Shown here piece by piece: positions 1 to 64,000 of a DNA stretch of 64,000 nt. Source of the DNA: a virus. The DNA is taken from IMG/VR virus record IMGVR_UViG_3300009182_000050, positions 1-64,000 of that record; one strand, written 5' to 3'. Positions within the stretch are counted from its first letter, which is position 1. The number at the start of each line of letters is the position of its first letter. Under the pieces are notes generated by a model. That model was not told where the DNA came from. It saw only the letters and a program-made list of their open reading frames with translations, and made no database searches. The translations under genes were made by a program, and so were the position numbers.

Positions 1-2265
<2,265 letters not shown>

Positions 2266-2290
2266 TTACTTAAAGAAAAAAGGATAAATT

Positions 2291-3307
2291 ATGGCATCAC
2301 AGTTTCCAGCATCGCCAACTAATGGTCAACAGTTTAGTGTTGGTACAACTCGTTATATTTATAATTCAACCAAAAATCTTTGGGTAGTTGATACTGCAGT
2401 AACTCGCAAGGCTGTAAATTTTTATGTTTTTACTCAATCAGTCTCTTCTTGGCCTATCCCAACTGGAGCAAAAATAATTCAAGTTACTTGTATTGGAGCC
2501 GGCGGAGGTGGCGGCGGTGGCGGTGCTGATTATGATGGCGGAGGCGGTGCTGGTGGAGGAGGCGGTGGTCTTTCCATTGTTACATATAATTTAATTTCTG
2601 GCTACAATGCTACAGCCGTCATCACTATCGGGGCTGGTGGTGCAGGAGGAAGTGGTGGAAATAGTGATTTTCTTGGTTCTTCTGTTAGTGGCTCAGTCGG
2701 CGGTAGTACAACAGTAAAAATTGCATCATCAGGTGATAATGGAACCATATGGGCTGGTGGAGGTAGTGGTGGTCCTGGTGGAACTATAGAAGGAGTTTCT
2801 ACAGGTTCTGGTGGTTTAGGACAACTCACTGGAGGTGCTGGTGGCGGAGGTGGTTCTGGTACTACTGTAGCAACACTTAATGGCAATGATGCACCTCCAT
2901 CATACCGTGGCGGTGCTGGTGGTGGCGGTGGCGGTGCTGGTTTTTATGAAGTGGATAGAATTCAAGCAACATCTGGTGGTGCAGGTGGTTCTAATGATAC
3001 ATTTGGTGTCCCAACCGGGACACCTATGAATACTGCTCCAAGTGTTTTATATAGTACAATTACATATTTAGATACATACTATCCTGCTCTAAAACCTTCA
3101 TCTATTTATGCTCCTGGTGGTGGAGGTAATGGTGCTCTTTATAGTTTGTATGATGCTGGTATGAATGGAGGTACTGGTGGTTTGTATGGTGGTGGCGGCG
3201 GTGGCGGAGCTGGAATAGGTACTCCAGGTGGAGATGGTGCATCTGGTGGCGGTACTGGTGGTAGCGGGGCACAAGGCCTTGTGACAATGACAATTTGGTT
3301 TGAGTGA
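2291..3307 (+). CDS. Glycine-rich tail fibre-associated virion protein
   Basis: FPASPTNGQ N-terminus, CIGAGGGGG core, GAQGLVTMTIW C-terminus; AAGGA SD. Confidence 0.7.
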   Translation: MASQFPASPTNGQQFSVGTTRYIYNSTKNLWVVDTAVTRKAVNFYVFTQSVSSWPIPTGAKIIQVTCIGAGGGGGGGGADYDGGGGAGGGGGGLSIVTYNLISGYNATAVITIGAGGAGGSGGNSDFLGSSVSGSVGGSTTVKIASSGDNGTIWAGGGSGGPGGTIEGVSTGSGGLGQLTGGAGGGGGSGTTVATLNGNDAPPSYRGGAGGGGGGAGFYEVDRIQATSGGAGGSNDTFGVPTGTPMNTAPSVLYSTITYLDTYYPALKPSSIYAPGGGGNGALYSLYDAGMNGGTGGLYGGGGGGGAGIGTPGGDGASGGGTGGSGAQGLVTMTIWFE

Positions 3308-3312
3308 TTTAG

Positions 3313-5601
3313 ATGCCTACATTTTCAAATAATATAGTTTCAAATATTGAATACTCTAATACGCTAACGCCTACTGGTGTATCTTCTCTTAGTACTAATG
3401 GATACAGTATAGAGATATCTGAAAATGGTAATACCATTGTTGCAGGTGACACTGGCGATAATGAAGGTAGGGGTGCTGTTTATGTTTTTAGTCGTCAAGG
3501 AGTTGGCGGACCTTGGGTGCAGACTCAAAAAATTACTTGGTCGTTGCAGACTATTGGTGGAAACTTTGGTTACTCGGTAGCCTTATCGGGTGATGCAAAT
3601 ACTTTAGTAGTTGGCTCTGTTAGTAACTCAGTTAATGCTGCTCAAGGTAAGGCTCAAGTTTATACTAGAAGTGCTTCTACTGGTTTATATTCAGAGTCTC
3701 AGACTATAACAGTAAGTACTGCATACTCTACTGCAGGTCAAATTGCTTATATTTCTAGTAACGGTTCTACAATATTTTTTGCAAGTCCAAATGAAACTGC
3801 ATCTAGAGGTACAGTTTATGTATACACTAAACCAACTACAACATGGACTTTACAAGGTACAATAATACAAGCAACAAAACCTTTATGGGGTACTGCTCTA
3901 AGTGTTTCTGGTGATGGAAATACAATAGCCGTTTTTAGGGAAGACGATATTGTTACTGTTTATTTTAGAGCAACAACTACTTTTGCTCTCCAAGGAACTT
4001 TACAACCTCCTACACTAGGTTTGAGTGGTTTTTTTGGTTCGGGGTATAACCCAATAAGCATTTCTTATGATGGTAATACGGTAGCAGTAGGTGAGCCTCA
4101 AAATGGAAATGTCTATACTTTTACAAGAAGTGGAAGTGTTTGGACAAGAATAAATACTTATGCAGCCCCTCTACCTTACACAAGTGGTGGTTTTGGTACA
4201 GCAATTGCTGTCTCTTCTGATGGCTCAACTTTATATATTAGAGACTCTTCAGGTCTTAATCCTGGCTATATTACTTCTCTTGATGTCTCTTCCCCGCTTT
4301 ATGTATATAGCACTGCTTCTACAACTTTGCTTTCTACTTTTTATACAACTAAACCAGATTATGATGCTAGTTTTGAAGTTTTCAAATGTTCAGTAAATGG
4401 CGGAAATATTGTAGGTAGTAATGGTTATGATGCTGTTAAAGTTTTTGATACTGGTAAAGCTTTAGATAATAATTTTTACGGTCATAATGGAAGAAACAAT
4501 ACATGGACTGTATCTAGATTTAATGAACTTACTTCTGTAAAAACAGTAAAAGCTAGTTATACTTTAACAACTAGTTTTACTTTTACTATTCCTGTAGGTG
4601 CTAAAGCAATAGATGTTATTTGCATTGGTGGAGGTGGAGGTGGCGGTGGAGGGGCAAGAAATGCTTCACCATACTATGGCGGTGGTTCAGGTGGTAGTGG
4701 AGGTAATGTATCAGAGTATATGTTTTCTGCTGATGCTTTAGGTGGTCCTGGAACTAATATTTTAGTAACCGTAGGTGCTGGTGGTCTTGGAGGTTCAATA
4801 ACTTCTTCAGGTACTACGGCTGCTAATGGTAATAGTGCTAGTAACGGTGGTACTACCAGTTTTGGCTCTTTTCTTAAAGCTGCTGGTGGAAATGCTGGCA
4901 CTTTTGCCTCCTTTAGTGGCGAGCCTCAGTCAACAACACCTCAAACAAATTATACAGGTATGTTTATTGGAAATACTGGTGGTAGTTCAGGGTCAGATGC
5001 AGCATCTTCTTATGCTGGTGCTGGTGCTGGCGGTGGCGGTGGCGGCGGTGTTTCTCCTAATGCTACAAAAGGTTCTATCCCTACTACTATAGATTTAGTA
5101 TCAGTTGCAGGTGCTAATGGAACTAGCAATGGTGCTTCATATACATCTCCTGGTGGTGGGGGTGGAGGTAGTTCTTCATCAGTATCAACTCCTCTTATTG
5201 CTGGTGAAGGTGCTAGTTATGGCGGTGGTGGTGGTGGCGGCGCAGAAGGTGCATCTCTTGGAGCTGGAGGTTCCAATGCTGCATATACTGGAGGAACTCT
5301 TACTGCTTCAACTGATACAGGTTATATAAGAATTGATATTACTGGTGGTACATCTCTTGTTGAAGACTCTAAGAATTATATTGATGTCACAGGTCTTACC
5401 TATACAGGTGCAACAGGCTCTACTACTGGTCCATTTTTAGTTACCAGTGGTACAACCATTGGTGGTACTTTTATAACATATAAAGTACCTACTGGAACTA
5501 CAGCCGTGTCAGGAACTCCTACAGTAGTGTTAACACGAGCTGGCGGTGCTGGCGGTAATGGTGCTGTTGGTATGTGTCATATTACAGTTTGGTATGGGTG
5601 A
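3313..5601 (+). CDS. FG-GAP-like beta-propeller plus glycine-rich virion protein (putative receptor-binding)
   Basis: Repeats such as FGYSVALSGDANTLVVG, WGTALSVSGDGNTIAV and FGTAIAVSSDGSTL, then a Gly-rich domain. Confidence 0.7.
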   Translation: MPTFSNNIVSNIEYSNTLTPTGVSSLSTNGYSIEISENGNTIVAGDTGDNEGRGAVYVFSRQGVGGPWVQTQKITWSLQTIGGNFGYSVALSGDANTLVVGSVSNSVNAAQGKAQVYTRSASTGLYSESQTITVSTAYSTAGQIAYISSNGSTIFFASPNETASRGTVYVYTKPTTTWTLQGTIIQATKPLWGTALSVSGDGNTIAVFREDDIVTVYFRATTTFALQGTLQPPTLGLSGFFGSGYNPISISYDGNTVAVGEPQNGNVYTFTRSGSVWTRINTYAAPLPYTSGGFGTAIAVSSDGSTLYIRDSSGLNPGYITSLDVSSPLYVYSTASTTLLSTFYTTKPDYDASFEVFKCSVNGGNIVGSNGYDAVKVFDTGKALDNNFYGHNGRNNTWTVSRFNELTSVKTVKASYTLTTSFTFTIPVGAKAIDVICIGGGGGGGGGARNASPYYGGGSGGSGGNVSEYMFSADALGGPGTNILVTVGAGGLGGSITSSGTTAANGNSASNGGTTSFGSFLKAAGGNAGTFASFSGEPQSTTPQTNYTGMFIGNTGGSSGSDAASSYAGAGAGGGGGGGVSPNATKGSIPTTIDLVSVAGANGTSNGASYTSPGGGGGGSSSSVSTPLIAGEGASYGGGGGGGAEGASLGAGGSNAAYTGGTLTASTDTGYIRIDITGGTSLVEDSKNYIDVTGLTYTGATGSTTGPFLVTSGTTIGGTFITYKVPTGTTAVSGTPTVVLTRAGGAGGNGAVGMCHITVWYG

Positions 5602-5606
5602 TGTAA

Positions 5607-6428
5607 ATGGCTTTTCCCTCTAGTCCTCTAAATGGTCAGCAATATACAATTGGTAACTCTACTTGGGAGTGGATTTCTGCTCAGGGATGCTGGAATCTTC
5701 TTGATGTAACAAATGTATATTCAACAACTACTCAAGTATTTACAAGTAGTGGTACTTGGAATATACCGTCAAATGCAAGTATGGCTCATATAACTTTAAT
5801 TGGAGGCGGTTCAGGTGGCCGTCCAGGTACCACTATCAATGCTACTTCAGGAAGTGGAGGTGATGGTGGTGGTGGTGGGGCTCTTACTAATGCACTTATT
5901 GATGTTGCTAATCTTTTAAGTTATATATCTCCTGCTACATCTGTAACCGTAACTATTGGTGTAGGAGGAGTTTCTGCTACAGCAGGTGGAGCTACTATTG
6001 TTGATATATCAAAAGCAGGTGGAGGCATTGCTCCAACAGGTTTTGGTAATTATACTGGTGGTCTTGGTTTGTTTAGAGGTGGTGGCGGTGGTTCAGGTAG
6101 CTCAGTTACTGCAAGTGGTAGTACTGCAGGTAGTGCAGGTGTGACAAGTTACGGTGGGGCAGGTGGTGGCAATGGTGGAAGTGCTAGTAATGCTTCTTTT
6201 AGTGTAAGTGGTGGAGCTGGAGGTGGTAGTCCTGTCTACACGATGGCTACAGGGGATACTTATGCTTCTAATATTCAAAATATGCCAGTTCCAGGAATAG
6301 TTGATAATACTGGAACTCCAAAATTTGGCGCAGGTGGGAATGGTGGTAACTATTCATCTGGAACAAGTACTAGTGGTCAAACAGGAGCAAACGGTGTAGC
6401 TGTTATTAAAGTTTGGTACAATTCTTAG
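5607..6428 (+). CDS. Glycine-rich tail fibre-associated virion protein
   Basis: FPSSPLNGQ N-terminus, FTSSGTW...LIGGGSGG core; paralogous to 2291-3307. Confidence 0.7.
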   Translation: MAFPSSPLNGQQYTIGNSTWEWISAQGCWNLLDVTNVYSTTTQVFTSSGTWNIPSNASMAHITLIGGGSGGRPGTTINATSGSGGDGGGGGALTNALIDVANLLSYISPATSVTVTIGVGGVSATAGGATIVDISKAGGGIAPTGFGNYTGGLGLFRGGGGGSGSSVTASGSTAGSAGVTSYGGAGGGNGGSASNASFSVSGGAGGGSPVYTMATGDTYASNIQNMPVPGIVDNTGTPKFGAGGNGGNYSSGTSTSGQTGANGVAVIKVWYNS

Positions 6429-6453
6429 TACTACATCTACATAAGGAGAAAAT

Positions 6454-6687
6454 ATGAGTGAAGAAGTAATTACACCAGTTCAAAATCGTTACTTGATTCT
6501 TGATGAAACAAATACAGTAACAAATATTATTGTTTATGATGGAATTGCTGAGTATAACCCTGGTGAGGGTTTTACTTTAGAGCAACACCCAATCAATGAA
6601 GACAACACGCTGCCATTCGTTACAATCGGTTCTGTAAAGAATAGTGATGGTACATTTAGTTATACGGAGCCAGAAGTAGCACCTTAA
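6454..6687 (+). CDS. Small acidic protein, putative tail fibre assembly chaperone
   Basis: Follows the fibre genes; AAGGAG SD; YLILDETNTVTNIIV motif typical of this position. Confidence 0.5.
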   Translation: MSEEVITPVQNRYLILDETNTVTNIIVYDGIAEYNPGEGFTLEQHPINEDNTLPFVTIGSVKNSDGTFSYTEPEVAP

Positions 6688-6719
6688 CTAAGTAAAGTTA
6701 ACAAAGAGACGAGTACAGA

Positions 6720-7769
6720 ATGAAAATTGCTGTTTACACAATTGCGCTAAATGAGGAGCAATTTGTTGAACGCTGGTACACCGCAAATAAAGATGCTGAT
6801 TATCTAGTAATTGCCGATACCGGTTCAACGGATAATACTGTTGAAAAGGCTCGTGAACTAGGAATTATTGTCCACGAAATTCGCATTAAACCGTGGCGTT
6901 TTGATGACGCTAGGAATACTGCACTAGCTCTTGTTCCAGCAGATACTGATGTCTGTGTGTCTGTTGATATGGATGAAGTTCTTTATCCCGGTTGGCGTGA
7001 AGCCCTTGAATCTCAATGGGGAGATGCAAACCACGGTAGATTTCTTTATACATGGAATCACGAAGAAGATGGCAGTGACGGACTTACTTTTTGGTATGAA
7101 AAAATTCACGCTCGTCACGGATACCGTTGGAAGCACCCAGTTCACGAAATTATTCAGCCAGACCGGATTGAAGAAAAGTATGTTGATGTTCACGGGTTTC
7201 GTCTACATCATTTTGCCGACCCAACAAAATCTCGCGGTCAGTATCTAGAACTTCTTGCTCTTTCTGTAAAAGAAGACCCTCACAATGACCGTAACGCTTT
7301 TTACTATGCTCGTGAGTTAATGTTTTACAACCATAATGAAGAAGCAACTAAAGAATTCAAACGCCATTTAGCACTACCTTCTGCTGTATGGAAACCTGAA
7401 CGAGCCGCTGGTATGCGTTATTTGGCTAGAGTTGATGACCCTGAAAACGCTGAGATGTGGTTAAAGATGGCTACAGATGAGTGTCCAGATAATCGTGAAC
7501 CGTGGATTGAACTTGCTCAGCACTACTACCGCAAATCTGACTGGGAGAAATGCCTTCCAGCTGCACAGCGTGCTTTATCTATTGAAGTTCGTGACTACAA
7601 CTACCTTAGTGAGGCTTGGGCTTGGGGCGCGGAACCTCACGACCTTGCTGCAATCTCCTCTTACCACTTAGGTATGAAAGAAGATGCTATTAGATATGGT
7701 GAAAAAGCAGTAGAACTTTCTCCTGAAGATGGAAGACTAGTATCCAATCTTGAATGGTATAAAAAATGA
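6720..7769 (+). CDS. GT2 glycosyltransferase with C-terminal TPR repeats
   Basis: IALNEE, DTGSTD, FDDARN, DMDE and PVHE motifs; helical TPR-like C-terminus. Confidence 0.9.
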   Translation: MKIAVYTIALNEEQFVERWYTANKDADYLVIADTGSTDNTVEKARELGIIVHEIRIKPWRFDDARNTALALVPADTDVCVSVDMDEVLYPGWREALESQWGDANHGRFLYTWNHEEDGSDGLTFWYEKIHARHGYRWKHPVHEIIQPDRIEEKYVDVHGFRLHHFADPTKSRGQYLELLALSVKEDPHNDRNAFYYARELMFYNHNEEATKEFKRHLALPSAVWKPERAAGMRYLARVDDPENAEMWLKMATDECPDNREPWIELAQHYYRKSDWEKCLPAAQRALSIEVRDYNYLSEAWAWGAEPHDLAAISSYHLGMKEDAIRYGEKAVELSPEDGRLVSNLEWYKK

Positions 7770-8488
7770 AAACTATTGCAGCAATACCAACACTTAATGC
7801 AATTGATTGGGTAGCACCTCTTATAGAGCATATTCTTTTATCTGATGAAGTTGATGAAGTATGGATTTATGACAATGGTTGTACTGACTTAACTCCTGAT
7901 TGGGTCCGTCATCGCCGTCTTATTGATAAGCGTCTATTTCTTATTGATTCTAAAGGTATGGGTCTTTACGAGATGTTTAATGATATGGCTAAAAAAGTAG
8001 TAGAAAAATACCCTGATGAGGAAATAAATCTTGCTATTTTGAATAGTGATATTCGTCTTCCAAAAAATGCTATTTCAACAATGTCAAAATTAATGCGTCA
8101 AGGTGGATATGTAATTAGCACTATTGACCCTTCTATCCCATCAATACGCTCTCCACATTTTGAGGACTGGAGTAGTCGTTTATTTCAAAACTACCCTCCA
8201 AAGGTTGAACCTTATGCTGAAGAGTACTCAGTTAGTAGGCCTATTGGATGGGCTATTGTTATTGCAGCTGAGTTCTTTAAGTCTCAACCATATATAGTTC
8301 ATCCAAGTTACCAGTGGTGGTTTGGGGATGATGACTTATTTAGACGCACAATTCAACTTGGTGGAAGAATTTGTATTTCACGAGGAGTGGGGTCAGACCA
8401 CTTTGGTTCTCAAAGTGACCCATACAATCCAAGAAAGCAAGAAATGATTAATAGTGATGTTCATATATACAGAGAGATGTGGGGTTAG
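7766..8488 (+). CDS. GT2-like glycosyltransferase
   Basis: IPTLN, YDNGCTD, LNSDI and WWFGDDDL motifs. Confidence 0.75.
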   Translation: MKTIAAIPTLNAIDWVAPLIEHILLSDEVDEVWIYDNGCTDLTPDWVRHRRLIDKRLFLIDSKGMGLYEMFNDMAKKVVEKYPDEEINLAILNSDIRLPKNAISTMSKLMRQGGYVISTIDPSIPSIRSPHFEDWSSRLFQNYPPKVEPYAEEYSVSRPIGWAIVIAAEFFKSQPYIVHPSYQWWFGDDDLFRRTIQLGGRICISRGVGSDHFGSQSDPYNPRKQEMINSDVHIYREMWG

Positions 8489-8490
8489 TA

Positions 8491-9519
8491 ATGACTAAAA
8501 GAGTTTTACTTACAGGTGCTAGTGGTTTTGTAGGAAGTCATGTATTTAGACATTTACTTGTTAATACAGATTGGGAACTTGTTTGTCCAGTAACATTTAC
8601 TCATAAAGGTGTTCAAGATAGGATTCGTCTTAATATTGAAGATAATCCTGAGTACCTTGACAGAGTAAAACTAGTTCATATTGATTTAGCATCTCCTATT
8701 AGTTCTGTAACTTCTCACGCTTTTGGTCGTATTGACTATGTTCTTAATCTTGCTAGTGAGAGTCATGTTGACCGTAGCATTGAGGACCCATCACCTTTTA
8801 TCATTAACAATGTACAACTAATATGTTACTTACTTGATTGGGCTCGTAATTCAGAACATTTAGAGAAGTTTATACATATATCTACTGATGAAGTTTATGG
8901 ACCAGCAGAGGCTGGGTACGCTCATCGTGAATGGAAAGACCTTCATCTCCCTAGTAATCCTTACTCAGCATCAAAATCTGCTCAAGAAGATATTTGCTAT
9001 GCATACTGGCGTACATATGATGTTCCAATTATCATTACAAATACAATGAACATCATTGGTGAGATGCAGGACCCAGAAAAATATGTTCCTCTTGTTGTCA
9101 AAAAAATTCTTAGAGATGAAACACTTGAAATTCACGCTTCAATAGCTACTGGTCAAATTGGTAGTAGGTATTATTTGCATGCAAGAAATCAAGCAGATGG
9201 TCTTTTGCATGTACTTAATAATGTTGACCCAGTTAAATATGATGGTGAAGGTAATAATCTTCCAAGACGGTTCCACATTGTTGGTGAAAAAGAACTTAAT
9301 AATCTTCAGATGGCAGAACTTATTGCTGATGAACTTGGTCTACCTTTGAAATATAAATTAATTGATTTCAACAAATCTCGACCTGGACACGACTTACGCT
9401 ACGCGTTAGATGGTTCTCAGATGGCAGAAATTGGTTGGACTCCTCCAATTCCTTTAGAAGAATCTTTAAGAAAAACTGTTCGTTGGATTTATAACAATCA
9501 AGAATGGCTGTCTTTGTAA
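8491..9519 (+). CDS. rmlB: dTDP-glucose 4,6-dehydratase (NAD-dependent)
   Basis: TGASGFVG, LASESHVDRSI, ISTDEVYG, PSNPYSASK and RPGHDLRY motifs. Confidence 0.9.
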   Translation: MTKRVLLTGASGFVGSHVFRHLLVNTDWELVCPVTFTHKGVQDRIRLNIEDNPEYLDRVKLVHIDLASPISSVTSHAFGRIDYVLNLASESHVDRSIEDPSPFIINNVQLICYLLDWARNSEHLEKFIHISTDEVYGPAEAGYAHREWKDLHLPSNPYSASKSAQEDICYAYWRTYDVPIIITNTMNIIGEMQDPEKYVPLVVKKILRDETLEIHASIATGQIGSRYYLHARNQADGLLHVLNNVDPVKYDGEGNNLPRRFHIVGEKELNNLQMAELIADELGLPLKYKLIDFNKSRPGHDLRYALDGSQMAEIGWTPPIPLEESLRKTVRWIYNNQEWLSL

Positions 9520-9527
9520 TTATGCTA

Positions 9528-10334
9528 ATGTCCGAGTTAGTTGAGAGACAAAAAACAATATTTGTTCAAGAAGGTTCTGTTAGTAAAACCGGTGAATTCT
9601 CTGGTGACAAAGTTGCTATGTTTGCTACGCATATGGAAAATGGAAGAATGTCTCCATCTGTTATTGCACAGTTGAGTGAGTTTGAGTTAAATAAATGGCC
9701 TGTAGTTGTCATTGACACAAGTCCTGCTGAATATGACTTTGATTGGCCAAAATGGGCTACTGTTATTCGTAGACCAAATGATAATCAAGACTGGGGTAGC
9801 TGGGCTACCGCTTTGAATATTATGCCAGGTCTTTGGGAAGCAAAAACTCTTTTACAGACTAATGATTCTTTAGTTGGTCCTTTTTATCCACTAGGAAGTA
9901 TTCTTAGACTTATGGATGCTGATGATGCTGATTTTGTTGGTTTAGTTGATAACACTCAAATTTCTTATCATTTATCTGCAATGTTTGTTTCTTATTGCAA
10001 TAATTCTATAAATAAAGAACCTTTCAAAACATTTTGGAAAGAATTATCAACTGTTGATACTCAGCCTGACCATATTCTGCAGCACGAAATTAAATTAAGT
10101 ATTGTTGCATTACAGAATAATCTAAAAGTTAAGTCACTATTTACTTGTGAAGATGCTGATGTTGATGTAACTCCACTATATGCAGCACCTAGAAAACTTT
10201 TTGAACTTGGTTGTCCTTTTATGAAGCGTAGAATGGTGCATTGGAATCCTGATACTGTTAAAGATTATGTAGTAAATTATGGGTCAACTGCTATAGAAAT
10301 GATTGACTATGCTTTAAGCGAGAAACTTATTTAA
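9528..10334 (+). CDS. Rhamnan synthesis F (RgpF)-like glycosyltransferase
   Basis: RRPNDNQDWGSW, TNDSLVGP and PFMKR motifs; start could be 9504, 9522 or 9528. Confidence 0.65.
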   Translation: MSELVERQKTIFVQEGSVSKTGEFSGDKVAMFATHMENGRMSPSVIAQLSEFELNKWPVVVIDTSPAEYDFDWPKWATVIRRPNDNQDWGSWATALNIMPGLWEAKTLLQTNDSLVGPFYPLGSILRLMDADDADFVGLVDNTQISYHLSAMFVSYCNNSINKEPFKTFWKELSTVDTQPDHILQHEIKLSIVALQNNLKVKSLFTCEDADVDVTPLYAAPRKLFELGCPFMKRRMVHWNPDTVKDYVVNYGSTAIEMIDYALSEKLI

Positions 10335-10347
10335 TGAAAAGAGTGAA

Positions 10348-11631
10348 ATGATGAATACGGAAAAGACAAATACTTGTATTGCTTGTGGTAAATCTAATAT
10401 AGAAAAAATTCTTGATTTAGGTCATCAAGTACCAGCAAATAACTTGCTTGAAGATAGAGATGACAAAGACTACACACTCTATCCTTTAGGTATTAATGCT
10501 TGCTCGGACTGTAGCCACGGTCAGTTATCATATTTTGTTGAACCAGCAAAGATGTTTAAGCAATACTCTTATGTAAGTTCAACAAGTCAGACTATGAAAT
10601 CTCATATGGAAAAACTTGCAAACTTTGTGTTAAATCTAAAAGGTAATGCAGTTTCAGTACTAGAGATTGGCTCTAATGATGGATTGTTTCTTAAGTCTCT
10701 AAAAGATGCTGGTATTACAAATATTTGTGGTGTAGACCCAGCAGAGAACATTGCATCTAAAGCAAATGAAGAAGGTCTTACAACAATTGTTGGTTTCTGG
10801 CCTGAAGTATCAGATGAGTTTTCATCTTTTGCATTTGATATTGTGATTGGTCAAAATGTGTTTGCTCACACGCCAAACCCATACGAGGCTCTAAAAGAAA
10901 TTAAACGAGTTCTTACTCAAGATGGTTTTGCAGTATTTCAAACATCACAGGCAGATATGATTGCCAATGGTGAATTTGATACTATCTACCACGAGCATTA
11001 CTCATTTTTCTGTGAAGCATCTATGGCTGCTCTTGCAGAACGCGTAGGTCTTCAACTTGTCTACACACACTATGTAGATATCCACGGTGGGTCATCATTG
11101 TATGTTCTTACACACGATTACCTAGACCCTGACATTGTTTCTATTGAGTTATCAGCTATCTCATCTGGACTTATAAATGTTGAGGCTAGAGACGATAGAA
11201 CTGCTCGCGTTCGTAAATACCGGACTGAAGAAGACTGGGAAAAATTTGAAAAGTCTTCTATAGATACAAGTGTTGGTGCTCTAAAAGTAGTTGAAGAGTG
11301 GCTTGATAAAGATAAAAGAATTGTTGCTGTAGGTGCAGCAGCCAAAGCAATAACTTTTTTGCGTGCTGCTCAAATACCGATTGATGCACTACTTGATGAA
11401 TCCCCATTAAAACTAGGTAAGTGGGTAGCCGGTCTTGATACTCAAATTACAGATTTTAAGAATGTAACTGATTCTGACGCATACATAATTGGTGCTTGGA
11501 ATTTTGCTAAAGAGATTGCAGCAAAACTACTACATGCTGGAGCAGACCACGCTGCACCTTGTATGGTTTATTTCCCTGAAGGAGTTACAACAACTCTTGG
11601 ATATCTAGCTCTTAATGGTTTAGATAATTAA
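10348..11631 (+). CDS. NDP-hexose C-methyltransferase
   Basis: CxxC...CxxC zinc N-domain, EIGSNDG SAM motif, FDTIYHEH, HGGS, GAAAKA and AWNF motifs. Confidence 0.9.
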   Translation: MMNTEKTNTCIACGKSNIEKILDLGHQVPANNLLEDRDDKDYTLYPLGINACSDCSHGQLSYFVEPAKMFKQYSYVSSTSQTMKSHMEKLANFVLNLKGNAVSVLEIGSNDGLFLKSLKDAGITNICGVDPAENIASKANEEGLTTIVGFWPEVSDEFSSFAFDIVIGQNVFAHTPNPYEALKEIKRVLTQDGFAVFQTSQADMIANGEFDTIYHEHYSFFCEASMAALAERVGLQLVYTHYVDIHGGSSLYVLTHDYLDPDIVSIELSAISSGLINVEARDDRTARVRKYRTEEDWEKFEKSSIDTSVGALKVVEEWLDKDKRIVAVGAAAKAITFLRAAQIPIDALLDESPLKLGKWVAGLDTQITDFKNVTDSDAYIIGAWNFAKEIAAKLLHAGADHAAPCMVYFPEGVTTTLGYLALNGLDN

Positions 11632-12323
11632 TGACAAATGTTGAAAACTTTGAAAATTTTTATAAAAAAGTCTCTATTGATTCAAGAATATCATATAAAG
11701 ATTTTTACAAACTAAGAATTCTTAATCAAATAAATTATTCTGATTTATATAAAGATGTTCGTATTCTCAAATTTCCTGAGGACTTGCGTACATATGAACG
11801 TCTTATTGATGACTCTAAGCCAGAGGTAATTATTGAACTTGGTGTTGAGGCTGGAGGTTCTAGTTTATGGTTTGCTGACCGCCTAGATGCTTTATGTGGA
11901 GGTGGTGAAGTTATTGCAGTTGATATTGATATCTCTCAAGTACAGCAGCCAGTTCTTGATGATAAAAGAATTACTCTTATAGAAGGTGATATTTCCTCAC
12001 CTGAAGTAGTTAATAAAGTCAAGAAATTAGTCTCTAATCGTAGAGTAATGATAATTGAAGATGCTGCTCATACATATGATTGCACACTTTCTGCACTTCA
12101 AAATTACTGGGATTTAGTACCTGTAGATGGTTGGTTTATAGTTGAAGATGGGATAGTAGATATTGAATATTTAAGATTCCATCATAAACTTCCTCGTGGT
12201 GTTATTAGTGCATTAGACTATTTTTGTAGTTCACCTGCTGGTAAAAAGTTCTCAAGAAACTCTTTGGCTCCGTATGGAATTACTTCAAATCCTACTGGAT
12301 GGCTTCAAAGGAAGTCTGAATAA
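11631..12323 (+). CDS. CmcI-family (rhamnosyl O-)methyltransferase
   Basis: KFPEDL, PEVIIELG, IEDAAH, IVEDG and ITSNPTGWL motifs. Confidence 0.85.
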   Translation: MTNVENFENFYKKVSIDSRISYKDFYKLRILNQINYSDLYKDVRILKFPEDLRTYERLIDDSKPEVIIELGVEAGGSSLWFADRLDALCGGGEVIAVDIDISQVQQPVLDDKRITLIEGDISSPEVVNKVKKLVSNRRVMIIEDAAHTYDCTLSALQNYWDLVPVDGWFIVEDGIVDIEYLRFHHKLPRGVISALDYFCSSPAGKKFSRNSLAPYGITSNPTGWLQRKSE

Positions 12324-12374
12324 AGATGTATACTTATAAAAACGCATACGCTATGACTTTAAGGAGTGAAGACC

Positions 12375-12848
12375 GTGTACGAAGTTAAAGACGGCTCTAG
12401 AACTCTTCAATTTAATGGTCGCCTATTAGGTAAATCTTCTTCTTGGAGACGAGGCTCTACTCGCTGGATTGAGTTTGAACTTTATCAAACAGAAAATGGT
12501 TCTTATGTACTTTCAAGAATTGGTGTTTCTCTCGTTTATCATGGTTCTGTTTGCCCTCTTGTAAAGCGTTATGGATTAGTTGAAGTATCACCTAAAGATG
12601 TATCAAAAGATTCAATCCCTTGTGAAGAGTGTGGACCTATCCGCTCAGAACTTCCAGTTGTATTTCCAGAAAGAAATCGTACTTGGGCACAAGTATCTGA
12701 TGACCCAGATGCTGTACTTGAAGCTTTATATAAGTATGATGATGGTGGTGCTCGCTATCTAACAAAAGTTGCTCAGAGGCTTCTTGAGGAAGCATCTAAA
12801 CAAGACTCAAGGATTGAGTCGGTGTATAGGGTAGAGATAATCCCATAA
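12375..12848 (+). CDS. Hypothetical phage protein
   Basis: AAGGAG SD spaced for GTG at 12375; RWIEFELY and CEEC motifs. Confidence 0.7.
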   Translation: MYEVKDGSRTLQFNGRLLGKSSSWRRGSTRWIEFELYQTENGSYVLSRIGVSLVYHGSVCPLVKRYGLVEVSPKDVSKDSIPCEECGPIRSELPVVFPERNRTWAQVSDDPDAVLEALYKYDDGGARYLTKVAQRLLEEASKQDSRIESVYRVEIIP

Positions 12849-12860
12849 ATTAGTAAGGAA

Positions 12861-14705
12861 ATGACAAAAATGACAGAACGACAGACACATGATTTATCAG
12901 AAGTAAAACTACATTTAGTTGATTCTGTAGAAAAAGCAAGTGAGTTTTTGACTTGGCTAAGCCAGAGACGACCTTATGGTGCTGTTTCCGTTGATATTGA
13001 AACTGGTGAACTTCCCGGCGGAGAACGTAATGACGCACTATCTCCTTGGCACGGACAGATTCGCTTGGCTCAAATTGGTGATGGTGAGCAGGGTTGGTCT
13101 ATTCCTTGGGAAGATTGGTCTGGTGTTTTTTATCAGGCTATGGATAAATTTTCTGGTCCTATTGTGTGCCACAATATTGCTTTTGAAGCAAAATGGTTTG
13201 CTGTTAAATCTAAGTGGCAACTACCTTGGCATCAAGCTCACGACACAATGATTATGGCTCAGATTATTGACCCACTTGGTTCAGGTGCTCTTAAGCGGTT
13301 AGCCTCTAGATATATTGACCCTCGTGCTGTGGCACTTCAAGAAACTTTAGGTACATCTCTGGCTATTAATGGATGGACTTGGGGGACTGTTCCTACAAAC
13401 TTTGAACCTTACTGGTCATACGGTGCTCTTGATACTGTTCTTACAATGCGTATCTGGGAGCAGTTTTATGGACAATGTGGTCCAGAGGGTTCATACAATC
13501 GTGCTTACGAAATTGAGATGGCTGCTAGAAAGATTGTCACTCGTATGGAAATCAATGGTGCTCGTGTAGACCTTGACTACTCTCGTCGCAAATACGATGA
13601 ACTAGTAAACTACACAGAGTCAGTAAAAGAGTGGGCTAAGGGTGCTTATGGTGGAGCATCTATTACTAGTAATGTTCAACTAGTCAGACTCTTTGAGTCT
13701 TTAGGTGCAGAGATTACCGAGTTCACGCCTACAGGACAAAAATCTGCAACTAAAGACCAATTAAAACTTCTTACTATTACAGGTAATGATGAAGTAAAAA
13801 ATCTTGCTGAAGTAGTTTTGAAACAGCGTAAAGCTGACAAACTTGCTAGTAGTTATTTCTCAAACTTTATTAGTAAAAATGTAAATGGTTTTGTTCATCC
13901 ATCTGTTAAAACAATGGGTGCTCGTACCGGTCGTATGTCAATTACTGACCCAGCGTTGCAGACTCTTCCAAAGGGTGATGATGTAGTTCGTACTGCGTTC
14001 TTACCTAAAGATGATGACCATGTAATTATTACTTCTGACCTTGACCAAGTTGAGTTCCGTATGTTTGCTTCGTTGTCTCAGGACCCAAACTTGATTCAAC
14101 TATTCCATCGTGCTGATGCAACTGGCTCTGACCCATTTACTGAAATTGGCCGTGAGGTTTATCAAGAACCTGAAATGACTAGGTCTGATAAACGACGTAA
14201 TCTTATTAAGGGCGTTGTTTACGGTCGTCTTTACGGTGCTGGTGTAGCAAAGCAAGCCCTCACTGCTGGTGTTCCTGAGTCTCAGATGCGTGCAGTTTCC
14301 GATTCGTTTGACCGTAACTATCCAGGAATGATTTCTTTTCAAAAGAAAATTGAAGATATTGGTATGCGTCGTCTTCGTGGTGAAGGTCAGGGCTATGTAC
14401 ACACTTGGACTGGTCGTCGTCTTCCTTGTGATGATGACCGTACTTATACGCTCGTTAACTATTTAATTCAGGGTGGTGCTGCTGAGGTATTTAAGTCAAA
14501 CTTAATCAAACTTGACCAAGCAGACCTAACTGAGCTTTTGATTGTGCCTGTGCACGATGAAATTGTTCTTAACTGTCCTCGTGACCAAGTTGCAGAAGTT
14601 ATGAAGACTGTTCAGGAATGTATGACAACAACCGAAGGATGGTCAGTGCCTCTTACATCAGGTATTGATGGTCCACTAGAGACTTGGGGAGATAAATACC
14701 GCTAA
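12861..14705 (+). CDS. polA: DNA polymerase family A with 3'-5' exonuclease
   Basis: DIET, HNIAFE, RTGRMS, DLDQVEFR, KGVVYGRLYG and VHDEIV motifs. Confidence 0.95.
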   Translation: MTKMTERQTHDLSEVKLHLVDSVEKASEFLTWLSQRRPYGAVSVDIETGELPGGERNDALSPWHGQIRLAQIGDGEQGWSIPWEDWSGVFYQAMDKFSGPIVCHNIAFEAKWFAVKSKWQLPWHQAHDTMIMAQIIDPLGSGALKRLASRYIDPRAVALQETLGTSLAINGWTWGTVPTNFEPYWSYGALDTVLTMRIWEQFYGQCGPEGSYNRAYEIEMAARKIVTRMEINGARVDLDYSRRKYDELVNYTESVKEWAKGAYGGASITSNVQLVRLFESLGAEITEFTPTGQKSATKDQLKLLTITGNDEVKNLAEVVLKQRKADKLASSYFSNFISKNVNGFVHPSVKTMGARTGRMSITDPALQTLPKGDDVVRTAFLPKDDDHVIITSDLDQVEFRMFASLSQDPNLIQLFHRADATGSDPFTEIGREVYQEPEMTRSDKRRNLIKGVVYGRLYGAGVAKQALTAGVPESQMRAVSDSFDRNYPGMISFQKKIEDIGMRRLRGEGQGYVHTWTGRRLPCDDDRTYTLVNYLIQGGAAEVFKSNLIKLDQADLTELLIVPVHDEIVLNCPRDQVAEVMKTVQECMTTTEGWSVPLTSGIDGPLETWGDKYR

Positions 14706-15160
14706 TGAGTAAATATGTTTTGTCCGTAGACCCTGGTAAAGCAACTGGAGTTGCTTTAGTTAGTTTTGAAAAAGGCTCTGAGCCAGAAATTATCTATTCT
14801 GGTGAAGTTCAGCCAGATGAGTTTGCCATAGTTGTCAGAGATTTAATGACTAACTATCAAATAAAAGAGATAGTGTGTGAAAAGTTTACAATAAATGCTC
14901 AAACTGTTAGAAATTCTCAGGCTCCGTACTCTTTAGAGCAAATTGGGGTTCTAAAACAGATTATGCAGGACTTTGAGTTTGATAGAGAGTCAATTATCTG
15001 GCAATTACCTGTTGATGCTAAGAAAATGTTTCCAAATGAAGCTCTTAAAACCTTAAAATTATGGCATAAAGGTGGAGAAGGGCACGCAAATGATGCTCTG
15101 AGGCACGCTTTACTACGACTTGTTAAGACTGGCTGGATACCTAGACAACTTCTACAATAA
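14705..15160 (+). CDS. RuvC-like Holliday junction resolvase / RNase H-fold nuclease
   Basis: VDPGKATG, IVCEKF and HANDALRH motifs. Confidence 0.75.
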   Translation: MSKYVLSVDPGKATGVALVSFEKGSEPEIIYSGEVQPDEFAIVVRDLMTNYQIKEIVCEKFTINAQTVRNSQAPYSLEQIGVLKQIMQDFEFDRESIIWQLPVDAKKMFPNEALKTLKLWHKGGEGHANDALRHALLRLVKTGWIPRQLLQ

Positions 15161-15245
15161 AAGATACTATTTGAAAAAACTTGTACTAATTAAAATGTGT
15201 GATAGTATCTTTGCACAGACGAAATGACATAGAAGAGAGAAGTAA

Positions 15246-17051
15246 ATGGCTGTAATAGCAAAGCTGGACTTAGACGGTATTCATATCCGTTTAGATGTTG
15301 AGTATCGTTACAAAGAATTATGTAAAAGCATCCCTGGCTCTGCTTGGTCTACTGCTGACCAAGTGTGGCGTTTACCACTAAGCTGGTCTACTTGTTTAGC
15401 ACTTCGCTCAACATTTAGAGATGACCTTGTGATTTCTGAAGACCTTTCTGAATGGGCTATGAATCAACTTACAACTCGTATTGCTCCAGCAAATGAACTA
15501 CGAGATTTAGAAGAATTTATTGACTCAAATAATGAAGATTTGTTTCCTCATCAGCGTGCTGGTGTAAAATTTTTAGCAACTGCAAAGCGTGCTTTACTTG
15601 CTGATGAACCAGGTCTTGGTAAGACTGCTCAGGCTATCCGTGCACTTAAGGAACTTCAAGAACAGGGTGAAGATGTATTTCCTGCTCTTATTGTTTGTCC
15701 AAATACTTTGAAAAAGAACTGGGCTCGTGAGTTTGGTCGCTGGTGGCCTAGTGTTACCTGTCAAGTTATTAAGGGTACATCTACACAGCGTCGTAAGCAG
15801 TTTGATACTCAGGCAGATGTATATGTAATCAACTGGGAATCACTTCGTACTCACTCACGACTTGCTCCTTACGGTTCTGTTGCTCTTGCACGTTGCACAG
15901 AGTGTGGTGGGCACGATAGCAAGGTAACTTTAACTAGGTGTGAAGTTCACAAGCGTGAACTCAACGGTATTGATTTTAAGTCTGTAGTAGCGGATGAAAT
16001 TCATCGCTCTAAGGACCCTAAATCAAAGCAGACTCGTGCTTTGTGGTCAGCAACTGGAAATGCAAAGATTCGTTTTGCTCTTACAGGAACTCCTGTAGCC
16101 AACAATGTGGTTGATATGTGGTCTATTCTTCACTGGCTTTCTCCAGAGGATTGGCCATCAAAGACAAAATGGATTGACCGGATGGTTGACACTATGCTTA
16201 ATGCTTTTGGTGGTCTTATGGTTCTTGGTGTAAAGCCTCATATGGAAGAAGAGTTCCAAAAAACAATCAGTCACCATATGCGTCGTATGCTCAAGGCTCG
16301 TGTACTTCCTTGGTTGCCTCCGGTAATCAATGAGCGTCGTGATATTGAAATGTCTACAAAACAGAAAAAAGCTTACGAGCAGATGCGTGACCATATGATT
16401 GCAGAACTAGAGTCTGGAGATGCATTATCTGCTCCTAGCGTTTTGACTCAGACTATTCGTCTACTTCAATTTGCTAGTTCATATGCAGATATTGTTGTTG
16501 ACGAAAAGACTGGTGAACCACGAGCAGTTTTGTCAGAGCCTTCTTGTAAGGTTGACTCACTTATGGACGATATTAAAAATGGTGACTTTGGAGACGACTC
16601 TGTAGCCGTCTGTGCTGTGTCACGTCAGTTGATTGAACTTCTAAGTGCTGCTCTTACAAAGGCTGGAATCTCTCACGGTTTAATCACCGGTGCTCAGTCT
16701 GAAGAAGAGCGTCAAGATGCTATTGATGATTTTCAATCTGGTGTAAATAAGTGGATTCTTTTCACTGCTCAGGCTGGTGGTGTTGGTGTAACTCTTACAG
16801 CAGCTCGCCGTTTGATTATGCTCCAGCGTCCGTGGTCACTTGTTGACCATAAGCAAGCCCTTGACCGCGTACATCGTATTGGTTCAGAGATTCACGATTC
16901 TGTCATCATTAGCGACTATGTTACAGAAGGAACTATTGAAGAACGAGTTCTTCAAGTTCTAGAAACCAAGGCTGATAACTTTGAGCAAATCGTTCACGAC
17001 CGTGTGAGATTACTTGATTTGCTAAAAGAAGATAAAGCAGGTAAGTTGTGA
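15246..17051 (+). CDS. SNF2-family helicase
   Basis: LADEPGLGKT, DEIH, LTGTP, GGVGVTL and QALDRVHRIG motifs. Confidence 0.93.
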   Translation: MAVIAKLDLDGIHIRLDVEYRYKELCKSIPGSAWSTADQVWRLPLSWSTCLALRSTFRDDLVISEDLSEWAMNQLTTRIAPANELRDLEEFIDSNNEDLFPHQRAGVKFLATAKRALLADEPGLGKTAQAIRALKELQEQGEDVFPALIVCPNTLKKNWAREFGRWWPSVTCQVIKGTSTQRRKQFDTQADVYVINWESLRTHSRLAPYGSVALARCTECGGHDSKVTLTRCEVHKRELNGIDFKSVVADEIHRSKDPKSKQTRALWSATGNAKIRFALTGTPVANNVVDMWSILHWLSPEDWPSKTKWIDRMVDTMLNAFGGLMVLGVKPHMEEEFQKTISHHMRRMLKARVLPWLPPVINERRDIEMSTKQKKAYEQMRDHMIAELESGDALSAPSVLTQTIRLLQFASSYADIVVDEKTGEPRAVLSEPSCKVDSLMDDIKNGDFGDDSVAVCAVSRQLIELLSAALTKAGISHGLITGAQSEEERQDAIDDFQSGVNKWILFTAQAGGVGVTLTAARRLIMLQRPWSLVDHKQALDRVHRIGSEIHDSVIISDYVTEGTIEERVLQVLETKADNFEQIVHDRVRLLDLLKEDKAGKL

Positions 17052-17087
17052 TACAGAAAGAAATGACATACAAGGACGGAATGATAA

Positions 17088-18020
17088 ATGTCTAAAGTTA
17101 TTCGACTCTCCAACTCGGAGATTCAAACATTCAAAGACTGTCGTCGCCGGTGGTGGTTTACCTACTACCGTCGTCTAAAACCACGCTCACAGGATATGAC
17201 TGGTGCTCTTGCATTAGGTACACGAATCCACGCTGCACTTGACGACCACTATGCAAATGGAACTCCACTGCTTCAAGCTCATTCAAAACTAGTTGAGGTT
17301 GACCGCAATCTTTTGGTTGCTGATTTCCGCGATACTTTTGAACTTGATAGTGAAGCAGAACTTGGTCACATTATGCTTGAGGGTTACGAGCAGTGGGTTG
17401 AAGAAGAAGGTATTGATGCTGAACTAGAATTCATCTCTAGTGAAGAAACAATCATTGCTCCACTATTCAACGGTGAAGTTGAACTTCAAGGAAAGCTTGA
17501 TATGCGAGTTCGTCGTAAGTCAGACGGTGTTCGTATGTTCCGTGACTTCAAAACTGTTGGTGGCTCGTTATCTGAGTTCTCCAGCCTTGCACATATGAAT
17601 GAGCAAGTACTAACCTATATGCTTCTGGAATCAACCCAGAATAAAGAGGGAGAGCGTTCCGATGGAGGCATCTTTACGATGCTAAAAAAGGTAAAGCGCA
17701 CTGCTTCTGCACGACCTCCGTTCTATGACCAGATTGAAGTACGACACAATGTGTTTGCACTTCGCTCATTCTGGAATCGTATTCACGGAACAATCACAGA
17801 CCTGATGAGAGTGCGTACTGCACTTGATGAAGGTACTGACCACACATTTGTTGCTTACCCAAAACCAAGCCGCGAGTGTAAATGGAAATGCCAGTTCTTC
17901 TCTATCTGTCCATTGTTTGATGATGGCAGTAGTGCAGAGCAAGCAATCAGTGAACTATTCATAGAGGGAGACCCCTATGCATATTACGAAAACGAAAATG
18001 ACAAGAAAGGACTGGAATAA
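17088..18020 (+). CDS. Cas4/RecB-like PD-(D/E)XK exonuclease
   Basis: SNSEIQTFKDC, GTRIH, GKLD, DFKT motifs; C-terminal CKWKC...C cluster. Confidence 0.85.
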   Translation: MSKVIRLSNSEIQTFKDCRRRWWFTYYRRLKPRSQDMTGALALGTRIHAALDDHYANGTPLLQAHSKLVEVDRNLLVADFRDTFELDSEAELGHIMLEGYEQWVEEEGIDAELEFISSEETIIAPLFNGEVELQGKLDMRVRRKSDGVRMFRDFKTVGGSLSEFSSLAHMNEQVLTYMLLESTQNKEGERSDGGIFTMLKKVKRTASARPPFYDQIEVRHNVFALRSFWNRIHGTITDLMRVRTALDEGTDHTFVAYPKPSRECKWKCQFFSICPLFDDGSSAEQAISELFIEGDPYAYYENENDKKGLE

Positions 18021-18022
18021 CT

Positions 18023-18805
18023 ATGAGTGACATTCAGCGTTCATTAACAGTTATGGTCTACGGTGAATCAAAGGTTGGAAAGTCCACCTTTGCAGTTACC
18101 TCCCCATATCCACGTCTTATGCTTGATGTTGAGGGTGGACATCGTTTCCTCCCAATCGTCGTCAAGTACTGGGACCCACTACGCGAAGAACCACCTGTCG
18201 CAGATGGAACTTGGGACACTTGTGTCGTCCAGGTTCGTAACTATGATGATGTCATAAAGGCATACCAGTGGCTTCAGAGCGGTAAGCACCAGTTCAAGAG
18301 TTTGATTATTGATTCAATCTCAGAACTACAAGTTAAGTGTATGGATTCAATTGCTGGCAGCGAGCAGATGAAAATGCAACAATGGGGCGAACTACTTCGT
18401 CATATGGGTGCACTTCTTCGCGACTTGCGTGACCTCACAATGCACGCAACGAATCCACTAGAAGCAGTAGTCCTAACTGCAATGGCTCGTACCGGGCAGG
18501 ATGGTCGCTACCGTCCTTACCTACAGGGTCAACTTGCAATTCAGGCTCCATACTTCTACGATATTCTCGGTGGTATTACCATTGAGGAAATGCCAAATCC
18601 TGACCCAATGCAACCTCCATACAAAGTTCGTAAGATGTATGTAGAACGCACTGCTCAGTATGAGGCAGGAGAACGAGTCCAAGGTCGCCTTGGAGCAATT
18701 GTTCAACAAGAAAATCTATCCATTGAGCGGATGTTAGACATCATCTTTGGAGAGAAACAATCTGTAGCGACCGCTACCAAAACGACAAATAAGAAAGAAG
18801 GTTAA
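18023..18805 (+). CDS. AAA_24 / Sak4-like RecA-fold ATPase
   Basis: GESKVGKS Walker A, DVEGG and IIDSISE motifs; sits between nuclease and SSB. Confidence 0.85.
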   Translation: MSDIQRSLTVMVYGESKVGKSTFAVTSPYPRLMLDVEGGHRFLPIVVKYWDPLREEPPVADGTWDTCVVQVRNYDDVIKAYQWLQSGKHQFKSLIIDSISELQVKCMDSIAGSEQMKMQQWGELLRHMGALLRDLRDLTMHATNPLEAVVLTAMARTGQDGRYRPYLQGQLAIQAPYFYDILGGITIEEMPNPDPMQPPYKVRKMYVERTAQYEAGERVQGRLGAIVQQENLSIERMLDIIFGEKQSVATATKTTNKKEG

Positions 18806-18808
18806 GGT

Positions 18809-19339
18809 ATGAGTACCTTAAACTGGGCTGACCTCATCAAAGAGGCTGGCGAAACTGCATCATACGAACCACTACCAGATGGTGATTACGACTTGGTAGT
18901 ACTAGAGGGAGTCGCTAAGCAGACTCAATCAGGAAAAACCATGTTCTCAGTTAAGTCTGAAGTACAAGGTGGTCCTCACAACAAGCGTCTCATTTGGGAT
19001 AACTTGGTTGTAAGTCCAGATAACCCAACAGCCTTGGGTATCTTCCTATCAAAGATGTCTGCTCTTGGTCTTGGCCGTGAGTTCTTTGAACAGGGTCCAA
19101 GCAACGCACAGATTGAGGCCGCTCTTCGTGGTCGCGCTTTCCGTGCACAGGTTGGTAGTCGTGTTTACCAAGGCACAAAGCGTAACGAACTAAAGCGTTA
19201 CTACTCTGCTGCTTCTGCACAGACTGCTACCATTGCTGCTCCTGCTCCTGCAGTTGCTGCGCCAGCACCGGCTCCTGCACCTGCACCTGCCCCAGCACCG
19301 GCTCCTGCACCTGCTGCAGCACCTGCTGCTCCTTTCTAA
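18809..19339 (+). CDS. DUF669-like single-stranded DNA-binding protein
   Basis: EPLPDGDY motif; PA-rich tail ending in PF. Confidence 0.75.
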   Translation: MSTLNWADLIKEAGETASYEPLPDGDYDLVVLEGVAKQTQSGKTMFSVKSEVQGGPHNKRLIWDNLVVSPDNPTALGIFLSKMSALGLGREFFEQGPSNAQIEAALRGRAFRAQVGSRVYQGTKRNELKRYYSAASAQTATIAAPAPAVAAPAPAPAPAPAPAPAPAPAAAPAAPF

Positions 19340-19351
19340 GTCTTTGGCTTA

Positions 19352-19393
19352 GTGAGATTGCCTTCCAGCGAAAGTTGGAAGGCTTTCTCATTA
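19352..19393 (+). terminator. Intrinsic terminator-like hairpin
   Basis: gagattgccttccagc-gaaa-gttggaaggctttctc after the SSB gene. Confidence 0.7.
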
Positions 19394-19428
19394 GTCCACA
19401 AATAGTAGAAAGCAAATAGGTTGAAATT

Positions 19429-20454
19429 GTGAAAGTATTACTAACCGGTTGCAGTGCTCCACAATCTTCTCATTCATTAAATGGAAGATTGCCAACATTT
19501 TCTGGACTAATTAGAAATGCTCTTAGTTATGCTGGGCACGATATTACTTGGGAACATCCATCAATATCTATGACTGAAGAGTTTCTAAGCCAGTTTGATG
19601 TAGTTATTGTAGGACTTAGTTCTCCAACTAGTATGTCAGCTTACAGACTTTATGGTGCTTTATCAGTAATTGAAAGGGCTAGAAAAGTTACTAATGTTCG
19701 CTATTTAATTGATGCTCCGGAGCCTCACAAACTTTGGGCAGGTATTAGAGCATTAGTTAATAGTCCAGAAGATTTGATAAAAGACTTCTACTCAAAACGA
19801 CCAGAGTATCAACAGGTTAGTGAGTCTAAAGAATTTTCTAGACTTCACTCTGTATTAGTTGATTTATATGAAAATTCTTGGGAGCGTACTATTGTTCCTG
19901 CTTTTCCTTGGTCTACTAAAACTCATATTACAGAATATATACCTAATATTCTTGAAGATTCTATTGAACTTGTGTGCTTAGATTCTGTTTTATTGACTGC
20001 TATTCCAGATGGTTTATATATGAAAAGTGAAGCAGATTATTGGACTGTCAATCAAGAAACACCGTGGACAAAAAAACTGCAAAAAACATTAATAAATAAT
20101 GTTGAGCCTATGAATGATTCTAAATGGAATAATAACTCTGCTGTACTAGTGAAACTTAACAAATCAATTGGTTCAATTATTACAACTTATAAAAATGGTG
20201 ACCCTTGGTGGTCAGTAAATCTATCTCAGTCTTTGTTTGTTAATACCCCTGTAGTGACTGACTGGAGACATACCGCTTACTTAGGGGAGTCTTGGTCTAT
20301 TCTTGCTCATCAAATTGAAGAACTGTCTATGAATGAAAGAGCATCTCTTGCTATAAATCAAAGAGAACAGTATGTAAAATCAATACCTAATTTTTCGGAC
20401 TCAATAACTGGGGTTTTGTCTGCTGTATTTAATGACTCTTATAGTAAAATTTAA
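19429..20454 (+). CDS. Hypothetical protein, possibly a GT-B-fold (DNA-modifying?) glycosyltransferase
   Basis: MKVLLTG Rossmann-like start, FDVVIVG, WWS...QSL...TPVVTD C-terminal motif. Confidence 0.45.
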   Translation: MKVLLTGCSAPQSSHSLNGRLPTFSGLIRNALSYAGHDITWEHPSISMTEEFLSQFDVVIVGLSSPTSMSAYRLYGALSVIERARKVTNVRYLIDAPEPHKLWAGIRALVNSPEDLIKDFYSKRPEYQQVSESKEFSRLHSVLVDLYENSWERTIVPAFPWSTKTHITEYIPNILEDSIELVCLDSVLLTAIPDGLYMKSEADYWTVNQETPWTKKLQKTLINNVEPMNDSKWNNNSAVLVKLNKSIGSIITTYKNGDPWWSVNLSQSLFVNTPVVTDWRHTAYLGESWSILAHQIEELSMNERASLAINQREQYVKSIPNFSDSITGVLSAVFNDSYSKI

Positions 20455-20474
20455 CTAGATTGGATGTACTAAAA

Positions 20475-20900
20475 ATGAAAAATATAGATATGACTTGGGT
20501 TAGGTCTCAACTAGAAAATGCTAAAGTTTCTATCCCTGTTGGTGAATCAGTTCTAGAACTAATTGATACTTGGGCTAAAACAGAACATGCAGATAGTAGT
20601 AGTGACCAAGTCCTAGAGCTATTTTCTAAACTTTGCAAATCAAATTCATTAGTTAGTACTCCAGAAAACGAAGTATGGCAACCAGCAGGTCCGGGCTTTA
20701 TCCGTGTAGGAGATGAAGTACGAGTTATGTCTGATGCTTTTGAAGGAGACCTTGGTCAAATACATAATGGTCGTCGTGGTCGTGTAGTTGCTGTTCGCTA
20801 TGGTGACATTATTATTAAAACAACAGATGGAAAAGAACCAGTTCTTGATGGGTCACATTATTCTCCATATAAGTTAGAAAAACTGGTTACAGTACTATGA
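20475..20900 (+). CDS. Hypothetical protein with SH3/KOW-like C-terminus
   Basis: IRVGDEVRV...HNGRRGRVVAVRYGD. Confidence 0.6.
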   Translation: MKNIDMTWVRSQLENAKVSIPVGESVLELIDTWAKTEHADSSSDQVLELFSKLCKSNSLVSTPENEVWQPAGPGFIRVGDEVRVMSDAFEGDLGQIHNGRRGRVVAVRYGDIIIKTTDGKEPVLDGSHYSPYKLEKLVTVL

Positions 20901-21112
20901 GTACCATAGTTACTGCTCGTTTTATTGTTTATGGTGATACATATGATGAGTTGGTAACTGCTTCTGAAGACCGTCTTTCAGAATTTTTTGAAGTTAATCT
21001 TGCAGATATTAAAAAAACTTTTAACTACGAACTTGTAGTTACAGAAAATGAAAATATGAGTAGTGAATATAGCTACGAAGCGACTGTAGTAGTAAGGAAA
21101 CGAGATGTCTGA
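20897..21112 (+). CDS. Hypothetical protein
   Basis: ATGA overlap with the upstream gene. Confidence 0.6.
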   Translation: MSTIVTARFIVYGDTYDELVTASEDRLSEFFEVNLADIKKTFNYELVVTENENMSSEYSYEATVVVRKRDV

Positions 21113-21431
21113 AGAAGTAAATGTTGAGCAAGATGTAACTCCTCGTGTTGCCGCTCTTAGAGAAGCAGCCAGAATTATTTCTGGAGAGCGTAATAAACAG
21201 TATGGTGGTCCTGAAGAAAACTTCACTCGTACTGCTCAAATTTGGACAGCAATTATTGGATATGAATTTACTGCTGAAGATGTGGCAATGATGATGGTTG
21301 GTCTAAAAGTTGCTCGTTATGCTTCTAAGTCTGGATTTCAACCAGATACTTGGATTGACATTGCAGGATATGCAGGTTGCGGTTATGAAGTTGGTAGTGT
21401 AGAAATGACTAAGCAAGATACCAACAAATAA
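21105..21431 (+). CDS. DUF6378-like (dNTP pyrophosphohydrolase-related) protein
   Basis: GERNKQYGGPEENF, LKVAR and DTWIDIAGYA motifs. Confidence 0.8.
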   Translation: MSEEVNVEQDVTPRVAALREAARIISGERNKQYGGPEENFTRTAQIWTAIIGYEFTAEDVAMMMVGLKVARYASKSGFQPDTWIDIAGYAGCGYEVGSVEMTKQDTNK

Positions 21432-21441
21432 AGGAATAACT

Positions 21442-21741
21442 TTGAGCAATGGACTACAAGAGCCTTGGACATTTGAGCAACCTGTTTGTAGAGAAGTTGG
21501 TGGTGAAGCATTTTATGCTGGTGATGAAGATGACCCTCAATCACTAGACACTAATATCTTAAATAATCAACTAGCCAAAAAAATATGTCAGACATGTAGT
21601 CATATTGTTGAGTGTGCTGAGTGGGGTATTCATCACGAAAGATACGGTATATGGGGTGGATTATCGCCTCACGAAATTGTTACTATAAGAAGAAAAAGAA
21701 ACATAATTATGAAAACCGTAACTCTTCCTAGAGTCCTGTAG
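21442..21741 (+). CDS. whiB: WhiB-family transcription factor
   Basis: C...CxxC-x5-C and YGIWGG; AAGGA SD. Confidence 0.92.
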   Translation: MSNGLQEPWTFEQPVCREVGGEAFYAGDEDDPQSLDTNILNNQLAKKICQTCSHIVECAEWGIHHERYGIWGGLSPHEIVTIRRKRNIIMKTVTLPRVL

Positions 21742-21777
21742 AATCTAAATAACATTTAACATACAGGAGGTCTAGAA

Positions 21778-22089
21778 ATGGCCGCAAAAGAAGTTGCTAG
21801 ACCTATGCCTGTCTGTGAAAACTGCTTTCTTGAAGAACATACTAAATGGGAGCCAGATAGTATGGATGAAGAAGGTAATGTTTTAATGAGGCTTACTGGT
21901 GTTGATACACCTCTAAGAGCAACCCCTGAATCAGTTGAAACTTGCTCATTATGCGGTGCAATAACTGTAGCTGGAATTTATGAAATGTTTAAGCCATCAG
22001 AAATATATTTTGATGAGAATTCTCAATTAGAAAATAAATTTGAAATGCCTCTAAATGAATTTTATGGTGACTCTGATGAAGGATTCTAG
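21778..22089 (+). CDS. Zinc-finger hypothetical protein
   Basis: CENC...CSLC; AGGAGG SD. Confidence 0.65.
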   Translation: MAAKEVARPMPVCENCFLEEHTKWEPDSMDEEGNVLMRLTGVDTPLRATPESVETCSLCGAITVAGIYEMFKPSEIYFDENSQLENKFEMPLNEFYGDSDEGF

Positions 22090-22411
22090 AGTTGGTGAAT
22101 CCCTATGGAACGAATGGGATGGAGATGGCTATACTAATACACTTGTTTCTGGAACAGTTTTCTACACTATTGAACATATTTCAATTGAGAATGAGTTAGT
22201 TCGTAGAGCTCTTGCCTCTAATCTACAAAGAGATGGGGTAGCAGATTCTCTTGGAGATGGTTTTAGAATCCTTGAAAATGCTGTAATTAGTCAAGGTTGG
22301 GCTGGTTATGTTGATTCAGATAATGAGATATCTTCTTGTAGTGAAGTTGGACTTACTGAGTATGGTGACATTGTTGACCAAGTTTTTCCAGTAACTTGGG
22401 TTGAATTTTAG
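22076..22411 (+). CDS. Hypothetical protein
   Basis: Acidic ORF overlapping the upstream stop. Confidence 0.6.
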   Translation: MKDSRVGESLWNEWDGDGYTNTLVSGTVFYTIEHISIENELVRRALASNLQRDGVADSLGDGFRILENAVISQGWAGYVDSDNEISSCSEVGLTEYGDIVDQVFPVTWVEF

Positions 22412-22471
22412 AAATAATATAGGTGTGTTTTTCACCCTATTTTTATACATCTTTCCTGTAGAATTTATATT

Positions 22472-22963
22472 ATGTGGAAACCTGCTGATAATTTAAGATG
22501 GCAAAAGGATGCTAAATGCGCCGACCCATCTAATAAAAAATCACTTGTATGGTTTTACTCTAAAGATTCTGTAGAAAAAAATAATGCAAAAAATATGTGC
22601 TTCTCTTGTCCTGTCCGTAAAACCTGTCTACAGTGGGCTCTAGAGCACAGAGAGATTTGGGGTATCTGGGGAGGCAAAGATGAGATTGAACTTCGTAGGG
22701 CTTTGTCTGTGGCTTACAATGGTGAAGAAACTCGTCGTAATCGTCCACCAAACTGCCCATACTGCACTGCTCGTCCTAGCAAGTTAGCAACTTCAATTGA
22801 AAAACTTCCGCCCGGTGGACGCTGGACTCGTGCAAAAGTAGTTACTTGTACAGAGTGTGGATTTGCTTGGCGTAGTCGCTCAAGTGCAAATGCTGTTGAA
22901 GCATATAAAGAAGAAAAAGAAAAACGAAAAAGACTTAAGAAGTCAGCTACTAAGGCTGAATAA
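22472..22963 (+). CDS. whiB: WhiB-family transcription factor with extra C-terminal zinc ribbon
   Basis: WQKDAKC...CFSCPVRKTC...WGIWGG followed by CPYC...CTEC; TAGAAT 7 nt upstream of ATG (leaderless). Confidence 0.9.
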   Translation: MWKPADNLRWQKDAKCADPSNKKSLVWFYSKDSVEKNNAKNMCFSCPVRKTCLQWALEHREIWGIWGGKDEIELRRALSVAYNGEETRRNRPPNCPYCTARPSKLATSIEKLPPGGRWTRAKVVTCTECGFAWRSRSSANAVEAYKEEKEKRKRLKKSATKAE

Positions 22964-24152
22964 TACTAATATCTCTTCTTGGATTAAATCCTTCTCCGAC
23001 TGTAAATGTGAGTAGACCAGGTTGACTTTCTAATCCTGCTCTATCACGCCACCAAGGACTGCCGTTATCAGTAGTCGGAGCCTGAAGCCATAGGCGAGAA
23101 CCAATATCAAGTGCTTTGAAGTGATGATAGTGACCTGATACCCAGAGGTCTGCTTGACCTAGTGCTGTCTGACCTGCTGCTTGACCTGATAAATACTTAA
23201 CAACATCTTTACCGCATTGATGTCCGTGAAATAAACCTACAAGAGTTCCGCAGATATTTACTGTAAGAGTCTGATGGTCTTTTTCTGGATAGCGAAACTT
23301 AATATGAGATAGAGCGTCATTCTCAGCGCAAGCATCTTGAACGGCTGATGCAATCTCTACATTCCAACCGTCTGATGGGTCTGCTACAACTTGTCGTGTA
23401 ACTTCATCGTGATTACCATTTACGACTGCAATAATCATTTCTTCACAATGCGGTGCAAAAGTTTTAATTTGTTGCATCAAAAGACGACGAGCAACACGAG
23501 TCTGCTCTGTTTGTCCAAGGTCTGATGCTGCAGGACTTTGAAGACGACCATTTTGAGAAGTGTTACCTTCCACATGGTCTCCAGCGAGAAGAATAGAAAC
23601 CGTTCCTAGACTACGACCAATCTTTTGTAGTTCTTTGTATCGCTGAAACGCTCCATCAGTAACACTTAAAATTTTCTGAATTGAATCTTCAGTTCCTAAA
23701 CCATTGGCTTTTTTACCAATCTGTTGGTCTGATGGAACAATTACAAATGCACCGTCTCCAGTTGCTTGCTTAGAACCTTTAGTTGGTTTCCATTTTTTAA
23801 TTTCATCTACAAGTTGCTCTAAATCAAAATCAGGTCCATCAATCAAATCTGCTGGAACAACTGAAACCTTATAAGCTTCTAGCCAATCTTGATTAAATGT
23901 CTGCCACTTACTTTGACGCACACTTGTTACACGCCAAGCCTTTGGGTCTAAGCCAAAGTCTTTAAGAATTTCGTCTGCATCGGCTGAGTTACCAGCAGGA
24001 CGAGGAGTACTGACAACAAAGCCACCAATATTGTGGTCAATATCCATACGCGCTCTCCACGCTTCTGGGGTTTCATTTGAGCGTCTATCAGAGCCTGTCT
24101 GACCAGGAGATGCTAATTCTTCTAAAACTTTTTTTGAAAAACTCTCTGACAT
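22950..24152 (-). CDS. Mre11-like metallophosphoesterase / exonuclease
   Basis: SDQQIGK, AGDHVEG, GNHDE, HGH and GHYHH motifs. Confidence 0.88.
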   Translation of the reverse strand: MSESFSKKVLEELASPGQTGSDRRSNETPEAWRARMDIDHNIGGFVVSTPRPAGNSADADEILKDFGLDPKAWRVTSVRQSKWQTFNQDWLEAYKVSVVPADLIDGPDFDLEQLVDEIKKWKPTKGSKQATGDGAFVIVPSDQQIGKKANGLGTEDSIQKILSVTDGAFQRYKELQKIGRSLGTVSILLAGDHVEGNTSQNGRLQSPAASDLGQTEQTRVARRLLMQQIKTFAPHCEEMIIAVVNGNHDEVTRQVVADPSDGWNVEIASAVQDACAENDALSHIKFRYPEKDHQTLTVNICGTLVGLFHGHQCGKDVVKYLSGQAAGQTALGQADLWVSGHYHHFKALDIGSRLWLQAPTTDNGSPWWRDRAGLESQPGLLTFTVGEGFNPRRDISIIQP

Positions 24153-24442
24153 CACTGATTACCTAATGCTTCTATACGAGCATTAATTCCTGTGAAGCAC
24201 CGGCATTGCTTACGACGATGAAGTGCTAAAGAAGATTGAGCAATGTCATATCCTTCTGATATGAGTAATTCTTGTATTTGACGATTTGAGAATCTTTTCA
24301 CTTTATCACTTTGTGGAAAAAGAATAAGTTCTAATGTATTTTTATCGTCTTTATCCATAACGGACATTACTTTTGAAACACCGCAAGGCAATCCAAATTG
24401 GGGTGCGCTAAGTTCTGATACTTTTTGTGCCAGTTTTCCCAT
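24152..24442 (-). CDS. Small Cys/His protein upstream of the phosphoesterase
   Basis: PCGV...HRRKQCRC; translationally coupled. Confidence 0.65.
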   Translation of the reverse strand: MGKLAQKVSELSAPQFGLPCGVSKVMSVMDKDDKNTLELILFPQSDKVKRFSNRQIQELLISEGYDIAQSSLALHRRKQCRCFTGINARIEALGNQ

Positions 24443-24568
24443 ATTCAGTCCTTCCATAAAACAAGTCTTGTGACTAGTTATGTAAGAACTTTAGCAGAAA
24501 TATAGTTAAAAATAATGACTATGTTATGGGCGTGTCTAAATATTATAAATATAAAAACTGCTAGAAAA

Positions 24569-24880
24569 CTATGCTTGTTTTCTTGTTCTAGTTCGCTTTA
24601 TTGCGACTGGTTTAGTTAACTCTTGAGCCACTGCTGTAGCCTCTGAGTGAGAGAGTAGGTGGTCTGTCATCGCTTGTCGAACTTCTCTAACATCTTTGTG
24701 GACATCTTCTAAGTGAGCCGTAAGGTGTTTTAGACTACCCTGCACACTGCCAGCAAAGCCATTACTTATTGGTCTAGTATTCTTTTCTGCACGAGAGGCT
24801 TTAACCAATCCATAGGCTGAGACACCAGCAGCTAGAACAGAACCTAAAGCAGCAATCAGTGCTACTGAAGCATCAGACAT
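24569..24880 (-). CDS. Membrane protein (N-terminal TM plus coiled coil)
   Basis: Hydrophobic N-terminus; AGGAG SD. Confidence 0.7.
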   Translation of the reverse strand: MSDASVALIAALGSVLAAGVSAYGLVKASRAEKNTRPISNGFAGSVQGSLKHLTAHLEDVHKDVREVRQAMTDHLLSHSEATAVAQELTKPVAIKRTRTRKQA

Positions 24881-25074
24881 GATTACTCCTGATAAGATAC
24901 AAAAGTGTATTAAGCAATGTCTTAACTATACCATAGATGACCTAAATACCTTTAGTATTGACTTTGGCTCCCTCTGGTGTATAGTCTTCATACAAGCCAA
25001 ATTCACCAAATTTTCAAATTCTTTTTCCGAAGGGGTAATGATGCAAGCGACGGTAAAAAGACTAAGTATTATTA

Positions 25075-27738
25075 ATGAAGGTGTCTGTGAGTAAGCACGA
25101 AAAAGCAAATCTTGATGGTAGATTTGAAAAAGCGACATCTTGGTATGCCTCACAGGGGTGGAAGATTCTCCCTTGCTACGGCATTGTTGGTGGTCGTTGT
25201 ACTTGTAATGGTTCTCACGCTGAGCCAAAAGATATTGGAAAGCACCCAGCAATTAATGGCTGGCACACAGAAGCATCAAGCGATTTACTAGAAATTCAGC
25301 GTTGGTGGGAACGTGACTCAGAAGCAAATATTGGTGTCTTCTGTCGTCCATCAGGATTTTTTGTAATTGATATTGACCCTCGCTCCGGTGGTCACGATGC
25401 ATTTGAAGAGTTTGAAAAACTAGTTGAGGGTGCTCTTCCTCCAACGGTTGAAGCATTGACCGGTGAGTACACACTTGCTGGTAAAACAATGCGTGGTCGT
25501 CATATTTTTTATCGTTGCGACCCTTCAGAAGACCTTGTTGGGAATCTAAAAGCTGCTGGTATCAAGGGAATTGATATTAAGCACAATGGTTATGTTCTTA
25601 TTGCTCCATCGCGTCACTTTTCTGGTGAAAACTATGAATGGGTGAATGGCAAAGCTCCTTGGGAAACTGAGATGGCTGATGCTCCAGAAGAACTTCTTGC
25701 ATTTCTTCGTAAGAGGACTCGTCGTTCTGCATCAACAAGTACAACTCTTGGAACTATGGACTGGAGTGCTGCCTTTGATGGTGTTGACTTTGGTGCAAAT
25801 AAAGCAGAGATTGAAAAACTTCTTGATGAAGGTATTGATGAAGGTTCTCGCGCTGTTGATATTTATCGCCTTACCTGTTCACTTGCTAATCAATATCCAG
25901 TAGACAAAGAACACGGTCGTCAGGCTCTTGAGACTTTGATGATTCGTTTTAATGCTGAGAAGGTTCGTCCACCTCTTGAACTTGAAGGAACAAACGGTCT
26001 TCTTCACCATGTTCGTCGTGCAATTAAGTATGTTGCAGAAAATCCAAAGTCTGAATTTTTATGGCCTGGCATCTCTGACAAAGAAACTGGATGGGCTAAA
26101 AAATCTACAGAAGAGACTGCTGAAAAGTTTAGGTCAACTACTACTCCTATTCAGCCAATTCTTGGTGTTGCTTATCCAAAAAATATTGATGCTCTTCCAG
26201 GAACTATGGCTGGTGCTATCTCAAAAAGTATTCACGAGGGTGAGTCAATTGCTGAAGCATCATCACTATCTAATCTCAATGTGCCTAAAGACCCTGATGC
26301 AATTCTTGAAGAAGATGGTGGGGAAGTTGGTAAGCGTACTCTTTCTGATACAGGTAATGGTCGTCGCTTTGTAGATACTTTTGGTGAAGCGATTCGCTAT
26401 TCAGAAGGTCTTGGATTTTTTCACTGGTCTGGTGGATATTGGAAGCCCGACATTGAAGGCTTAGAAATGCAGGAACTTGCAAAGCATCTTGCACCGGTTA
26501 TCGCTAGTGAAGTAGTTCACTATGAAGGTGATACTGATAAGCAGTCTGAAGTAATCAAATGGGCGCAACTTTCAAAATCAAATGCTCGTATCAAGTCAGC
26601 AATTGATAACGCAAATTCTGACCGTCGTATTCGTGTTGAAGTTTCTAAGTGGGATTCTGAGCCACATATGCTTGGTGTACTTAATGGTGTAGTTGATTTG
26701 CGTACTGGTGAACTTCTTAAGAATCGTCCAGACCTCTACATCACACGTCGTGCACCTGTTGCTTATACACCGGGACTTAGTAATGTTCGTTGGCAACAAT
26801 TCTTAGACTTTGCTACAGGTGGAGATAAAGAATATCAAGATTGGCTACAAAGAGCAGCAGGATATTCACTTACTGGTTTGAGTAAGTATGACTTGATGTT
26901 TCTTGTATATGGTCCTGCAGGTTCTGGTAAAAATACATTTGTTGAAGCAATTGTTAAATGTCTTGGTACTCAGCAATACGCTTGGCCATTTGACTCAAGT
27001 ATTCTTGCAAGTGGTGATGGAAACGCTAACGGCTCTGATATGTATCACTGGGCTGAACTTCGTGGTCGTCGTCTTGTTTGGGTTGATGAACTTCCAGACT
27101 CAGAGCGTCTAAAAGAAAACTCAGTTAAAAAGTTAACTGGTTCATCTGAAATTTCTGCTCGTTCTCCCGGTGAGCGTCCATTTACATTTGCCTCACAAGC
27201 AAAACTTTGGATTTCTACTAACCACCGTCCAATTATTACTGACGATGCAATGTGGCGACGTATTCGTCCAATTCCATTTACATTTGTACCTGAGAATCCT
27301 GACCCAGACTTAAAAGAATATATCTTTGACCCAGAAGGTGCGCTTCCTGCTGTACTTTCTTGGGCAGTTGAGGGTGCTATCAAGATGCTGAACTCTAGCT
27401 CTCGTGATGCTCTTGGTTGGTGTTCTGTAGTTTCTGAAGCTGCTGAAATTTACCGAAAGACAGAAGACCGTATTGGTATTTTCTTAGATGAAGAAACTAT
27501 TGAGAATGAGGGTGCAACTACCCCTATTAAATCTTTGTACAGTATTTATCGTATTTGGGCTGAAGAACGTGGCGAAAAGCCTATGAGTCAGACTGCTTTC
27601 CAGCGCAAAATGCACGAAAGAAATGTTAATATTGTTGGTATGGGGTCTCAGGCTATTATACACGGCAGGTCACTTAAACCTCGTACAGTTGTTACTGGAG
27701 AAATTGACTGGGGAGCAGCAACTAGATTTGCTAGATAG
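25075..27738 (+). CDS. Bifunctional primase-polymerase / D5-like SF3 helicase
   Basis: GKHP, NIG, IDIDPR and GRHIFY prim-pol motifs; GPAGSGKNT, DE and TNHRP...AMWRR helicase motifs. Confidence 0.93.
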   Translation: MKVSVSKHEKANLDGRFEKATSWYASQGWKILPCYGIVGGRCTCNGSHAEPKDIGKHPAINGWHTEASSDLLEIQRWWERDSEANIGVFCRPSGFFVIDIDPRSGGHDAFEEFEKLVEGALPPTVEALTGEYTLAGKTMRGRHIFYRCDPSEDLVGNLKAAGIKGIDIKHNGYVLIAPSRHFSGENYEWVNGKAPWETEMADAPEELLAFLRKRTRRSASTSTTLGTMDWSAAFDGVDFGANKAEIEKLLDEGIDEGSRAVDIYRLTCSLANQYPVDKEHGRQALETLMIRFNAEKVRPPLELEGTNGLLHHVRRAIKYVAENPKSEFLWPGISDKETGWAKKSTEETAEKFRSTTTPIQPILGVAYPKNIDALPGTMAGAISKSIHEGESIAEASSLSNLNVPKDPDAILEEDGGEVGKRTLSDTGNGRRFVDTFGEAIRYSEGLGFFHWSGGYWKPDIEGLEMQELAKHLAPVIASEVVHYEGDTDKQSEVIKWAQLSKSNARIKSAIDNANSDRRIRVEVSKWDSEPHMLGVLNGVVDLRTGELLKNRPDLYITRRAPVAYTPGLSNVRWQQFLDFATGGDKEYQDWLQRAAGYSLTGLSKYDLMFLVYGPAGSGKNTFVEAIVKCLGTQQYAWPFDSSILASGDGNANGSDMYHWAELRGRRLVWVDELPDSERLKENSVKKLTGSSEISARSPGERPFTFASQAKLWISTNHRPIITDDAMWRRIRPIPFTFVPENPDPDLKEYIFDPEGALPAVLSWAVEGAIKMLNSSSRDALGWCSVVSEAAEIYRKTEDRIGIFLDEETIENEGATTPIKSLYSIYRIWAEERGEKPMSQTAFQRKMHERNVNIVGMGSQAIIHGRSLKPRTVVTGEIDWGAATRFAR

Positions 27739-27798
27739 GGTTTTCTAGAATCAGGTAAAATAGAAAGCAGTATCTTTCTATTCACTAAAGGATTAAAA

Positions 27799-28539
27799 AT
27801 GGCTAACCCGGTAAAAAACCCTAAGATTTCACAACCTTGGGGTCGTCCAAATCCTCGTTATTCGGCTAAGCGTCATACAGGTATTGACTTTGCATGTCCT
27901 ATTGGCACACCTATTTTTGCAGTTGCAAATGGTGTAATTGAAGATGTTATTACAGACACATCTTACGGTAAAGTTGTAATTCTTCGTTGCTCATCTGCTG
28001 AGAAAAAAATTGTACATATTTGGTACTGCCATTTATCACGTCAAGATGTTAAAAAAGGTCAAAAAGTTGAAGAGGGTGCTCAACTAGGTCTTACAGGTAA
28101 TACAGGAAACTCAACTGGTCCGCATCTTCATCTAGAAACTCGCGTTGCACCATTCCGTTACGGTAATGATGTAAGCAATCCATTCTTGGATATTGCAGGA
28201 ATCATTGACCCTAATGCTCCATCAGAGCGCAAGATTGGTCTTTGGAAGAAAACTATTGGTGCTGTAAAACCTGCTTCTTCATCAAAGCCAACAAAAGTTG
28301 TGCATATGTCTGGTCTTGTTTTTGGTGCTACTAATGATGACATTAAGGTTGTTCAGTCTGCACTTGTTGACTTATGCGGTGCAGAAATTAATGCTGATGG
28401 TCATTATGATGACAAAACAAAAGAAGCTTATAAGTTATGGCAACATAAGTTAGGTTTCCACGGTAAAGATGCTGATGGTATTCCAGGCAAGAAGTCTATG
28501 GCTGAACTTGCAAAGCGATATGGATTTAAGTTGGTCTAG
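27799..28539 (+). CDS. M23 peptidase endolysin with peptidoglycan-binding domain
   Basis: HTGID, YCHL, GNSTGPHLHLE motifs; DG..G PG-binding C-terminus. Confidence 0.92.
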   Translation: MANPVKNPKISQPWGRPNPRYSAKRHTGIDFACPIGTPIFAVANGVIEDVITDTSYGKVVILRCSSAEKKIVHIWYCHLSRQDVKKGQKVEEGAQLGLTGNTGNSTGPHLHLETRVAPFRYGNDVSNPFLDIAGIIDPNAPSERKIGLWKKTIGAVKPASSSKPTKVVHMSGLVFGATNDDIKVVQSALVDLCGAEINADGHYDDKTKEAYKLWQHKLGFHGKDADGIPGKKSMAELAKRYGFKLV

Positions 28540-29954
28540 GGTCTAAAAACCCGACCACCACGTCCACTACTACCGCCACCACGATTACGACCAGTATCAA
28601 TTTTTCTATTGGCATGTGAGTGTGCAGTAATTCTTCCACCAACAAAACCTTGTGGTGGCTTAATAAGGAGAGCAGTAAGTGCATGGACTAGAGCGTCAAC
28701 TCTATCAGGAGATTTACCTTCTCCTGGAATCCATGAGGTCATCTGGTCTTCAAGTTCAGCGAGAAAACCAATATGGTGAACTCGTCCCTGCTCGTAAGCC
28801 AAAACTGTTGGTTCGGCTCTCAAAGCCTTACCGTGCTTTGAGTGAACTTCTAAAACAGTAACACTTGGGTCAATAGCATTAATTGCATTACGCACCAATG
28901 CTCCACCCTGATTAACTTCAGCAATAACTGGACACATCCATTTACGAGCCATCTCTACAACTTTATTTGCCCATACATCTGGTGAACCAAGTACAGAAGC
29001 ATCTTCAAGAATCCATGCCTCACGCTTATAAAGGTCGCGGTCTCCAGTAGATGCACAAACTACAATTCCACACTCATCTCGTGGATTCTCAGCAACAGAT
29101 GGGTCAACACCAATACAACGAAGCGGTGTTCCCATAGGAAATGAAGCGTGACGATTACGCTCAATCATTTCAATAGTCCACAAAGCACCTTCAATATCGT
29201 CAAGCATCTCACCATAAAGTTCTTGAGCTGCCAGACGAGTTCCTTCATAAACACCCATAATGGCATCCATATATGCGGTAGAAAGATTTCCTGCGTTATC
29301 CATTGTGCTTCCACGAGTAATAACTACATTTCCACTTTTCTTTGATTCTTCAATAAGTTGATAAAGTAGTGCTACTCGTTTGGGTGTAGTGGTGACCATA
29401 ATCTTTGGACGAGCACCAAGACGAGTACCAACTCGTAAGTTATCAAATGCAGTCATGCCAGCAGCGTCTGGAGTCTGTCGCCATGCGGCTACCTCGTCTC
29501 CCCAAGCGTGAGTGAATTGTGGTCCACGAAGTGAGTCAGGTTCATCTGCAGTAAAGCAAGTTGCAGTATTTCCATTAGGCCAAGTTAGACGACGCTTAGA
29601 TGGTTCATAATGTGGTTTTTCACTAGGAGGTGAAACATTAATAATTCCTGATTCACCTTCAACAATAACATCGCGCACATCGGCAGCAGTACGAGCAACA
29701 AGGGCAAAACGAAGTTGTCCATTAGTTGTGTACTTTGCCTCTTCACGAACCCACTCGGCAGCAGTACGAGTTTTGCCAGCACCACGACCAGCAATATAAG
29801 CCCAAATATTCCAATCACCTTGAGGTGATTGTTGTTCAGGACGACCCCAAGCCTTCCAGTCCCAAAGAAGATTGTCCATATCCATATCAGCAAGAACAGC
29901 ATTACGCTCTGCTTCTGAAAGCAAAGCAATCTGCTCCATCAAACTCTTGCCCAT
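28536..29954 (-). CDS. terL: Terminase large subunit
   Basis: GRGAGKT, LRGPQF..AWGDE, TTTP, GVDP, SPDRVDA motifs; GAGG SD before ATG at 29954. Confidence 0.95.
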   Translation of the reverse strand: MGKSLMEQIALLSEAERNAVLADMDMDNLLWDWKAWGRPEQQSPQGDWNIWAYIAGRGAGKTRTAAEWVREEAKYTTNGQLRFALVARTAADVRDVIVEGESGIINVSPPSEKPHYEPSKRRLTWPNGNTATCFTADEPDSLRGPQFTHAWGDEVAAWRQTPDAAGMTAFDNLRVGTRLGARPKIMVTTTPKRVALLYQLIEESKKSGNVVITRGSTMDNAGNLSTAYMDAIMGVYEGTRLAAQELYGEMLDDIEGALWTIEMIERNRHASFPMGTPLRCIGVDPSVAENPRDECGIVVCASTGDRDLYKREAWILEDASVLGSPDVWANKVVEMARKWMCPVIAEVNQGGALVRNAINAIDPSVTVLEVHSKHGKALRAEPTVLAYEQGRVHHIGFLAELEDQMTSWIPGEGKSPDRVDALVHALTALLIKPPQGFVGGRITAHSHANRKIDTGRNRGGGSSGRGGRVFRP

Positions 29955-30017
29955 ATTTCCTCGCTTAAAATAAATACCCCCAGTACCAAGTAGTACCGGG
30001 GGCATAAGTTTTATTAT

Positions 30018-30512
30018 TTAACTATTGCGCTTCAAACTACTCTGTACTCCATAATACAGGGGAGCAGCTGAACTTAGTCCAAGTTCACGCGCAAGAATTG
30101 AAAGAGAAACACCACTACGGTATTCATCTGCTAGTTGGTCATGGTACTGGTCAATACCAATTTCTTTTGCTTCCTTGACTCGCTGTGCAGCATCAAGATT
30201 CTGTTGCTTTGTTGCTCGTGTCTTTGGCTTAATGCTGGACACTGATACATCTTTCATAACAACTCGGCGGCGCAGTCCTGGGTAAGCAACTTTAAGTGCT
30301 ACAGCAAGTTGTGGAAGACTTCCACCCTTTTCCTGATACTCAACAAGAAGTTCCGTATAGGTACGACTTGCTGTGTGTTCTGGACTATTTTGGCTACGAG
30401 AACCGTAAGCCTTTTTAGCCAATGGCAGGATAGGAGTAATCTTTTCCGTATACTCAACTAAAAGTTCATTCATAATGTCTTTTTTCTCCAATTTGTCATT
30501 AGCGTGTGTCAT
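30018..30512 (-). CDS. Tandem HTH DNA-binding protein
   Basis: Two similar segments (YQEKGGSLPQLAVAL / YRSGVSLSILAREL); leaderless start. Confidence 0.65.
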   Translation of the reverse strand: MTHANDKLEKKDIMNELLVEYTEKITPILPLAKKAYGSRSQNSPEHTASRTYTELLVEYQEKGGSLPQLAVALKVAYPGLRRRVVMKDVSVSSIKPKTRATKQQNLDAAQRVKEAKEIGIDQYHDQLADEYRSGVSLSILARELGLSSAAPLYYGVQSSLKRNS

Positions 30513-30582
30513 AGAACTATGGTACAAGCTATTAATAACTAATGCAAATCAGATAGATATCTAAAGACATCTTCCTGCACTT

Positions 30583-30795
30583 TTATTCGTTATTGTCTTT
30601 AGAATCTTCTTTTTCTAATGGCTCACGAAGGCGTAGCGTGATAAGCCATAAAACTAGAGAAAAGAGGATTGCATAACCCACAATAACTCTGGCTGAACCG
30701 TCAAGCACGCACCAAGCAACAAACATACCTAAAAGTGTCCATGTCTGGTTTAGTGACTCAACGATGATATCTTTAATCCAACGAAGTAGTCTCAT
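30583..30795 (-). CDS. Small two-TM membrane protein
   Basis: Two hydrophobic helices; coupled to the upstream gene. Confidence 0.7.
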   Translation of the reverse strand: MRLLRWIKDIIVESLNQTWTLLGMFVAWCVLDGSARVIVGYAILFSLVLWLITLRLREPLEKEDSKDNNE

Positions 30796-33260
30796 TATAT
30801 TTTCCTTGTCAATAGTGATGCAGTTCCAGCAATAACCTGAGTTACAATTACAGCTGGAATTGCTGCTTGTTGTGCTTTCTTGCGTGTTTCTGGTGTCATA
30901 TCTGCACCAACATTTGCGATAGCAGTAAGTGCTTTACCTGGGTTGGTAAATACTGCTGACAAAATCTCGGAAGGGGCTTCAAAAATTTGTAGAGCGTCAG
31001 CAACATTAGCTGTCAAAACTACGCCATTTTCCAAAGTAATTGGTTGCTCTGGTGGCAAGTCTGAGTAATCCAAGCCGGACTCTGCAAAGACATCAGCAGG
31101 AATTGCTGTATCTGCATAAGCCGTAACAAGAACATCAGAAACTAATTGTTTTTCTTCCTCGGATAACTGACCATCTGCTTGCAAGTTATCAACAAGATTT
31201 GTTACTTCTTCTTGACTAAGATTTCCATCAGATAATAAATTACTAACAATTGCTTGAGTCTCTGCTTGAGTTATAACTCCATCAGATGATGCATTGTCTA
31301 CAAGAACTTGTTGCTCTTGCTGAGAAGAGATAGTAGGCTCAACTGTAGGTTCAACATTAGGAGTTGGTTCAGGTGAAGAAGTTACTACGGGCTTTGGGGA
31401 CGGTTCTGATGATGGGGTTTTGGATGGTTTTGGTTCAGGCTCTTTTGTTGGGGTCACTATGGGCGGTTCTGTTGGTTCTGACGTCGGTGTGGGAGTAGGT
31501 TCAACAGTTGGTTCTACAGTAGGTTCAGGTGTTGGTTCAACAGTTGGAGTTGGTTCAACAGTTGGCTCTACAGTTGGAGTTGGCTCAATAGTTGGGCTAG
31601 GTTCTACAGTTGGGGTTGGGGTTGGCTCTGGTGTTGGTTCAACAGTTGGTTCTGGAGTTGGAGTTGGAGTTGGAGTTGGAGTTGGAGTAGGAGTAGGTTC
31701 AACTACAATACCTAAATCACAAATAGAATCTCCAGAAACTCTTTGACAAGAATTAGTTCCTGGGCCACCATAAAATAAACCATTCTCATCTATGACAAGA
31801 TTAGTGTCGTCTCCTTCACCACCATAAAATGCTGAGTGCCACTGTTGAACAACAATGTCATTCCCAGCACCACCAAAAAAGTAATCTCTAGTTTGTGCAT
31901 CAGAATCTAAAGAATAAACAGTATTATTTTCAGAGTTACCACAAAAAATATCTGGACTATTGCCATAGTTATTACCAAATTCTCTAGAACCTTCAGCCAA
32001 ATTTATATGCCAGTATCCTGAGTAAACTCCTGCTAATAATTGTTCTCTAGTAATTCCTATGATTGAAAGTATTGAATCTGCAGTAAAACTTGGGTCATCA
32101 ATGTTTGCTGCACATTGGTCAATTGTTGGAGGCTCTGCTGGACATTGCTGATTCCACTCAACATATGAACTATCCCAACAATGAACAGGTGGTGGAATTA
32201 CTGGACAAACACCATTCCACGGAACTACATCATTATTCCAACAAATAATATCGGGTGGAGTTGGAGCACACTCTGATTGATAGTGAACTACGGAGTCGTC
32301 CCAGCAAACTACTTGAGGCTCTATAGGACAAGTATCATTCCAAGCAATAGAAGCACCATTCCAGCATTGAATAGGTGGTGGTTCTGGTAAGCAAGTACCA
32401 TTCCAAGAAACAGTAGAACCGTTCCAACATTGAACATCAGGAGGAGTTGGTGGACAAGTTTGATTGTAAGGAATTGTAGAGCCATCCCAGCATTGAATTG
32501 GCTGAGGAATTACTGGACAAGTTTGACTCCAAGTTACCCAAGAACCGTCCCAGCACTGTGTGTCTGGTGGAACTGGTGGGCAGGTCTGATTCCACGCGAC
32601 TGTTGAGCCATCCCAACATTGACCTGCTGGAGGTTCTGCAGGACAGGTTGAAGTAAGAGGAATTACAGAACCATCCCAACAAGATTGCATTTCAATTGGT
32701 CGGCCACCATTAACAGTAAATGCCTCAGAGATGGTAACTACATCTTGCCCAGAAATAAATCTAATACCTCTACGAAGACTACTTGGAAGCCATCCTGTTG
32801 TTTCAATAGTTCCTGACCAAGCTGGTAAACGAGAAGTATCAACAGTCAATGTAATTTTTGTAAAATCACCATTGTTTTGTGGGTATGGACGAACCATCCA
32901 CTCTACACAAAAACCTGTTTCAGTTGCTCCATAACTCAGGTAACCACCAGACCAAGTAACCCAATCCCATCCGGCTAAAGAGATAGAAGGAGTATTTGGA
33001 TAACTACTAAATGTTGCATCAGGTGAACCAAATGTGAGCGTTCCATTTGTAGTTGCGTAGACAGTATCGTAAGAAGTGTCACCAAGATTTATATTTGTAG
33101 GAAGAAATATTTGATGTGCAACATCATCTTCGCCTGTCCAAGAAACTTGGTTGCAAGGCTGAGGGGCTACCGCATTTGCAGGACTCTGAAATGCTAATGG
33201 TAAAACTACCAATAATGCTAAATATGTATAAGCGGTTAAGGCTCTAATAAACTTAGACAA
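30795..33260 (-). CDS. Exported/membrane-anchored protein with 9 CW(D/N)GS Cys repeats, RTX-like GGxGxD motifs, PT/PE linker and EF-hand-like repeats
   Basis: Signal peptide (..PANA), repeats visible in the translation, C-terminal hydrophobic anchor; GGAGG SD before TTG. Confidence 0.8.
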
Positions 33261-33341
33261 AGTAGCCCCTCCAGCAAGGGTATTCGTTCCGTGTGTCAGC
33301 CTGTGTGTCGTCAGACTTATATCACTATTTTACTTTAGTTA

Positions 33342-34019
33342 CTAACTATCTAAGTTATCTATTTGTTTCACATAAGCAATGTATGCGTGTCTAACAGTTG
33401 CTGGATACCATTGCTTTCCTTCGTGTGCAGTAGGTATTCCCTCAGCATTAAGAGCATTAGCAATAAGTTGATAAGACATTCCTAACTGTCTATTTTTATA
33501 GATTCTTTCTCGTACTTCTTTCTCAATATCTGGTGTAGGTCCAAGGTCTATACCCCAAACTTTTCCATTACTTCGTCTATCACGGTGAACATCTTTTTGA
33601 CGTTCAGAAATCATTCCGCGTTCCATCTCCGCCATAGCAGCCATAATGGTAACAACAAAACGACCCTGATGAGTTGCAGTATCAAGACCAAGGTCAAGAA
33701 GAGCCAAACGCCAACCAAACTTATGAGAACGGTCAACAATGCTAAGAAAATCTTTAGTTGAACGCGCCAATCTATCAAGACGTGTGACATAAATTGCCTG
33801 AGCCTTTCCTGCGTCTAGGTCATCTAGCGCATTTCTTAGTACTGGTCGTCCTTGAATACTTTTACCTGAGCGACCTTCTTCTCTTAAAATTACTGGTTCA
33901 TAGTCAGCAGCAAGTGCTGCATACTCCATTTGTTTGACCTGAGCATCAAGACTGATTCCATCATTGACCTGCATCTGTGTTGATACGCGAGCATAGAGGT
34001 AAGCAATTCCGTTAAACAT
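33342..34019 (-). CDS. Serine recombinase (resolvase) with short recombinase-type DNA-binding domain
   Basis: YARVST, SGK...GRP, RLDRLAR, AEMER...ER and IANALNAEG...W motifs. Confidence 0.92.
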   Translation of the reverse strand: MFNGIAYLYARVSTQMQVNDGISLDAQVKQMEYAALAADYEPVILREEGRSGKSIQGRPVLRNALDDLDAGKAQAIYVTRLDRLARSTKDFLSIVDRSHKFGWRLALLDLGLDTATHQGRFVVTIMAAMAEMERGMISERQKDVHRDRRSNGKVWGIDLGPTPDIEKEVRERIYKNRQLGMSYQLIANALNAEGIPTAHEGKQWYPATVRHAYIAYVKQIDNLDS

Positions 34020-34221
34020 TTAAGTTTGTGTATTTCTGAGCATACTTGTAAACAAGGCCAGCTATGAGTATGTCGTCTAGTTGGCCTAGGACTGGGATAA
34101 AGTCTGGGATTAAGTCAATGGGGGATAAGAGGTATATAACTAAAAAAACTACAGCAATCTTTACTTTAAGAGGGGCGTGACTAAAAGTCTCTCTATTAAT
34201 CATTTCTTTGACTTTAAGCAT
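34012..34221 (-). CDS. DUF1232/YkvA-family membrane protein
   Basis: YLLSPIDLIPDFIPVLGQLDD. Confidence 0.9.
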   Translation of the reverse strand: MLKVKEMINRETFSHAPLKVKIAVVFLVIYLLSPIDLIPDFIPVLGQLDDILIAGLVYKYAQKYTNLNV

Positions 34222-34594
34222 TTACTACTCTTTTAATACCTGCGGAAGCAATTAGCTTTGTACATCCAGGGCAAGGTTGACCAGTTATGTAAAGAGTTGC
34301 CCCTAAAAGGTCGCTCCAGGAAGCCCGTAGAAGCGCGTTTGACTCTGCGTGGGTACTCCAACATAGGTCATATTGACCCTTTGCGTGTTCTGAAGTGGAG
34401 TCAAGTGCTCGTGGGCATTGACCTGTCGTACCACAAGAACGCTCATCTCCTGCTGGAGTTCCATTGTATCCTGTTGAAACAATCTTATGGTCTTTAACGA
34501 CTACTGCTCCGTGCTGAGCACGAACGCAATCTCCTCGTAAAGAAACTGCTTTGGCAATTCCTAAGTAGTAGTCATCCCAACTTGGACGATTCAC
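34214..34594 (-). CDS. dCMP deaminase
   Basis: RPSWDDY, TGYNG, HAESNA and PCPGC motifs. Confidence 0.92.
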   Translation of the reverse strand: MNRPSWDDYYLGIAKAVSLRGDCVRAQHGAVVVKDHKIVSTGYNGTPAGDERSCGTTGQCPRALDSTSEHAKGQYDLCWSTHAESNALLRASWSDLLGATLYITGQPCPGCTKLIASAGIKRVVNA

Positions 34595-34794
34595 TTTGAT
34601 TCAGCAGTAGGTACTGACTTGAGTCCACTTGACTCAACTTCTTTGACTTCAGTTAACTCATCTTCACTAATAAAAAGATTAACTAAACCTTTGAAGCATC
34701 CAATTACTGCAGCAATGCAGAACATAAATACAATAAAAAGTAGGCTGTAGGCAAACATAGTCCAGATAGCATCTACAACAACAGATAAACTCAT
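34591..34794 (-). CDS. Small membrane protein
   Basis: Hydrophobic N-terminal half. Confidence 0.6.
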   Translation of the reverse strand: MSLSVVVDAIWTMFAYSLLFIVFMFCIAAVIGCFKGLVNLFISEDELTEVKEVESSGLKSVPTAESK

Positions 34795-34890
34795 TGATTC
34801 CGCCCTTTCTAAGGCAATATAACATATAGACTTAAACTTAAGTGTATACGATAATTATGCCATAAAGCAAGCAAAACGCCCAATTAGAGC

Positions 34891-35010
34891 CTGTGGATAA
34901 CTTTTGACATTTTCCGGGCCTTAAAGCATTGCATCACAATGCAACAAAAGGGGGTAAAAAGTTGCATTGTGGTGCAACGCTACCAATTTCACAGGTTCTA
35001 CGCTACCAAT
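34891..35010. promoter_or_regulatory. DnaA box plus 17-bp inverted repeat plus 10-bp direct repeat
   Basis: TGTGGATAA at 34892-34900; arms 34929-34945 and 34961-34977; cgctaccaat at 34978 and 35001. Confidence 0.55.
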
Positions 35011-35016
35011 AGCACA

Positions 35017-35062
35017 AAAAGAACCGCCCCTCTACCGTAAGGATGAAGAGGGACGGTCTCTT
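35017..35062 (-). terminator. Intrinsic terminator of the CHAP gene
   Basis: aaccgcccctct...agagggacggtc hairpin with a minus-strand U tail. Confidence 0.65.
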
Positions 35063-35071
35063 ATGTCGGAA

Positions 35072-35809
35072 CTACTTGACGAGTGCTGCCCACGATTTAG
35101 GGCCAATGATGCCATCAGCGTTGCCGAACTTTGGATTTGCCTTTTGCCAAGCAACAACAGCCTTCTTGGTCACAGGACCATAAACGCCATCTGCCTTAAG
35201 CCCAAGAGCAGTTTGAATCAACTTAATATGTGCGCCCGACTCACCTGGGTCAATCGTCTCGCCGGGATAGTCTTTAGGACCTGGAGCCTTTTCAACCTTA
35301 GTAGCGATAGCAACGCCAAACTTAGGGCGACCAAAACCAACAATGCTGATATCAACGCCTTTCTTATTAGCCTTGAATCCCCGAACCTTTTTCTGAACCA
35401 TTCCACCATTACGCTGGTCACCAACGCGACCGGCAGTGTTGCCTTCAATGGTAGTTACAGTTCCGTCATTGTTATCCTTCACAACAATGCCAACATGCGA
35501 GATTCCAGTGAAACCATCTTCAGGGAAATCAAAATATACAATGTCACCCGGCTGGGGCTTAGCAACATCTGCATCTTCCCAAGACTTTGCTTTCTTAAAA
35601 GCGTCAGCACCTGCTGGAGTGTAAACAGTATTAGGAACTTTTACACCTGCCTGATTAGCGCACCACATAACAAAACTTCCACACCAAGGCTGGTAGTTAG
35701 CCTTTGTGAAAGCACCGTAGCGTGTTTGGTTTTCCTTTGGACCTTCAACGGTTCCAATTTCTTTTGTAGCAACTTCAATAAGTCGAGTTGCTGTACCTTG
35801 CTCTGCCAT
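35072..35809 (-). CDS. CHAP-domain peptidoglycan hydrolase with PG-binding domain
   Basis: PWCGSFV, HVGIV, IEGNT motifs; DGVYGP...DGIIGP. Confidence 0.9.
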   Translation of the reverse strand: MAEQGTATRLIEVATKEIGTVEGPKENQTRYGAFTKANYQPWCGSFVMWCANQAGVKVPNTVYTPAGADAFKKAKSWEDADVAKPQPGDIVYFDFPEDGFTGISHVGIVVKDNNDGTVTTIEGNTAGRVGDQRNGGMVQKKVRGFKANKKGVDISIVGFGRPKFGVAIATKVEKAPGPKDYPGETIDPGESGAHIKLIQTALGLKADGVYGPVTKKAVVAWQKANPKFGNADGIIGPKSWAALVK

Positions 35810-35885
35810 AAGACCTCTTCTTTGACTTCTTTGATTGATAAAACAATTTTATCTAATAATGAAAAAGGCTATTTTGAACATAGAA

Positions 35886-35913
35886 AAACCCCCCTAGAAA
35901 ACTAGAGGGGCTT
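35886..35913. terminator. Bidirectional terminator-like hairpin
   Basis: aaacccccctag-aaaa-ctagaggggcttt. Confidence 0.6.
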
Positions 35914-35930
35914 TATTATAAATCTAAAAC

Positions 35931-37049
35931 CTAATTTTCCGGGCCTTCTAGGTCTATAAACGGAACCCCTTTAGGTTCCCGAAGATTAGCCAGAATGTTT
36001 TTGAGGGGAAGGGATGCGATGTGGGAGGAGGAGTCAAGTGCCCCGAAGGAAACAAGAACCTTTCCATCTTTGATTGCTAGGCCGGCCGCAAACTCAATGG
36101 ATTTATTAAGGAAGTTAAACATCTCGGAGACTTTAATAACTTGACCTTTTTCATTGAACTGAATAAATCGGTGAACATATCTGCGACGGATTAGAGTCTC
36201 TTTTGTTAAAGATGCAAAACGAATTGTTTCAGTAGTTACAGTCTGATGAATGATTGCAAGCATTGTCCCATTATCAAGACCAATAACCTGTGAGCCACCT
36301 CTAATGGGTAAGTCATAGCCACCAATGGTTTTAAGTTCTTGGCCTTCAAGGTTGAAAGTCTTAGAGCAACTATAAATATAATCAAATGACACATCATCTG
36401 AATTAGTCAGACTTGGACGGTTAACTGGCATCCAGTTCTTTTCAACAGTTCCGTGATGGATTGGTGACTCAATTACAGTCATAGTTCCACCAACAGGTTT
36501 ACCACTAGATATATCAAGAGTTAAGTTACACATCTTAGCTACTGGAATTTTGTCAAACTCAAAAATGTTTGCGCTAATACGCAAAGTCTTCCCATCGTGG
36601 TAAAGGCGACCATCTTCAATTCCACGGAAAAGTTTAATACCAGTCTCTTCCTCAAACTTAGCGTAAGTACCTGACAAATCTACTTCTTGCATATTGCTAA
36701 TAGTTAAAGTTGTTGGATTTAACTTTGCAATAAACATCTTATTTTGGAATAGCTTTTCGCTACCTAATTGAGCATTGATATAAGCATTGACATACCACTC
36801 AGATGGTTCATCATAAGAATCAGCAGTAGTGAGTTCTTCTCCAAGAGGTGTTTGCCACTCTGGTCTATGGTCTTTTAGAACAGCATTTGCAGAGCGAAAC
36901 AATACAAGATAACCGTGCTCTTCTGTATAACATACAGAAGGGTTAAAAGCAGACCATACTGGTTCATCGCAGAAGCGAGCAATCTGCTTTATTTTTGCTC
37001 CCAGCAAATCTACAATCGTAGGAATGTTTTTTGGGTAATCTACTGTCAT
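35931..37049 (-). CDS. Beta-propeller glycosidase-like hypothetical protein
   Basis: FNPS, GIEDGRL, EKNWMP, RGGSQ, YVHRF and IEFAAGL motifs. Confidence 0.6.
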   Translation of the reverse strand: MTVDYPKNIPTIVDLLGAKIKQIARFCDEPVWSAFNPSVCYTEEHGYLVLFRSANAVLKDHRPEWQTPLGEELTTADSYDEPSEWYVNAYINAQLGSEKLFQNKMFIAKLNPTTLTISNMQEVDLSGTYAKFEEETGIKLFRGIEDGRLYHDGKTLRISANIFEFDKIPVAKMCNLTLDISSGKPVGGTMTVIESPIHHGTVEKNWMPVNRPSLTNSDDVSFDYIYSCSKTFNLEGQELKTIGGYDLPIRGGSQVIGLDNGTMLAIIHQTVTTETIRFASLTKETLIRRRYVHRFIQFNEKGQVIKVSEMFNFLNKSIEFAAGLAIKDGKVLVSFGALDSSSHIASLPLKNILANLREPKGVPFIDLEGPEN

Positions 37050-37132
37050 AAAAGAACAGTAACATAACTAAGTTGTATTCTTATAAACAAACACGATTTT
37101 GATTTTGTCACCCTCTATGATAGGATTGATTT

Positions 37133-37420
37133 ATGGGACGTAAAAAGAAAGAACTTAATAATGTTCAATCAGCGCATCCGACATGGGTAGTATCTGATAA
37201 AATTCAAATCAACGGAAGAACCGTTACAGTAGGGACAGAACTATCTATCCGTGGAGAATCTGGAAGATTCCGATTCATTAAACACGTCAGGACTCCAGAC
37301 AGCGAATGGGTAGATGTTATTGGTGGAAAGAAAAACTACGAAATGTGGCGGTCTTTTGCTATGGAAAACATAAAAACAGTTCACCGACTGAATCGGACTA
37401 AACAGAATTCTGAGAGTTAA
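37133..37420 (+). CDS. Small SH3-like basic protein
   Basis: GESGRFRFIKHV...WVDVIG; leaderless start. Confidence 0.65.
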   Translation: MGRKKKELNNVQSAHPTWVVSDKIQINGRTVTVGTELSIRGESGRFRFIKHVRTPDSEWVDVIGGKKNYEMWRSFAMENIKTVHRLNRTKQNSES

Positions 37421-37421
37421 G

Positions 37422-37928
37422 ATGACACCTCAAGAGACTTTACTAGCCACCGCTAGAGAAGAAATTGGCTATACCTCTGGAGACAATAGCGATAACAAGT
37501 ATGGTAAATGGTATGGGTTAAATAATCAGCCCTACTCAGCAATGTTTGTGTCTTGGTGCTTTGCCAAGTATGGGTTGAGTTCTGCAGTAAACGCCACAAC
37601 TGAAAAAGGATTCTCTTCACCCAAGAGTGGCTATGAGTGGTTTAAGAATAATAATAGATTAGTAGAAAAGGCTCAGCCAGGAGATTTAGTATTCCTTGCC
37701 TTTAACTCATTACACCCAAACCATATTGGAATTGTAGAGAAAGTTCTTTATACCAAGTTTATGGGGTTCAAAGTTCCTTGCGCTATCAAAACAATTGAAG
37801 CAAATGTTTGTAAGCCGCTGGGTAGAGCTGAAGGTGTCTTCACTCGTGTACGTCATTTAGGTGAAGATACACACATCATTGGAATTGCTCGACCGGAGTG
37901 GGAACCTAAGCCCCTATCGGAGAACTAG
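37422..37928 (+). CDS. CHAP-like protein with catalytic Cys replaced by Ser
   Basis: QPYSAMFVSWC, PGDLVF, HIGIV and IEAN motifs. Confidence 0.8.
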   Translation: MTPQETLLATAREEIGYTSGDNSDNKYGKWYGLNNQPYSAMFVSWCFAKYGLSSAVNATTEKGFSSPKSGYEWFKNNNRLVEKAQPGDLVFLAFNSLHPNHIGIVEKVLYTKFMGFKVPCAIKTIEANVCKPLGRAEGVFTRVRHLGEDTHIIGIARPEWEPKPLSEN

Positions 37929-38164
37929 TCTTCTAGTAAAGTCTCGTATATGTCCTTGCACTCTGGACAAGTCTGATAGTTTTCTGGATTGCGAGATGGA
38001 ACCCAAATCTTTCCACAAAGAGCCATAATAGGAGTTCCGTTGATTAGTGCTTCAGTAATCTCATCTTTAGGAGCGTAGTGAGCAAACATATCGTGGTCAC
38101 CATTATCGGTGTTGATATGAGTTTCTGTATCTAATTGGATACCTGAACCAAGTAAGGGTTTCAA
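37925..38164 (-). CDS. DUF3039-family protein
   Basis: GDHDMFAHY, ALCGKIWVP and CPECK motifs. Confidence 0.88.
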   Translation of the reverse strand: MKPLLGSGIQLDTETHINTDNGDHDMFAHYAPKDEITEALINGTPIMALCGKIWVPSRNPENYQTCPECKDIYETLLED

Positions 38165-38832
38165 AAGTTATGTCCTAACACTATTGGAATATGTTGATAA
38201 GAAAATCTCTTACACATATCTTCATAAATAATACCATCTGCTTCTTCTTTAGTAGAATACCAGAATCCAACTTCTTTCCAGATATCTTTATGAGCCACTA
38301 GTTGCATTGCATCAATGCCCCCACCTGCAGCAGTACCTCCACGGATTGGAGGGTTACCTGTCCAAGGACTATCCATAGCGTAAATTGGTTGACTGAGAGG
38401 CCATATCTTCCAATGATAAATTTGAAAGATTATTATATTCTTTTCAAACTCATCTATGGCATCACTAATTATTTGAAAAGCTTCAGGTAAAAATTCGTTA
38501 TCTATATTGTGTTGAATATAGTAGTCACCAAGATTATTTTCATATGCATAACGCATAGCGTAATCAGAAGATGTATGTCCCCAAACTCCGTGATGCTCTG
38601 GAGTATTTATAATATAAGGTTCTATACCTAGTTCTTTGAAGTCAATGCCTTCTTCTTCATAAGTCTTTTCTTTTGGACCGTCATGGCAGATAACAACATT
38701 AAAATCTTTGAAAGTTTGATTACCTAAAGAAGCAAGACCTCTACGGATACTTGTAGAAGTTATCTCATTTGAATTATGTTCTCTAGGGACATGATATTCA
38801 TAGTCTTTAGAAATCACACAAAAGCGAGTCAC
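38161..38832 (-). CDS. GT2-like glycosyltransferase
   Basis: NQTFKDF..CHDGP, HNIDN, IDAMQ and ADG motifs. Confidence 0.75.
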   Translation of the reverse strand: MTRFCVISKDYEYHVPREHNSNEITSTSIRRGLASLGNQTFKDFNVVICHDGPKEKTYEEEGIDFKELGIEPYIINTPEHHGVWGHTSSDYAMRYAYENNLGDYYIQHNIDNEFLPEAFQIISDAIDEFEKNIIIFQIYHWKIWPLSQPIYAMDSPWTGNPPIRGGTAAGGGIDAMQLVAHKDIWKEVGFWYSTKEEADGIIYEDMCKRFSYQHIPIVLGHNF

Positions 38833-39023
38833 TAGACTCCAAACTCTTTTCTTCGTTCATTAGCGTAGAACCCACCAGCACGGAAAGTAACTGGAGTAGA
38901 TTCAAAAACGCGCTTAAGTTCCGCGTCACACTCTGGGCACTTAAAAACCTGCTGGTCTTCGTGAATTGAACGAACCTCTATATAGGTATGTCCGTTCTCA
39001 CAGATGAATTCATAACTAGGCAT
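38832..39023 (-). CDS. FmdB-family zinc ribbon protein
   Basis: MPSYEFIC...CPEC...GGFY; true start at 39023. Confidence 0.85.
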   Translation of the reverse strand: MPSYEFICENGHTYIEVRSIHEDQQVFKCPECDAELKRVFESTPVTFRAGGFYANERRKEFGV

Positions 39024-39867
39024 CAAGATTCTCCTCTGCTTTTGCTTTCTCAATCTCTTCGTCAATATCGCCATAATCAACAAAGCAGTTACATCCACCA
39101 ATATCAAACTCGTCAACAGTCGCTGGATTCTCTTGATTACGAATACGAAGTTCCTCAAGAGATAAATTCTTTTTAACACCCTTGACTTGTTCTTTTAATA
39201 TAGTCACATCTTTACCCAAGAACTCTTGAATCTCTTTTTCTTTTGCTTCCCATACTGCGTAACGCTCTGGCATAATCTGCAAAAGTTGTTTGAACTGACC
39301 TTGACCTGCACGCACGCAACCACCACCGCAATTGTTGTGTGAAAACCCTAAGTCATACAAGCGAGGAGTTTCAATACCTTCACTTTGGGCCCACTCAATT
39401 AATTGCTTCTTGTCAAGAAAAGGAGCATCAGTCAACGGTGCTTTTGCTGTGTAAGGAAGATAGTTATTGACAATAGCCGGTAGACGGTGAGTCTCTGACC
39501 AGTCAATACCTACATAAACAATAGTTTCCTCTGGTGGACAATTCTCCACAAGCCATTTACGCGCTGGCTTCTGCTTCAACTCGTGAGAGCACGAAGCTAA
39601 ACGAGAGTTCCCAAGGAAACGCTTATCCTTGAAAACTTGCCAGATGTCACGACCATCACGGAGTATTACAAGAGTTCCGCCAACATTCTTGGCAGCATCT
39701 TCAATGAAACGATAAGTATCCTCATCTTCGCCAACATGAGGGTCGTCAGTAAAACCCTTGACATCGCTAAATAGTAGATACAAATCTTTAGTCCCATACT
39801 GCTCAGCAACTCGCTTGGCACAAGCCCAAGAGCCAATACCACCGCTAAACATAACGACGTGTTTCAT
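39016..39867 (-). CDS. PAPS-reductase-like (adenine nucleotide alpha hydrolase) protein
   Basis: FSGG..S, EDEDTYRF, CSHELK, HNNCGGGCV and GGCNCF motifs. Confidence 0.8.
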   Translation of the reverse strand: MKHVVMFSGGIGSWACAKRVAEQYGTKDLYLLFSDVKGFTDDPHVGEDEDTYRFIEDAAKNVGGTLVILRDGRDIWQVFKDKRFLGNSRLASCSHELKQKPARKWLVENCPPEETIVYVGIDWSETHRLPAIVNNYLPYTAKAPLTDAPFLDKKQLIEWAQSEGIETPRLYDLGFSHNNCGGGCVRAGQGQFKQLLQIMPERYAVWEAKEKEIQEFLGKDVTILKEQVKGVKKNLSLEELRIRNQENPATVDEFDIGGCNCFVDYGDIDEEIEKAKAEENLDA

Positions 39868-39877
39868 TGTTTGTCCT

Positions 39878-41938
39878 TTATTTGTCTTTTGTATTCTCAG
39901 TGATTAGTTTAATCTCACAAGCGTCAGTTGTGCAATACGCCTCACCAATAGCATCGGCTGCCATACCTGCATAAACACCTGAGAAATCAATTGGGAACAA
40001 CTTAAGTTCGCCCTCTTCACGGTACTCATCTTCGGTAATCTGCGTGTAAGGCATCTGAGGATAAGTGAAGTTGCCAGACGGTAGAAATGAGACCGTCTTC
40101 AACTGACCGTCATACATATGAAGAACAGTACCAACGTGCTCTGCTTCAGTCTCTGGGTCAAATGAGATTGTCACGGATACAGAGTTGTCTGACCAATAAC
40201 GCTGTGCAGTCGCTGCAAGTGACATCTTCTCAAAGATTGTTACATCGCGTTCTGCACGCTCTGCATCAGACTTGATTGGGAAGAATACTACTGAGGTAGT
40301 ATCTGGAGATTCACTGGCTGGTTCAACTCGGTAGTTCGCCATTTTGAAAAGTGGGAGCATAGGGTCAGAATTTGCAAAGCGTATTGCTCGGTTGAAGAAC
40401 TTTCCACCTGGTGTCCAATGAACGCCGGGCGATTCACCAGCAAGGATTGATACTGTTCCTGAAGGCTTAACGGTTGTTGTCTTGATTGATTCACGAATAC
40501 CTAACCACTCTGAGTAAGTACTGTCGTATGACTGAACTGTATTGTATCCGGCATCCATCCACTCACGAAGAATTGGAAGACCATTAATGTCAGCAAAATT
40601 TGCTACGCCAGACATAGAAGTTCCGATGCGACGGTTGCGTTGCATAATTGCGTTTGTTTGTTCCCAGTGGGTTGGAAGAAGAGTTACAGTCTTAGCGTAG
40701 AGATAAGCAAACTTTAGAGTGCGCTTGTAGTCTTCAACACTCTCGTGACGATTGAGATAAGTCTCAACCAGTGTGCACATTTCGTAAGACTCTAGTGACT
40801 GCTCAGCACAAGGGTTGTATCCCATAATGCGATGGTCTTTGTTATTCTCTGGGTCAGCAAGACGACCATACTTCTTAGAGATATCCATCCAGATAACGCC
40901 CGGCTCACCGTTGCGAGCAATACCATCAACAATGTTTGACAAGTCCTTGCCAACTTCAACAGCAACAGAATTGTTTGACATCCAACCCCAGCCCGGAGCC
41001 TCTGCATCATATGAGTTGCGCTCAGGGAATACTTCAGCGTTCTTCAGGTTAAGGAAGTCTGGGTCATCAATAGAACCAATTAAGAGTTCTGCAGAGCGAC
41101 GAACATTTCCAGATACGACACATACACCAATGAGATTACCAATATCAGCAATATCCCTTTTCGTAACAAGTTCACCAGCACGCCCCTTGAATAGTTTGCG
41201 AATGTAATTATGTAGACGCTCAAGTGGAGCGTGACCTGCAGCCGTTCCACCAAAGGTAGCAATAGGTTCACCCTCTGGACGAATCGCTGAGTAATCAAAT
41301 TCGTAAGTTGATTGCTCTGACTTTAGGTAAGAGTTAATAAGTGCAACGGTTGATTCAACCCAACCCTCACGAGTATCTGGGATAGCAAAAACTTCTACAT
41401 CAGCCTTAGGTGCGTAGATAGTGAATTCCTTTTCAGCACCTTTATCATCAAAGCCCACACCAACACCAAGCATTGACGCTTCCATCAAGAAAGCAAATGG
41501 GGCCGCTGGATTGTTCTTGTTCATCTCAAGTGTAGAAACAAAAGCACAGTTCTGAAGAGCAGCTGAGTTCTTTTGAACATTGACAATAGGAGTTCCCATA
41601 ACCCAGAGTCCACGACCGGGAGGAGTCCACTTCAGATTGAACAGACGGTCAAATGCTTCCTTAGCAGAAGCGGAAGCCTTAGCATCAGACCACGGAAGAC
41701 GGTTTGTCTTGCAGTGCTCTTTCTGAAGTGAGTACATACCATTGATGACTCGCTCACAAACATCTACCCAAGTTTCTTTAGTTCCATCTTCCTTCTTGCG
41801 TGAGTAAGTACGCAGGAAAGTAATCTCACCTACAGAGTTTCCAGCAGCGTCACGATAACCAAACGGTGCTTTCTTATCCTTGTAGGAAGCAACAAATTCT
41901 TCGTTGAGACGGAAAGCAAACTGGACAGAAGTAGACAT
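39878..41938 (-). CDS. nrdJ: Class II (B12-dependent) ribonucleoside-triphosphate reductase
   Basis: PPGRGLW, NCAF, GNVRRSA, NPCAEQ, VKPSGT and C-terminal CTTDAC motifs. Confidence 0.95.
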   Translation of the reverse strand: MSTSVQFAFRLNEEFVASYKDKKAPFGYRDAAGNSVGEITFLRTYSRKKEDGTKETWVDVCERVINGMYSLQKEHCKTNRLPWSDAKASASAKEAFDRLFNLKWTPPGRGLWVMGTPIVNVQKNSAALQNCAFVSTLEMNKNNPAAPFAFLMEASMLGVGVGFDDKGAEKEFTIYAPKADVEVFAIPDTREGWVESTVALINSYLKSEQSTYEFDYSAIRPEGEPIATFGGTAAGHAPLERLHNYIRKLFKGRAGELVTKRDIADIGNLIGVCVVSGNVRRSAELLIGSIDDPDFLNLKNAEVFPERNSYDAEAPGWGWMSNNSVAVEVGKDLSNIVDGIARNGEPGVIWMDISKKYGRLADPENNKDHRIMGYNPCAEQSLESYEMCTLVETYLNRHESVEDYKRTLKFAYLYAKTVTLLPTHWEQTNAIMQRNRRIGTSMSGVANFADINGLPILREWMDAGYNTVQSYDSTYSEWLGIRESIKTTTVKPSGTVSILAGESPGVHWTPGGKFFNRAIRFANSDPMLPLFKMANYRVEPASESPDTTSVVFFPIKSDAERAERDVTIFEKMSLAATAQRYWSDNSVSVTISFDPETEAEHVGTVLHMYDGQLKTVSFLPSGNFTYPQMPYTQITEDEYREEGELKLFPIDFSGVYAGMAADAIGEAYCTTDACEIKLITENTKDK

Positions 41939-42155
41939 AAATTAATCCCTAAAAGTTGATTGGTATTTAGAACAGAACTCAAATACTAGCACTTCATACC
42001 TTAGGGGTATTTGATTGGAGTAGCAAGTACTACTTTACTTTTTATATTTTTGTCCATAAAACTAAGAACTAACAACATCAGTATTTGCTTAGGTACTTAA
42101 AACAAACTGTTCTAATTTATTAAGCATATTTTCTTTGTAGCAAATACTGTCTAAC

Positions 42156-42389
42156 TTACTGAGAATCTCTAACACTTTTTCGCAAGTAAATACGTTCCTT
42201 ATCTATGCGTTCAATCTCTGCAAGAATGACATCTTTATCTAAACCAGTGTCGCGAATAATCTCTTTCAAAAAACTATCTTGAAGACTGTGAACTATGCTC
42301 GCATAAAATCCAACAGACATATAGCTTTGCAAAGAAAGATAAGCGTGGACAATACCTAAAGAATATTCGTTAAGGATTTCACTAGACAT
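42156..42389 (-). CDS. Hypothetical protein
   Basis: ORF downstream of the HAD phosphatase. Confidence 0.5.
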   Translation of the reverse strand: MSSEILNEYSLGIVHAYLSLQSYMSVGFYASIVHSLQDSFLKEIIRDTGLDKDVILAEIERIDKERIYLRKSVRDSQ

Positions 42390-42394
42390 AGATA

Positions 42395-42820
42395 CTAAAA
42401 ATCTCCTGGCTGAACTTGAAGACACTTCAAGCCAATCTCTCGCCACATATCTACAACTTGATTACGGTCATCAAAAACACAAAGCACATCATAAAGAGGT
42501 TCAATAAAGCGTTCATAAATCTCACGCTTAACAATTGAATCTTCACGAAAATCTTTAGAGCCTCGCATAAAAAGTTTTACATAAGGAGGACAGTGAAGAC
42601 GAAGCCACTCGCTGGTGACATCTTGCGAATCATCATTGCGACCGGACACAATGAGAATCTTGTAGCCCTGAAGCCATAAACATTTAATAACTTCAATCAC
42701 TGCTGTATCTGCTGCATCTGTATGAGCCTTCTCATACTCAAACCAGTCACGGTCTACGCGGTGAGCAACCGTGCCATCAATATCAACAATGATTGCTTTT
42801 TCTCTCTTCACGATTCCCAC
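42395..42820 (-). CDS. HAD-family polynucleotide 3'-phosphatase (PNK phosphatase domain)
   Basis: DIDGT, SGR, FDDR...GDF motifs. Confidence 0.88.
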   Translation of the reverse strand: MGIVKREKAIIVDIDGTVAHRVDRDWFEYEKAHTDAADTAVIEVIKCLWLQGYKILIVSGRNDDSQDVTSEWLRLHCPPYVKLFMRGSKDFREDSIVKREIYERFIEPLYDVLCVFDDRNQVVDMWREIGLKCLQVQPGDF

Positions 42821-42905
42821 TCACATTTCTTACAGCCATCGCCATACGCTTTGTTATGTTCACAATACCAAAGTGGTTCATCGTCTAAAACTTCAGTGCT
42901 CATCT

Positions 42906-43322
42906 TTATTCTCCTGATGCGTAACTAAACCAAGCGTCAATAAACTCTTGGAAAGTTCTACCTTTAATATCTTGCGTAGGACCTGACTCAGTTAAAAGTT
43001 CGTAGTAGTAAACCTGCCTTGTGCTGGTGTCACCATAACCAAGAATAACCGTAAAGTCTTCCTTACAGCCTAAAGCTGCTAGTGCTTTCATCTGACCGGA
43101 TAGACGATTAACTTTTGGAACATCTCCCTGACCATCCCAGTGCTTCATCTCCACAACAAGAAAATGACTCCTACGCTCAGCAAAGAAAGGAGTGAACCCA
43201 TCCATATCTGACATAGTGCATTTGTTGCCCCAGTTCTCAGTGAAGCCCCACTCATCCCATAACCAGGTGTTACGAAGATGAGCGTTCATATCTCGCATAT
43301 AGTGTGTATCGTCATTTGTCAT
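42906..43322 (-). CDS. Hypothetical protein (PD-(D/E)XK-like)
   Basis: SDMDG...LVVEMK. Confidence 0.55.
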   Translation of the reverse strand: MTNDDTHYMRDMNAHLRNTWLWDEWGFTENWGNKCTMSDMDGFTPFFAERRSHFLVVEMKHWDGQGDVPKVNRLSGQMKALAALGCKEDFTVILGYGDTSTRQVYYYELLTESGPTQDIKGRTFQEFIDAWFSYASGE

Positions 43323-43542
43323 TTGTTTTTATCTTTCTTCTCCACTGTCTAAATGATTTAATATAAACAATTGAATATGCAACTGCCATAAAAATAAAAC
43401 CATACTGCTTGGTCACTATTGAATAGACAATCCAGATGCACTCATTTACTAAGAGGACAAGCCAACCCCAAACGGTCTGTCTACCGACAAAAAAGATTCC
43501 AGTTACACCAATGATGCCTAGTACATAAGACCAATATGTCAT
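43312..43542 (-). CDS. PnuC-like small membrane protein
   Basis: WSYVLG, WGW, WIVYS..KQYGF; three TM helices. Confidence 0.65.
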   Translation of the reverse strand: MTYWSYVLGIIGVTGIFFVGRQTVWGWLVLLVNECIWIVYSIVTKQYGFIFMAVAYSIVYIKSFRQWRRKIKTNDK

Positions 43543-43773
43543 TGCTTTTTCTTTTTATTATTTAAGTAGTTAACTAGATTCACAATAGAATTCAATGCAA
43601 CAAAAAATAAAATAAGTACCTCTGTGACGGTTGATGCTAGTTTCATTTTTTATCCTTCTTATTTTTGTGTTCTCTATAGTCTTCCCAAACCATAATAGTC
43701 ATAGAGATAAACAAGCAAGCATAAGCAATCGCTAAACCTGCACAGATAATCCCGCCAAGAATATTGTCCCAAG

Positions 43774-44004
43774 TCATCTTGGAAAATTCTTTAACGCGTT
43801 TTCGTTGACTTCTGCCCACCACTTTTTAATAGCTTTTCTTGTTCTCCAGTTAGAGATAAAAGATTTCATCCAGTTAGATTCCCATCTGTCATACTGCTCT
43901 TGATTCATTGAGTCTGCTTGCTTCTGTCCAAGAGGACAACTTCTACACCGAATTGCGTAAGCCTTACCGTGAATACAAAACCAAAGTTCTGGGTCTTTAA
44001 TCAT
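43774..44004 (-). CDS. Hypothetical protein
   Basis: CIHG..CRSC; coupled to neighbours. Confidence 0.55.
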   Translation of the reverse strand: MIKDPELWFCIHGKAYAIRCRSCPLGQKQADSMNQEQYDRWESNWMKSFISNWRTRKAIKKWWAEVNENALKNFPR

Positions 44005-44252
44005 CAGTCACCAAAATCAAACTGTAAAGTTTCAGGAATATCTAAAGTTTCCTCTATATAGATACCATCTACAATCTTTCGGGTATCACAAGGAAACTGA
44101 GCATTGTGTTCAGGATTCTTGGGGTCACGACAAATAATGCACCAATCATAAAACTGCTGATGCATCTCTCGGATTTTTTGAATAATCTCTTCATTCTTTT
44201 GAGCTTTGTAAATATCAAGCCACTTCTTTGTATAGTCTGGAGGCAGAGTCAT
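44004..44252 (-). CDS. Hypothetical zinc-binding protein
   Basis: IREMH...CIIC...FPCDT; paralogous to 44564-44776. Confidence 0.6.
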   Translation of the reverse strand: MTLPPDYTKKWLDIYKAQKNEEIIQKIREMHQQFYDWCIICRDPKNPEHNAQFPCDTRKIVDGIYIEETLDIPETLQFDFGD

Positions 44253-44407
44253 TTTTTATCCTTACCCCTACTTTTTTGTTTATCTTCAACAAATCTAGTA
44301 CAACTACAATCAAAACAGTTTGCCATCATTAAAAGATGTTGAGATTCCGGATGGCCGCAGTCGCAGGGTAGGTCTGGAAGTTTTGAGTTAGAAGTTTTAC
44401 GCTTCAC
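44249..44407 (-). CDS. Small Cys-rich protein (not in ORF track)
   Basis: PCDCGH...CFDCSC; overlaps both neighbours. Confidence 0.5.
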   Translation of the reverse strand: MKRKTSNSKLPDLPCDCGHPESQHLLMMANCFDCSCTRFVEDKQKSRGKDKK

Positions 44408-44567
44408 TAGATTCCTCTTCTAGTAAAAAGTCAGTCCACTCTGGGATATAACTTTCAATCAATATTCCTAGTTCATTACAATTGTCGTGCTTGGTGCAAG
44501 AGTTTAAGTCAATAACTTTATCTAGTATGTTTCCAACAATTCGTTCTCTAATCTCATTGTTGGTCAT
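44397..44567 (-). CDS. Small hypothetical protein (not in ORF track)
   Basis: 56-aa ORF with ATGA overlap. Confidence 0.5.
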   Translation of the reverse strand: MTNNEIRERIVGNILDKVIDLNSCTKHDNCNELGILIESYIPEWTDFLLEEESSEA

Positions 44568-44776
44568 TGCTCATCGTCTAACGCTTCAATAGTTGGGCAC
44601 GGATAAATGTGGTCACATCCTACACAGTCACCTGTGTCTGGGTATTCGTAATGCAACTCACGCACTCGCTCAATGGCTTCAGTCTTTTGCTTGTTTAGTT
44701 CTATATAGTGAACAGCAGTTGCGTTCCAGTCAACTTCACCAACATCAATAGTTTCAATTTTTTTCGGTGTCGTCAT
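44564..44776 (-). CDS. Hypothetical zinc-binding protein
   Basis: AIERVRELH...CVGC...YPCPT. Confidence 0.65.
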   Translation of the reverse strand: MTTPKKIETIDVGEVDWNATAVHYIELNKQKTEAIERVRELHYEYPDTGDCVGCDHIYPCPTIEALDDEQ

Positions 44777-44942
44777 TTAGAATCCTAGAAACTTCCTCTG
44801 CCGAAATAAGGTGCTGGTTAACTACAGGGTCACGCTCAATAGAACGCTTAACTAAATCCTTGAGACGCGCAATGGTCTTTTCAAACTTATCAATCTGCTT
44901 GAGATAGTAAGTTTCGGTAGCGTACTTCTTTCTCTCAGTCAT
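44754..44942 (-). CDS. Hypothetical protein
   Basis: Coupled ORF. Confidence 0.55.
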   Translation of the reverse strand: MTERKKYATETYYLKQIDKFEKTIARLKDLVKRSIERDPVVNQHLISAEEVSRILNDDTEKN

Positions 44943-45223
44943 ACTTGAACAGACCCTTCCTTCTCTATGAGTTCGCTTAGTTCTAATTCTAAGGACTTGT
45001 CCATACTAAAGGCTGTAGCAACAAGCAACTCTGAGACAGAGATGTTAAGAGCTCGACAAATGTTCTCCAGCAACTCTGAAGAAACTTCTTTAAGCCCTCG
45101 CTCAACTTCGCTGAGATAACCAAGAGACATAAAGGAATTCTTTGCAATCACGCGCATAGTGCGATTATTCTTATCTCGCTCTGCACGGATTGCCTGACCT
45201 AAAGCTTCTCTAAGTAATGTCAT
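44939..45223 (-). CDS. clgR: ClgR-like XRE-family transcriptional regulator
   Basis: LLREALG..R...SLGYLSEVERG.KEVSSELL..IC.AL, the actinobacterial ClgR signature. Confidence 0.8.
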   Translation of the reverse strand: MTLLREALGQAIRAERDKNNRTMRVIAKNSFMSLGYLSEVERGLKEVSSELLENICRALNISVSELLVATAFSMDKSLELELSELIEKEGSVQV

Positions 45224-45441
45224 TGTGTAGGTGGTTCCTGTCTAGTTCGGTAAATATCTGTTAGAGAATCAACAACTGCGTAAGTTGCTTCAAAAAAATC
45301 TGCTGTTGTGACTGCCAAATCAGATGGGTGATGCTTCTGAGATTTATCATTCTTGTATCGCTGTCTAAAGAAAGCCTCGTGTGCTTTGTTCACAAAAGAA
45401 ATGTACTCATCAATTGTCATATAAACATCTGGTTTTCTCAT
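45220..45441 (-). CDS. Hypothetical protein
   Basis: ATGA overlap with the clgR-like gene. Confidence 0.55.
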   Translation of the reverse strand: MRKPDVYMTIDEYISFVNKAHEAFFRQRYKNDKSQKHHPSDLAVTTADFFEATYAVVDSLTDIYRTRQEPPTQ

Positions 45442-45502
45442 ATCTGTATGTTAGATGATTGTGTCGTTGCTTGCAAGTATCGGGGTGGGGTATTGTTTGA
45501 AT

Positions 45503-46270
45503 ATGAATGAAATTAATAAAAATGAAACAGTTTGTGTGTCTTGGTGTCACCACGGTCAAGTGGATGCCTTCTTTGCTCACTCTATGATAGACCTTATCCG
45601 GACAAGAAGTGAGAAGATTAAAAACTTCCACGATATTCTAGGAACTGGTCTTCTAGCCAAAAGTCGTAATATCTTGGTTAACTCTTTTTTGGAGAATACG
45701 GAAGATGACTGGCTGCTTCTTGTGGACTCTGATGAATATATAACGGTAGATGCTTTTGACAAGCTTATGTCAGTGGCAGATAAAGATAAGTATCGTATTA
45801 TATCAGGTTTGTGTTTTTCTGCAAGTCCTGCTACGGATGGGGCTTTGATGCCAACTCCTACGCCAACAATTTATATTATAGATGAAGAGCAGGGATTCCT
45901 GGTTCCATATCTGGACTACCCTAAAAATAGCCTTGTGGAGATTGATTCAGCAGGAACAGGCTGTTTGCTTATACATCGCAGTGTTTTAGAGGAAATGCGG
46001 AAAGAATATAGCGGTGCAACTGGTGATAAGTGGTGCTGGTTCCAAGACGGTCCAGTTGAGGATAATGGTGTCGTGGAGTGGATATCTGAAGACCTTATGT
46101 TCTGCCGCAGGGTAAAAGGTATTGGAGTGAAGATTTTTGCCCATACAGGTGCACTTTTCCCACATCACAAGGACTTTTGGCTACTTGAGTCGCATTATGA
46201 CAGTTGGTATGCAGATACTAAGGCTACCCTGCTTAATCGTAGAGAACGCAGAAAAAAGTCTAAATCTTGA
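45503..46270 (+). CDS. GT2-like glycosyltransferase
   Basis: RNILV..FL, LLVDSD, AGTGCLLIHR and SEDLMFC motifs; probable leaderless start. Confidence 0.8.
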   Translation: MNEINKNETVCVSWCHHGQVDAFFAHSMIDLIRTRSEKIKNFHDILGTGLLAKSRNILVNSFLENTEDDWLLLVDSDEYITVDAFDKLMSVADKDKYRIISGLCFSASPATDGALMPTPTPTIYIIDEEQGFLVPYLDYPKNSLVEIDSAGTGCLLIHRSVLEEMRKEYSGATGDKWCWFQDGPVEDNGVVEWISEDLMFCRRVKGIGVKIFAHTGALFPHHKDFWLLESHYDSWYADTKATLLNRRERRKKSKS

Positions 46271-46353
46271 GTTTAACTAGTTAGTTATACTAGGGAAAAG
46301 ATAATAATTCCCTGAAGACTGGCCGGCTGGAAACAGCTGGCTTTTCTTTTGCC

Positions 46354-46695
46354 TGTGGATAACTTTTTGGGGTTGGAGGATTTTGGGGGGTTATAGGGGG
46401 TAGATTGGGGGGTTGGAAATCAGTTTTCTGGGGTCAGAGGAGGGGGTGCTAGACGTGGTAGAAGAGGGGGTAAATTGAAAGATACTATCGGGAAAAATGT
46501 AGTTGCGATGAAAAAAATTGGATAGTAAGACTATAAAAACTATATATGCATATTGCATATACTACTTTATTTCTACTACGCGCGTACGCGCACGCGTATG
46601 GGGTACTGAAAAAGTTAGTTGGATATGCAATATGCATATATAGTTTATAGTTTGCTAAGGTATATAGTTTGTGCTAGGATGTTGGCTGTGGATAA
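46354..46695. other. Putative replication origin: two DnaA boxes, G-rich tract, 24-bp perfect inverted repeat around an alternating purine-pyrimidine core
   Basis: TGTGGATAA at 46354 and 46687; arms 46537-46560 and 46623-46646; close to the coding-strand switch. Confidence 0.6.
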
Positions 46696-46719
46696 CTTTA
46701 AGAAGAAAAGGTTGGAAGT

Positions 46720-46905
46720 ATGAGTGCGATGAAGCGTGAGCTTGAAGACAGGGCTGAACAATTACTTGGATATTTATTTCCGAAAGAGGAACGAGACAAG
46801 TGGACCTTGGAAGAACAGATGACTTGGGCTGGGTACGCACGAAGTGCAGCAGGAGAAATTATTGAAGCAGAAATTAAATCAGACAGAAAAAAGAAAGGAC
46901 TCTAA
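46720..46905 (+). CDS. Hypothetical protein
   Basis: First ORF after the putative origin. Confidence 0.55.
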   Translation: MSAMKRELEDRAEQLLGYLFPKEERDKWTLEEQMTWAGYARSAAGEIIEAEIKSDRKKKGL

Positions 46906-46906
46906 A

Positions 46907-47125
46907 TTGAATTTGGGATTGGAGTTGGTGCTATTGCTTGGAATCTTTTTAGCAGGTTTTGCTGGAAGTTTGCTCGCGATACTTGGATACACGAGTTACC
47001 AGAAAAGAAAGCAACTGAAAGTTGCAATGAATCTCTATAAAGAACTTAGAGAAAAGATAGATACCGAAATTAGTTTTGCTGAATTAGCAGAGCAACTACG
47101 AAAGGAAGGTTTTGGAAATGACTGA
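46907..47125 (+). CDS. Membrane protein
   Basis: AAGGA SD, TTG start, N-terminal TM. Confidence 0.6.
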   Translation: MNLGLELVLLLGIFLAGFAGSLLAILGYTSYQKRKQLKVAMNLYKELREKIDTEISFAELAEQLRKEGFGND

Positions 47126-47594
47126 AACTAATAACGCATCGCGTGATGCTTTAGCAGCACTTGGACTAACCGTTGAGGAAGTTCAAGAAGTTGATGGGAC
47201 ACTACGACAGCAAAAGTTTGGGACAGATAGACGAGTTTGTTTATGTGGACACGGAGCACCGAAGCATACGGAAGTTGCTGGGCGTTCAATGTGTAAACCA
47301 TCACGATACGCCTGTCCTTGCAAGAACCTACGACCGGTACTAGAAGCCGAAGATGTAAGACCGTTTCTGTGCCGGACAGTCGGTGGTGGAGCGATGCACG
47401 CTTTGGTTCGTGGAATCAGTTCGCTCGCAGTTCGTGGAAAAAGTTCGCATTGGATTATTGAGTTGAAGTGCGATAGATGTCAGGGAACAGACGAAGTTGT
47501 CGTACCAGTTCCTGTAACCGAACACGGTAAAGCAACTACCTACGCAACTGGGTTTGATGCTCTGTTATGTCAGACTTGCCGAGAGGAAGTCTAA
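47118..47594 (+). CDS. Cys-rich zinc-binding protein
   Basis: CLCGH..H, CPC, CDRC and CQTC motifs. Confidence 0.7.
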   Translation: MTETNNASRDALAALGLTVEEVQEVDGTLRQQKFGTDRRVCLCGHGAPKHTEVAGRSMCKPSRYACPCKNLRPVLEAEDVRPFLCRTVGGGAMHALVRGISSLAVRGKSSHWIIELKCDRCQGTDEVVVPVPVTEHGKATTYATGFDALLCQTCREEV

Positions 47595-47596
47595 CA

Positions 47597-47728
47597 ATGA
47601 GATGCATCATTTGTGATGCTATTGTCTACGATGAGTTTATGTTGATAGATGGAATGGATGACAAGCCAATCTGTCTCAACTGTGATGATGAAGAAACAAT
47701 CTCACTTTGGAAGGAGGAAAGAAACTAA
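47597..47728 (+). CDS. Small zinc-finger protein (not in ORF track)
   Basis: CIIC...CLNC. Confidence 0.5.
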   Translation: MRCIICDAIVYDEFMLIDGMDDKPICLNCDDEETISLWKEERN

Positions 47729-48054
47729 TGTGGGAGTTTTTAGTTGGGCTGTCTATGGGAACAATTTTTGGATTTCTTATCTACGCTTTAGTCAACTCTG
47801 ATGAGTTAGATAAACTAGACCGTCCGTCCGACACGCGCAAAAAGTAATTTCTGGAAACAGTTTTTCAGCAAGTTTCTCTATAATAGTTTTGTTTTTTAAG
47901 AATCCTTTTCCTGCACGAAAAAAGAGATTTTTGTTTATGAAAGGCCGAAAAGGTACGCCTGTCTCTCCACGCGCCGTTTTTTCGTCCAAACTTTTTGGTA
48001 ATATCCTTTGGTATATCGGAACTTCAGGTTCTGACTTGACAAAGGATAAAAAAT

Positions 48055-48435
48055 ATGTATGATACAAAATTCCTGACGGCCGTCGCTGAACGAGCTATCA
48101 AGACATTTGCACAGACTCTCTTAGCAACCATCGGAGCTGATTCTGCTGGCGTGCTAGATGCAACAACCGTAGATGCAGCCAAAGTTGCTGCAGGTGCGAC
48201 CCTTCTCTCAATCTTGACCAGTTTCGCTTCTAGCGCAACCGGTCGCTCAGGTCCATCACTTGCCAGCGAAACAACCGACCCGGATGTGGAATTTATTCTT
48301 CCAACTCCTGTAACGGCATCAACGGCCTCTAAGACCACAACCAATGCGGCCAGCACAAAGGCAACCGTAAAGGTTACTCCTGCTAAGAATCCAACGGCCA
48401 AGAAGAAGCCAGCGGCTAAGAAAACTGAGCAATAG
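48055..48435 (+). CDS. Holin (r1t-like)
   Basis: AERAIKTFAQ...LLSILTS...GPSL signature. Confidence 0.85.
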   Translation: MYDTKFLTAVAERAIKTFAQTLLATIGADSAGVLDATTVDAAKVAAGATLLSILTSFASSATGRSGPSLASETTDPDVEFILPTPVTASTASKTTTNAASTKATVKVTPAKNPTAKKKPAAKKTEQ

Positions 48436-48595
48436 CAAGGAAAAAAATTCCAACGGGGTCGGATAGTTGAATCTTCAGCTATCCGGCCTGGTTCTAGATA
48501 ATATAACTTCCCATCTCCCTCCTGGCGGCTAGCTAGAAAACAACGGCCAGCTCTTACAGTGAGTGGGAAAAAAATTCCGAGAGGGGTAACGGCCA

Positions 48596-49561
48596 GTGTC
48601 AGAGCTTGAAAATTTTTTTCCTCCTGAGAAGCCAGCAGAAGACCCAACCGACGGCGAGCCTCGTGTAGATGCTCCTTATGACCGGCGGCCTGACTTATCG
48701 GAACTTGGTATCATAGAACACGAACGGGGCGTGTGCGAAGACACATTTGACAACCGGGCCACATTGCGGCGTGCCAAATTGAACTGGGACCCAGTGTATG
48801 ACCAGTCCGGAGGGGCAACGGGTCTTATTGCGGCGAGGTCCCAAGAGTCATCCGTTGAGCGACGGTTGCTCAGTTTAGCTGAAAAGAAGCCGCTGCTAAC
48901 GGACCCAAAAAATAATAACTCAGATTTCCTAACCGGTCTTGACCTTCTGGTTGATGACGCGGCGTGCAAGATTGTCCCACCGTGGGTGTTGGGCTCAACT
49001 CGTGCTTGGCAGCTGGAACAAAATAACGGTGGTCCGGCCAGCCCTAACCGCCAACCTGCTGGCCTGCCTCATCGGTGCCGCATTATGAAATCAGACGGCC
49101 TGCGTTGCCAGTTGTGGTCATCGGGTCGCATCAAGGATGACGGCCTGTGTCGTGTGCATTTGAAGACGGTTCGTAAACCGGGTGAGGATGTTGAACGGGC
49201 AAGACGCAAACTCATCCAAGCTGCACCGTACGCTGTAGATGTTCTTGAAGAATTAATGGAAACGGCTGAGTCTGAACCGGTGCGTCTGAAGGCGAGCACC
49301 GAGATTCTTGACCGTGCCGGCGTGCGTGCTGGTATGGATTTGAGCGTGGACATTGAAGTTAACGATGCACGGCCTCCGCATGTAATTGTGGCGGAACGGT
49401 TGCAACGGCTTGCTGCTGGAGCTGCAAACATTGCCGCTCAGTTGGAAGCAACAAATAATATTATAGATGCCGAAGTTGTTGAGAGCAGCGGCGAGCCAGT
49501 ACAGGAAAAAAATTCTGAGGAACCAACGGATGCTCAGTCGGATGAGAGCGGCGAGCGATGA
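48596..49561 (+). CDS. Terminase small subunit-like protein
   Basis: C-x9-C...CRVH zinc motif followed by A.YAVDVLEELM...SEPVRLKASTEILDRAG helix pair. Confidence 0.6.
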   Translation: MSELENFFPPEKPAEDPTDGEPRVDAPYDRRPDLSELGIIEHERGVCEDTFDNRATLRRAKLNWDPVYDQSGGATGLIAARSQESSVERRLLSLAEKKPLLTDPKNNNSDFLTGLDLLVDDAACKIVPPWVLGSTRAWQLEQNNGGPASPNRQPAGLPHRCRIMKSDGLRCQLWSSGRIKDDGLCRVHLKTVRKPGEDVERARRKLIQAAPYAVDVLEELMETAESEPVRLKASTEILDRAGVRAGMDLSVDIEVNDARPPHVIVAERLQRLAAGAANIAAQLEATNNIIDAEVVESSGEPVQEKNSEEPTDAQSDESGER

Positions 49562-49722
49562 CAACGGAAAATATAATAGCAGCGGCGAGCAAGCTAGCCG
49601 ATGAGCTAACTGGTGACATTGAACTCGCGAAGAACCGGGAAGACCACATCCGAGTAACGGCGAGGGCTAACGCAGCTAGGGAACTGGTTAATCTTTTAAC
49701 GGCCAGCGGCGTGCAGGCCTGA
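49558..49722 (+). CDS. Small helical protein (not in ORF track)
   Basis: ATGA overlap with the TerS-like gene; 54 aa. Confidence 0.5.
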   Translation: MTTENIIAAASKLADELTGDIELAKNREDHIRVTARANAARELVNLLTASGVQA

Positions 49723-49814
49723 CCCCCCAGAAATTTTTTTCCTAACGGCCAGCTCCTGCAGCTCCGGAGAAAAACCTGCAGCAAGAAAAAATAATAACGG
49801 CGTGCACTGAAGGC

Positions 49815-49843
49815 TTGACAAACGAAGCCAACCGTGCTAACGT
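49815..49843 (+). promoter_or_regulatory. SigA-type promoter
   Basis: TTGACA-17nt-TAACGT with extended TG. Confidence 0.7.
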
Positions 49844-49849
49844 ATGTAA

Positions 49850-49932
49850 CGAGTGCTGGTGGGGAAGCTGGTACTCAACCGATGAACCTCAGGGTTTCGC
49901 TTAACGGCGAGAGGCCTGGGGTTTTTCGTTTT
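49850..49932 (+). ncRNA. Candidate small RNA (GGGGAA-loop hairpin plus terminator)
   Basis: Promoter, 10-bp G.U-rich stem 49851-49876, terminator 49885-49932, no ORF. Confidence 0.5.
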
Positions 49933-50193
49933 TAACTGGGACTGGGGAGGTAGCTCGCCTGGCGGATGTACAAATTATAATTTCCGCTTTCCCAGGCACT
50001 GGAAACTTGAACAGCTTTTGAACAGCTTTTGATTTGAAACGGTTGAAACGGTTGTCTACCGGGGAAGATGACCAAGTTATTATCTTTTCCCGAAAAACCC
50101 CTTAGGGACATAAAACTCAGATTTGCAAAATCTTTTTCAAACTTTTTTCAAAAACTTTCAAAAAATGTCAGACCCCTGTGTAACAATGTATTT

Positions 50194-50433
50194 ATGACAC
50201 ATTCACAGAACGACCCAGACACAACCGCAAACTATCTAGGCTTGATGCTGATGATGGGATTCCCAGCAACTTCGCTGCAGAAGTTCGGGAATGAAATTGA
50301 GATTCCAGATGGTGCTATTGAAGACCGGCTTCTGGAAATTGCAAAGCTTCGGAACAACCTTCCAGAAGTTGTTGACCCTGATACCGGACTCAATGCTGAA
50401 GTCATTGATTTGTTCACAAAGCGTCCGATTTGA
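50194..50433 (+). CDS. Hypothetical protein
   Basis: Probable leaderless ATG at 50194. Confidence 0.55.
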   Translation: MTHSQNDPDTTANYLGLMLMMGFPATSLQKFGNEIEIPDGAIEDRLLEIAKLRNNLPEVVDPDTGLNAEVIDLFTKRPI

Positions 50434-50490
50434 CACGAGGCCTGAAAGGGCGTAAACTCCATCATAGATTCATTACGAAGGGAGAATCAC

Positions 50491-50643
50491 ATGCGTAATT
50501 GCGACATTTGCAAAGACCGCGAATCAAAGTACGATGCTCGTACGATTTGGGGTCCTTGGGCTTATGTGTGCGAGAACTGCTTCAAGCAGTACACACATAA
50601 CAAAGTTGAACTCGGTTTTGCTACCAAGTTGACAGCGGCGTAA
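50491..50643 (+). CDS. Small zinc-finger protein (not in ORF track)
   Basis: Promoter 50430-50458, AAGGGAG SD, CDIC..YDART..GPWAYVCENC. Confidence 0.75.
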   Translation: MRNCDICKDRESKYDARTIWGPWAYVCENCFKQYTHNKVELGFATKLTAA

Positions 50644-50657
50644 GACCCGTGTATAAC
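50629..50657 (+). promoter_or_regulatory. SigA-type promoter
   Basis: TTGACA-17nt-TATAAC. Confidence 0.75.
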
Positions 50658-50663
50658 TGAATA

Positions 50664-50900
50664 ACAACATTCTATCCCTAGATTATTTTGGACATTTAGG
50701 GCTAGATAACCGCACAGGCCTGAGGGTTTTGCCTTACTCCTCCCTCAGACTTTTGGGAGTGCGTTGTCCCGGCACTCGCGAACACGGGACACTTAAGTTT
50801 CCTAACTCAAAAGGTTAGGATTTCGCAAGCATCAAAGGAACGGTTCTGGAGATGCGAGGCTTGGTGGGTTGCTCCGCCACCTGCGAACACGGAGCATTTC
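50664..50900 (+). ncRNA. Candidate structured ncRNA with hairpins and two homologous H-type pseudoknots
   Basis: Stems 50671-50706, 50720-50748 and 50800-50820; pseudoknots 50757-50791 and 50863-50896 with compensatory changes. Confidence 0.65.
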
Positions 50901-50925
50901 AAACTACAGAAGGAAAAAAACTACA

Positions 50926-51147
50926 GTGACAAAACAACTGACCGGCATGCCGTGGCTTCGCCAGCGCATGACCACACTGAAATACACATCACTAGAGCAA
51001 GTAGCTGTTGACATGGGAATCAACCGTGGCAACCTGTACCGGTACTTCGCGTTAGAGACGCGGCCAAGTATCGCGATGCTTCCGGTGATGACAGAAGTTC
51101 TCGGCGTGAAGACGGACGAGATGCTACGCGTACTGGAAGTCAAGTAA
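50926..51147 (+). CDS. XRE-family HTH protein
   Basis: SLEQVAVDMGINRGNLYRY...RPS; AAGGA SD before GTG at 50926. Confidence 0.8.
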   Translation: MTKQLTGMPWLRQRMTTLKYTSLEQVAVDMGINRGNLYRYFALETRPSIAMLPVMTEVLGVKTDEMLRVLEVK

Positions 51148-51335
51148 TGGAATACCTAATCGGTTCTATTATTTTGATAGTCGGCCTGATTGGATACTCC
51201 ATCTGGTGGGACTTGTACAAATCACGGCGTGTACTTATCCCAATCATCTTCAATCAGAAGAAGTATGAACGGATACAGAACGGCCTGGATAAGCACATTG
51301 AAGCGATGTGGGAACTAGCTGGAGGAAAAAAATAG
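51147..51335 (+). CDS. Small membrane protein
   Basis: N-terminal TM; coupled. Confidence 0.6.
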   Translation: MEYLIGSIILIVGLIGYSIWWDLYKSRRVLIPIIFNQKKYERIQNGLDKHIEAMWELAGGKK

Positions 51336-51544
51336 TGACGGACATCTTTCAGAGATTTGTCGCAGACATCTCTAACGAATACGGTTACTTCTGCGAAGAA
51401 GAAGGTAACACGGTGTCAATCTACAAATCGGCTCAATCCGTTGAAACCGGTGCTCAGAAGATTGGCAATTACAAAGACACAAAGACATCAACCAAGTGGG
51501 CTAAAGCAGCTATCTCATTGATTGCAGAGATTGCAGCAGCCTAG
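51335..51544 (+). CDS. Hypothetical protein
   Basis: GGAGG SD, GTG start. Confidence 0.6.
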   Translation: MTDIFQRFVADISNEYGYFCEEEGNTVSIYKSAQSVETGAQKIGNYKDTKTSTKWAKAAISLIAEIAAA

Positions 51545-51555
51545 CAAGAAAAAAT

Positions 51556-51608
51556 AAATCCCCCTTCAAGCTGGTGCAAAGATGCCAGCAAGGGGGATTT
51601 TCTTTTTG
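51556..51608 (+). terminator. Intrinsic terminator
   Basis: aaatcccctt...aagggggattt hairpin with U tract. Confidence 0.75.
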
Positions 51609-51794
51609 CTAGGTCCGGGAAAAAAATTTTTGATACCTCGTGCGGCCGGCCAACTCAGCTGCCCCCGGACCAGAAAAGATAATTTCGGTTCTCGTCATCT
51701 CCGGCGATTGACGACACGCTACGATTTGACAAAAAAGAAATAATAGACATAGAATCAGTTTTGTAAGTCCAACACCTACACAAGGGAGATACCA

Positions 51795-51995
51795 GTGAAC
51801 TGGAATCAGTTTCTAAATGCAGTACGCGAGAGTTACAACTTCTGGGAAGATGAAGAAACTCTCACCAAGTTACAAGATGCTTTCTACAACACAGAGAAAG
51901 ATGTTGAGAACGAAGGCAACGAAGAACTTGACCAAGATGGTTGGTGGGAGATTGCAATCATCAACATCGAGCAACTCGGATTTGAGGTGAAGTAG
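51795..51995 (+). CDS. Hypothetical acidic early protein
   Basis: AAGGGAG SD. Confidence 0.7.
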   Translation: MNWNQFLNAVRESYNFWEDEETLTKLQDAFYNTEKDVENEGNEELDQDGWWEIAIINIEQLGFEVK

Positions 51996-51997
51996 AG

Positions 51998-52525
51998 ATG
52001 CCAAACTGGGTCTACAACTCGTTACTCATAGAAGGTGACGAAGACACGATTGACAAACTTCGTGCGACTCTCAAACAGCCTCACGACTTAGTAGATGGTG
52101 GTACTCCATACAAAGTGGACCAACCAATCTCATTTCATAACATCGTGCCGCTACCTTCAGAAGAACTAACCACGATTGACCAGCACACAGCGTGGGGAAC
52201 AAAATGGGACGCTTGTTATCCAGAAGAAAGTGATGCTGATGATGTCACACAACTCGTCTACACTTTCCAGACTGCGTGGTCTGTTCCTACTCCGGTGATG
52301 TACGCACTCGCAACTCAATGGCCGACTCTGGACATCTTTCTTGACTTTGAAGAAGAGACAGGTTGGTTCGGAGAACTTCAATTCAAAGGTGGAGTTATGG
52401 TCAAGGAAAGCTTCATCGAACCTGTCTGCCATCAAGACTATGTTGATGGTGACAGAGTGTGTCAATGCGAGAATGACGAAGCACGATACGAAGACTGTCC
52501 AAACTACGAAGACCCTGAAGACTAA
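51998..52525 (+). CDS. DUF1281/YubB ferredoxin-like domain protein
   Basis: MPNW..N, WGTKWD and FQTAWS.P motifs. Confidence 0.85.
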   Translation: MPNWVYNSLLIEGDEDTIDKLRATLKQPHDLVDGGTPYKVDQPISFHNIVPLPSEELTTIDQHTAWGTKWDACYPEESDADDVTQLVYTFQTAWSVPTPVMYALATQWPTLDIFLDFEEETGWFGELQFKGGVMVKESFIEPVCHQDYVDGDRVCQCENDEARYEDCPNYEDPED

Positions 52526-52718
52526 GGACGACACGCGGTTTTCTAGATGGATTTGACATTGGAATAATAAGTCGCTAATGTCTGTTATGTAAGACAAAAT
52601 AACTGAATAAAGATTCTCTAGCAGATACGATTTGAAAATGTCATAGAGTGATGCTAGAGTGTGAATACTTCATTAGAAGGTCTACTGAAGTAAGACACCT
52701 ACAAAGGGGTGATGCGGT

Positions 52719-53060
52719 GTGAGTACCGCAACTGTAAGCAAGACCAAGACCACGACAGCAGTCGTCTTGGAGTCCAATACCATTGCACTTGATGGTACGA
52801 ATCTCGCTGAGCTTATCGCTACGCTCAACGACACCAAAGATGCACTCAAGGTGCTAGAAGCACAAGAGAAGGCAACTCGCTCTGCAATTCTAGATTTGAT
52901 GCAGGGTGCTGAAGAAGCCACCATTGGTGGAGTCGTTCAGGTCAAGGCAGTAGAGCAGACTCGCTCTGGCATTGACAGCAAGATGCTCAAGGAAGTTTTC
53001 CCTGAAGCAGCCTCTGCTTGTGCGACCAGCACGACCTACACGACTCTGCGAGTCAAGTAA
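52719..53060 (+). CDS. Hypothetical coiled-coil protein
   Basis: Own promoter; DSKMLKEVFPE motif. Confidence 0.7.
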   Translation: MSTATVSKTKTTTAVVLESNTIALDGTNLAELIATLNDTKDALKVLEAQEKATRSAILDLMQGAEEATIGGVVQVKAVEQTRSGIDSKMLKEVFPEAASACATSTTYTTLRVK

Positions 53061-53190
53061 GTTCTCGTCAAGTCGGGGGGTGCGACACACCATCTCACTC
53101 CCCGATTTGACACCATTCTAGAAGTAATGTACCTTTAGAGATGTAAGACAGTAAGACACCAAAACGACACCTACACAAGGGAGAAATAAA

Positions 53191-53652
53191 GTGAGCACAG
53201 CATCACTCGTAGCACCGGCTACAAAAGAAGTTCAGGGTTGCGCGTTCTACGCGGAATTCACGAACGCTGCTGGTGACATCTATCAGATGTTCATCACGCC
53301 AGATGGTATCAACGAAGAGGGAGACTTCGTAGTCTCTCATGTATTCAAGCGTCGCTTGACTGCCGAAGCTCAGAAGAAGCAGTGGAGAACTACGGTTCTT
53401 TCAGCGATGCTGGTGGACGAAAATGGAATGAGCACAGAAGAACATCGCTTGACTCGTCTCAACAACATCAAAGACACATTGAATCGTCTCAACTTGCGTT
53501 TCACGCTCGTGGGTGAACCATTCTTTGTTGAAGTATCAAAAACAGACTTGAGTGAAATCGCTCAAGGTAAGACACCAATCAAAGTAATCTATCGAATTGG
53601 ACAGACTCGCAAAGGCTTAGGCTTTGACGAGATGTTCGCAGAAGCCAAGTAA
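53191..53652 (+). CDS. Hypothetical protein
   Basis: Promoter 53107, AAGGGAG SD. Confidence 0.7.
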   Translation: MSTASLVAPATKEVQGCAFYAEFTNAAGDIYQMFITPDGINEEGDFVVSHVFKRRLTAEAQKKQWRTTVLSAMLVDENGMSTEEHRLTRLNNIKDTLNRLNLRFTLVGEPFFVEVSKTDLSEIAQGKTPIKVIYRIGQTRKGLGFDEMFAEAK

Positions 53653-53666
53653 GGGAGAAAATCATA

Positions 53667-54713
53667 ATGGCTACTATCAAAGACACATACGCAATCATAG
53701 GCACGACTTTCGCATCTCGTCTTGACGAGTTTATGGCTCAATCAACTGTCGTTGATGCTGCACTTCGCATCAACTCAATGGTGACTCCACAGGGTCGCTA
53801 CACGAAGCGAGCACCACGCACCACGAAGCCAAAGAGCACGACACCAGCAGTTGATGTTGATGTAGTTTCTGCGACTTCTGTAATCGCAAGTGAAGATAAC
53901 ATCTTTACTCGTCCTAATGGCTCTGCCTATCACGCACGCAAGTGGGGTGAACATCAAGATGTCGCAACTCTTCGCAAAGCTCGTGAAGCAACTGCGATGG
54001 TGATGTCAGGTGTTGTAGGTTCGCCTATGTTCGCACTTCTCTATGGTGCGCCGGGAACTGGCAAGACTGCTCTCGTTGAGGGTGCGTTTGGTGAAGTCAA
54101 TCTTGTAATGGGAACTGGCGACACAGAAGTCTCTGACTTCATTGGTGGTTATGTTCAGACTCCATCAGGTGGCTTTGAGTGGATTGATGGTCCACTACTA
54201 AAGGCCGCAGAAAATGGTGAAGTTATCTTCATTGACGAGATTGGTCTCATTGACCCAAAGGTCTTGTCTGTTGTTTATGGAGCGATGGACGGTCGCAAGG
54301 AAATCGTAGTAACTGCGAATCCGGAGCGCGGAGCAGTCGCTATCAAAGAAGGTTTCTATGTTGTAGCAGCGACTAACCCTAACGCTCCCGGCGTTCGACT
54401 TTCGGAAGCATTACTATCTCGCTTTACTATTCAAGCAGAGATGGCAACTGACTGGTCACTTGCTCGCACTCTACATGTTCCAACTGCGATTGTGACTTGC
54501 GCTCAAAACTTGAGCAAGAAGCAAAGTTCAGGTGAAGTTAGTTGGTCTCCACAGATGCGTGAGTTGCTCGCGTTCCGCGACATCGCAGGTGTCTTTGGTA
54601 ACACATTCGCTGTATCAAACCTACTCGCCTCTGCACCAGAGATGGACCGACCTGTTGTGTCTGATGTCCTGTCTCGCGTGTTCGGTAGCGAGTGCAAGCC
54701 AGCGAGAATCTAA
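53667..54713 (+). CDS. MoxR/CbbQ/CobS-like AAA+ ATPase
   Basis: GAPGTGKT, DGPL, IDEI, ATNP and EALLSRF motifs. Confidence 0.9.
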   Translation: MATIKDTYAIIGTTFASRLDEFMAQSTVVDAALRINSMVTPQGRYTKRAPRTTKPKSTTPAVDVDVVSATSVIASEDNIFTRPNGSAYHARKWGEHQDVATLRKAREATAMVMSGVVGSPMFALLYGAPGTGKTALVEGAFGEVNLVMGTGDTEVSDFIGGYVQTPSGGFEWIDGPLLKAAENGEVIFIDEIGLIDPKVLSVVYGAMDGRKEIVVTANPERGAVAIKEGFYVVAATNPNAPGVRLSEALLSRFTIQAEMATDWSLARTLHVPTAIVTCAQNLSKKQSSGEVSWSPQMRELLAFRDIAGVFGNTFAVSNLLASAPEMDRPVVSDVLSRVFGSECKPARI

Positions 54714-54854
54714 CTCCCTTTAGGTTCTCGCTAGGGTGGGGTTGAGTCGCACTTGGTGTCGCGACTCCCCCACCCACCACTCAACTTGACACCATCATAG
54801 AACTACTGTAACTTTGGTCTTAGACACACAGACCCTTTTAGGGAAGGACAAGAA

Positions 54855-56633
54855 ATGGCACATCTAGACACAGCAACAACAGAGCAAGGAACTCGTCACA
54901 ATGAGTGGCTCACAGTTGGAGCACAGATTGGACAGCTCGTCAATGAGGCAGCAGGTCGCTACGACCTTGTAGGTCTTGCAGGACCTGTCGCCGGTAGTGG
55001 AGCACCAGCGTGTTTCAAGCCAGCGATTGCGGAAGTTGAAGTGAACACCACAGTCGCGTTCGGCGCAGGTACAACACCAGAGATGATTGGTGACATCAAC
55101 CTACGCGAAACTCAATACGAGTTTCCAAAAGCAACTGGAGCAATTCTTCACGAAGCTTTTCACGCAAGATTCTCTGCTTGGGAACTTGTAGATGCTCAAG
55201 CAGTTCTCAAAGCAGACGAGTACGAAGCACTCGTGCTACTTGAAGAGACTCGCATTGAGAAGCAGGGTCTTGACCTTGACTACAAGAATCGCGTGTTCTT
55301 GCGTGCATCAGCACTTGAGATTGCACTAGGTGACATTGAGGCCGCCAAAGAAGCAAGTAGTGTTTCACAACTTGCACAGTTGGTTGGTCTGATTCACGGA
55401 CGAGTGCTCGCCGGTATTCTTGAATTTGACGAAGTTGAAGAAGTCATAACATCTGTGAACTCCGCACTTGGTGAAGACATCGTTCGCCAACTCTCAACTA
55501 TCTTGCGTAAGTTTCAATCACACTACAACAATTCAGATTTGACTGATGTCTACCCACTAGCAATCGAATGGGCACGAATCGTTCGCGAAGCAAAAGAAGA
55601 GCGTGGCGAAACTGATGGTGGTTCAGGTTCAGGTGCAGGTGCTGGAGAGATTGCAGAGATTCTTGAGAAGTTAGCAGAAGCAGCTGATGGAGTTTCTATC
55701 AAGAACTATGGCGAACTTTGTGACCAGCAAGAAAGCGAAGAGTGGGAGCAAGAAGTCAAAGAGCGTGCATCAGCATCTAAAGAACAGCACGAGCACGCAA
55801 GCGAAGCAGCAGAAGTATTTGGTAAAGGTACAGGACCTGCACCAGAGTCTTCAACAACAAGTCACCTGATTGAAACTCGCAAGCCTACAAGTAGCGAGCG
55901 TTCGGCAGCAGTTGTGGTTGCTCGTATGCTTGAGAAAGCAAAGTATCGTGAGCGCGATGCGATTGAGATTACCAGCGTACTTCCTCCCGGTCGTCTTCGC
56001 ACAAAGGCTCTCGTCCAGCAAGCAGCACTTCGCGACAAGGGCATACACAAACCTGTTGAAGCTTTCCGCAAGACTGTACGCAAGCACACAGACGACCCAA
56101 CTCTTTCTGTTGGTGTCTTGGTAGACATCTCTGGCTCAATGAACTCTGCGATGAACCCAATGGCAGTTACAGCGTGGGTAATGAGCGAAGCAGTAAAGCG
56201 TGTTCAAGGTCGCGCATCTATGGTCTACTTTGGTCAAGATGTATTTCCAACTCTCAAAGCCGGACAAAGCCTTGATGATGTGAATGTGTATTCCGCGACA
56301 GATGGCACAGAGAAGTTTGACAAAGCGTTCAAGGCTCTTGATGGCTCTCTCAACCTGCTACACGGAAATGGAGCACGATTGCTAGTTGTCGTCTCTGATG
56401 GCTGCTTTACAGGTAAAGAAGTCAAAGCGACACGCAAGTGGATTGCTAGATGTGAGCAAGCCGGAGTTGCGGTATTGTGGATACCGTTCGATGGTGGCTA
56501 TCACGCACGGAAACTCTTGAGCGACTCAAAGGTGAAACCTTTAGTCGGAGTGAGTGACCCTGTTGAGGCCGCCACAGAAATCGGGCAAGCGTGCGCTAAG
56601 GCTCTTACTCAAGCAGGTGCTCGCAACTCATAA
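54855..56633 (+). CDS. VWA-domain protein with N-terminal HExxH motif (CobT-like partner)
   Basis: HEAFH, LEETRIE, DISGSM MIDAS and VSDG motifs. Confidence 0.88.
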   Translation: MAHLDTATTEQGTRHNEWLTVGAQIGQLVNEAAGRYDLVGLAGPVAGSGAPACFKPAIAEVEVNTTVAFGAGTTPEMIGDINLRETQYEFPKATGAILHEAFHARFSAWELVDAQAVLKADEYEALVLLEETRIEKQGLDLDYKNRVFLRASALEIALGDIEAAKEASSVSQLAQLVGLIHGRVLAGILEFDEVEEVITSVNSALGEDIVRQLSTILRKFQSHYNNSDLTDVYPLAIEWARIVREAKEERGETDGGSGSGAGAGEIAEILEKLAEAADGVSIKNYGELCDQQESEEWEQEVKERASASKEQHEHASEAAEVFGKGTGPAPESSTTSHLIETRKPTSSERSAAVVVARMLEKAKYRERDAIEITSVLPPGRLRTKALVQQAALRDKGIHKPVEAFRKTVRKHTDDPTLSVGVLVDISGSMNSAMNPMAVTAWVMSEAVKRVQGRASMVYFGQDVFPTLKAGQSLDDVNVYSATDGTEKFDKAFKALDGSLNLLHGNGARLLVVVSDGCFTGKEVKATRKWIARCEQAGVAVLWIPFDGGYHARKLLSDSKVKPLVGVSDPVEAATEIGQACAKALTQAGARNS

Positions 56634-56738
56634 CTGAATAACACAGACCCTTGTCGTCGGGTATCGTCCTTCCAGCGTGTGTCAGCCTTACGACAAGTTT
56701 TGGAAAAGCCTCTGCCAATCGGTGGGGGCTTTTTCTTT
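56631..56738 (+). ncRNA. Candidate antisense sRNA hairpin (3' UTR of the VWA gene) plus terminator
   Basis: Stem 56650-56657/56690-56697, large loop complementary to the RBS region 33265-33302; terminator 56704-56738. Confidence 0.5.
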
Positions 56739-56815
56739 GGTCGGCGTGTTGTGATTTGACAAGATGTCAGGGGGAGCGTGTATGATAGGTACATAACACC
56801 TACAAGGGAGAAATT

Positions 56816-57115
56816 ATGAAAAGACTTACAAAAGAATACGCAATCGTATTTGACGGCGACCGCTCAAACATTGTTCTATCGGACGGCGTGGAAGCGTATG
56901 TGACGGCGTACTTCTCGGAGCTGATTGACGATAGTCGCGCACGGTTGGTATCTTTTGACCGGAGCGAGATGACGGCGGTCTACTCATACGAACCAGCAGA
57001 CTGCTTGGCGTGCTGTGAGACCGATGAAGACAACGGCGAGGACATCTGTACGAAGCACCAAGAGACGGTAGAACTTGAGTACCGGTCCGTTGATGTATGG
57101 ACGGCGGTCTCATAA
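56816..57115 (+). CDS. Hypothetical protein
   Basis: Promoter 56756, AAGGGAG SD. Confidence 0.7.
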   Translation: MKRLTKEYAIVFDGDRSNIVLSDGVEAYVTAYFSELIDDSRARLVSFDRSEMTAVYSYEPADCLACCETDEDNGEDICTKHQETVELEYRSVDVWTAVS

Positions 57116-57119
57116 CGGG

Positions 57120-57720
57120 ACGGCTCTCGACTGGCGGTAAGAAGAGCAGGAAAAAAACTTGACGGCCAGCTTCTGAAGCAGTGGGGAAGTAAAACATAGG
57201 GCAACTGGTCCTACCGAATACGACCGGAAAATTGATTAGACGGCGAGAACCCAGACGAACGGTGTCTGGGTTTCTTTGTGTCCGGACCCAGATGACGGCG
57301 TGCTGTGTAGGAAAAAAACTTTGCGGCGTGCTTGTATGTAGCACTGAAGATGACGGAGTGCTAACGGGTGGGAAAAGATAAGTTCTAGATGCTGGGACTG
57401 AAGACCGGATTGCCGGGTAGTTACCGGGTAACTAGCTGCTCTAGCTGGTGGGGAAAAAATAATAAGCGGCTGAAGACTGGGTCGTCAGCTCCCAGGCGCA
57501 GCCGAAGAAAAGATAAGTTCCAGATGCTGATGACGCGCAGCTGGAAGATGGCCAAAAATTTTTTTCCCGTAGCTCGCAGCCGAAGCTTCGCCGCTTAGGA
57601 AAAGATAATTTCCCCGGTTCCCGGTTCCCAGGCAGCTCCGGATTTTCCAGCTGGTCAGGAAAAAAATTATGCGCCGCACAATCCAGATGCCAGCTGAGCT
57701 GACCAGGCCGATTTTTAATT
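57120..57720. repeat. Non-coding block of dispersed short motifs (GGA7, GAAAAGATAA, CAGCT, CCGG, ACGGC)
   Basis: 23-bp near-perfect repeat at 57372 and 57507; an A-tract motif every 40-80 bp. Confidence 0.6.
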
Positions 57721-57842
57721 TTATTTTGCGTTATCAAATTGTTATCAAAATAATCTCATTTGGATTTGCTTTTATCATAGAGGTACGCTATGTTTAGTTT
57801 TGTAAGTAAAACACTTACGACACCTAACAAGGGAGAAATGAA

Positions 57843-58196
57843 ATGGGTCAATACCATTCACTTGTCAATGTAGACAAGAAAGAAATTGTCAATCCACACC
57901 TACTAGGTATGGGCGCAAAGCAATACGAACACACAGGGTTCATTGGTTCACTATCTGATGTTCTCTACACGCTCGTCACAACATCACCTGCTCGTGGTGG
58001 TGGCGACTACCCATTTACAGAAATTGCTGGTCGCTGGGTAGGCGACAGAGTTCTTGTAGTTGGCGACTACACAGAGGCAACAGATTTTCCAGAGTTCCCC
58101 AATCTGGCTGCTGAAACTCATAGTAGCGAAAGCCCCTTCACAGACATCTCCGAGATGTGTAATAAGGCGATGGAAGCAGTTCGGGCAAAATACTAA
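57843..58196 (+). CDS. Hypothetical early protein (MGQYH...RWxGDR..VVGDY family)
   Basis: Promoter plus SD. Confidence 0.75.
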   Translation: MGQYHSLVNVDKKEIVNPHLLGMGAKQYEHTGFIGSLSDVLYTLVTTSPARGGGDYPFTEIAGRWVGDRVLVVGDYTEATDFPEFPNLAAETHSSESPFTDISEMCNKAMEAVRAKY

Positions 58197-58310
58197 TCAG
58201 GTCGGGGAAGCCTTGCGACACGCAGGGTTTCCCCCCGATTTGACAATGGAATAATAAGTCACTAATGTTTGTTATGTAAGATGAAGACACCAACAACAAG
58301 GGAGAAAAAC

Positions 58311-58724
58311 ATGTCAAAGACATTTGAGCAAGTTTGGGAAGATGTAAGAGCAGAGCTTGACGAAGCAAAGGGAATTGCTTTTGATGGTTGCCACAAGATT
58401 TACATTTTGATGGACCACGCACAGGTTCACGAGATGGCCGGCTATGGCTACGGAATTGACGACACACACCTAATCACAGAACAAAGTATGACCCCTGCGG
58501 AAATGCTGGTCACAATCAAGAAGTGGTACGAAGATTCTTGTGGTCTTGAGTTTGTCCAGTCAGTAGCAACTGTTGAGGGCGACCCTAACAAGGGGTTTGA
58601 CAACATAATCCCACAGGGATACAGAGAAGAGTTCTGCCAACTATGTGGCGAGTTCGGTGCTAACTACGATGGAACTTGTGACGAGTGCGCCGAAGAACAC
58701 GACCAAGACGAAGACGACGAATAA
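58311..58724 (+). CDS. Hypothetical early protein
   Basis: FDGCHKIY...SCGL.F; SD before ATG at 58311. Confidence 0.75.
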   Translation: MSKTFEQVWEDVRAELDEAKGIAFDGCHKIYILMDHAQVHEMAGYGYGIDDTHLITEQSMTPAEMLVTIKKWYEDSCGLEFVQSVATVEGDPNKGFDNIIPQGYREEFCQLCGEFGANYDGTCDECAEEHDQDEDDE

Positions 58725-58833
58725 ATTGTTCGGGGGTCGGCGACACGCTGACCCCCACTCAATTTGACAAGGAAACAATAAGTCAGTAATGTTTCTTATG
58801 TAAGACAAAATGACACAAACAAGGGAGAACAAA

Positions 58834-59088
58834 ATGTCAGACACAATCGTAAACAGCGACACACGAGCTACTGCTCGCTACACGCTGGTACAAGCAATCC
58901 TAGAAGCCGACAATCGGGAAATAATTCTAGGTGCGCTAACTCAACTTGGCTACGAGTACGCAGTCACAGTTCAGGTTCGAGCAGAACAAAACGACAAAGA
59001 AAGCGCGGTGCGCTGGGCGCACGCTGCCAACGAAATTGGCACAATCTTGGCTTGCGCTGCCTACAACCTAGAAGACGAAGGGAACTAA
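58834..59088 (+). CDS. Hypothetical early protein
   Basis: SD before ATG at 58834. Confidence 0.7.
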   Translation: MSDTIVNSDTRATARYTLVQAILEADNREIILGALTQLGYEYAVTVQVRAEQNDKESAVRWAHAANEIGTILACAAYNLEDEGN

Positions 59089-59092
59089 AGAA

Positions 59093-59365
59093 ATGACAAA
59101 TGACAATTTTGCGGAAGAAGACCTACGCGCTCTACCAGATACCGTGCCAGATTATGTGGCACAACTGTTTGACCTGTCCGAGCAGATGCTACGCGCTGAG
59201 ATGACAGGTTGGGCGGTAGAGGTGCGAGTAATCGCAAACTGCCTTGCTGAAGGCTTAGGGCTTTTTGAGTACGCAACTGACAATAATGCGGTGCTTGACT
59301 CCGTGTATGTCAATGGTGACTTGATTGACTATGACAAAAACGGTAATCCGTTGGAAGCAGACTAA
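59093..59365 (+). CDS. Hypothetical early protein
   Basis: AAGGGA SD. Confidence 0.65.
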   Translation: MTNDNFAEEDLRALPDTVPDYVAQLFDLSEQMLRAEMTGWAVEVRVIANCLAEGLGLFEYATDNNAVLDSVYVNGDLIDYDKNGNPLEAD

Positions 59366-59372
59366 GGGGATA

Positions 59373-59597
59373 ATGATGGAAAAAAATCTTCCAGAGCGCA
59401 TAAATGTGATGAAAGTTATTTCGTATGATGTTCAGAACATTATGGAAAGTATTGTTGCTATGAATAGCGACAGAGATTTTGACAGCATAACTTTAGAAGA
59501 AGTTATGGAACAGGTTGAGGCGTGGGTTCAAGAAGATTTCCCTGCCGACAGAATAAAGGATTTGATTATCCAAGACCAAGACGGAGAGGACATCTAA
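59373..59597 (+). CDS. Hypothetical early protein
   Basis: AAGGGGA SD. Confidence 0.65.
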   Translation: MMEKNLPERINVMKVISYDVQNIMESIVAMNSDRDFDSITLEEVMEQVEAWVQEDFPADRIKDLIIQDQDGEDI

Positions 59598-59833
59598 TGC
59601 CATACACAATCACAGCAGTAAGCGATGAAGGGCGAGTAGCTTTGGGAGGCCCGAAGAAGGGCGAACCGGTTGAGCATCGCTGGGAAAAAAACTTTGATAC
59701 CTTAGCCGAAGCGATTGAGGAATACGGCAAGTTCGTAGACCACGGTTTCGCTGCTTGGGAACGAGTCATAAGCATCATTGACACGCACGGCGAGGTTCTT
59801 GCCAGCAAGACGCTCGTAACACCGACAGATTGA
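59597..59833 (+). CDS. Hypothetical early protein
   Basis: GAGGA SD, TAATG overlap. Confidence 0.65.
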   Translation: MPYTITAVSDEGRVALGGPKKGEPVEHRWEKNFDTLAEAIEEYGKFVDHGFAAWERVISIIDTHGEVLASKTLVTPTD

Positions 59834-59839
59834 TGCGGT

Positions 59840-60253
59840 ATGGCTACGCTACTGATTTCGTGGAACAAACATAATGAGCCGGTGACGGAGGCTACTGATG
59901 CTGCTTTCTATCGCGTCTACGGACACGACTTGGTAGGCACGGTCTTCTTGGACGGTGTGGAGTACGCGCACATTTATTGTGACGGCGAGATGCGGTTGTA
60001 TCCAGCAGAAGACAATCCAGAACAGCAAGTGCTACGCGATTGTCTTGACCTAGCTGATGTTGGGATTTTGACTGACAAGCAACTCTTTGATGCGGTGGAA
60101 AAAAATTTATGGACCTGGGACATGAACCCCTGGTTTGATTTCTATTTAGCTGACGGAACGCATCTGGACATTGTGTGCGACACCATTGACGAGGCGGTTT
60201 CGGTCGCAGAGTTTATGGCAAATCAAGACGGCTCGGAAGAGGAAGAAATTTGA
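59840..60253 (+). CDS. Hypothetical early protein
   Basis: CDGEMR...NPWF motifs. Confidence 0.65.
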   Translation: MATLLISWNKHNEPVTEATDAAFYRVYGHDLVGTVFLDGVEYAHIYCDGEMRLYPAEDNPEQQVLRDCLDLADVGILTDKQLFDAVEKNLWTWDMNPWFDFYLADGTHLDIVCDTIDEAVSVAEFMANQDGSEEEEI

Positions 60254-60323
60254 TAACGAAATTGTTATCAAAATAATCTAGTTTCGGGTTGCGTCTGTCA
60301 TAGATGTATGCTAGATTATTTCT

Positions 60324-60428
60324 TGTAAGGTGGTGAGAGTCACTCTCTAAGCTAGGCGGAGCAAGTGCCGAACAGATACCTGCTAAGACAGAGGTCAGAC
60401 TTCCGAAGTCCACCGCGGCCACCTTACA
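60324..60428 (+). ncRNA. Candidate structured 5'-leader RNA
   Basis: 11-bp closing stem with internal hairpins, directly after promoter 60289-60317. Confidence 0.5.
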
Positions 60429-60450
60429 CTTACAACAAAGGGAGAAATAC

Positions 60451-60927
60451 ATGCACATTGGACACATCTTGTTAGTTGAGGCAGAGAGCCTTGACGAAGC
60501 AAAAGCAGAGGTGAACCACCGGCTAGACGAAGGATACTTTCGCTGGTCAGACTGGTCAGAAATCGGCGGTCGCTACATTGACTTTTATGTAGACGGCGAC
60601 TCGCTACGGTACTCAGATAATCCTGAAAAGGCAGAGCAAGCGATTGCGACAGCCGAAGGTTTCCGTGAGGAGTGCTTAGAGCGTTACATTGACAGATGCG
60701 TAAAGGCTGGCATCACCATTGAGGGGCTTGATGTACCGAAGGATACAAAACAATCGTTTGATGTGTACCCGCTTTACAAGGCGGCACAGATTGCGACAGG
60801 GCTGAACTGCGAAGAAACTTATGTCTACGACATAACTTACTCAAGTCAAGAACTTGACGACTTCCGCAAGCGAGTTGCGGATAATCCAGAGAACCAATAC
60901 CTAATCGTGGTGGACTTTCACCACTAA
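60451..60927 (+). CDS. Hypothetical early protein (WSDW..IGGR...VVDFH family)
   Basis: AAGGGAG SD. Confidence 0.75.
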   Translation: MHIGHILLVEAESLDEAKAEVNHRLDEGYFRWSDWSEIGGRYIDFYVDGDSLRYSDNPEKAEQAIATAEGFREECLERYIDRCVKAGITIEGLDVPKDTKQSFDVYPLYKAAQIATGLNCEETYVYDITYSSQELDDFRKRVADNPENQYLIVVDFHH

Positions 60928-61036
60928 AACTCCCAGCGAATTGGGGTCGGGCATCAGCTCGGCCCCTTTTTGTTTGCGCCGGTCAGCTGGCTGCTGGTAT
61001 GATGATGCTAGGAAAAAAATTATGGAGGTGTATCTC

Positions 61037-61192
61037 GTGCCGAAGAAGAAGAAGCCGCTTGACAAACTTGTCCGGTCGCGGGGAAACTATGTTCTCAACC
61101 AAAAATCATTTGTGTTTCTGGACCGGAGGACACGGAGAAATCGTGATAAAAGTTCCCAGCAGCGACACGCAATAAAAGAAAGTTCTGAATAA
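61037..61192 (+). CDS. Small basic protein
   Basis: GGAGG SD, GTG start. Confidence 0.55.
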   Translation: MPKKKKPLDKLVRSRGNYVLNQKSFVFLDRRTRRNRDKSSQQRHAIKESSE

Positions 61193-61252
61193 TTAGGTAT
61201 TTGTCATAGACCTATGCTAAAGTATCTACATAAGGGAAAAAGGAGAAACCCC

Positions 61253-61486
61253 ATGAAGTGGAAAACAGTACGAAGCGTAGTAGACAACAAGGTACGCGGT
61301 TATGACAGCGTGGACTTAGTTGATGGTCGCTCAATCTCAATCAGTCGGTGGAACACCAAGTTGTACCCAGATTGCTGGTCGGTTCATCACCCACGCATTG
61401 AGGCGCACAAATTGGACAACAATCGGGCTTTCTTTAGCACTCTTGCTAAGGCAAAAGAGTTCGCAGAAACTCTCGTCCGGTCCTAG
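61253..61486 (+). CDS. Hypothetical early protein
   Basis: AAGGAG SD. Confidence 0.7.
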   Translation: MKWKTVRSVVDNKVRGYDSVDLVDGRSISISRWNTKLYPDCWSVHHPRIEAHKLDNNRAFFSTLAKAKEFAETLVRS

Positions 61487-61577
61487 AAAAATAAATACCA
61501 AATAGACTTGACACGGCTCTATGATACGATTAGTATCGTAGATGTAAGACAAACACACAAACAAAAGGGAGAAAGAA

Positions 61578-61751
61578 ATGACAAACACAATCACAATCAA
61601 GTTTGCGGCAGACCGGGTTCTGACTCAACAAGAGATTGACAATCTTGCTAACGCTCTTTACGCACAGGTACAAGAGCCAGCAGATGAGTTCGGTGATGAT
61701 GAAACTTACACCACCAGCGACATCGAGATTGACTTAGAGGTGGAGGCATAA
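61578..61751 (+). CDS. Small acidic protein (not in ORF track)
   Basis: Promoter 61508, AAGGGAG SD. Confidence 0.7.
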   Translation: MTNTITIKFAADRVLTQQEIDNLANALYAQVQEPADEFGDDETYTTSDIEIDLEVEA

Positions 61752-61912
61752 TGAGTCGTGACTTGATAGTAAAAGGAAATGGTGCTTGTTGCGCCAACTG
61801 CGGCAAGTCTAAAGTTAGTCCGTTTGTTCTACTTGGCTACAAGGTTTGGGCTTGCGACTCAACTTGCGGTAGAGATGCGGTACACAAAACAATCTACGGA
61901 GCGAGAGTGTGA
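61751..61912 (+). CDS. Small zinc-finger protein (not in ORF track)
   Basis: CANC...CDSTC; GGAGG SD. Confidence 0.6.
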   Translation: MSRDLIVKGNGACCANCGKSKVSPFVLLGYKVWACDSTCGRDAVHKTIYGARV

Positions 61913-62112
61913 TGAACAAAATTGAGATACCGGTCGGCACGACTTGCGAAAGTTGTGACGAGGTAGATGCCACAGTTGTAGATGACCATAGCGGTTGGCT
62001 ATTAGCATCTTTTTACTGCGCGGATTGCGTGGAAAAAAGGCAAGATGCTTATGACCCAACACCTAGTTCGTATAGCATCATTGTTGAGAACGAATACGGA
62101 AGGGTGTTCTAA
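61912..62112 (+). CDS. Small zinc-finger protein
   Basis: CESC...CADC. Confidence 0.65.
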   Translation: MNKIEIPVGTTCESCDEVDATVVDDHSGWLLASFYCADCVEKRQDAYDPTPSSYSIIVENEYGRVF

Positions 62113-62210
62113 TGAGGTGTCCTAAATGCGGTACTGAGCCGCACACGCCGGTACAAATACAACGCAAGGGCATGTGCCGCTGGTGCGAAGAAGAGGTAGC
62201 AGCGAAATGA
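62112..62210 (+). CDS. Micro zinc-finger protein (not in ORF track)
   Basis: CPKC...CRWC; overlaps both neighbours. Confidence 0.5.
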   Translation: MRCPKCGTEPHTPVQIQRKGMCRWCEEEVAAK

Positions 62211-62542
62211 GTTGGGAAAAAAATTTTAGTGATGTGCAGCCAGAAGATGTTGGTTCGGTCCTGGTTGCGGCTTCGGAAACAAATAAATACCAGCTCGGCG
62301 TTGATGCGGTAGAACTGGCGATAAAACACGGCTATGACATTGTTCTTGATGTGTGGAATCAAGACAAGCCAACCTTTCTTGCCGGACACGCCACACCTGA
62401 GATGCTTGATGACCTAAGCGTTGTTGTTGATTTCGCAATCCAATACCTTGAGGAAAAGTTGCCAGATGGTTTTTACCTTGATGCGGATACAAAAACAGGA
62501 ATAGTTTTGCGACACGCCGACCACGATTTGACATTGGAATAG
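62207..62542 (+). CDS. Hypothetical early protein
   Basis: GAGG SD, ATGA overlap. Confidence 0.65.
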   Translation: MSWEKNFSDVQPEDVGSVLVAASETNKYQLGVDAVELAIKHGYDIVLDVWNQDKPTFLAGHATPEMLDDLSVVVDFAIQYLEEKLPDGFYLDADTKTGIVLRHADHDLTLE

Positions 62543-62585
62543 AAATAAGCAATAATGGTGTTATCACAAAGGGAGAGGTGAGAAA

Positions 62586-62732
62586 ATGAACACAGTTTCA
62601 TGCACTAAGTGCGCTAAAGAGATTGACCGTTTAGAGGTCTTTCCGAAGGGCGTATGCCTAGACTGTCACGCAGAAACCTTCGTAATGCCAACAGCAGACG
62701 AATTGGTTGCTATGTGGGGTGGCAAGGCGTAA
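62586..62732 (+). CDS. Small zinc-finger protein (not in ORF track)
   Basis: CTKC...EVFPKGVCLDCH...MWGG. Confidence 0.7.
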   Translation: MNTVSCTKCAKEIDRLEVFPKGVCLDCHAETFVMPTADELVAMWGGKA

Positions 62733-62813
62733 TTAAGATGTTGGGGGTGGGGCGAAAGTCTCACCCCCTACAAAAAAACCAAAATGACAAAATGACAAAA
62801 GGAGAAATGCCAG

Positions 62814-63224
62814 ATGGCAAATTACTACGGCGTTACACGCAGCAATTATTTTGCGGTGAAGAATGAAGAAGAGTTCCGTGCGGAGATTGCGAATCTTCCG
62901 GTGGAGCTGATTGAGGCAAAAGAAGAAGGAAAAAAAGTTTTCGGATTCATTGACTCAGACTCAGATGGCGGCGGAGACATCTTCTCTCGCTGGAATGAAG
63001 AGACAGAAACACACGAAGAGGTTGATTGGGAGGCGTTCTTCCAAAAGCATCTCGCAGATGATTGGGTTGCCATCATTGTTTCTTCTGGCGCAGAAAAGCA
63101 CCGATACATAAATGGTTTTGCGGTTGCTTACAACAACAAGGGCGAGAGTCGTTCGGTTGGTGTTGAGGACATCTACAGACTTTCTGAAGATTTAGGTTCT
63201 CGCCGGACTCACGCAAGTTATTAA
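62814..63224 (+). CDS. Hypothetical early protein
   Basis: MANYY..TRSNYF.VK...GAEK.RY. Confidence 0.75.
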   Translation: MANYYGVTRSNYFAVKNEEEFRAEIANLPVELIEAKEEGKKVFGFIDSDSDGGGDIFSRWNEETETHEEVDWEAFFQKHLADDWVAIIVSSGAEKHRYINGFAVAYNNKGESRSVGVEDIYRLSEDLGSRRTHASY

Positions 63225-63311
63225 AAAATAATAATTCAGGAGGGGTGGACTTGACAGTCTGCCCCTTCTGGGTTTATCATAGAGGTATCAGCTCAAACAA
63301 AGGAGAAAACA

Positions 63312-63656
63312 ATGAGCAAGCAAGGGACAGCACTAATTTTAACCTCGATGATGCGGTCAGAAGAAAAGACATTCACCATTGGTGATTCATACCAGATGAT
63401 ACGAGATGCCGTTGATGGGTACATTGAGTGCGTACATCTACCATCTATTGGCGTTGACATGTGGTGTAACGAAGAAGGAAAACTTATCGGTCTTCCACAA
63501 AATGATTTCGCATCTTTATTCTTCCAAAAAGAATACGGCGTATTTGATTCCGTGCGTGGAGATGTTATCTTCACTGGTGGAGTAGACAAAGAAGGCGAAA
63601 CTCTTGGGCTTACGGACACACAACTTGATGAACTAAAGAAACGGTTGGGGGTGTAA
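63312..63656 (+). CDS. DUF3846-family protein
   Basis: AVDGYIE, CNEEGK..GLP.N and GDVIFTG motifs. Confidence 0.85.
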   Translation: MSKQGTALILTSMMRSEEKTFTIGDSYQMIRDAVDGYIECVHLPSIGVDMWCNEEGKLIGLPQNDFASLFFQKEYGVFDSVRGDVIFTGGVDKEGETLGLTDTQLDELKKRLGV

Positions 63657-63910
63657 TGATGAGGGACATTGAGCTCCGCCTGAGCGCGGAAAAAAAGTCA
63701 TCTAGATGGGAACTCCAGGTGTATGACCCCAATGTCGCGCATCAGATTGGGCAGCAGGAAAAAAAGTTTGATAGTGTCGGCCACGCGGAAGTTTGGCTGG
63801 AAGTTTTCTCCAGCAGCAGCATTAAAGTTATGGACCTTGGAGCATCTACCGTTCTTCGTGCGCTTGCTCCGGCTGAAGACTTCAACCTTGAGAAAATACT
63901 TGCTGGATAA
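63656..63910 (+). CDS. Hypothetical early protein
   Basis: TAATG overlap. Confidence 0.55.
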   Translation: MMRDIELRLSAEKKSSRWELQVYDPNVAHQIGQQEKKFDSVGHAEVWLEVFSSSSIKVMDLGASTVLRALAPAEDFNLEKILAG

Positions 63911-64000
63911 ACTTGACACAAGCATCATAGAGGCGTATTATTTACTTATCGCAACAAGGCGATACTGAAGGGAGACTCACATGAGTGAGATTCAGACTGC

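What the first reader, a model, noticed from the sequence alone, without database searches (positions are those of the whole stretch)
50664..50900. Promoter-driven ncRNA with two co-varying copies of an unfamiliar H-type pseudoknot
Seen: a TTGACA-17-TATAAC promoter (50629-50657) is followed by about 260 nt with no credible ORF. It contains PK1 = GAGTGC-GT-TGTCCCG-GCACTC-GCGAACA-CGGGACA (50757-50791) and PK2 = GGTGG-GT-TGCTCCG-CCACC-T-GCGAACA-CGGAGCA (50863-50896). Both stems differ in sequence between the copies but stay paired, while the loops GT and GCGAACA are identical. That is covariation within one genome. Further hairpins lie at 50671-50706, 50720-50748 and 50800-50820. Inference: a phage-encoded RNA module. 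Candidate roles are nuclease-resistant caps on processed sRNAs, a ligand or protein aptamer, or a decoy of the pseudoknot antitoxin RNAs of type III toxin-antitoxin systems, which phages are known to mimic. I do not recognise it as a named family.
Basis: partly seen in the sequence, partly recalled or inferred. Interest (0 to 1): 0.8.

Follow-up and report, generated by a model that had tools for sequence, protein, structure and literature searches.

The report
New pseudoknotted RNA of freshwater phages
The two pseudoknots are real copies of an uncatalogued RNA fold of about 80 bases with three helices, which hundreds of uncultured freshwater phages carry on their early transcripts, usually just ahead of a gene; what it does is still unproven.

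Summary
Observation confirmed and enlarged.

The same 35-nt knot occurs in at least 96 to 119 IMG/VR phage contigs and at least 118 metagenome contigs. No true copy was found in 185,579 species genomes.

Covariation is strong: 96.3% of cells are paired, 10 of 16 pairs change on both sides, and 0 of 500 shuffles reach the observed score.

A CGC triplet upstream pairs with the first three bases of the long loop; all three pairs covary. This closes a three-way junction whose arms are a variable hairpin and stem 1. The window holds two such units: 50711-50791 and 50824-50896.

There is no Rfam 15 match. WhiB genes point to actinobacterial hosts.

Context:
- 114 of 150 distinct copies end 16-37 nt before a start codon.
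- 5 of 150 are followed by a terminator, including a promoter-to-terminator small-RNA gene.
- There is one copy per complete 40-kb genome.

Function is unproven. My best guess (0.33) is a decay-blocking structural module. The main rival is a trans-acting decoy or aptamer.

The scan's index holds only this same stretch.

The parts
50430..50458 (+). Promoter-like site TTGACA-17-TAAACT ahead of the 50-aa gene 50491-50643. Transcripts from here would also carry the RNA.
   Evidence: Flagged by the scan tool with 10 of 12 matches. This is a consensus match only.
50629..50657 (+). The -35 element overlaps the end of the upstream ORF.
   Evidence: Sequence read. Not flagged by the tool because position 6 of the -10 is C. 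It is identical in the close relative L040, and homologous leaders in L005-type loci carry TTGACA-18-TACAAT.
50671..50706 (+). 5' hairpin between the putative transcription start and unit 1.
   Evidence: Minimum-free-energy fold. Promoter-driven relatives have an analogous 5' hairpin in the same place.
50711..50713 (+). Unit 1, 5' strand (CGC) of helix T. It pairs with GCG at 50778-50780.
   Evidence: CGCA lies 23-64 nt upstream of stem 1 in 66 of 66 distinct loci. All three pairs covary in relatives.
50715..50748 (+). Unit 1, variable hairpin P1. The core stem pairs 50720-50726 with 50742-50748; the loop is pyrimidine-rich.
   Evidence: Folds. Every relative has a hairpin of different sequence and length at this place.
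50749..50756 (+). Unit 1, junction linker (ACTTTTGG).
   Evidence: Read. Linkers are 1-9 nt in relatives, 4-8 nt in 64 of 69.
50757..50791 (+). Unit 1, H-type pseudoknot. Stem 1 pairs 50757-62 with 50772-77. Loop 1 is 50763-64. Stem 2 pairs 50765-71 with 50785-91. The long loop, 50778-84, begins with the 3' strand of helix T.
   Evidence: Model hit of 64.6 bits; covariation.
50800..50820 (+). 8-bp hairpin followed by UUU. A weak terminator-like element between the two units.
   Evidence: Fold energy -9.1 kcal/mol, z -3.15. Not flagged as a terminator by the scan tool.
50824..50826 (+). Unit 2, 5' strand (CGC) of helix T. It pairs with GCG at 50883-50885.
50828..50855 (+). Unit 2, variable hairpin P1. 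The stem pairs 50829-33 with 50851-55.
   Evidence: Fold.
50856..50861 (+). Unit 2, junction linker.
50862..50896 (+). Unit 2, H-type pseudoknot. Stem 1 pairs 50862-67 with 50877-82; its outermost position is a U.U mismatch. Stem 2 pairs 50870-76 with 50890-96.
   Evidence: Model hit of 54.7 bits.
50897..50925 (+). G-poor, A/C-rich spacer containing the ribosome-binding site (GAAGGA, 50909-50914).
   Evidence: Read. The 12 bases after the knot are G-poor across 127 distinct copies.
50926..51147 (+). Downstream gene for a 73-aa helix-turn-helix protein with a GTG start. It begins 29 nt after unit 2.
   Evidence: Pfam HTH_3 at 25.3 bits against a cut-off of 23. The start aligns with the ATG of its L002 and L062 homologues.

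Best explanation
What it is (shown; about 0.95 confidence for this part). Each unit is a self-contained RNA of about 75-100 nt belonging to a family that is not in Rfam 15.
- A 3-bp helix T (CGC with GCG) closes a three-way junction.
- One arm is a hairpin of free sequence and length.
- The other arm is the 6-bp stem 1. Its 9-nt loop pairs over 6-7 bp with the 3' tail to form stem 2.
- The unpaired bases GU(K) and (A/C)ACA are fixed in every copy recovered, although the search patterns fixed most of them.
- The window carries two units in tandem on an early transcript of a freshwater phage of Actinobacteria.

How it works (inferred; about one in three). The unit is an autonomous, very stable RNA knot that stops RNA-decay enzymes travelling or entering from the 5' side. 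Whatever lies 3' of it is kept.
- Usually that is the first cistron of an early or DNA-metabolism operon, separated only by an unstructured A/C-rich spacer that leaves the ribosome-binding site open.
- In a few phages it is only a terminator hairpin, which would yield a stable small RNA.

On this reading, unit 1 plus the weak hairpin in the window would give a small RNA, and unit 2 would protect and insulate the mRNA of the regulator gene.
For: Fold
- 96.3% of cells pair, 10 of 16 pairs change on both sides, and 0 of 500 shuffles reach the covariation score.
- Helix T is supported by compensatory changes at all three pairs: CAC with GUG (L133/L223, and independently L269); CGU with ACG (L169/L200/L238, L268); UGC with GCA (L271, and independently L272/L273).

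Placement
- 114 of 150 distinct copies end 16-37 nt (mode 23) before a ribosome-binding site plus start codon. 23 more lie within 46-130 nt, 5 are followed first by a terminator-like hairpin, and 8 by neither.
- The 12 bases after the knot are G-poor.
- The genes that follow belong to at least five unrelated families. The constant feature is therefore the head of a transcription or translation unit, not a particular gene.
- In three lineages the module sits about 50 nt behind a sigma-70-like promoter.

Topology
- Junction plus hairpin-loop-to-tail pseudoknot. The junction strands are 1 nt, about 4-8 nt and 0 nt.
- By my recollection this is the layout of class 1 flavivirus exoribonuclease-resistant RNAs. 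That resemblance is recalled, not computed.

Host
- Two WhiB genes lie in the window (Pfam PF02467), and WhiB homologues occur in 27 of 174 module-bearing loci.
- The L014 terminase is 45.7% identical to those of Streptomyces phages.
- From established knowledge, Actinobacteria have the 5'-to-3' exonuclease RNase J and the 5'-end-dependent RNase E.

Companion element
- A conserved irregular duplex (M2) lies directly upstream of the module in 27 loci. It could be a processing site that creates the 5' end. This is inference.
Against: - No RNA end, stability or nuclease datum exists. No RNA run is on record.
- The 5'-flank-to-junction pairing that I recall as a defining feature of flavivirus xrRNAs is absent: the longest run is 3.20 against 3.21 in permuted controls.
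- In bacteria, plain 5' hairpins usually suffice as stabilisers, so the strict conservation of loops asks for a specific partner.
- There is only one copy per complete 40-kb genome (4 of 4). A general stabiliser would be expected at many genes.
- In the L007 group the only copy is a promoter-to-terminator RNA gene with no cistron to protect.
- In L138 and L162 another hairpin (H) lies between the knot and the ribosome-binding site.
- Close relatives do without the module. Of 80 loci anchored on the downstream protein, 40 have the knot, 19 have hairpin H instead, 18 have neither and 3 are truncated.
- The relative L393 has the HTH gene without any leader.
Confidence: 0.33

Rival explanations
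1. Trans-acting RNA product. The unit is made to be an RNA in its own right: a decoy, sponge or cofactor that binds a host or phage protein, or an aptamer that soaks up a small molecule such as an immune signal. It merely rides on early transcripts, from which it may be cut out.
For: - In the L007/L023/L030/L096/L056 group the module has its own promoter-like site, a 5' hairpin and a strong terminator hairpin (-17.8 kcal/mol, followed by a U-rich tail). The next gene is convergent.
- This is the only strong copy in the 111-kb record G005.
- Within this group the knot differs by structure-preserving changes (L007 against L056).
- L181 and L194 also end in terminators.
- The module's slot moves within the early region, and the module is present or absent among close relatives. 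This is what accessory or counter-defence cargo looks like.
- It co-occurs with other conserved RNA modules, M2 and H, as if in an array.
- The window's tandem duplication would double the dose.
- Loop and stem sequences conserved across unrelated phage types suggest one shared binding partner.
Against: - No partner is known.
- The only protein I found shared between the window and many module loci is WhiB, a transcription factor.
- 76% of copies sit directly before a ribosome-binding site. That is more orderly than a free-riding RNA gene needs to be, although tight phage packing explains part of it.
- No true copy exists in 185,579 species genomes. A close mimic of a host-encoded RNA, such as an antitoxin or a CRISPR repeat, is therefore unlikely.
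Confidence: 0.27
2. Cis-acting translational operator. A protein (phage or host, for example a ribosomal protein) or the 30S subunit itself binds the knot beside the ribosome-binding site and sets translation of the first gene of the operon. This would resemble the T4 gene 32 leader pseudoknot or the E. coli rpsO pseudoknot.
For: - The distance to start codons is fixed and short, 16-37 nt in 114 of 150 copies.
- An unstructured spacer follows the knot.
- Conserved loops suggest a specific partner.
- The window and L002/L062 place the module before an HTH regulator gene.
Against: - The downstream proteins differ, and none looks like a single-strand-binding protein or an RNA binder.
- Stand-alone copies and copies followed by terminators exist.
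- The pairing energy of the upstream half of the unit (hairpin P1 plus linker) with the ribosome-binding region is no better than shuffled: -9.37 against -9.05 kcal/mol.
Confidence: 0.1
3. Riboswitch. The junction and knot form a ligand pocket, and ligand binding governs the terminator or the ribosome-binding site that follows. Tandem units would sharpen the response.
For: - It is a compact pseudoknot with invariant unpaired bases.
- Five copies are followed by terminator-like hairpins.
- In L007 the 3' strand of stem 2 is complementary over 5 nt to the 5' strand of the terminator stem (my reading of the sequence). This could serve as an antiterminator.
- The window has a tandem arrangement.
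Against: - Stems of 6 and 6-7 mostly G-C pairs should fold without a ligand.
- In 114 of 150 copies the spacer before the ribosome-binding site is A/C-rich and cannot pair with the knot, so no expression platform is visible.
- The regulated genes share no pathway.
- No riboswitch model in Rfam matches at an E-value up to 10.
Confidence: 0.08
4. Processive antiterminator, like the put RNAs of phage HK022. The nascent knot binds the host RNA polymerase and lets it read through downstream terminators of the early operon.
For: - The module is single-copy (two in the window) and lies near the head of an early operon, about 50 nt after promoter-like sites in three lineages.
- Terminator-like hairpins follow directly in the window (weak), L007, L181 and L194.
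- A host polymerase as the partner would explain sequence conservation across unrelated phages.
Against: - In L007 the terminator is followed by a convergent gene, so read-through would serve nothing.
- In the 40-kb phages no promoter is evident nearby, and the module is freely lost or replaced among close relatives. That is unexpected for a core regulatory switch.
- The fold is unlike the two stem-loops I recall for put.
Confidence: 0.08
5. A new class of small self-cleaving ribozyme that cuts polycistronic early transcripts.
For: - The size, the invariant junction bases and the variable hairpin fit a small ribozyme.
- It occurs only in phage contigs, in moving intercistronic positions.
- It lies next to a second conserved motif (M2) that exists in two circularly permuted forms.
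Against: - No known ribozyme model matches.
- M2's permutation is explained simply if M2 is an irregular duplex that can be capped at either end.
- No permuted form of the knot module was seen.
- Catalysis cannot be judged from sequence.
Confidence: 0.07

Closest known systems
Class 1 exoribonuclease-resistant RNA (xrRNA) of flaviviruses
   Same: It has the same secondary-structure layout: a helix closing a three-way junction with two hairpin arms, where the loop of the second arm pairs with the tail just 3' of the closing helix. The junction strands are short. It occurs in tandem in the window. In some phages it is followed only by terminal structure, so it could leave a stable small RNA. The xrRNA layout is recalled, not computed.
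   Different: - No sequence or model similarity: Rfam at an E-value up to 10 gives nothing on the region.
- The closing helix is 3 bp.
- The loop-tail helix is 6-7 bp.
- The pairing between the 5' flank and the junction strand is absent.
- The carrier is a DNA phage of bacteria, whose exonuclease would be RNase J and not Xrn1.
- Nuclease resistance is untested.
Leader pseudoknot of phage T4 gene 32 (autogenous translational operator)
   Same: It is an H-type pseudoknot in a phage mRNA leader, followed by an unstructured stretch and the ribosome-binding site, and it is single-copy.
   Different: - The gene downstream varies and is never a recognisable single-strand-binding protein.
- There is an extra junction helix and hairpin.
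- Stand-alone copies with terminators exist.
put RNAs of phage HK022 (RNA-mediated antitermination)
   Same: It is a phage cis-RNA of similar size placed shortly after early promoters, with one or two copies per genome.
   Different: - The fold differs (two stem-loops, as I recall).
- The hosts differ.
- In the 40-kb phages the module lies inside operons.
- It is lost or replaced among close relatives.
ToxI-type antitoxin RNAs of type III toxin-antitoxin systems and their phage mimics
   Same: It is a small pseudoknotted RNA, and phages are known to carry mimics of such RNAs.
   Different: - There are no short tandem repeats. The window's knots start 105 nt apart, and most genomes have one copy.
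- No toxin gene lies nearby.
- No true copy exists in 185,579 species genomes.
- No Rfam match.
Small H-type pseudoknot riboswitches (preQ1-I, SAM-II, guanidine-III)
   Same: The knot has the same size and H-type topology, with conserved loop bases.
   Different: - No model match.
- The stems are strong and G-C rich.
- The ribosome-binding site lies outside the knot, behind an unpairable spacer.
- The genes that follow are unrelated.

Membership tests
Any Rfam 15 family | Score at or above the family's gathering threshold. | tested here: not met
   There were 0 matches in the whole window and 0 in 14 related loci totalling 146 kb. At an E-value up to 10 on 50550-51000 there was only a chance miRNA hit (13.1 bits, E 9.6).
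Flavivirus class 1 xrRNA | A three-way junction closed by a helix, with the loop of the second arm paired to the 3' tail. | tested here: met
   Helix T, hairpin P1, stem 1 and stem 2 are all supported by covariation. This shows the same topology only, not homology.
Flavivirus class 1 xrRNA | Pairing of the 5' flank with the junction strand, which helps form the ring around the 5' end (feature recalled). | tested here: not met
   The longest pairing run between the 8 nt 5' of CGC and the linker averages 3.20, against 3.21 +/- 0.08 for permuted partners, on 69 representatives.
Flavivirus class 1 xrRNA | Halts a 5'-to-3' exoribonuclease. | not testable with these tools
   Needs enzyme assays or RNA end mapping.
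Type III antitoxin RNA (ToxI-like) or a phage mimic of one | Head-to-tail repeats of about 34-45 nt, processed by the toxin. | tested here: not met
   The window holds two knots starting 105 nt apart and separated by other structure. Each of four complete 40-kb genomes holds one copy.
Type III antitoxin RNA (ToxI-like) or a phage mimic of one | Resembles an antitoxin encoded beside a toxin gene in host genomes. | tested here: not met
   A strict-pattern scan of genome contigs gave 3 hits. Two have a 5-nt spacer, and the third pairs 3 of 6 positions in stem 1 by my reading. The pattern was strict, so a divergent host original is not excluded.
H-type pseudoknot riboswitch | An expression platform (ribosome-binding site or terminator) that competes with the aptamer fold. 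| tested here: inconclusive
   114 of 150 copies have an A/C-rich spacer and a free ribosome-binding site. 5 of 150 have a terminator-like hairpin close by.
H-type pseudoknot riboswitch | Binds a specific ligand. | not testable with these tools
T4 gene 32-type autogenous operator | Lies upstream of the gene whose product binds it (a single-strand-binding protein). | tested here: not met
   The downstream genes are an HTH_3 protein, a phrog_466 exonuclease, phrog_1221, and two families of about 140 aa with no PHROGs or Pfam match.
HK022 put antiterminator RNA | Lies between an early promoter and the terminators it overrides. | tested here: inconclusive
   Promoter-like sites lie about 50 nt upstream in the window, L005-type and L007-type loci. 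No promoter is seen in the 40-kb phages. In L007 the terminator faces a convergent gene.
HDV-like self-cleaving ribozyme | A nested double pseudoknot with a P3/L3 hairpin between the 5' strand of P2 and the 3' strand of P1, and a P4 hairpin (features recalled). | tested here: not met
   There are 0 nt between the 5' strand of stem 2 and the 3' strand of stem 1, and only 7 nt before the 3' strand of stem 2. The loop's GCG is base-paired in helix T. No Rfam HDV model matches.

The most novel reading that the evidence does not exclude
The unit is an autonomous functional RNA of phages, not a mere leader. It would be one of three things:
- the first nuclease-stalling RNA knot described in viruses of bacteria, a functional counterpart of flaviviral xrRNA and sfRNA aimed at RNase J or RNase E;
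- a phage-made decoy or aptamer RNA that disarms a host protein or soaks up a signalling molecule;
- a new self-cleaving ribozyme class.

The promoter-to-terminator copies, the tandem copy in the window and the presence/absence pattern among close relatives all allow this reading.
Probability: 0.3. Interest if true: 0.85.

Novelty: new variant of a known kind. Interest (0 to 1): 0.62.

Why it matters
Conserved, covarying RNA folds with invariant unpaired bases usually mark a specific molecular job. It spans unrelated phage types that share freshwater actinobacterial hosts, and it is absent from Rfam 15.

Each possible function would matter.
- If it blocks RNA decay, it would show that DNA phages of bacteria use the same architectural trick as flaviviruses. 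It would also offer a compact, portable insulator and stabiliser for gene expression in Actinobacteria.
- If it is a decoy or aptamer, it would add an RNA-based layer to phage counter-defence.

In either case it is small enough for direct structural and biochemical study. The proven three-helix topology, including a 3-bp tertiary helix with compensatory changes at every pair, gives clear mutants to test.

Tried and rejected
Database and literature searches
- Rfam: nothing at gathering level in the window or in 14 loci. Searches at an E-value up to 10 on the region and on the M2 region of L067 gave only chance hits.
- GenBank/INPHARED phages: the 351-nt region gave no match. A 45-nt knot query at an E-value up to 10 gave three chance-level hits, all at E 9.
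- Expression: no RNA holder was listed for the stretch. Read laying was not used because only DNA contig runs were offered.
- Literature:
  - The search for pseudoknot, bacteriophage and exoribonuclease-resistant gave nothing on phages of bacteria in the listing.
  - The structured-RNA survey search led to PMC10690425, of which I read passages only. It predicts 8,495 candidate structured RNAs from IMG/VR and may contain this motif, but its alignments are in supplements I could not open.
  - A text search for the ten-letter loop word found only primers.
- Earlier notes of this scan hold only this same stretch.

Ideas tested and dropped
- The variable hairpin loop matching the ribosome-binding site, a lead from notes on other phage leaders.
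  - The duplex energy of the upstream half of the unit (hairpin P1 plus linker) with its own ribosome-binding region is -9.37 kcal/mol, against -9.05 for shuffled sequences.
  - Anti-Shine-Dalgarno-like 4-mers occur in 25 of 117 loops, against 16.1 +/- 3.3 in shuffles (maximum 26). The enrichment is weak and not universal.
- An xrRNA-like 5'-flank-to-junction pairing: absent.
- A phage-encoded partner: I compared window ORFs with ORFs of 174 module-bearing loci. The only widely shared protein is WhiB, in 27 loci.
- A host-encoded original: the three hits in species genomes are chance matches.
- HDV-like, pistol and hatchet resemblances recalled from memory were not borne out by Rfam.

Rows dropped
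- Chance pattern hits with 0-2 of 6 stem 1 pairs: L191, L233, L263, L264, L266, L267 and one metagenome locus.
- L261 and L265: the long loop lacks GCG while CGCA stands upstream, a possible exception to helix T. They were left out of alignment A4, together with L262 (a 1-nt insertion).
- L270: upstream sequence too short to judge.
- In A4, four rows (L169, L185, L203, L268) are misaligned at helix T. One shows as a gap and the others account for the three non-standard cells in helix T.
Full report
**1.

In the window, TTGACA (50629-50634), a 17-nt spacer and TATAAC (50652-50657) precede about 270 nt without a credible ORF. PK1 (50757-50791) and PK2 (50862/3-50896) are H-type pseudoknots. Their stems differ in sequence, and their loops GT and GCGAACA are identical. 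A covariance model built from homologous knots scores the two copies at 64.6 and 54.7 bits. The next hit in the window scores 10.6 bits, and the remaining 8 kb of the phage record adds no further copy.

Its -10 lacks the final T, so the scan tool passes over it. The tool flags TTGACA-17-TAAACT at 50430-50458 instead, ahead of the small gene upstream.

**2. It is a large family found in phage and phage-sized contigs**

- A strict descriptor of the knot found 96 stretches in IMG/VR.
- Looser descriptors found 119 stretches in IMG/VR and 118 in metagenome contigs.
- Stem 1 was left free in these patterns. It still pairs at 5 or 6 of 6 positions in 141 of 143 distinct IMG/VR sequences and in 117 of 118 metagenome loci.
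- The largest metagenome contig listed is 59 kb.
- In one genome for each of 185,579 species, the strict pattern hit three places, none with a paired stem 1.
- GenBank phages gave nothing beyond chance.
- No Rfam 15 family matches the window or 14 related loci.

**3. The fold is larger than first described**

An invariant CGCA lies 23-64 nt upstream of stem 1 in 66 of 66 distinct loci. It is followed by a hairpin of free sequence and length and by a short linker.

I then scanned specifically for knots whose long loop does not begin with GCG. Every evaluable member with a paired stem 1 carries the matching change at the homologous upstream triplet:

| Upstream triplet | Start of long loop | Loci |
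|---|---|---|
| CAC | GUG | L133/L223, and independently L269 |
| CGU | ACG | L169/L200/L238, L268 |
| UGC | GCA | L271, and independently L272/L273 |

L262 has a 1-nt insertion but is otherwise canonical. L270 is cut off upstream and cannot be judged. L261/L265 is an unresolved possible exception.

So a 3-bp helix T closes a three-way junction. Its arms are the variable hairpin and stem 1. The loop of stem 1 pairs with the 3' tail to form stem 2.

On 70 representatives:
- 96.3% of cells pair, against 30-45% when partners are slid by 1-3 columns.
- 10 of 16 pairs change on both sides.
- The covariation score is 0.426 against 0.151 in shuffles, and 0 of 500 shuffles reach it.
- The first pair of stem 2 fails in 27 of 70 representatives.

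One caveat applies. My patterns fixed most bases of stem 2 and the loops, so their invariance is partly built in. The 40 knots found through the neighbouring protein instead vary at only a few of those positions.

The window therefore holds two complete units, 50711-50791 and 50824-50896.

**4. Context**

Hosts. The phages appear to infect freshwater Actinobacteria.
- Two WhiB genes lie in the window, and WhiB homologues occur in 27 of 174 module loci.
- The terminase of a 40-kb member is 45.7% identical to those of Streptomyces phages.
- The seven runs that hold at least half of the stretch's sampled words are labelled freshwater metagenome or metagenome.

Copy number. Each of four complete 40-kb genomes has exactly one copy. 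A 111-kb record has one strong copy.

What follows the knot, in 150 distinct copies:

| What follows | Copies |
|---|---|
| Ribosome-binding site and start codon, 16-37 nt after the knot | 114 |
| The same, 46-130 nt after the knot | 23 |
| Terminator-like hairpin first | 5 |
| Neither | 8 |

The 12 bases after the knot are G-poor. The genes that follow are unrelated to each other: an HTH regulator, an exonuclease, phrog_1221, and two unknown families of about 140 aa.

Promoters and stand-alone copies.
- In L005-type loci the module follows a tool-flagged TTGACA-18-TACAAT promoter by about 56 nt.
- In the L007 group it sits between a promoter-like site and a strong terminator hairpin. The next gene is convergent, so this is a stand-alone small-RNA gene. 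The scan tool did not flag that promoter or that terminator. The terminator rests on the fold.
- L181 and L194 also end in terminators.

Turnover among close relatives.
- Of 80 loci anchored on one downstream protein, 40 have the knot, 19 have a different conserved hairpin (H) in the slot, 18 have neither and 3 are truncated.
- L138 and L162 have both the knot and hairpin H.
- A 66% identical homologue of the window's HTH gene has no leader at all.

**5. Mechanism**

Nothing here measures function. Two kinds of evidence pull in different directions.
- Placement at the head of early cistrons, the open spacer, the great stability and the junction-plus-knot topology point to a cis-acting barrier against 5'-end-dependent decay.
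- The stand-alone copies, the single copy per genome, the turnover among relatives and the strict loop conservation point to an RNA that works as a product with a specific partner.

I rank the decay-block reading first (0.33) because it can cover every context: it would give a protected mRNA, or a stable small RNA where only a terminator follows. A trans-acting decoy or aptamer comes second (0.27). Translational operator, riboswitch, antiterminator and ribozyme each stand at about 0.1 or below.

Tests that came out negative:
- loop-to-ribosome-binding-site matching;
- the xrRNA-type 5' pseudoknot;
- a shared phage protein partner.

**6. Known relatives and novelty**

The layout matches class 1 flavivirus xrRNAs in topology only. 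One defining pairing was tested and not found, so it is not a member of that family. It also fails the defining features I could test for ToxI-like antitoxins, the T4 gene 32 operator and HDV-like ribozymes.

It may be among the 8,495 unnamed candidates of PMC10690425, which I read in passages only. The supplements were closed, so I cannot say.

I rate it a new RNA family of a familiar general kind, a structured phage leader or small RNA, with a fair chance of a new function.

Noticed in passing
Related loci, directly upstream of the module; for example L014 about 3985-4053 (- strand), L067 about 6020-6090 (- strand), L016 about 125-165: A second conserved RNA element (M2). It is an irregular duplex with two conserved strands (about AACCAGCGUAAGG and GAGAUGCAGGU). 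It occurs in two circularly permuted forms: 33 loci have an outer closing stem and 10 have the other end closed. It lies within 170 nt upstream of the knot in 27 cases and upstream of hairpin H in 11. There is no Rfam match, and it is absent from the window. It may be a processing site, for example for RNase III; that is a guess.
   Followed up: partly
Related loci L106, L114, L119, L120, L126 and others, in the slot just before the ribosome-binding site: A conserved hairpin H (stem about CUGAGCA/UGCUCA, with a loop containing AUGUG..UAAAC). It replaces the knot in 19 of 80 protein-anchored loci and co-occurs with it in L138 and L162. Its function is unknown.
   Followed up: partly
window 21442-21738 and 22472-22960 (+): Two WhiB-family genes (Pfam PF02467, 44.1 and 62 bits). 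They mark the phage as one infecting Actinobacteria.
   Followed up: yes
window 50430-50458 (+): A better promoter-like site (TTGACA-17-TAAACT, 10 of 12 matches) ahead of the 50-aa zinc-ribbon-like gene 50491-50643. The structured RNA may therefore also be made as an intercistronic segment.
   Followed up: no
Variable hairpin loops of the module in many loci; for example L185, L186, L195, L203, L133, L141: The loops are U-rich: 605 U among 1,104 loop bases. A recurring loop sequence (about UUUGUUCAUUUC) is shared by lineages whose stems differ. Other lineages have loops resembling the 3' end of 16S rRNA (CUCCUU). This is unexplained.
   Followed up: partly
L261 and L265 (the same sequence on two contigs): This knot has a paired stem 1 (5 of 6), but its long loop begins UUA instead of GCG while CGCA stands upstream. 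It is either a true exception to helix T or a member with another register.
   Followed up: no
Here it is the ribosome-binding region of the HTH gene (GAAGGA followed by an A run). I looked at this one site only.
   Followed up: partly

Follow-up and report, generated by a model that had tools for sequence, protein, structure and literature searches.

A hairpin that directly follows the stop codon of a VWA-domain protein gene is a real, selected RNA element. At 59 distinct VWA loci, whose proteins are 44-95% identical, the loop of this post-stop hairpin is complementary to its own gene's Shine-Dalgarno (SD) region, and the self-pairing sequences differ from lineage to lineage. We studied the element in a viral DNA stretch of 64,000 nt (positions 1 to 64,000 of IMG/VR record IMGVR_UViG_3300009182_000050, hereafter the window). 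Comparison with its relatives suggests that it is most likely an anti-SD antisense RNA that would limit VWA translation and that, in the sublineage of the window, would also act in trans on the gene of an 821-aa protein. An earlier note on this DNA had proposed trans silencing and/or autoregulation. Both find comparative support, and they differ in reach: self-pairing is the ancestral, general function, and the trans target 23 kb away is confined to a sublineage. The explanation as a whole, a 3'-UTR regulatory RNA that combines self-pairing with trans pairing to the 821 leader, appears probable to us.

The VWA gene (54855..56633, plus strand; 592 aa; Pfam VWA_CoxE, 2.1e-06) lies downstream of an AAA+ ATPase gene (53667-54713; Pfam AAA_5, 4.7e-20) and ends in a TAA stop codon at 56631-56633. 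The conserved hairpin is located at 56650..56697 on the plus strand, where it is supported by both the fold and covariation. Its arms, CTTGTCGT (56650-56657) and ACGACAAG (56690-56697), match exactly, and inner pairs between 56659-56661 and 56686-56688 (G56659.U56688, G56660-C56687 and G56661-C56686) extend the stem. They enclose a 24-nt loop (56662..56685, plus strand), the putative antisense determinant, and the sequence between the arms contains GTCCTTCCAGC (56666-56676) followed by GTGTGTCAGCCT (56677-56688). Next comes an intrinsic terminator (56702..56738, plus strand), which in the fold consists of a 15-pair stem (56702-56735) and a U run. Hairpin and terminator together fold at -41 kcal/mol (z = -2.75), and one of 200 shuffles folds equally well. 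The earlier note had described a hairpin after the VWA stop with a terminator behind it, and sequence and fold bear this out for both. A hairpin with a U run is also found 3' of the element in most relatives, and the related contig G011 shows no clear terminator there.

A promoter-like sequence precedes the VWA gene, just as the terminator follows the hairpin. This putative promoter (TTGACA, 17 nt, TAACTT; 54786..54814, plus strand) was read from the sequence and is not listed by a consensus promoter scan; it would give the VWA gene a 5' UTR of ~34 nt, and TTGACA-type -35 elements occupy the same position in relatives. In the aligned contexts of relatives, no conserved promoter was seen inside the 3' end of the VWA gene. 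A search for RNA runs containing the hairpin sequence listed none. No Rfam family reaches its threshold on the window (best 22.8 bits against a cut-off of 75). Rfam lacks the element, which could become a new family there.

The hairpin recurs in relatives whose VWA protein is just 54-67% identical. It is located 3' of the VWA stop in 13/13 contigs retrieved by an 18-mer of the loop, and it was found in true context at 15 metagenome loci (15 of 16 context-filtered matches, from 134 16-mer matches in total). An 18-mer scan of genome contigs gave 17 matches, which equals the chance expectation (~17), with none in true context. Among 13 distinct standard-type copies, 136/143 stem cells are paired (95.1%), compared with 39-52% when the partners are slid. 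Both partners change in seven of the 11 stem pairs, and the series A-U / G.U / G-C is among these changes; the covariation score on alignment A1 was reached by 0/500 shuffles. The loop sequence CGTCCTTCCAGCGTGTGTC (56665-56683) is identical across all window-type copies, an invariance that is partly a product of the exact-pattern scans used to find these copies. Protein-based searches recovered the same loop core in window-type lineages and graded variants in others.

In the window, two parts of the VWA leader match the loop. The SD region GGAAGGAC (54842..54849, plus strand) is complementary to GUCCUUCC at 56666-56673, and a GACACAC box near the 5' end of the leader (54823..54829, plus strand) is complementary to the loop sequence GUGUGUC (56677-56683). 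Both pairings had been reported in the earlier note, and both leader sites indeed lie before the start codon at 54855. Other loop 3' halves also have a matching leader box, as in contig G001 (UUGGACAC with loop GUGUCCAA) and in G011. The 8-mer GGAAGGAC is rare, with two non-self copies in the 72-kb record, both before start codons, and it is atypical among the early leaders of the phage, which use AAGGGAGA. As a GACAC box plus SD is the general layout of these early leaders, the background for such matches is raised.

For the family-wide comparison we used 77 sequences (75 of 80 loci from a profile search, the window and the published phage DSL-LC01), which represent 61 distinct sequences; two were dropped for a misplaced start, leaving 59 loci. 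As the measure of self-pairing we took the longest stretch within the first 80 nt 3' of the stop that is exactly complementary to part of the -45..+6 region of the same gene. Cognate pairs averaged 9.02 nt (range 6-14) and permuted pairs 6.48 nt (sd 0.17), with the cognate value reached in 0/20,000 permutations. When one locus was taken per leader family (18 families), the averages were 9.00 and 6.41 nt (sd 0.29; 0/20,000). Duplex energy showed the same, at -27.4 for cognate and -22.3 for permuted pairs (sd 0.5; 0/20,000). The complementary stretch lies inside the hairpin loop at 56/59 loci and overlaps the leader zone -18..-5 at 47/59. Examples of such pairs are CTGACGGAAGGAT / ATCCTTCCGTCAG and CAAAGGACAAACAA / TTGTTTGTCCTTTG, and an example of a matched change is GGAAGGAC to GGAGGAC alongside GTCCTTCC to GTCCTCC. 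The autoregulation half of the earlier proposal is therefore backed by complementarity that co-varies throughout the family.

At the level of single genomes, the self-match varies in strength. In DSL-LC01, the longest complement to the loop anywhere in the 129-kb genome is 13 nt long and lies in the phage's own VWA leader; this match is AU-rich, and 80/95 shuffles reach its energy. The match to the own leader is a short one of 7-8 nt in two blocks in this phage and the lineages nearest to it. The VWA leader alone is unremarkable here (-25.0, with 9/70 other start regions equal or better), and the own-leader match is outdone or equalled by 11/98 start regions in the related contig G002 and 5/80 in G004. 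Ranked by energy, the 3' region pairs best with its own leader in just 3/18 families, and the leader pairs best with its own 3' region in 5/18.

The gene with the strongest non-self match to the loop lies on the minus strand (30795..33260). As the earlier note had it, the gene starts at 33260, with a TTG codon. Its 821-aa translation carries a signal peptide, ~11 CW..W..C-P repeats and a Pro/Thr linker, with a membrane anchor at the C terminus. Beyond low complexity, Pfam and PHROG searches gave no family for this protein. An Atlas look-up suggests that its N-terminal domain is perhaps NIDO-like, which is a lead only, and a Pfam match to a neurotoxin receptor-binding domain (E = 0.19) was dismissed as noise. 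A 225-aa serine recombinase gene adjoins the 821 leader.

The 821 leader contains two blocks that are complementary to the loop. Block 1, AGGCUGACACACG (33290..33302, minus strand), is complementary to loop positions 56676-56688 over 13 nt. The exact plus-strand identity behind this match had been reported as 12 nt (33291-33302); the identity is real and its length is 13 nt (33290-33302), and the 12-mer has just these two exact copies in the window. Block 2, GCUGGAGGGGC (33265..33275, minus strand), holds the SD sequence GGAGG and forms 11 pairs, two of them G.U, with loop positions 56666-56676. As had been noted before, the plus-strand sequence GCCCCTCCAGC at 33265-33275 differs from the loop by two C/T changes, both of which give G.U pairs with the minus-strand mRNA. 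A small predicted leader hairpin, GUCUG-ACGACACA-CAGGC (33299..33316, minus strand), shows the GACACA box in an 8-nt loop. In minimum free energy folds, NNGACACA lies in an 8-nt loop in 8/9 distinct group A leaders, whose hairpin stems differ (UCCG/CGGA, UUCG/CGAA, UGG/CCA). We also considered 33278-33302 as a colinear second copy of the loop (GGGTATTCGTTCC...) and rejected this, as the spacer is unconserved in G002 and the related contig G003 and the complementary blocks are conserved.

The duplex of loop and 821 leader (13 bp + 11 bp) has an energy of -43.0 kcal/mol. When both strands of the 72-kb record were scanned for duplexes, the 821 leader was the best non-self match of 14,422 windows (mean -17.3, sd 4.8), with the next at -35.1. 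None of 75 dinucleotide shuffles of the loop reached -43.0 anywhere in the record; their best matches averaged -35.8 (sd 2.0, minimum -41.1). The target named in the earlier note thus outranks shuffled controls. Among crudely called start regions the 821 leader ranked 1/71 in this record (-43.0, next -29.9), 1/99 in G002 and 2/81 in G004.

The complementarity at the 821 leader is kept in the relatives G002, G003 and G004. Nine distinct leaders following the recombinase gene retain (C)UGACACACG and GCUGGAGGGG, with a spacer that varies both in length (9-29 nt) and in sequence; all group A leaders retain the block 1 core (C)UGACACACG and share an invariant CCCTTGCTGGAGGGG. As these three contigs and the window share ancestry, the conserved 821-leader blocks represent one lineage plus G011. 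In G011 the loop 3' half is AACUGUUUU instead of GUGUGUCAG, and the leader of its 821-homolog carries AAACAGU directly before CGCUGGAG, which gives 7 bp, one bulge and 8 bp. This diverged lineage changed loop half and leader box together. The G011 leader ranks 3/33 among start regions (-23.1); 29/54 loop shuffles reach the best energy of the contig, its genome-wide scan is not outstanding, and a cofold of G011 did not choose the proposed pairing. When only the leader part upstream of the SD block was shuffled, the observed energy was reached by 0 of 1000 shuffles in this phage, 4 in G002, 41 in G004 and 13 in G011. In 821-homolog leaders of phages without the VWA gene (records 90, 91 and 98% complete), the boxes are absent and pairing does not exceed background (-10 to -21). 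A homolog of the 821-aa protein is absent from DSL-LC01. An unspecific 14-mer scan of viral contigs gave no new leader type among the matches listed, and a 17-mer scan found no second G011-type contig (L333 being a chance match). For the G001-type loop, no cognate 821-type leader was found in G001, which ends inside the recombinase gene, or in five other contigs, which lack the recombinase.

Ordinary early leaders of the phage pair with the loop at -11.5 to -21, compared with -43.0 for the 821 leader. We therefore regard it as unlikely that only the self-pairing is functional and that the 821-leader match is a by-product of the common GACAC box and purine-rich SD layout. Such a by-product would be in line with the (G)ACACCUACAAGGGAGA that the early leaders share, with the unremarkable target in G011, and with the contrast between family-wide self-pairing and an 821 target that can be tested on five contigs, four of which are close kin. 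However, neither the loop shuffles nor the upstream-leader shuffles reach the observed energy in this phage (0/75 and 0/1000), both blocks are conserved despite the varying spacer, and the joint change in G011 was matched by just 13/1000 upstream-leader shuffles. Moreover, window-type lineages have different VWA leaders and yet a frozen loop, which points to a second constraint on the loop.

We thus favour a regulatory element in the 3' UTR of the VWA mRNA, with the large loop as its antisense determinant. In this group of freshwater actinophages, the loop would pair with the SD region in the 5' leader of the same gene, hiding the ribosome-binding site and limiting VWA translation. Such pairing may join the two ends of a single mRNA, or a 3' fragment may pair with newly made mRNAs. 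In the window sublineage the loop has become fixed, with an additional and stronger match to the two blocks of the 821 leader, on the other strand and 23 kb away; the predicted trans duplexes are 13 bp at the GACACAC box and 11 bp over GGAGG. As the 821 target can be reached in trans only, the element would also have to work as a diffusible RNA. Candidates for this RNA are the 3' end of the VWA mRNA and a processed ~100-nt fragment that stops at the terminator. What the sequences show is the structure with its covariation, and the complementarities with their conservation and co-variation. We infer that the RNA is made and stable, and that pairing represses rather than activates; timing and processing are likewise inferred.

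Similar logic is known from cellular and phage RNAs. In the icaR mRNA of Staphylococcus aureus, a 3' UTR anti-SD motif pairs with the mRNA's own SD region and interferes with translation initiation, which its authors termed a "singular example" (PMC3868564). As in icaR, the 3' UTR of the phage genes carries a motif that is complementary to the gene's own SD region, both in the window (GUCCUUCC with GGAAGGAC) and family-wide. The phage genes differ from icaR in that there is no sequence relation, the phage motif occupies a hairpin loop immediately 3' of the stop codon and co-varies with the SD across dozens of lineages, and a second gene is matched in trans. The c4 antisense RNA of phages P1 and P7 carries in its loops short blocks for pairing with sequence around a second phage gene's ribosome-binding site (PMC12197685). 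There, specificity shifts between P1 and P7 by matched changes in RNA and target, a pattern that the window type and G011 repeat here. The likeness concerns mechanism only, with the loop blocks 56666-56676 and 56676-56688 opposite 33265-33275 and 33290-33302. c4 controls immunity as a separate, processed RNA; it is encoded upstream of its target, and one transcript carries both. In contrast, the present element belongs to a protein gene, as its 3' UTR; the trans target lies 23 kb off on the other strand, and the main partner would be the element's own mRNA. c4 has an Rfam model, and a permissive Rfam search of 56560-56800 did not list c4 among its eight weak matches, with no family over threshold.

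A third parallel comes from 3'-UTR-derived small RNAs. CisR, from the prtV 3' UTR, is reported to act on the CTX-phi cep mRNA (PMC13250501). The element resembles CisR in a terminator common to mRNA and regulatory RNA and in its proposed pairing with another mRNA. Further likenesses to RNAs of this kind are the conserved complementarity at the ribosome-binding site of the target, the 821 leader, and the intrinsic terminator at the 3' end. Unlike CisR-like RNAs, which are host-encoded, the present element is encoded by phages, namely actinophages, and its release from the mRNA is putative. In proteobacteria, 3'-UTR-derived sRNAs are usually Hfq-dependent.

The element would be a phage-encoded RNA regulator in actinobacterial phages, of which we found no report in the literature searched, including that on DSL-LC01. 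The logic of icaR would here be a selected, co-varying feature at 59 distinct phage loci, and these provide a series of natural compensatory mutations, for a mechanism whose proof is otherwise difficult. The element would also link the AAA+ ATPase/VWA gene pair to a secreted repeat protein.

The pairing might instead be real but positive or stabilising: contact between the two ends of the mRNA, or attachment of the 3' fragment to leaders, would shield them from 5'-end-dependent nucleases or open an inhibitory leader structure. We consider this improbable: the complementary stretch covers the SD zone itself at 47 of the 59 loci, and a duplex over that zone blocks 30S binding in each studied case, for example icaR (PMC3868564) and c4 (PMC12197685). 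A stabilising role would agree with the position of the own-leader box at the predicted extreme 5' end of the mRNA in this phage and DSL-LC01. It would also agree with the SD of the 821-aa gene, which CCCUU upstream, or an internal anti-SD ~90 nt downstream, can sequester. As this SD is already sequesterable, regulation may be more complex than simple occlusion.

There is very little probability that the shared sequence is a DNA site bound at both loci by the serine recombinase or by a GACAC-binding transcription factor. The two copies are direct repeats on the plus strand and the recombinase gene lies beside the 821 leader; however, the spacer between the blocks is 0 nt in the hairpin and 9-29 nt in the leaders, which also led us to reject a serine-recombinase crossover site with equal layout and fixed spacing. 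Recombination between direct repeats would delete 23 kb, including a ribonucleotide reductase gene. The differences between the copies are G.U-compatible, both sites lie within RNA hairpins with co-varying stems, and across the family the loop has its own gene's SD as partner, in sequences that differ in every lineage. A genuine DNA element does exist in these phages, as CGACACGC boxes are found 13-25 nt upstream of TTGACA promoters in 4/4 genomes examined. These boxes have a fixed relation to the -35 element and are absent at both sites. A reading of GACAC as a WhiA-like DNA box was likewise rejected, as CGACACGC is a separate promoter-upstream element that does not explain the hairpin. Finally, an ordinary terminator or stabilising hairpin with chance complementarities, suggested by the gene-end position beside a terminator and by the Microbacterium phages Pumpernickel and Cece, in which the VWA homolog is followed by no more than a plain GC-rich hairpin, has next to no likelihood and is already contradicted by the conservation of a large loop while stems vary, by cognate complementarity reached in 0/20,000 permutations and by a genome-wide top match that falls on a ribosome-binding site.

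Returning to the antisense RNA, it is conceivable but doubtful that, in a large group of uncultured freshwater actinophages, a timing circuit made of RNA alone has the element as its hub and shuts a small regulon via diffusible anti-SD RNA. Translation of each VWA mRNA would last only until synthesis of its own 3' end and the folding of that end onto the ribosome-binding site, and the accumulating 3' fragment would then yield a diffusible anti-SD RNA. Its regulon might comprise the 821-aa envelope protein, a holin-like gene with a GGAAGGAC site and the gene before the terminase, and in DSL-LC01 at least 18 early genes sharing AAAGGACAA.

Two other leaders in the window contain candidate target sites. 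The leader of the ORF at 30018-30527 carries UGACACACGCU (30501..30511, minus strand), 11 nt complementary to loop AGCGUGUGUCA; G002 has this 11-mer in the homologous position and G004 keeps part of it, and the match alone is within chance (~0.8 expected). The second candidate is the SD GGAAGGAC (24448..24455, minus strand) of a 101-aa ORF (24152-24457), with GACACGC ~75 nt upstream. No family was found in Pfam or PHROGs for the 169-aa and 101-aa ORFs. In general, anti-SD loops pair with many SDs. The same GGAAGGAC site is found at a holin-like gene in relatives, and at least 18 early genes of DSL-LC01 have AAAGGACAA in common.

The window phage is known from a 72-kb virus record that is estimated to be 54% complete; among named phages it is closest to DSL-LC01, an Actinomycetia phage assembled from a metagenome. 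The plus strand carries genes for tail, DNA polymerase, helicase and primase. A minus-strand block contains the terminase, a ribonucleotide reductase, a 225-aa serine recombinase (33342-34019, Resolvase domain and the start of a Recombinase domain) and, directly downstream of the recombinase, the 821-aa secreted-protein ORF (30795-33260); a plus-strand region of many small ORFs follows. The related phage contigs G002 and G003 keep this pair of recombinase and 821-aa gene, as do many short contigs whose leader is of the same type.

RNA folding of the region behind the 592-aa VWA gene (54855-56633) yielded the hairpin (56650-56697, loop 56662-56685) and, independent of it, a terminator of 15 pairs and a U run (56702-56738), with an energy of -41 kcal/mol that was equalled by 1 of 200 shuffles. 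No Rfam family matched at gathering thresholds, and the best hit of a permissive search of 56560-56800 scored 22.8 bits where the cut-off is 75. Relatives retrieved with the VWA protein as query had 95, 67, 54 and 54% identical proteins, and each has a hairpin after the stop codon with a different stem and the same loop core. Scanning viral contigs for the exact pattern gave 13 contigs, every one in the post-VWA context, and a metagenome scan gave 134 matches of a 16-mer, 16 of which passed the context filter; one of these (L285) was a chance match, leaving 15 more true-context loci. The 17 matches in prokaryote genomes correspond to chance expectation, and none had a VWA context.

The stems were compared with the hairpin copies anchored on the loop core, which kept any structural preference of an alignment program out of the comparison. 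Of the 143 cells in the 13 distinct standard copies, 136 were paired (95.1%), versus 39-52% when the partners were slid by 1-3 positions, and seven of the 11 stem pairs had changed on both sides (e.g., CUAUCG/CGAUAG, CUGUCG/CGAUAG and CUGUCG/CGACAG). The L004 variant type (two distinct copies) retains an outer and an inner helix in a different register. Counting on a MAFFT alignment gave 78% paired versus at most 55% when slid, with a covariation score reached by none of 500 shuffles. Selection acts on the structure of the hairpin. Pattern searching accounts for part of the identity of the loop core; in the protein-based searches, every window-type lineage showed this core and other lineages showed graded variants of it. 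A 12-nt direct repeat, ACACAGACCCTT, is present in the VWA 5' leader (54826-54837) and in the 5' flank and arm of the 3' hairpin (56641-56652), and its 10-mer core has only these two copies in the window.

The loop had also been proposed to pair with the leader of the VWA gene itself. In the window phage this match, made up of GACACAC and GGAAGGAC, is energetically weak. GGAAGGAC is rare, with 2-5 copies per genome and five of eight non-self copies in four genomes located before start codons, and it is atypical among the early leaders of the window phage, which use AAGGGAGA. Lineages with an altered loop have matching VWA leaders, as in the related contigs G001 (UUGGACAC with GUGUCCAA) and G011. 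In DSL-LC01, the post-VWA hairpin has a quite different 21-nt loop, whose longest complement in the 129-kb genome, 13 nt, lies in its own VWA leader. Because of the rarity of GGAAGGAC, the matching leaders of altered loops and this 13-nt complement, we tested self-pairing across the family. A profile search identified 80 VWA loci (44-95% identity), of which 75 were usable; together with the window and DSL-LC01 this gave 77 sequences, 61 of them distinct, and 59 remained after the exclusion of two with a misplaced start codon.

In nearly every lineage, a hairpin about 30 nt past the VWA stop codon displays a loop complementary to its own SD region, while the sequences themselves are lineage-specific. 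The longest exact complement averaged 9.02 nt for cognate pairs in the 59 loci versus 6.48 nt (sd 0.17) for permuted pairs, 9.00 versus 6.41 nt (sd 0.29) in 18 leader families, and the duplex energy in the 59 loci was -27.4 versus -22.3 (sd 0.5); in each comparison, none of 20,000 permutations reached the cognate value. The complementary stretch was located in a loop (at least half unpaired, enclosed by at least four pairs) in 56/59 loci, and overlapped leader positions -18 to -5 in 47/59; 24/59 loci beat every unrelated leader. Anti-SD loops pair with many SDs, and by energy the own leader was the single best partner in only three of 18 families. The self-target is a general rule across VWA loci, and pairing with the VWA gene's own ribosome-binding site is, as predicted from these sequences, the ancestral function of the hairpin.

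The second proposed target is the leader of the 821-aa gene, which has one block at 33290-33302 and another, containing the SD, at 33265-33275. What the earlier note described of the hairpin, the loop, the 33-kb site and the VWA leader was borne out, except that the plus-strand identity between loop and 33-kb site is 13 nt long (56676-56688 and 33290-33302), not 12. In an RNAduplex scan of the 32-nt loop region against the complete record, both strands included, this leader was the best non-self partner of 14,422 windows, with -43.0 kcal/mol against -35.1 for the next and a mean of -17.3 (sd 4.8), and none of 75 dinucleotide shuffles of the loop matched this energy anywhere in the record. Start regions were called crudely, by an ORF of 80 aa or more and an SD-like motif; among them, the homologous leader ranked 1/71 in the window record, 1/99 in G002 and 2/81 in G004, each with its own loop.

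We located 33 loci with a homolog of the 821-aa gene, and their leaders are of five types. All nine distinct sequences of the post-recombinase type, including G004, contain both (C)UGACACACG and CCCUUGCUGGAGGGG, separated by an unalignable spacer of 9-29 nt. In the minimum-energy fold of eight of these nine leaders, NNGACACA sits in an 8-nt loop closed by differing stems (UCCG/CGGA, UUCG/CGAA, UGG/CCA, GUCUG/CAGGC), which suggests that a loop-loop contact may be the first step of pairing. When shuffling was confined to the leader sequence upstream of the SD block, the observed energy was reached in 0 (window phage), 4 (G002) and 41 (G004) of 1000 trials. Three nearly complete phages (90, 91 and 98%) have the 821-homolog under another leader type, whose pairing with the loops is at background (-10 to -21), and a search of these three for a VWA homolog gave only one marginal match (E 6.5e-4, 19% identity). 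In another phage group without a VWA gene (L063, L066, L068-L070, L075, L076), a tRNA-like sequence directly precedes the homolog and the leader is different. The SD region of the 821-aa gene (33262-33275, -) is also repeated in inverted orientation some 90 nt downstream, in the coding region (33159-33171, -; GUAGCCCCUCAGC in the window, CCCCCUCCAGCAAG in G002), and this inverted copy is predicted to sequester the SD in four of the nine leaders; CCCUU just upstream of the SD could likewise do so locally.

The most telling case for this target is G011, which has both an 821-homolog and a VWA gene (54% identical) on one contig. Its hairpin has a 10-bp stem and retains GGUAUCGUCCUUCCAGCG, and the 3' half of the loop reads AACUGUUUUCGU. 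The leader of its 821-homolog is without the GACACAC box and has AAACAGU directly before CGCUGGAG, so that pairing is restored as 7 bp and 8 bp with one bulge between them. At -23.1, the duplex is of modest energy; it takes third place among 33 start regions and does not stand out in a contig-wide scan, where 29 of 54 shuffles reach the best match. At the prescribed place, a matched change is unlikely to have arisen by chance, as only 13 of 1000 upstream-leader shuffles reach its energy.

These comparisons, all computational, support the earlier reading of an RNA that would act in trans and/or on its own gene, with the emphasis moved to the latter; the target 23 kb away is a credible extension in the window sublineage. 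The VWA gene seems to be served by a promoter and a terminator of its own. The loop would act as an anti-SD determinant that a stable stem, placed right at the gene's end, keeps open. Once the 3' end is transcribed, it could pair with the SD of the same or a sister mRNA, and in many lineages also with a second upstream box, which would block 30S binding. As the loop of the window sublineage is frozen while the VWA leaders drift, and its strongest partner is the 821-aa leader, a second, trans-acting role fits. We infer that pairing represses rather than activates, that a small RNA is released from the VWA 3' UTR, and when the hairpin acts. The nearest mechanism to self-pairing is that of the S. 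aureus icaR mRNA (PMC3868564), and c4 RNA of phages P1/P7 (PMC12197685) is nearest to two-block, loop-displayed trans pairing with matched specificity changes; the hairpin shares no homology with either, differs in architecture and belongs to neither family. Within the limited coverage of the literature searched, we found no description of such an element in actinophages.

Further candidate targets include an ORF before the terminase (11-nt match) and a 101-aa ORF with shared motifs. A holin-like ORF (G002 72573, G004 66473, G001 46997), 86-89 aa long and with two hydrophobic helices, is absent from the window's incomplete record; in all three genomes its SD is GGAAGGAC, exactly complementary to the loop GUCCUUCC, and its start region ranked 2/99 in G002 and 1/81 in G004. 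In DSL-LC01 (8.5-43 kb), AAAGGACAA is the SD motif of at least 18 plus-strand early genes and is complementary to 9 nt of the post-VWA loop.

Most early genes of the window (45-64 kb, +) share a start-associated leader, (G)ACACCUACAAGGGAGAAA, before the start codon, with the VWA gene as an exception. CGACACGC boxes, some in loops of GC-rich hairpins, occur 13-25 nt 5' of TTGACA -35 elements (51712, 52529, 53083, 58216, 58741 and 62510, +; also in G001, G002 and G004), and (A)TGTCAGG or GTGCAGGAAGG frequently comes after the -35 element. The arrangement resembles an early promoter or operator built of three parts and common to the phage group. All lineages inspected have a long hairpin of the GGGGUGGG...CCCACCCC type, with GGUGU in its loop, in the interval (54740-54785 in the window) that separates the AAA+ ATPase gene from the VWA promoter.
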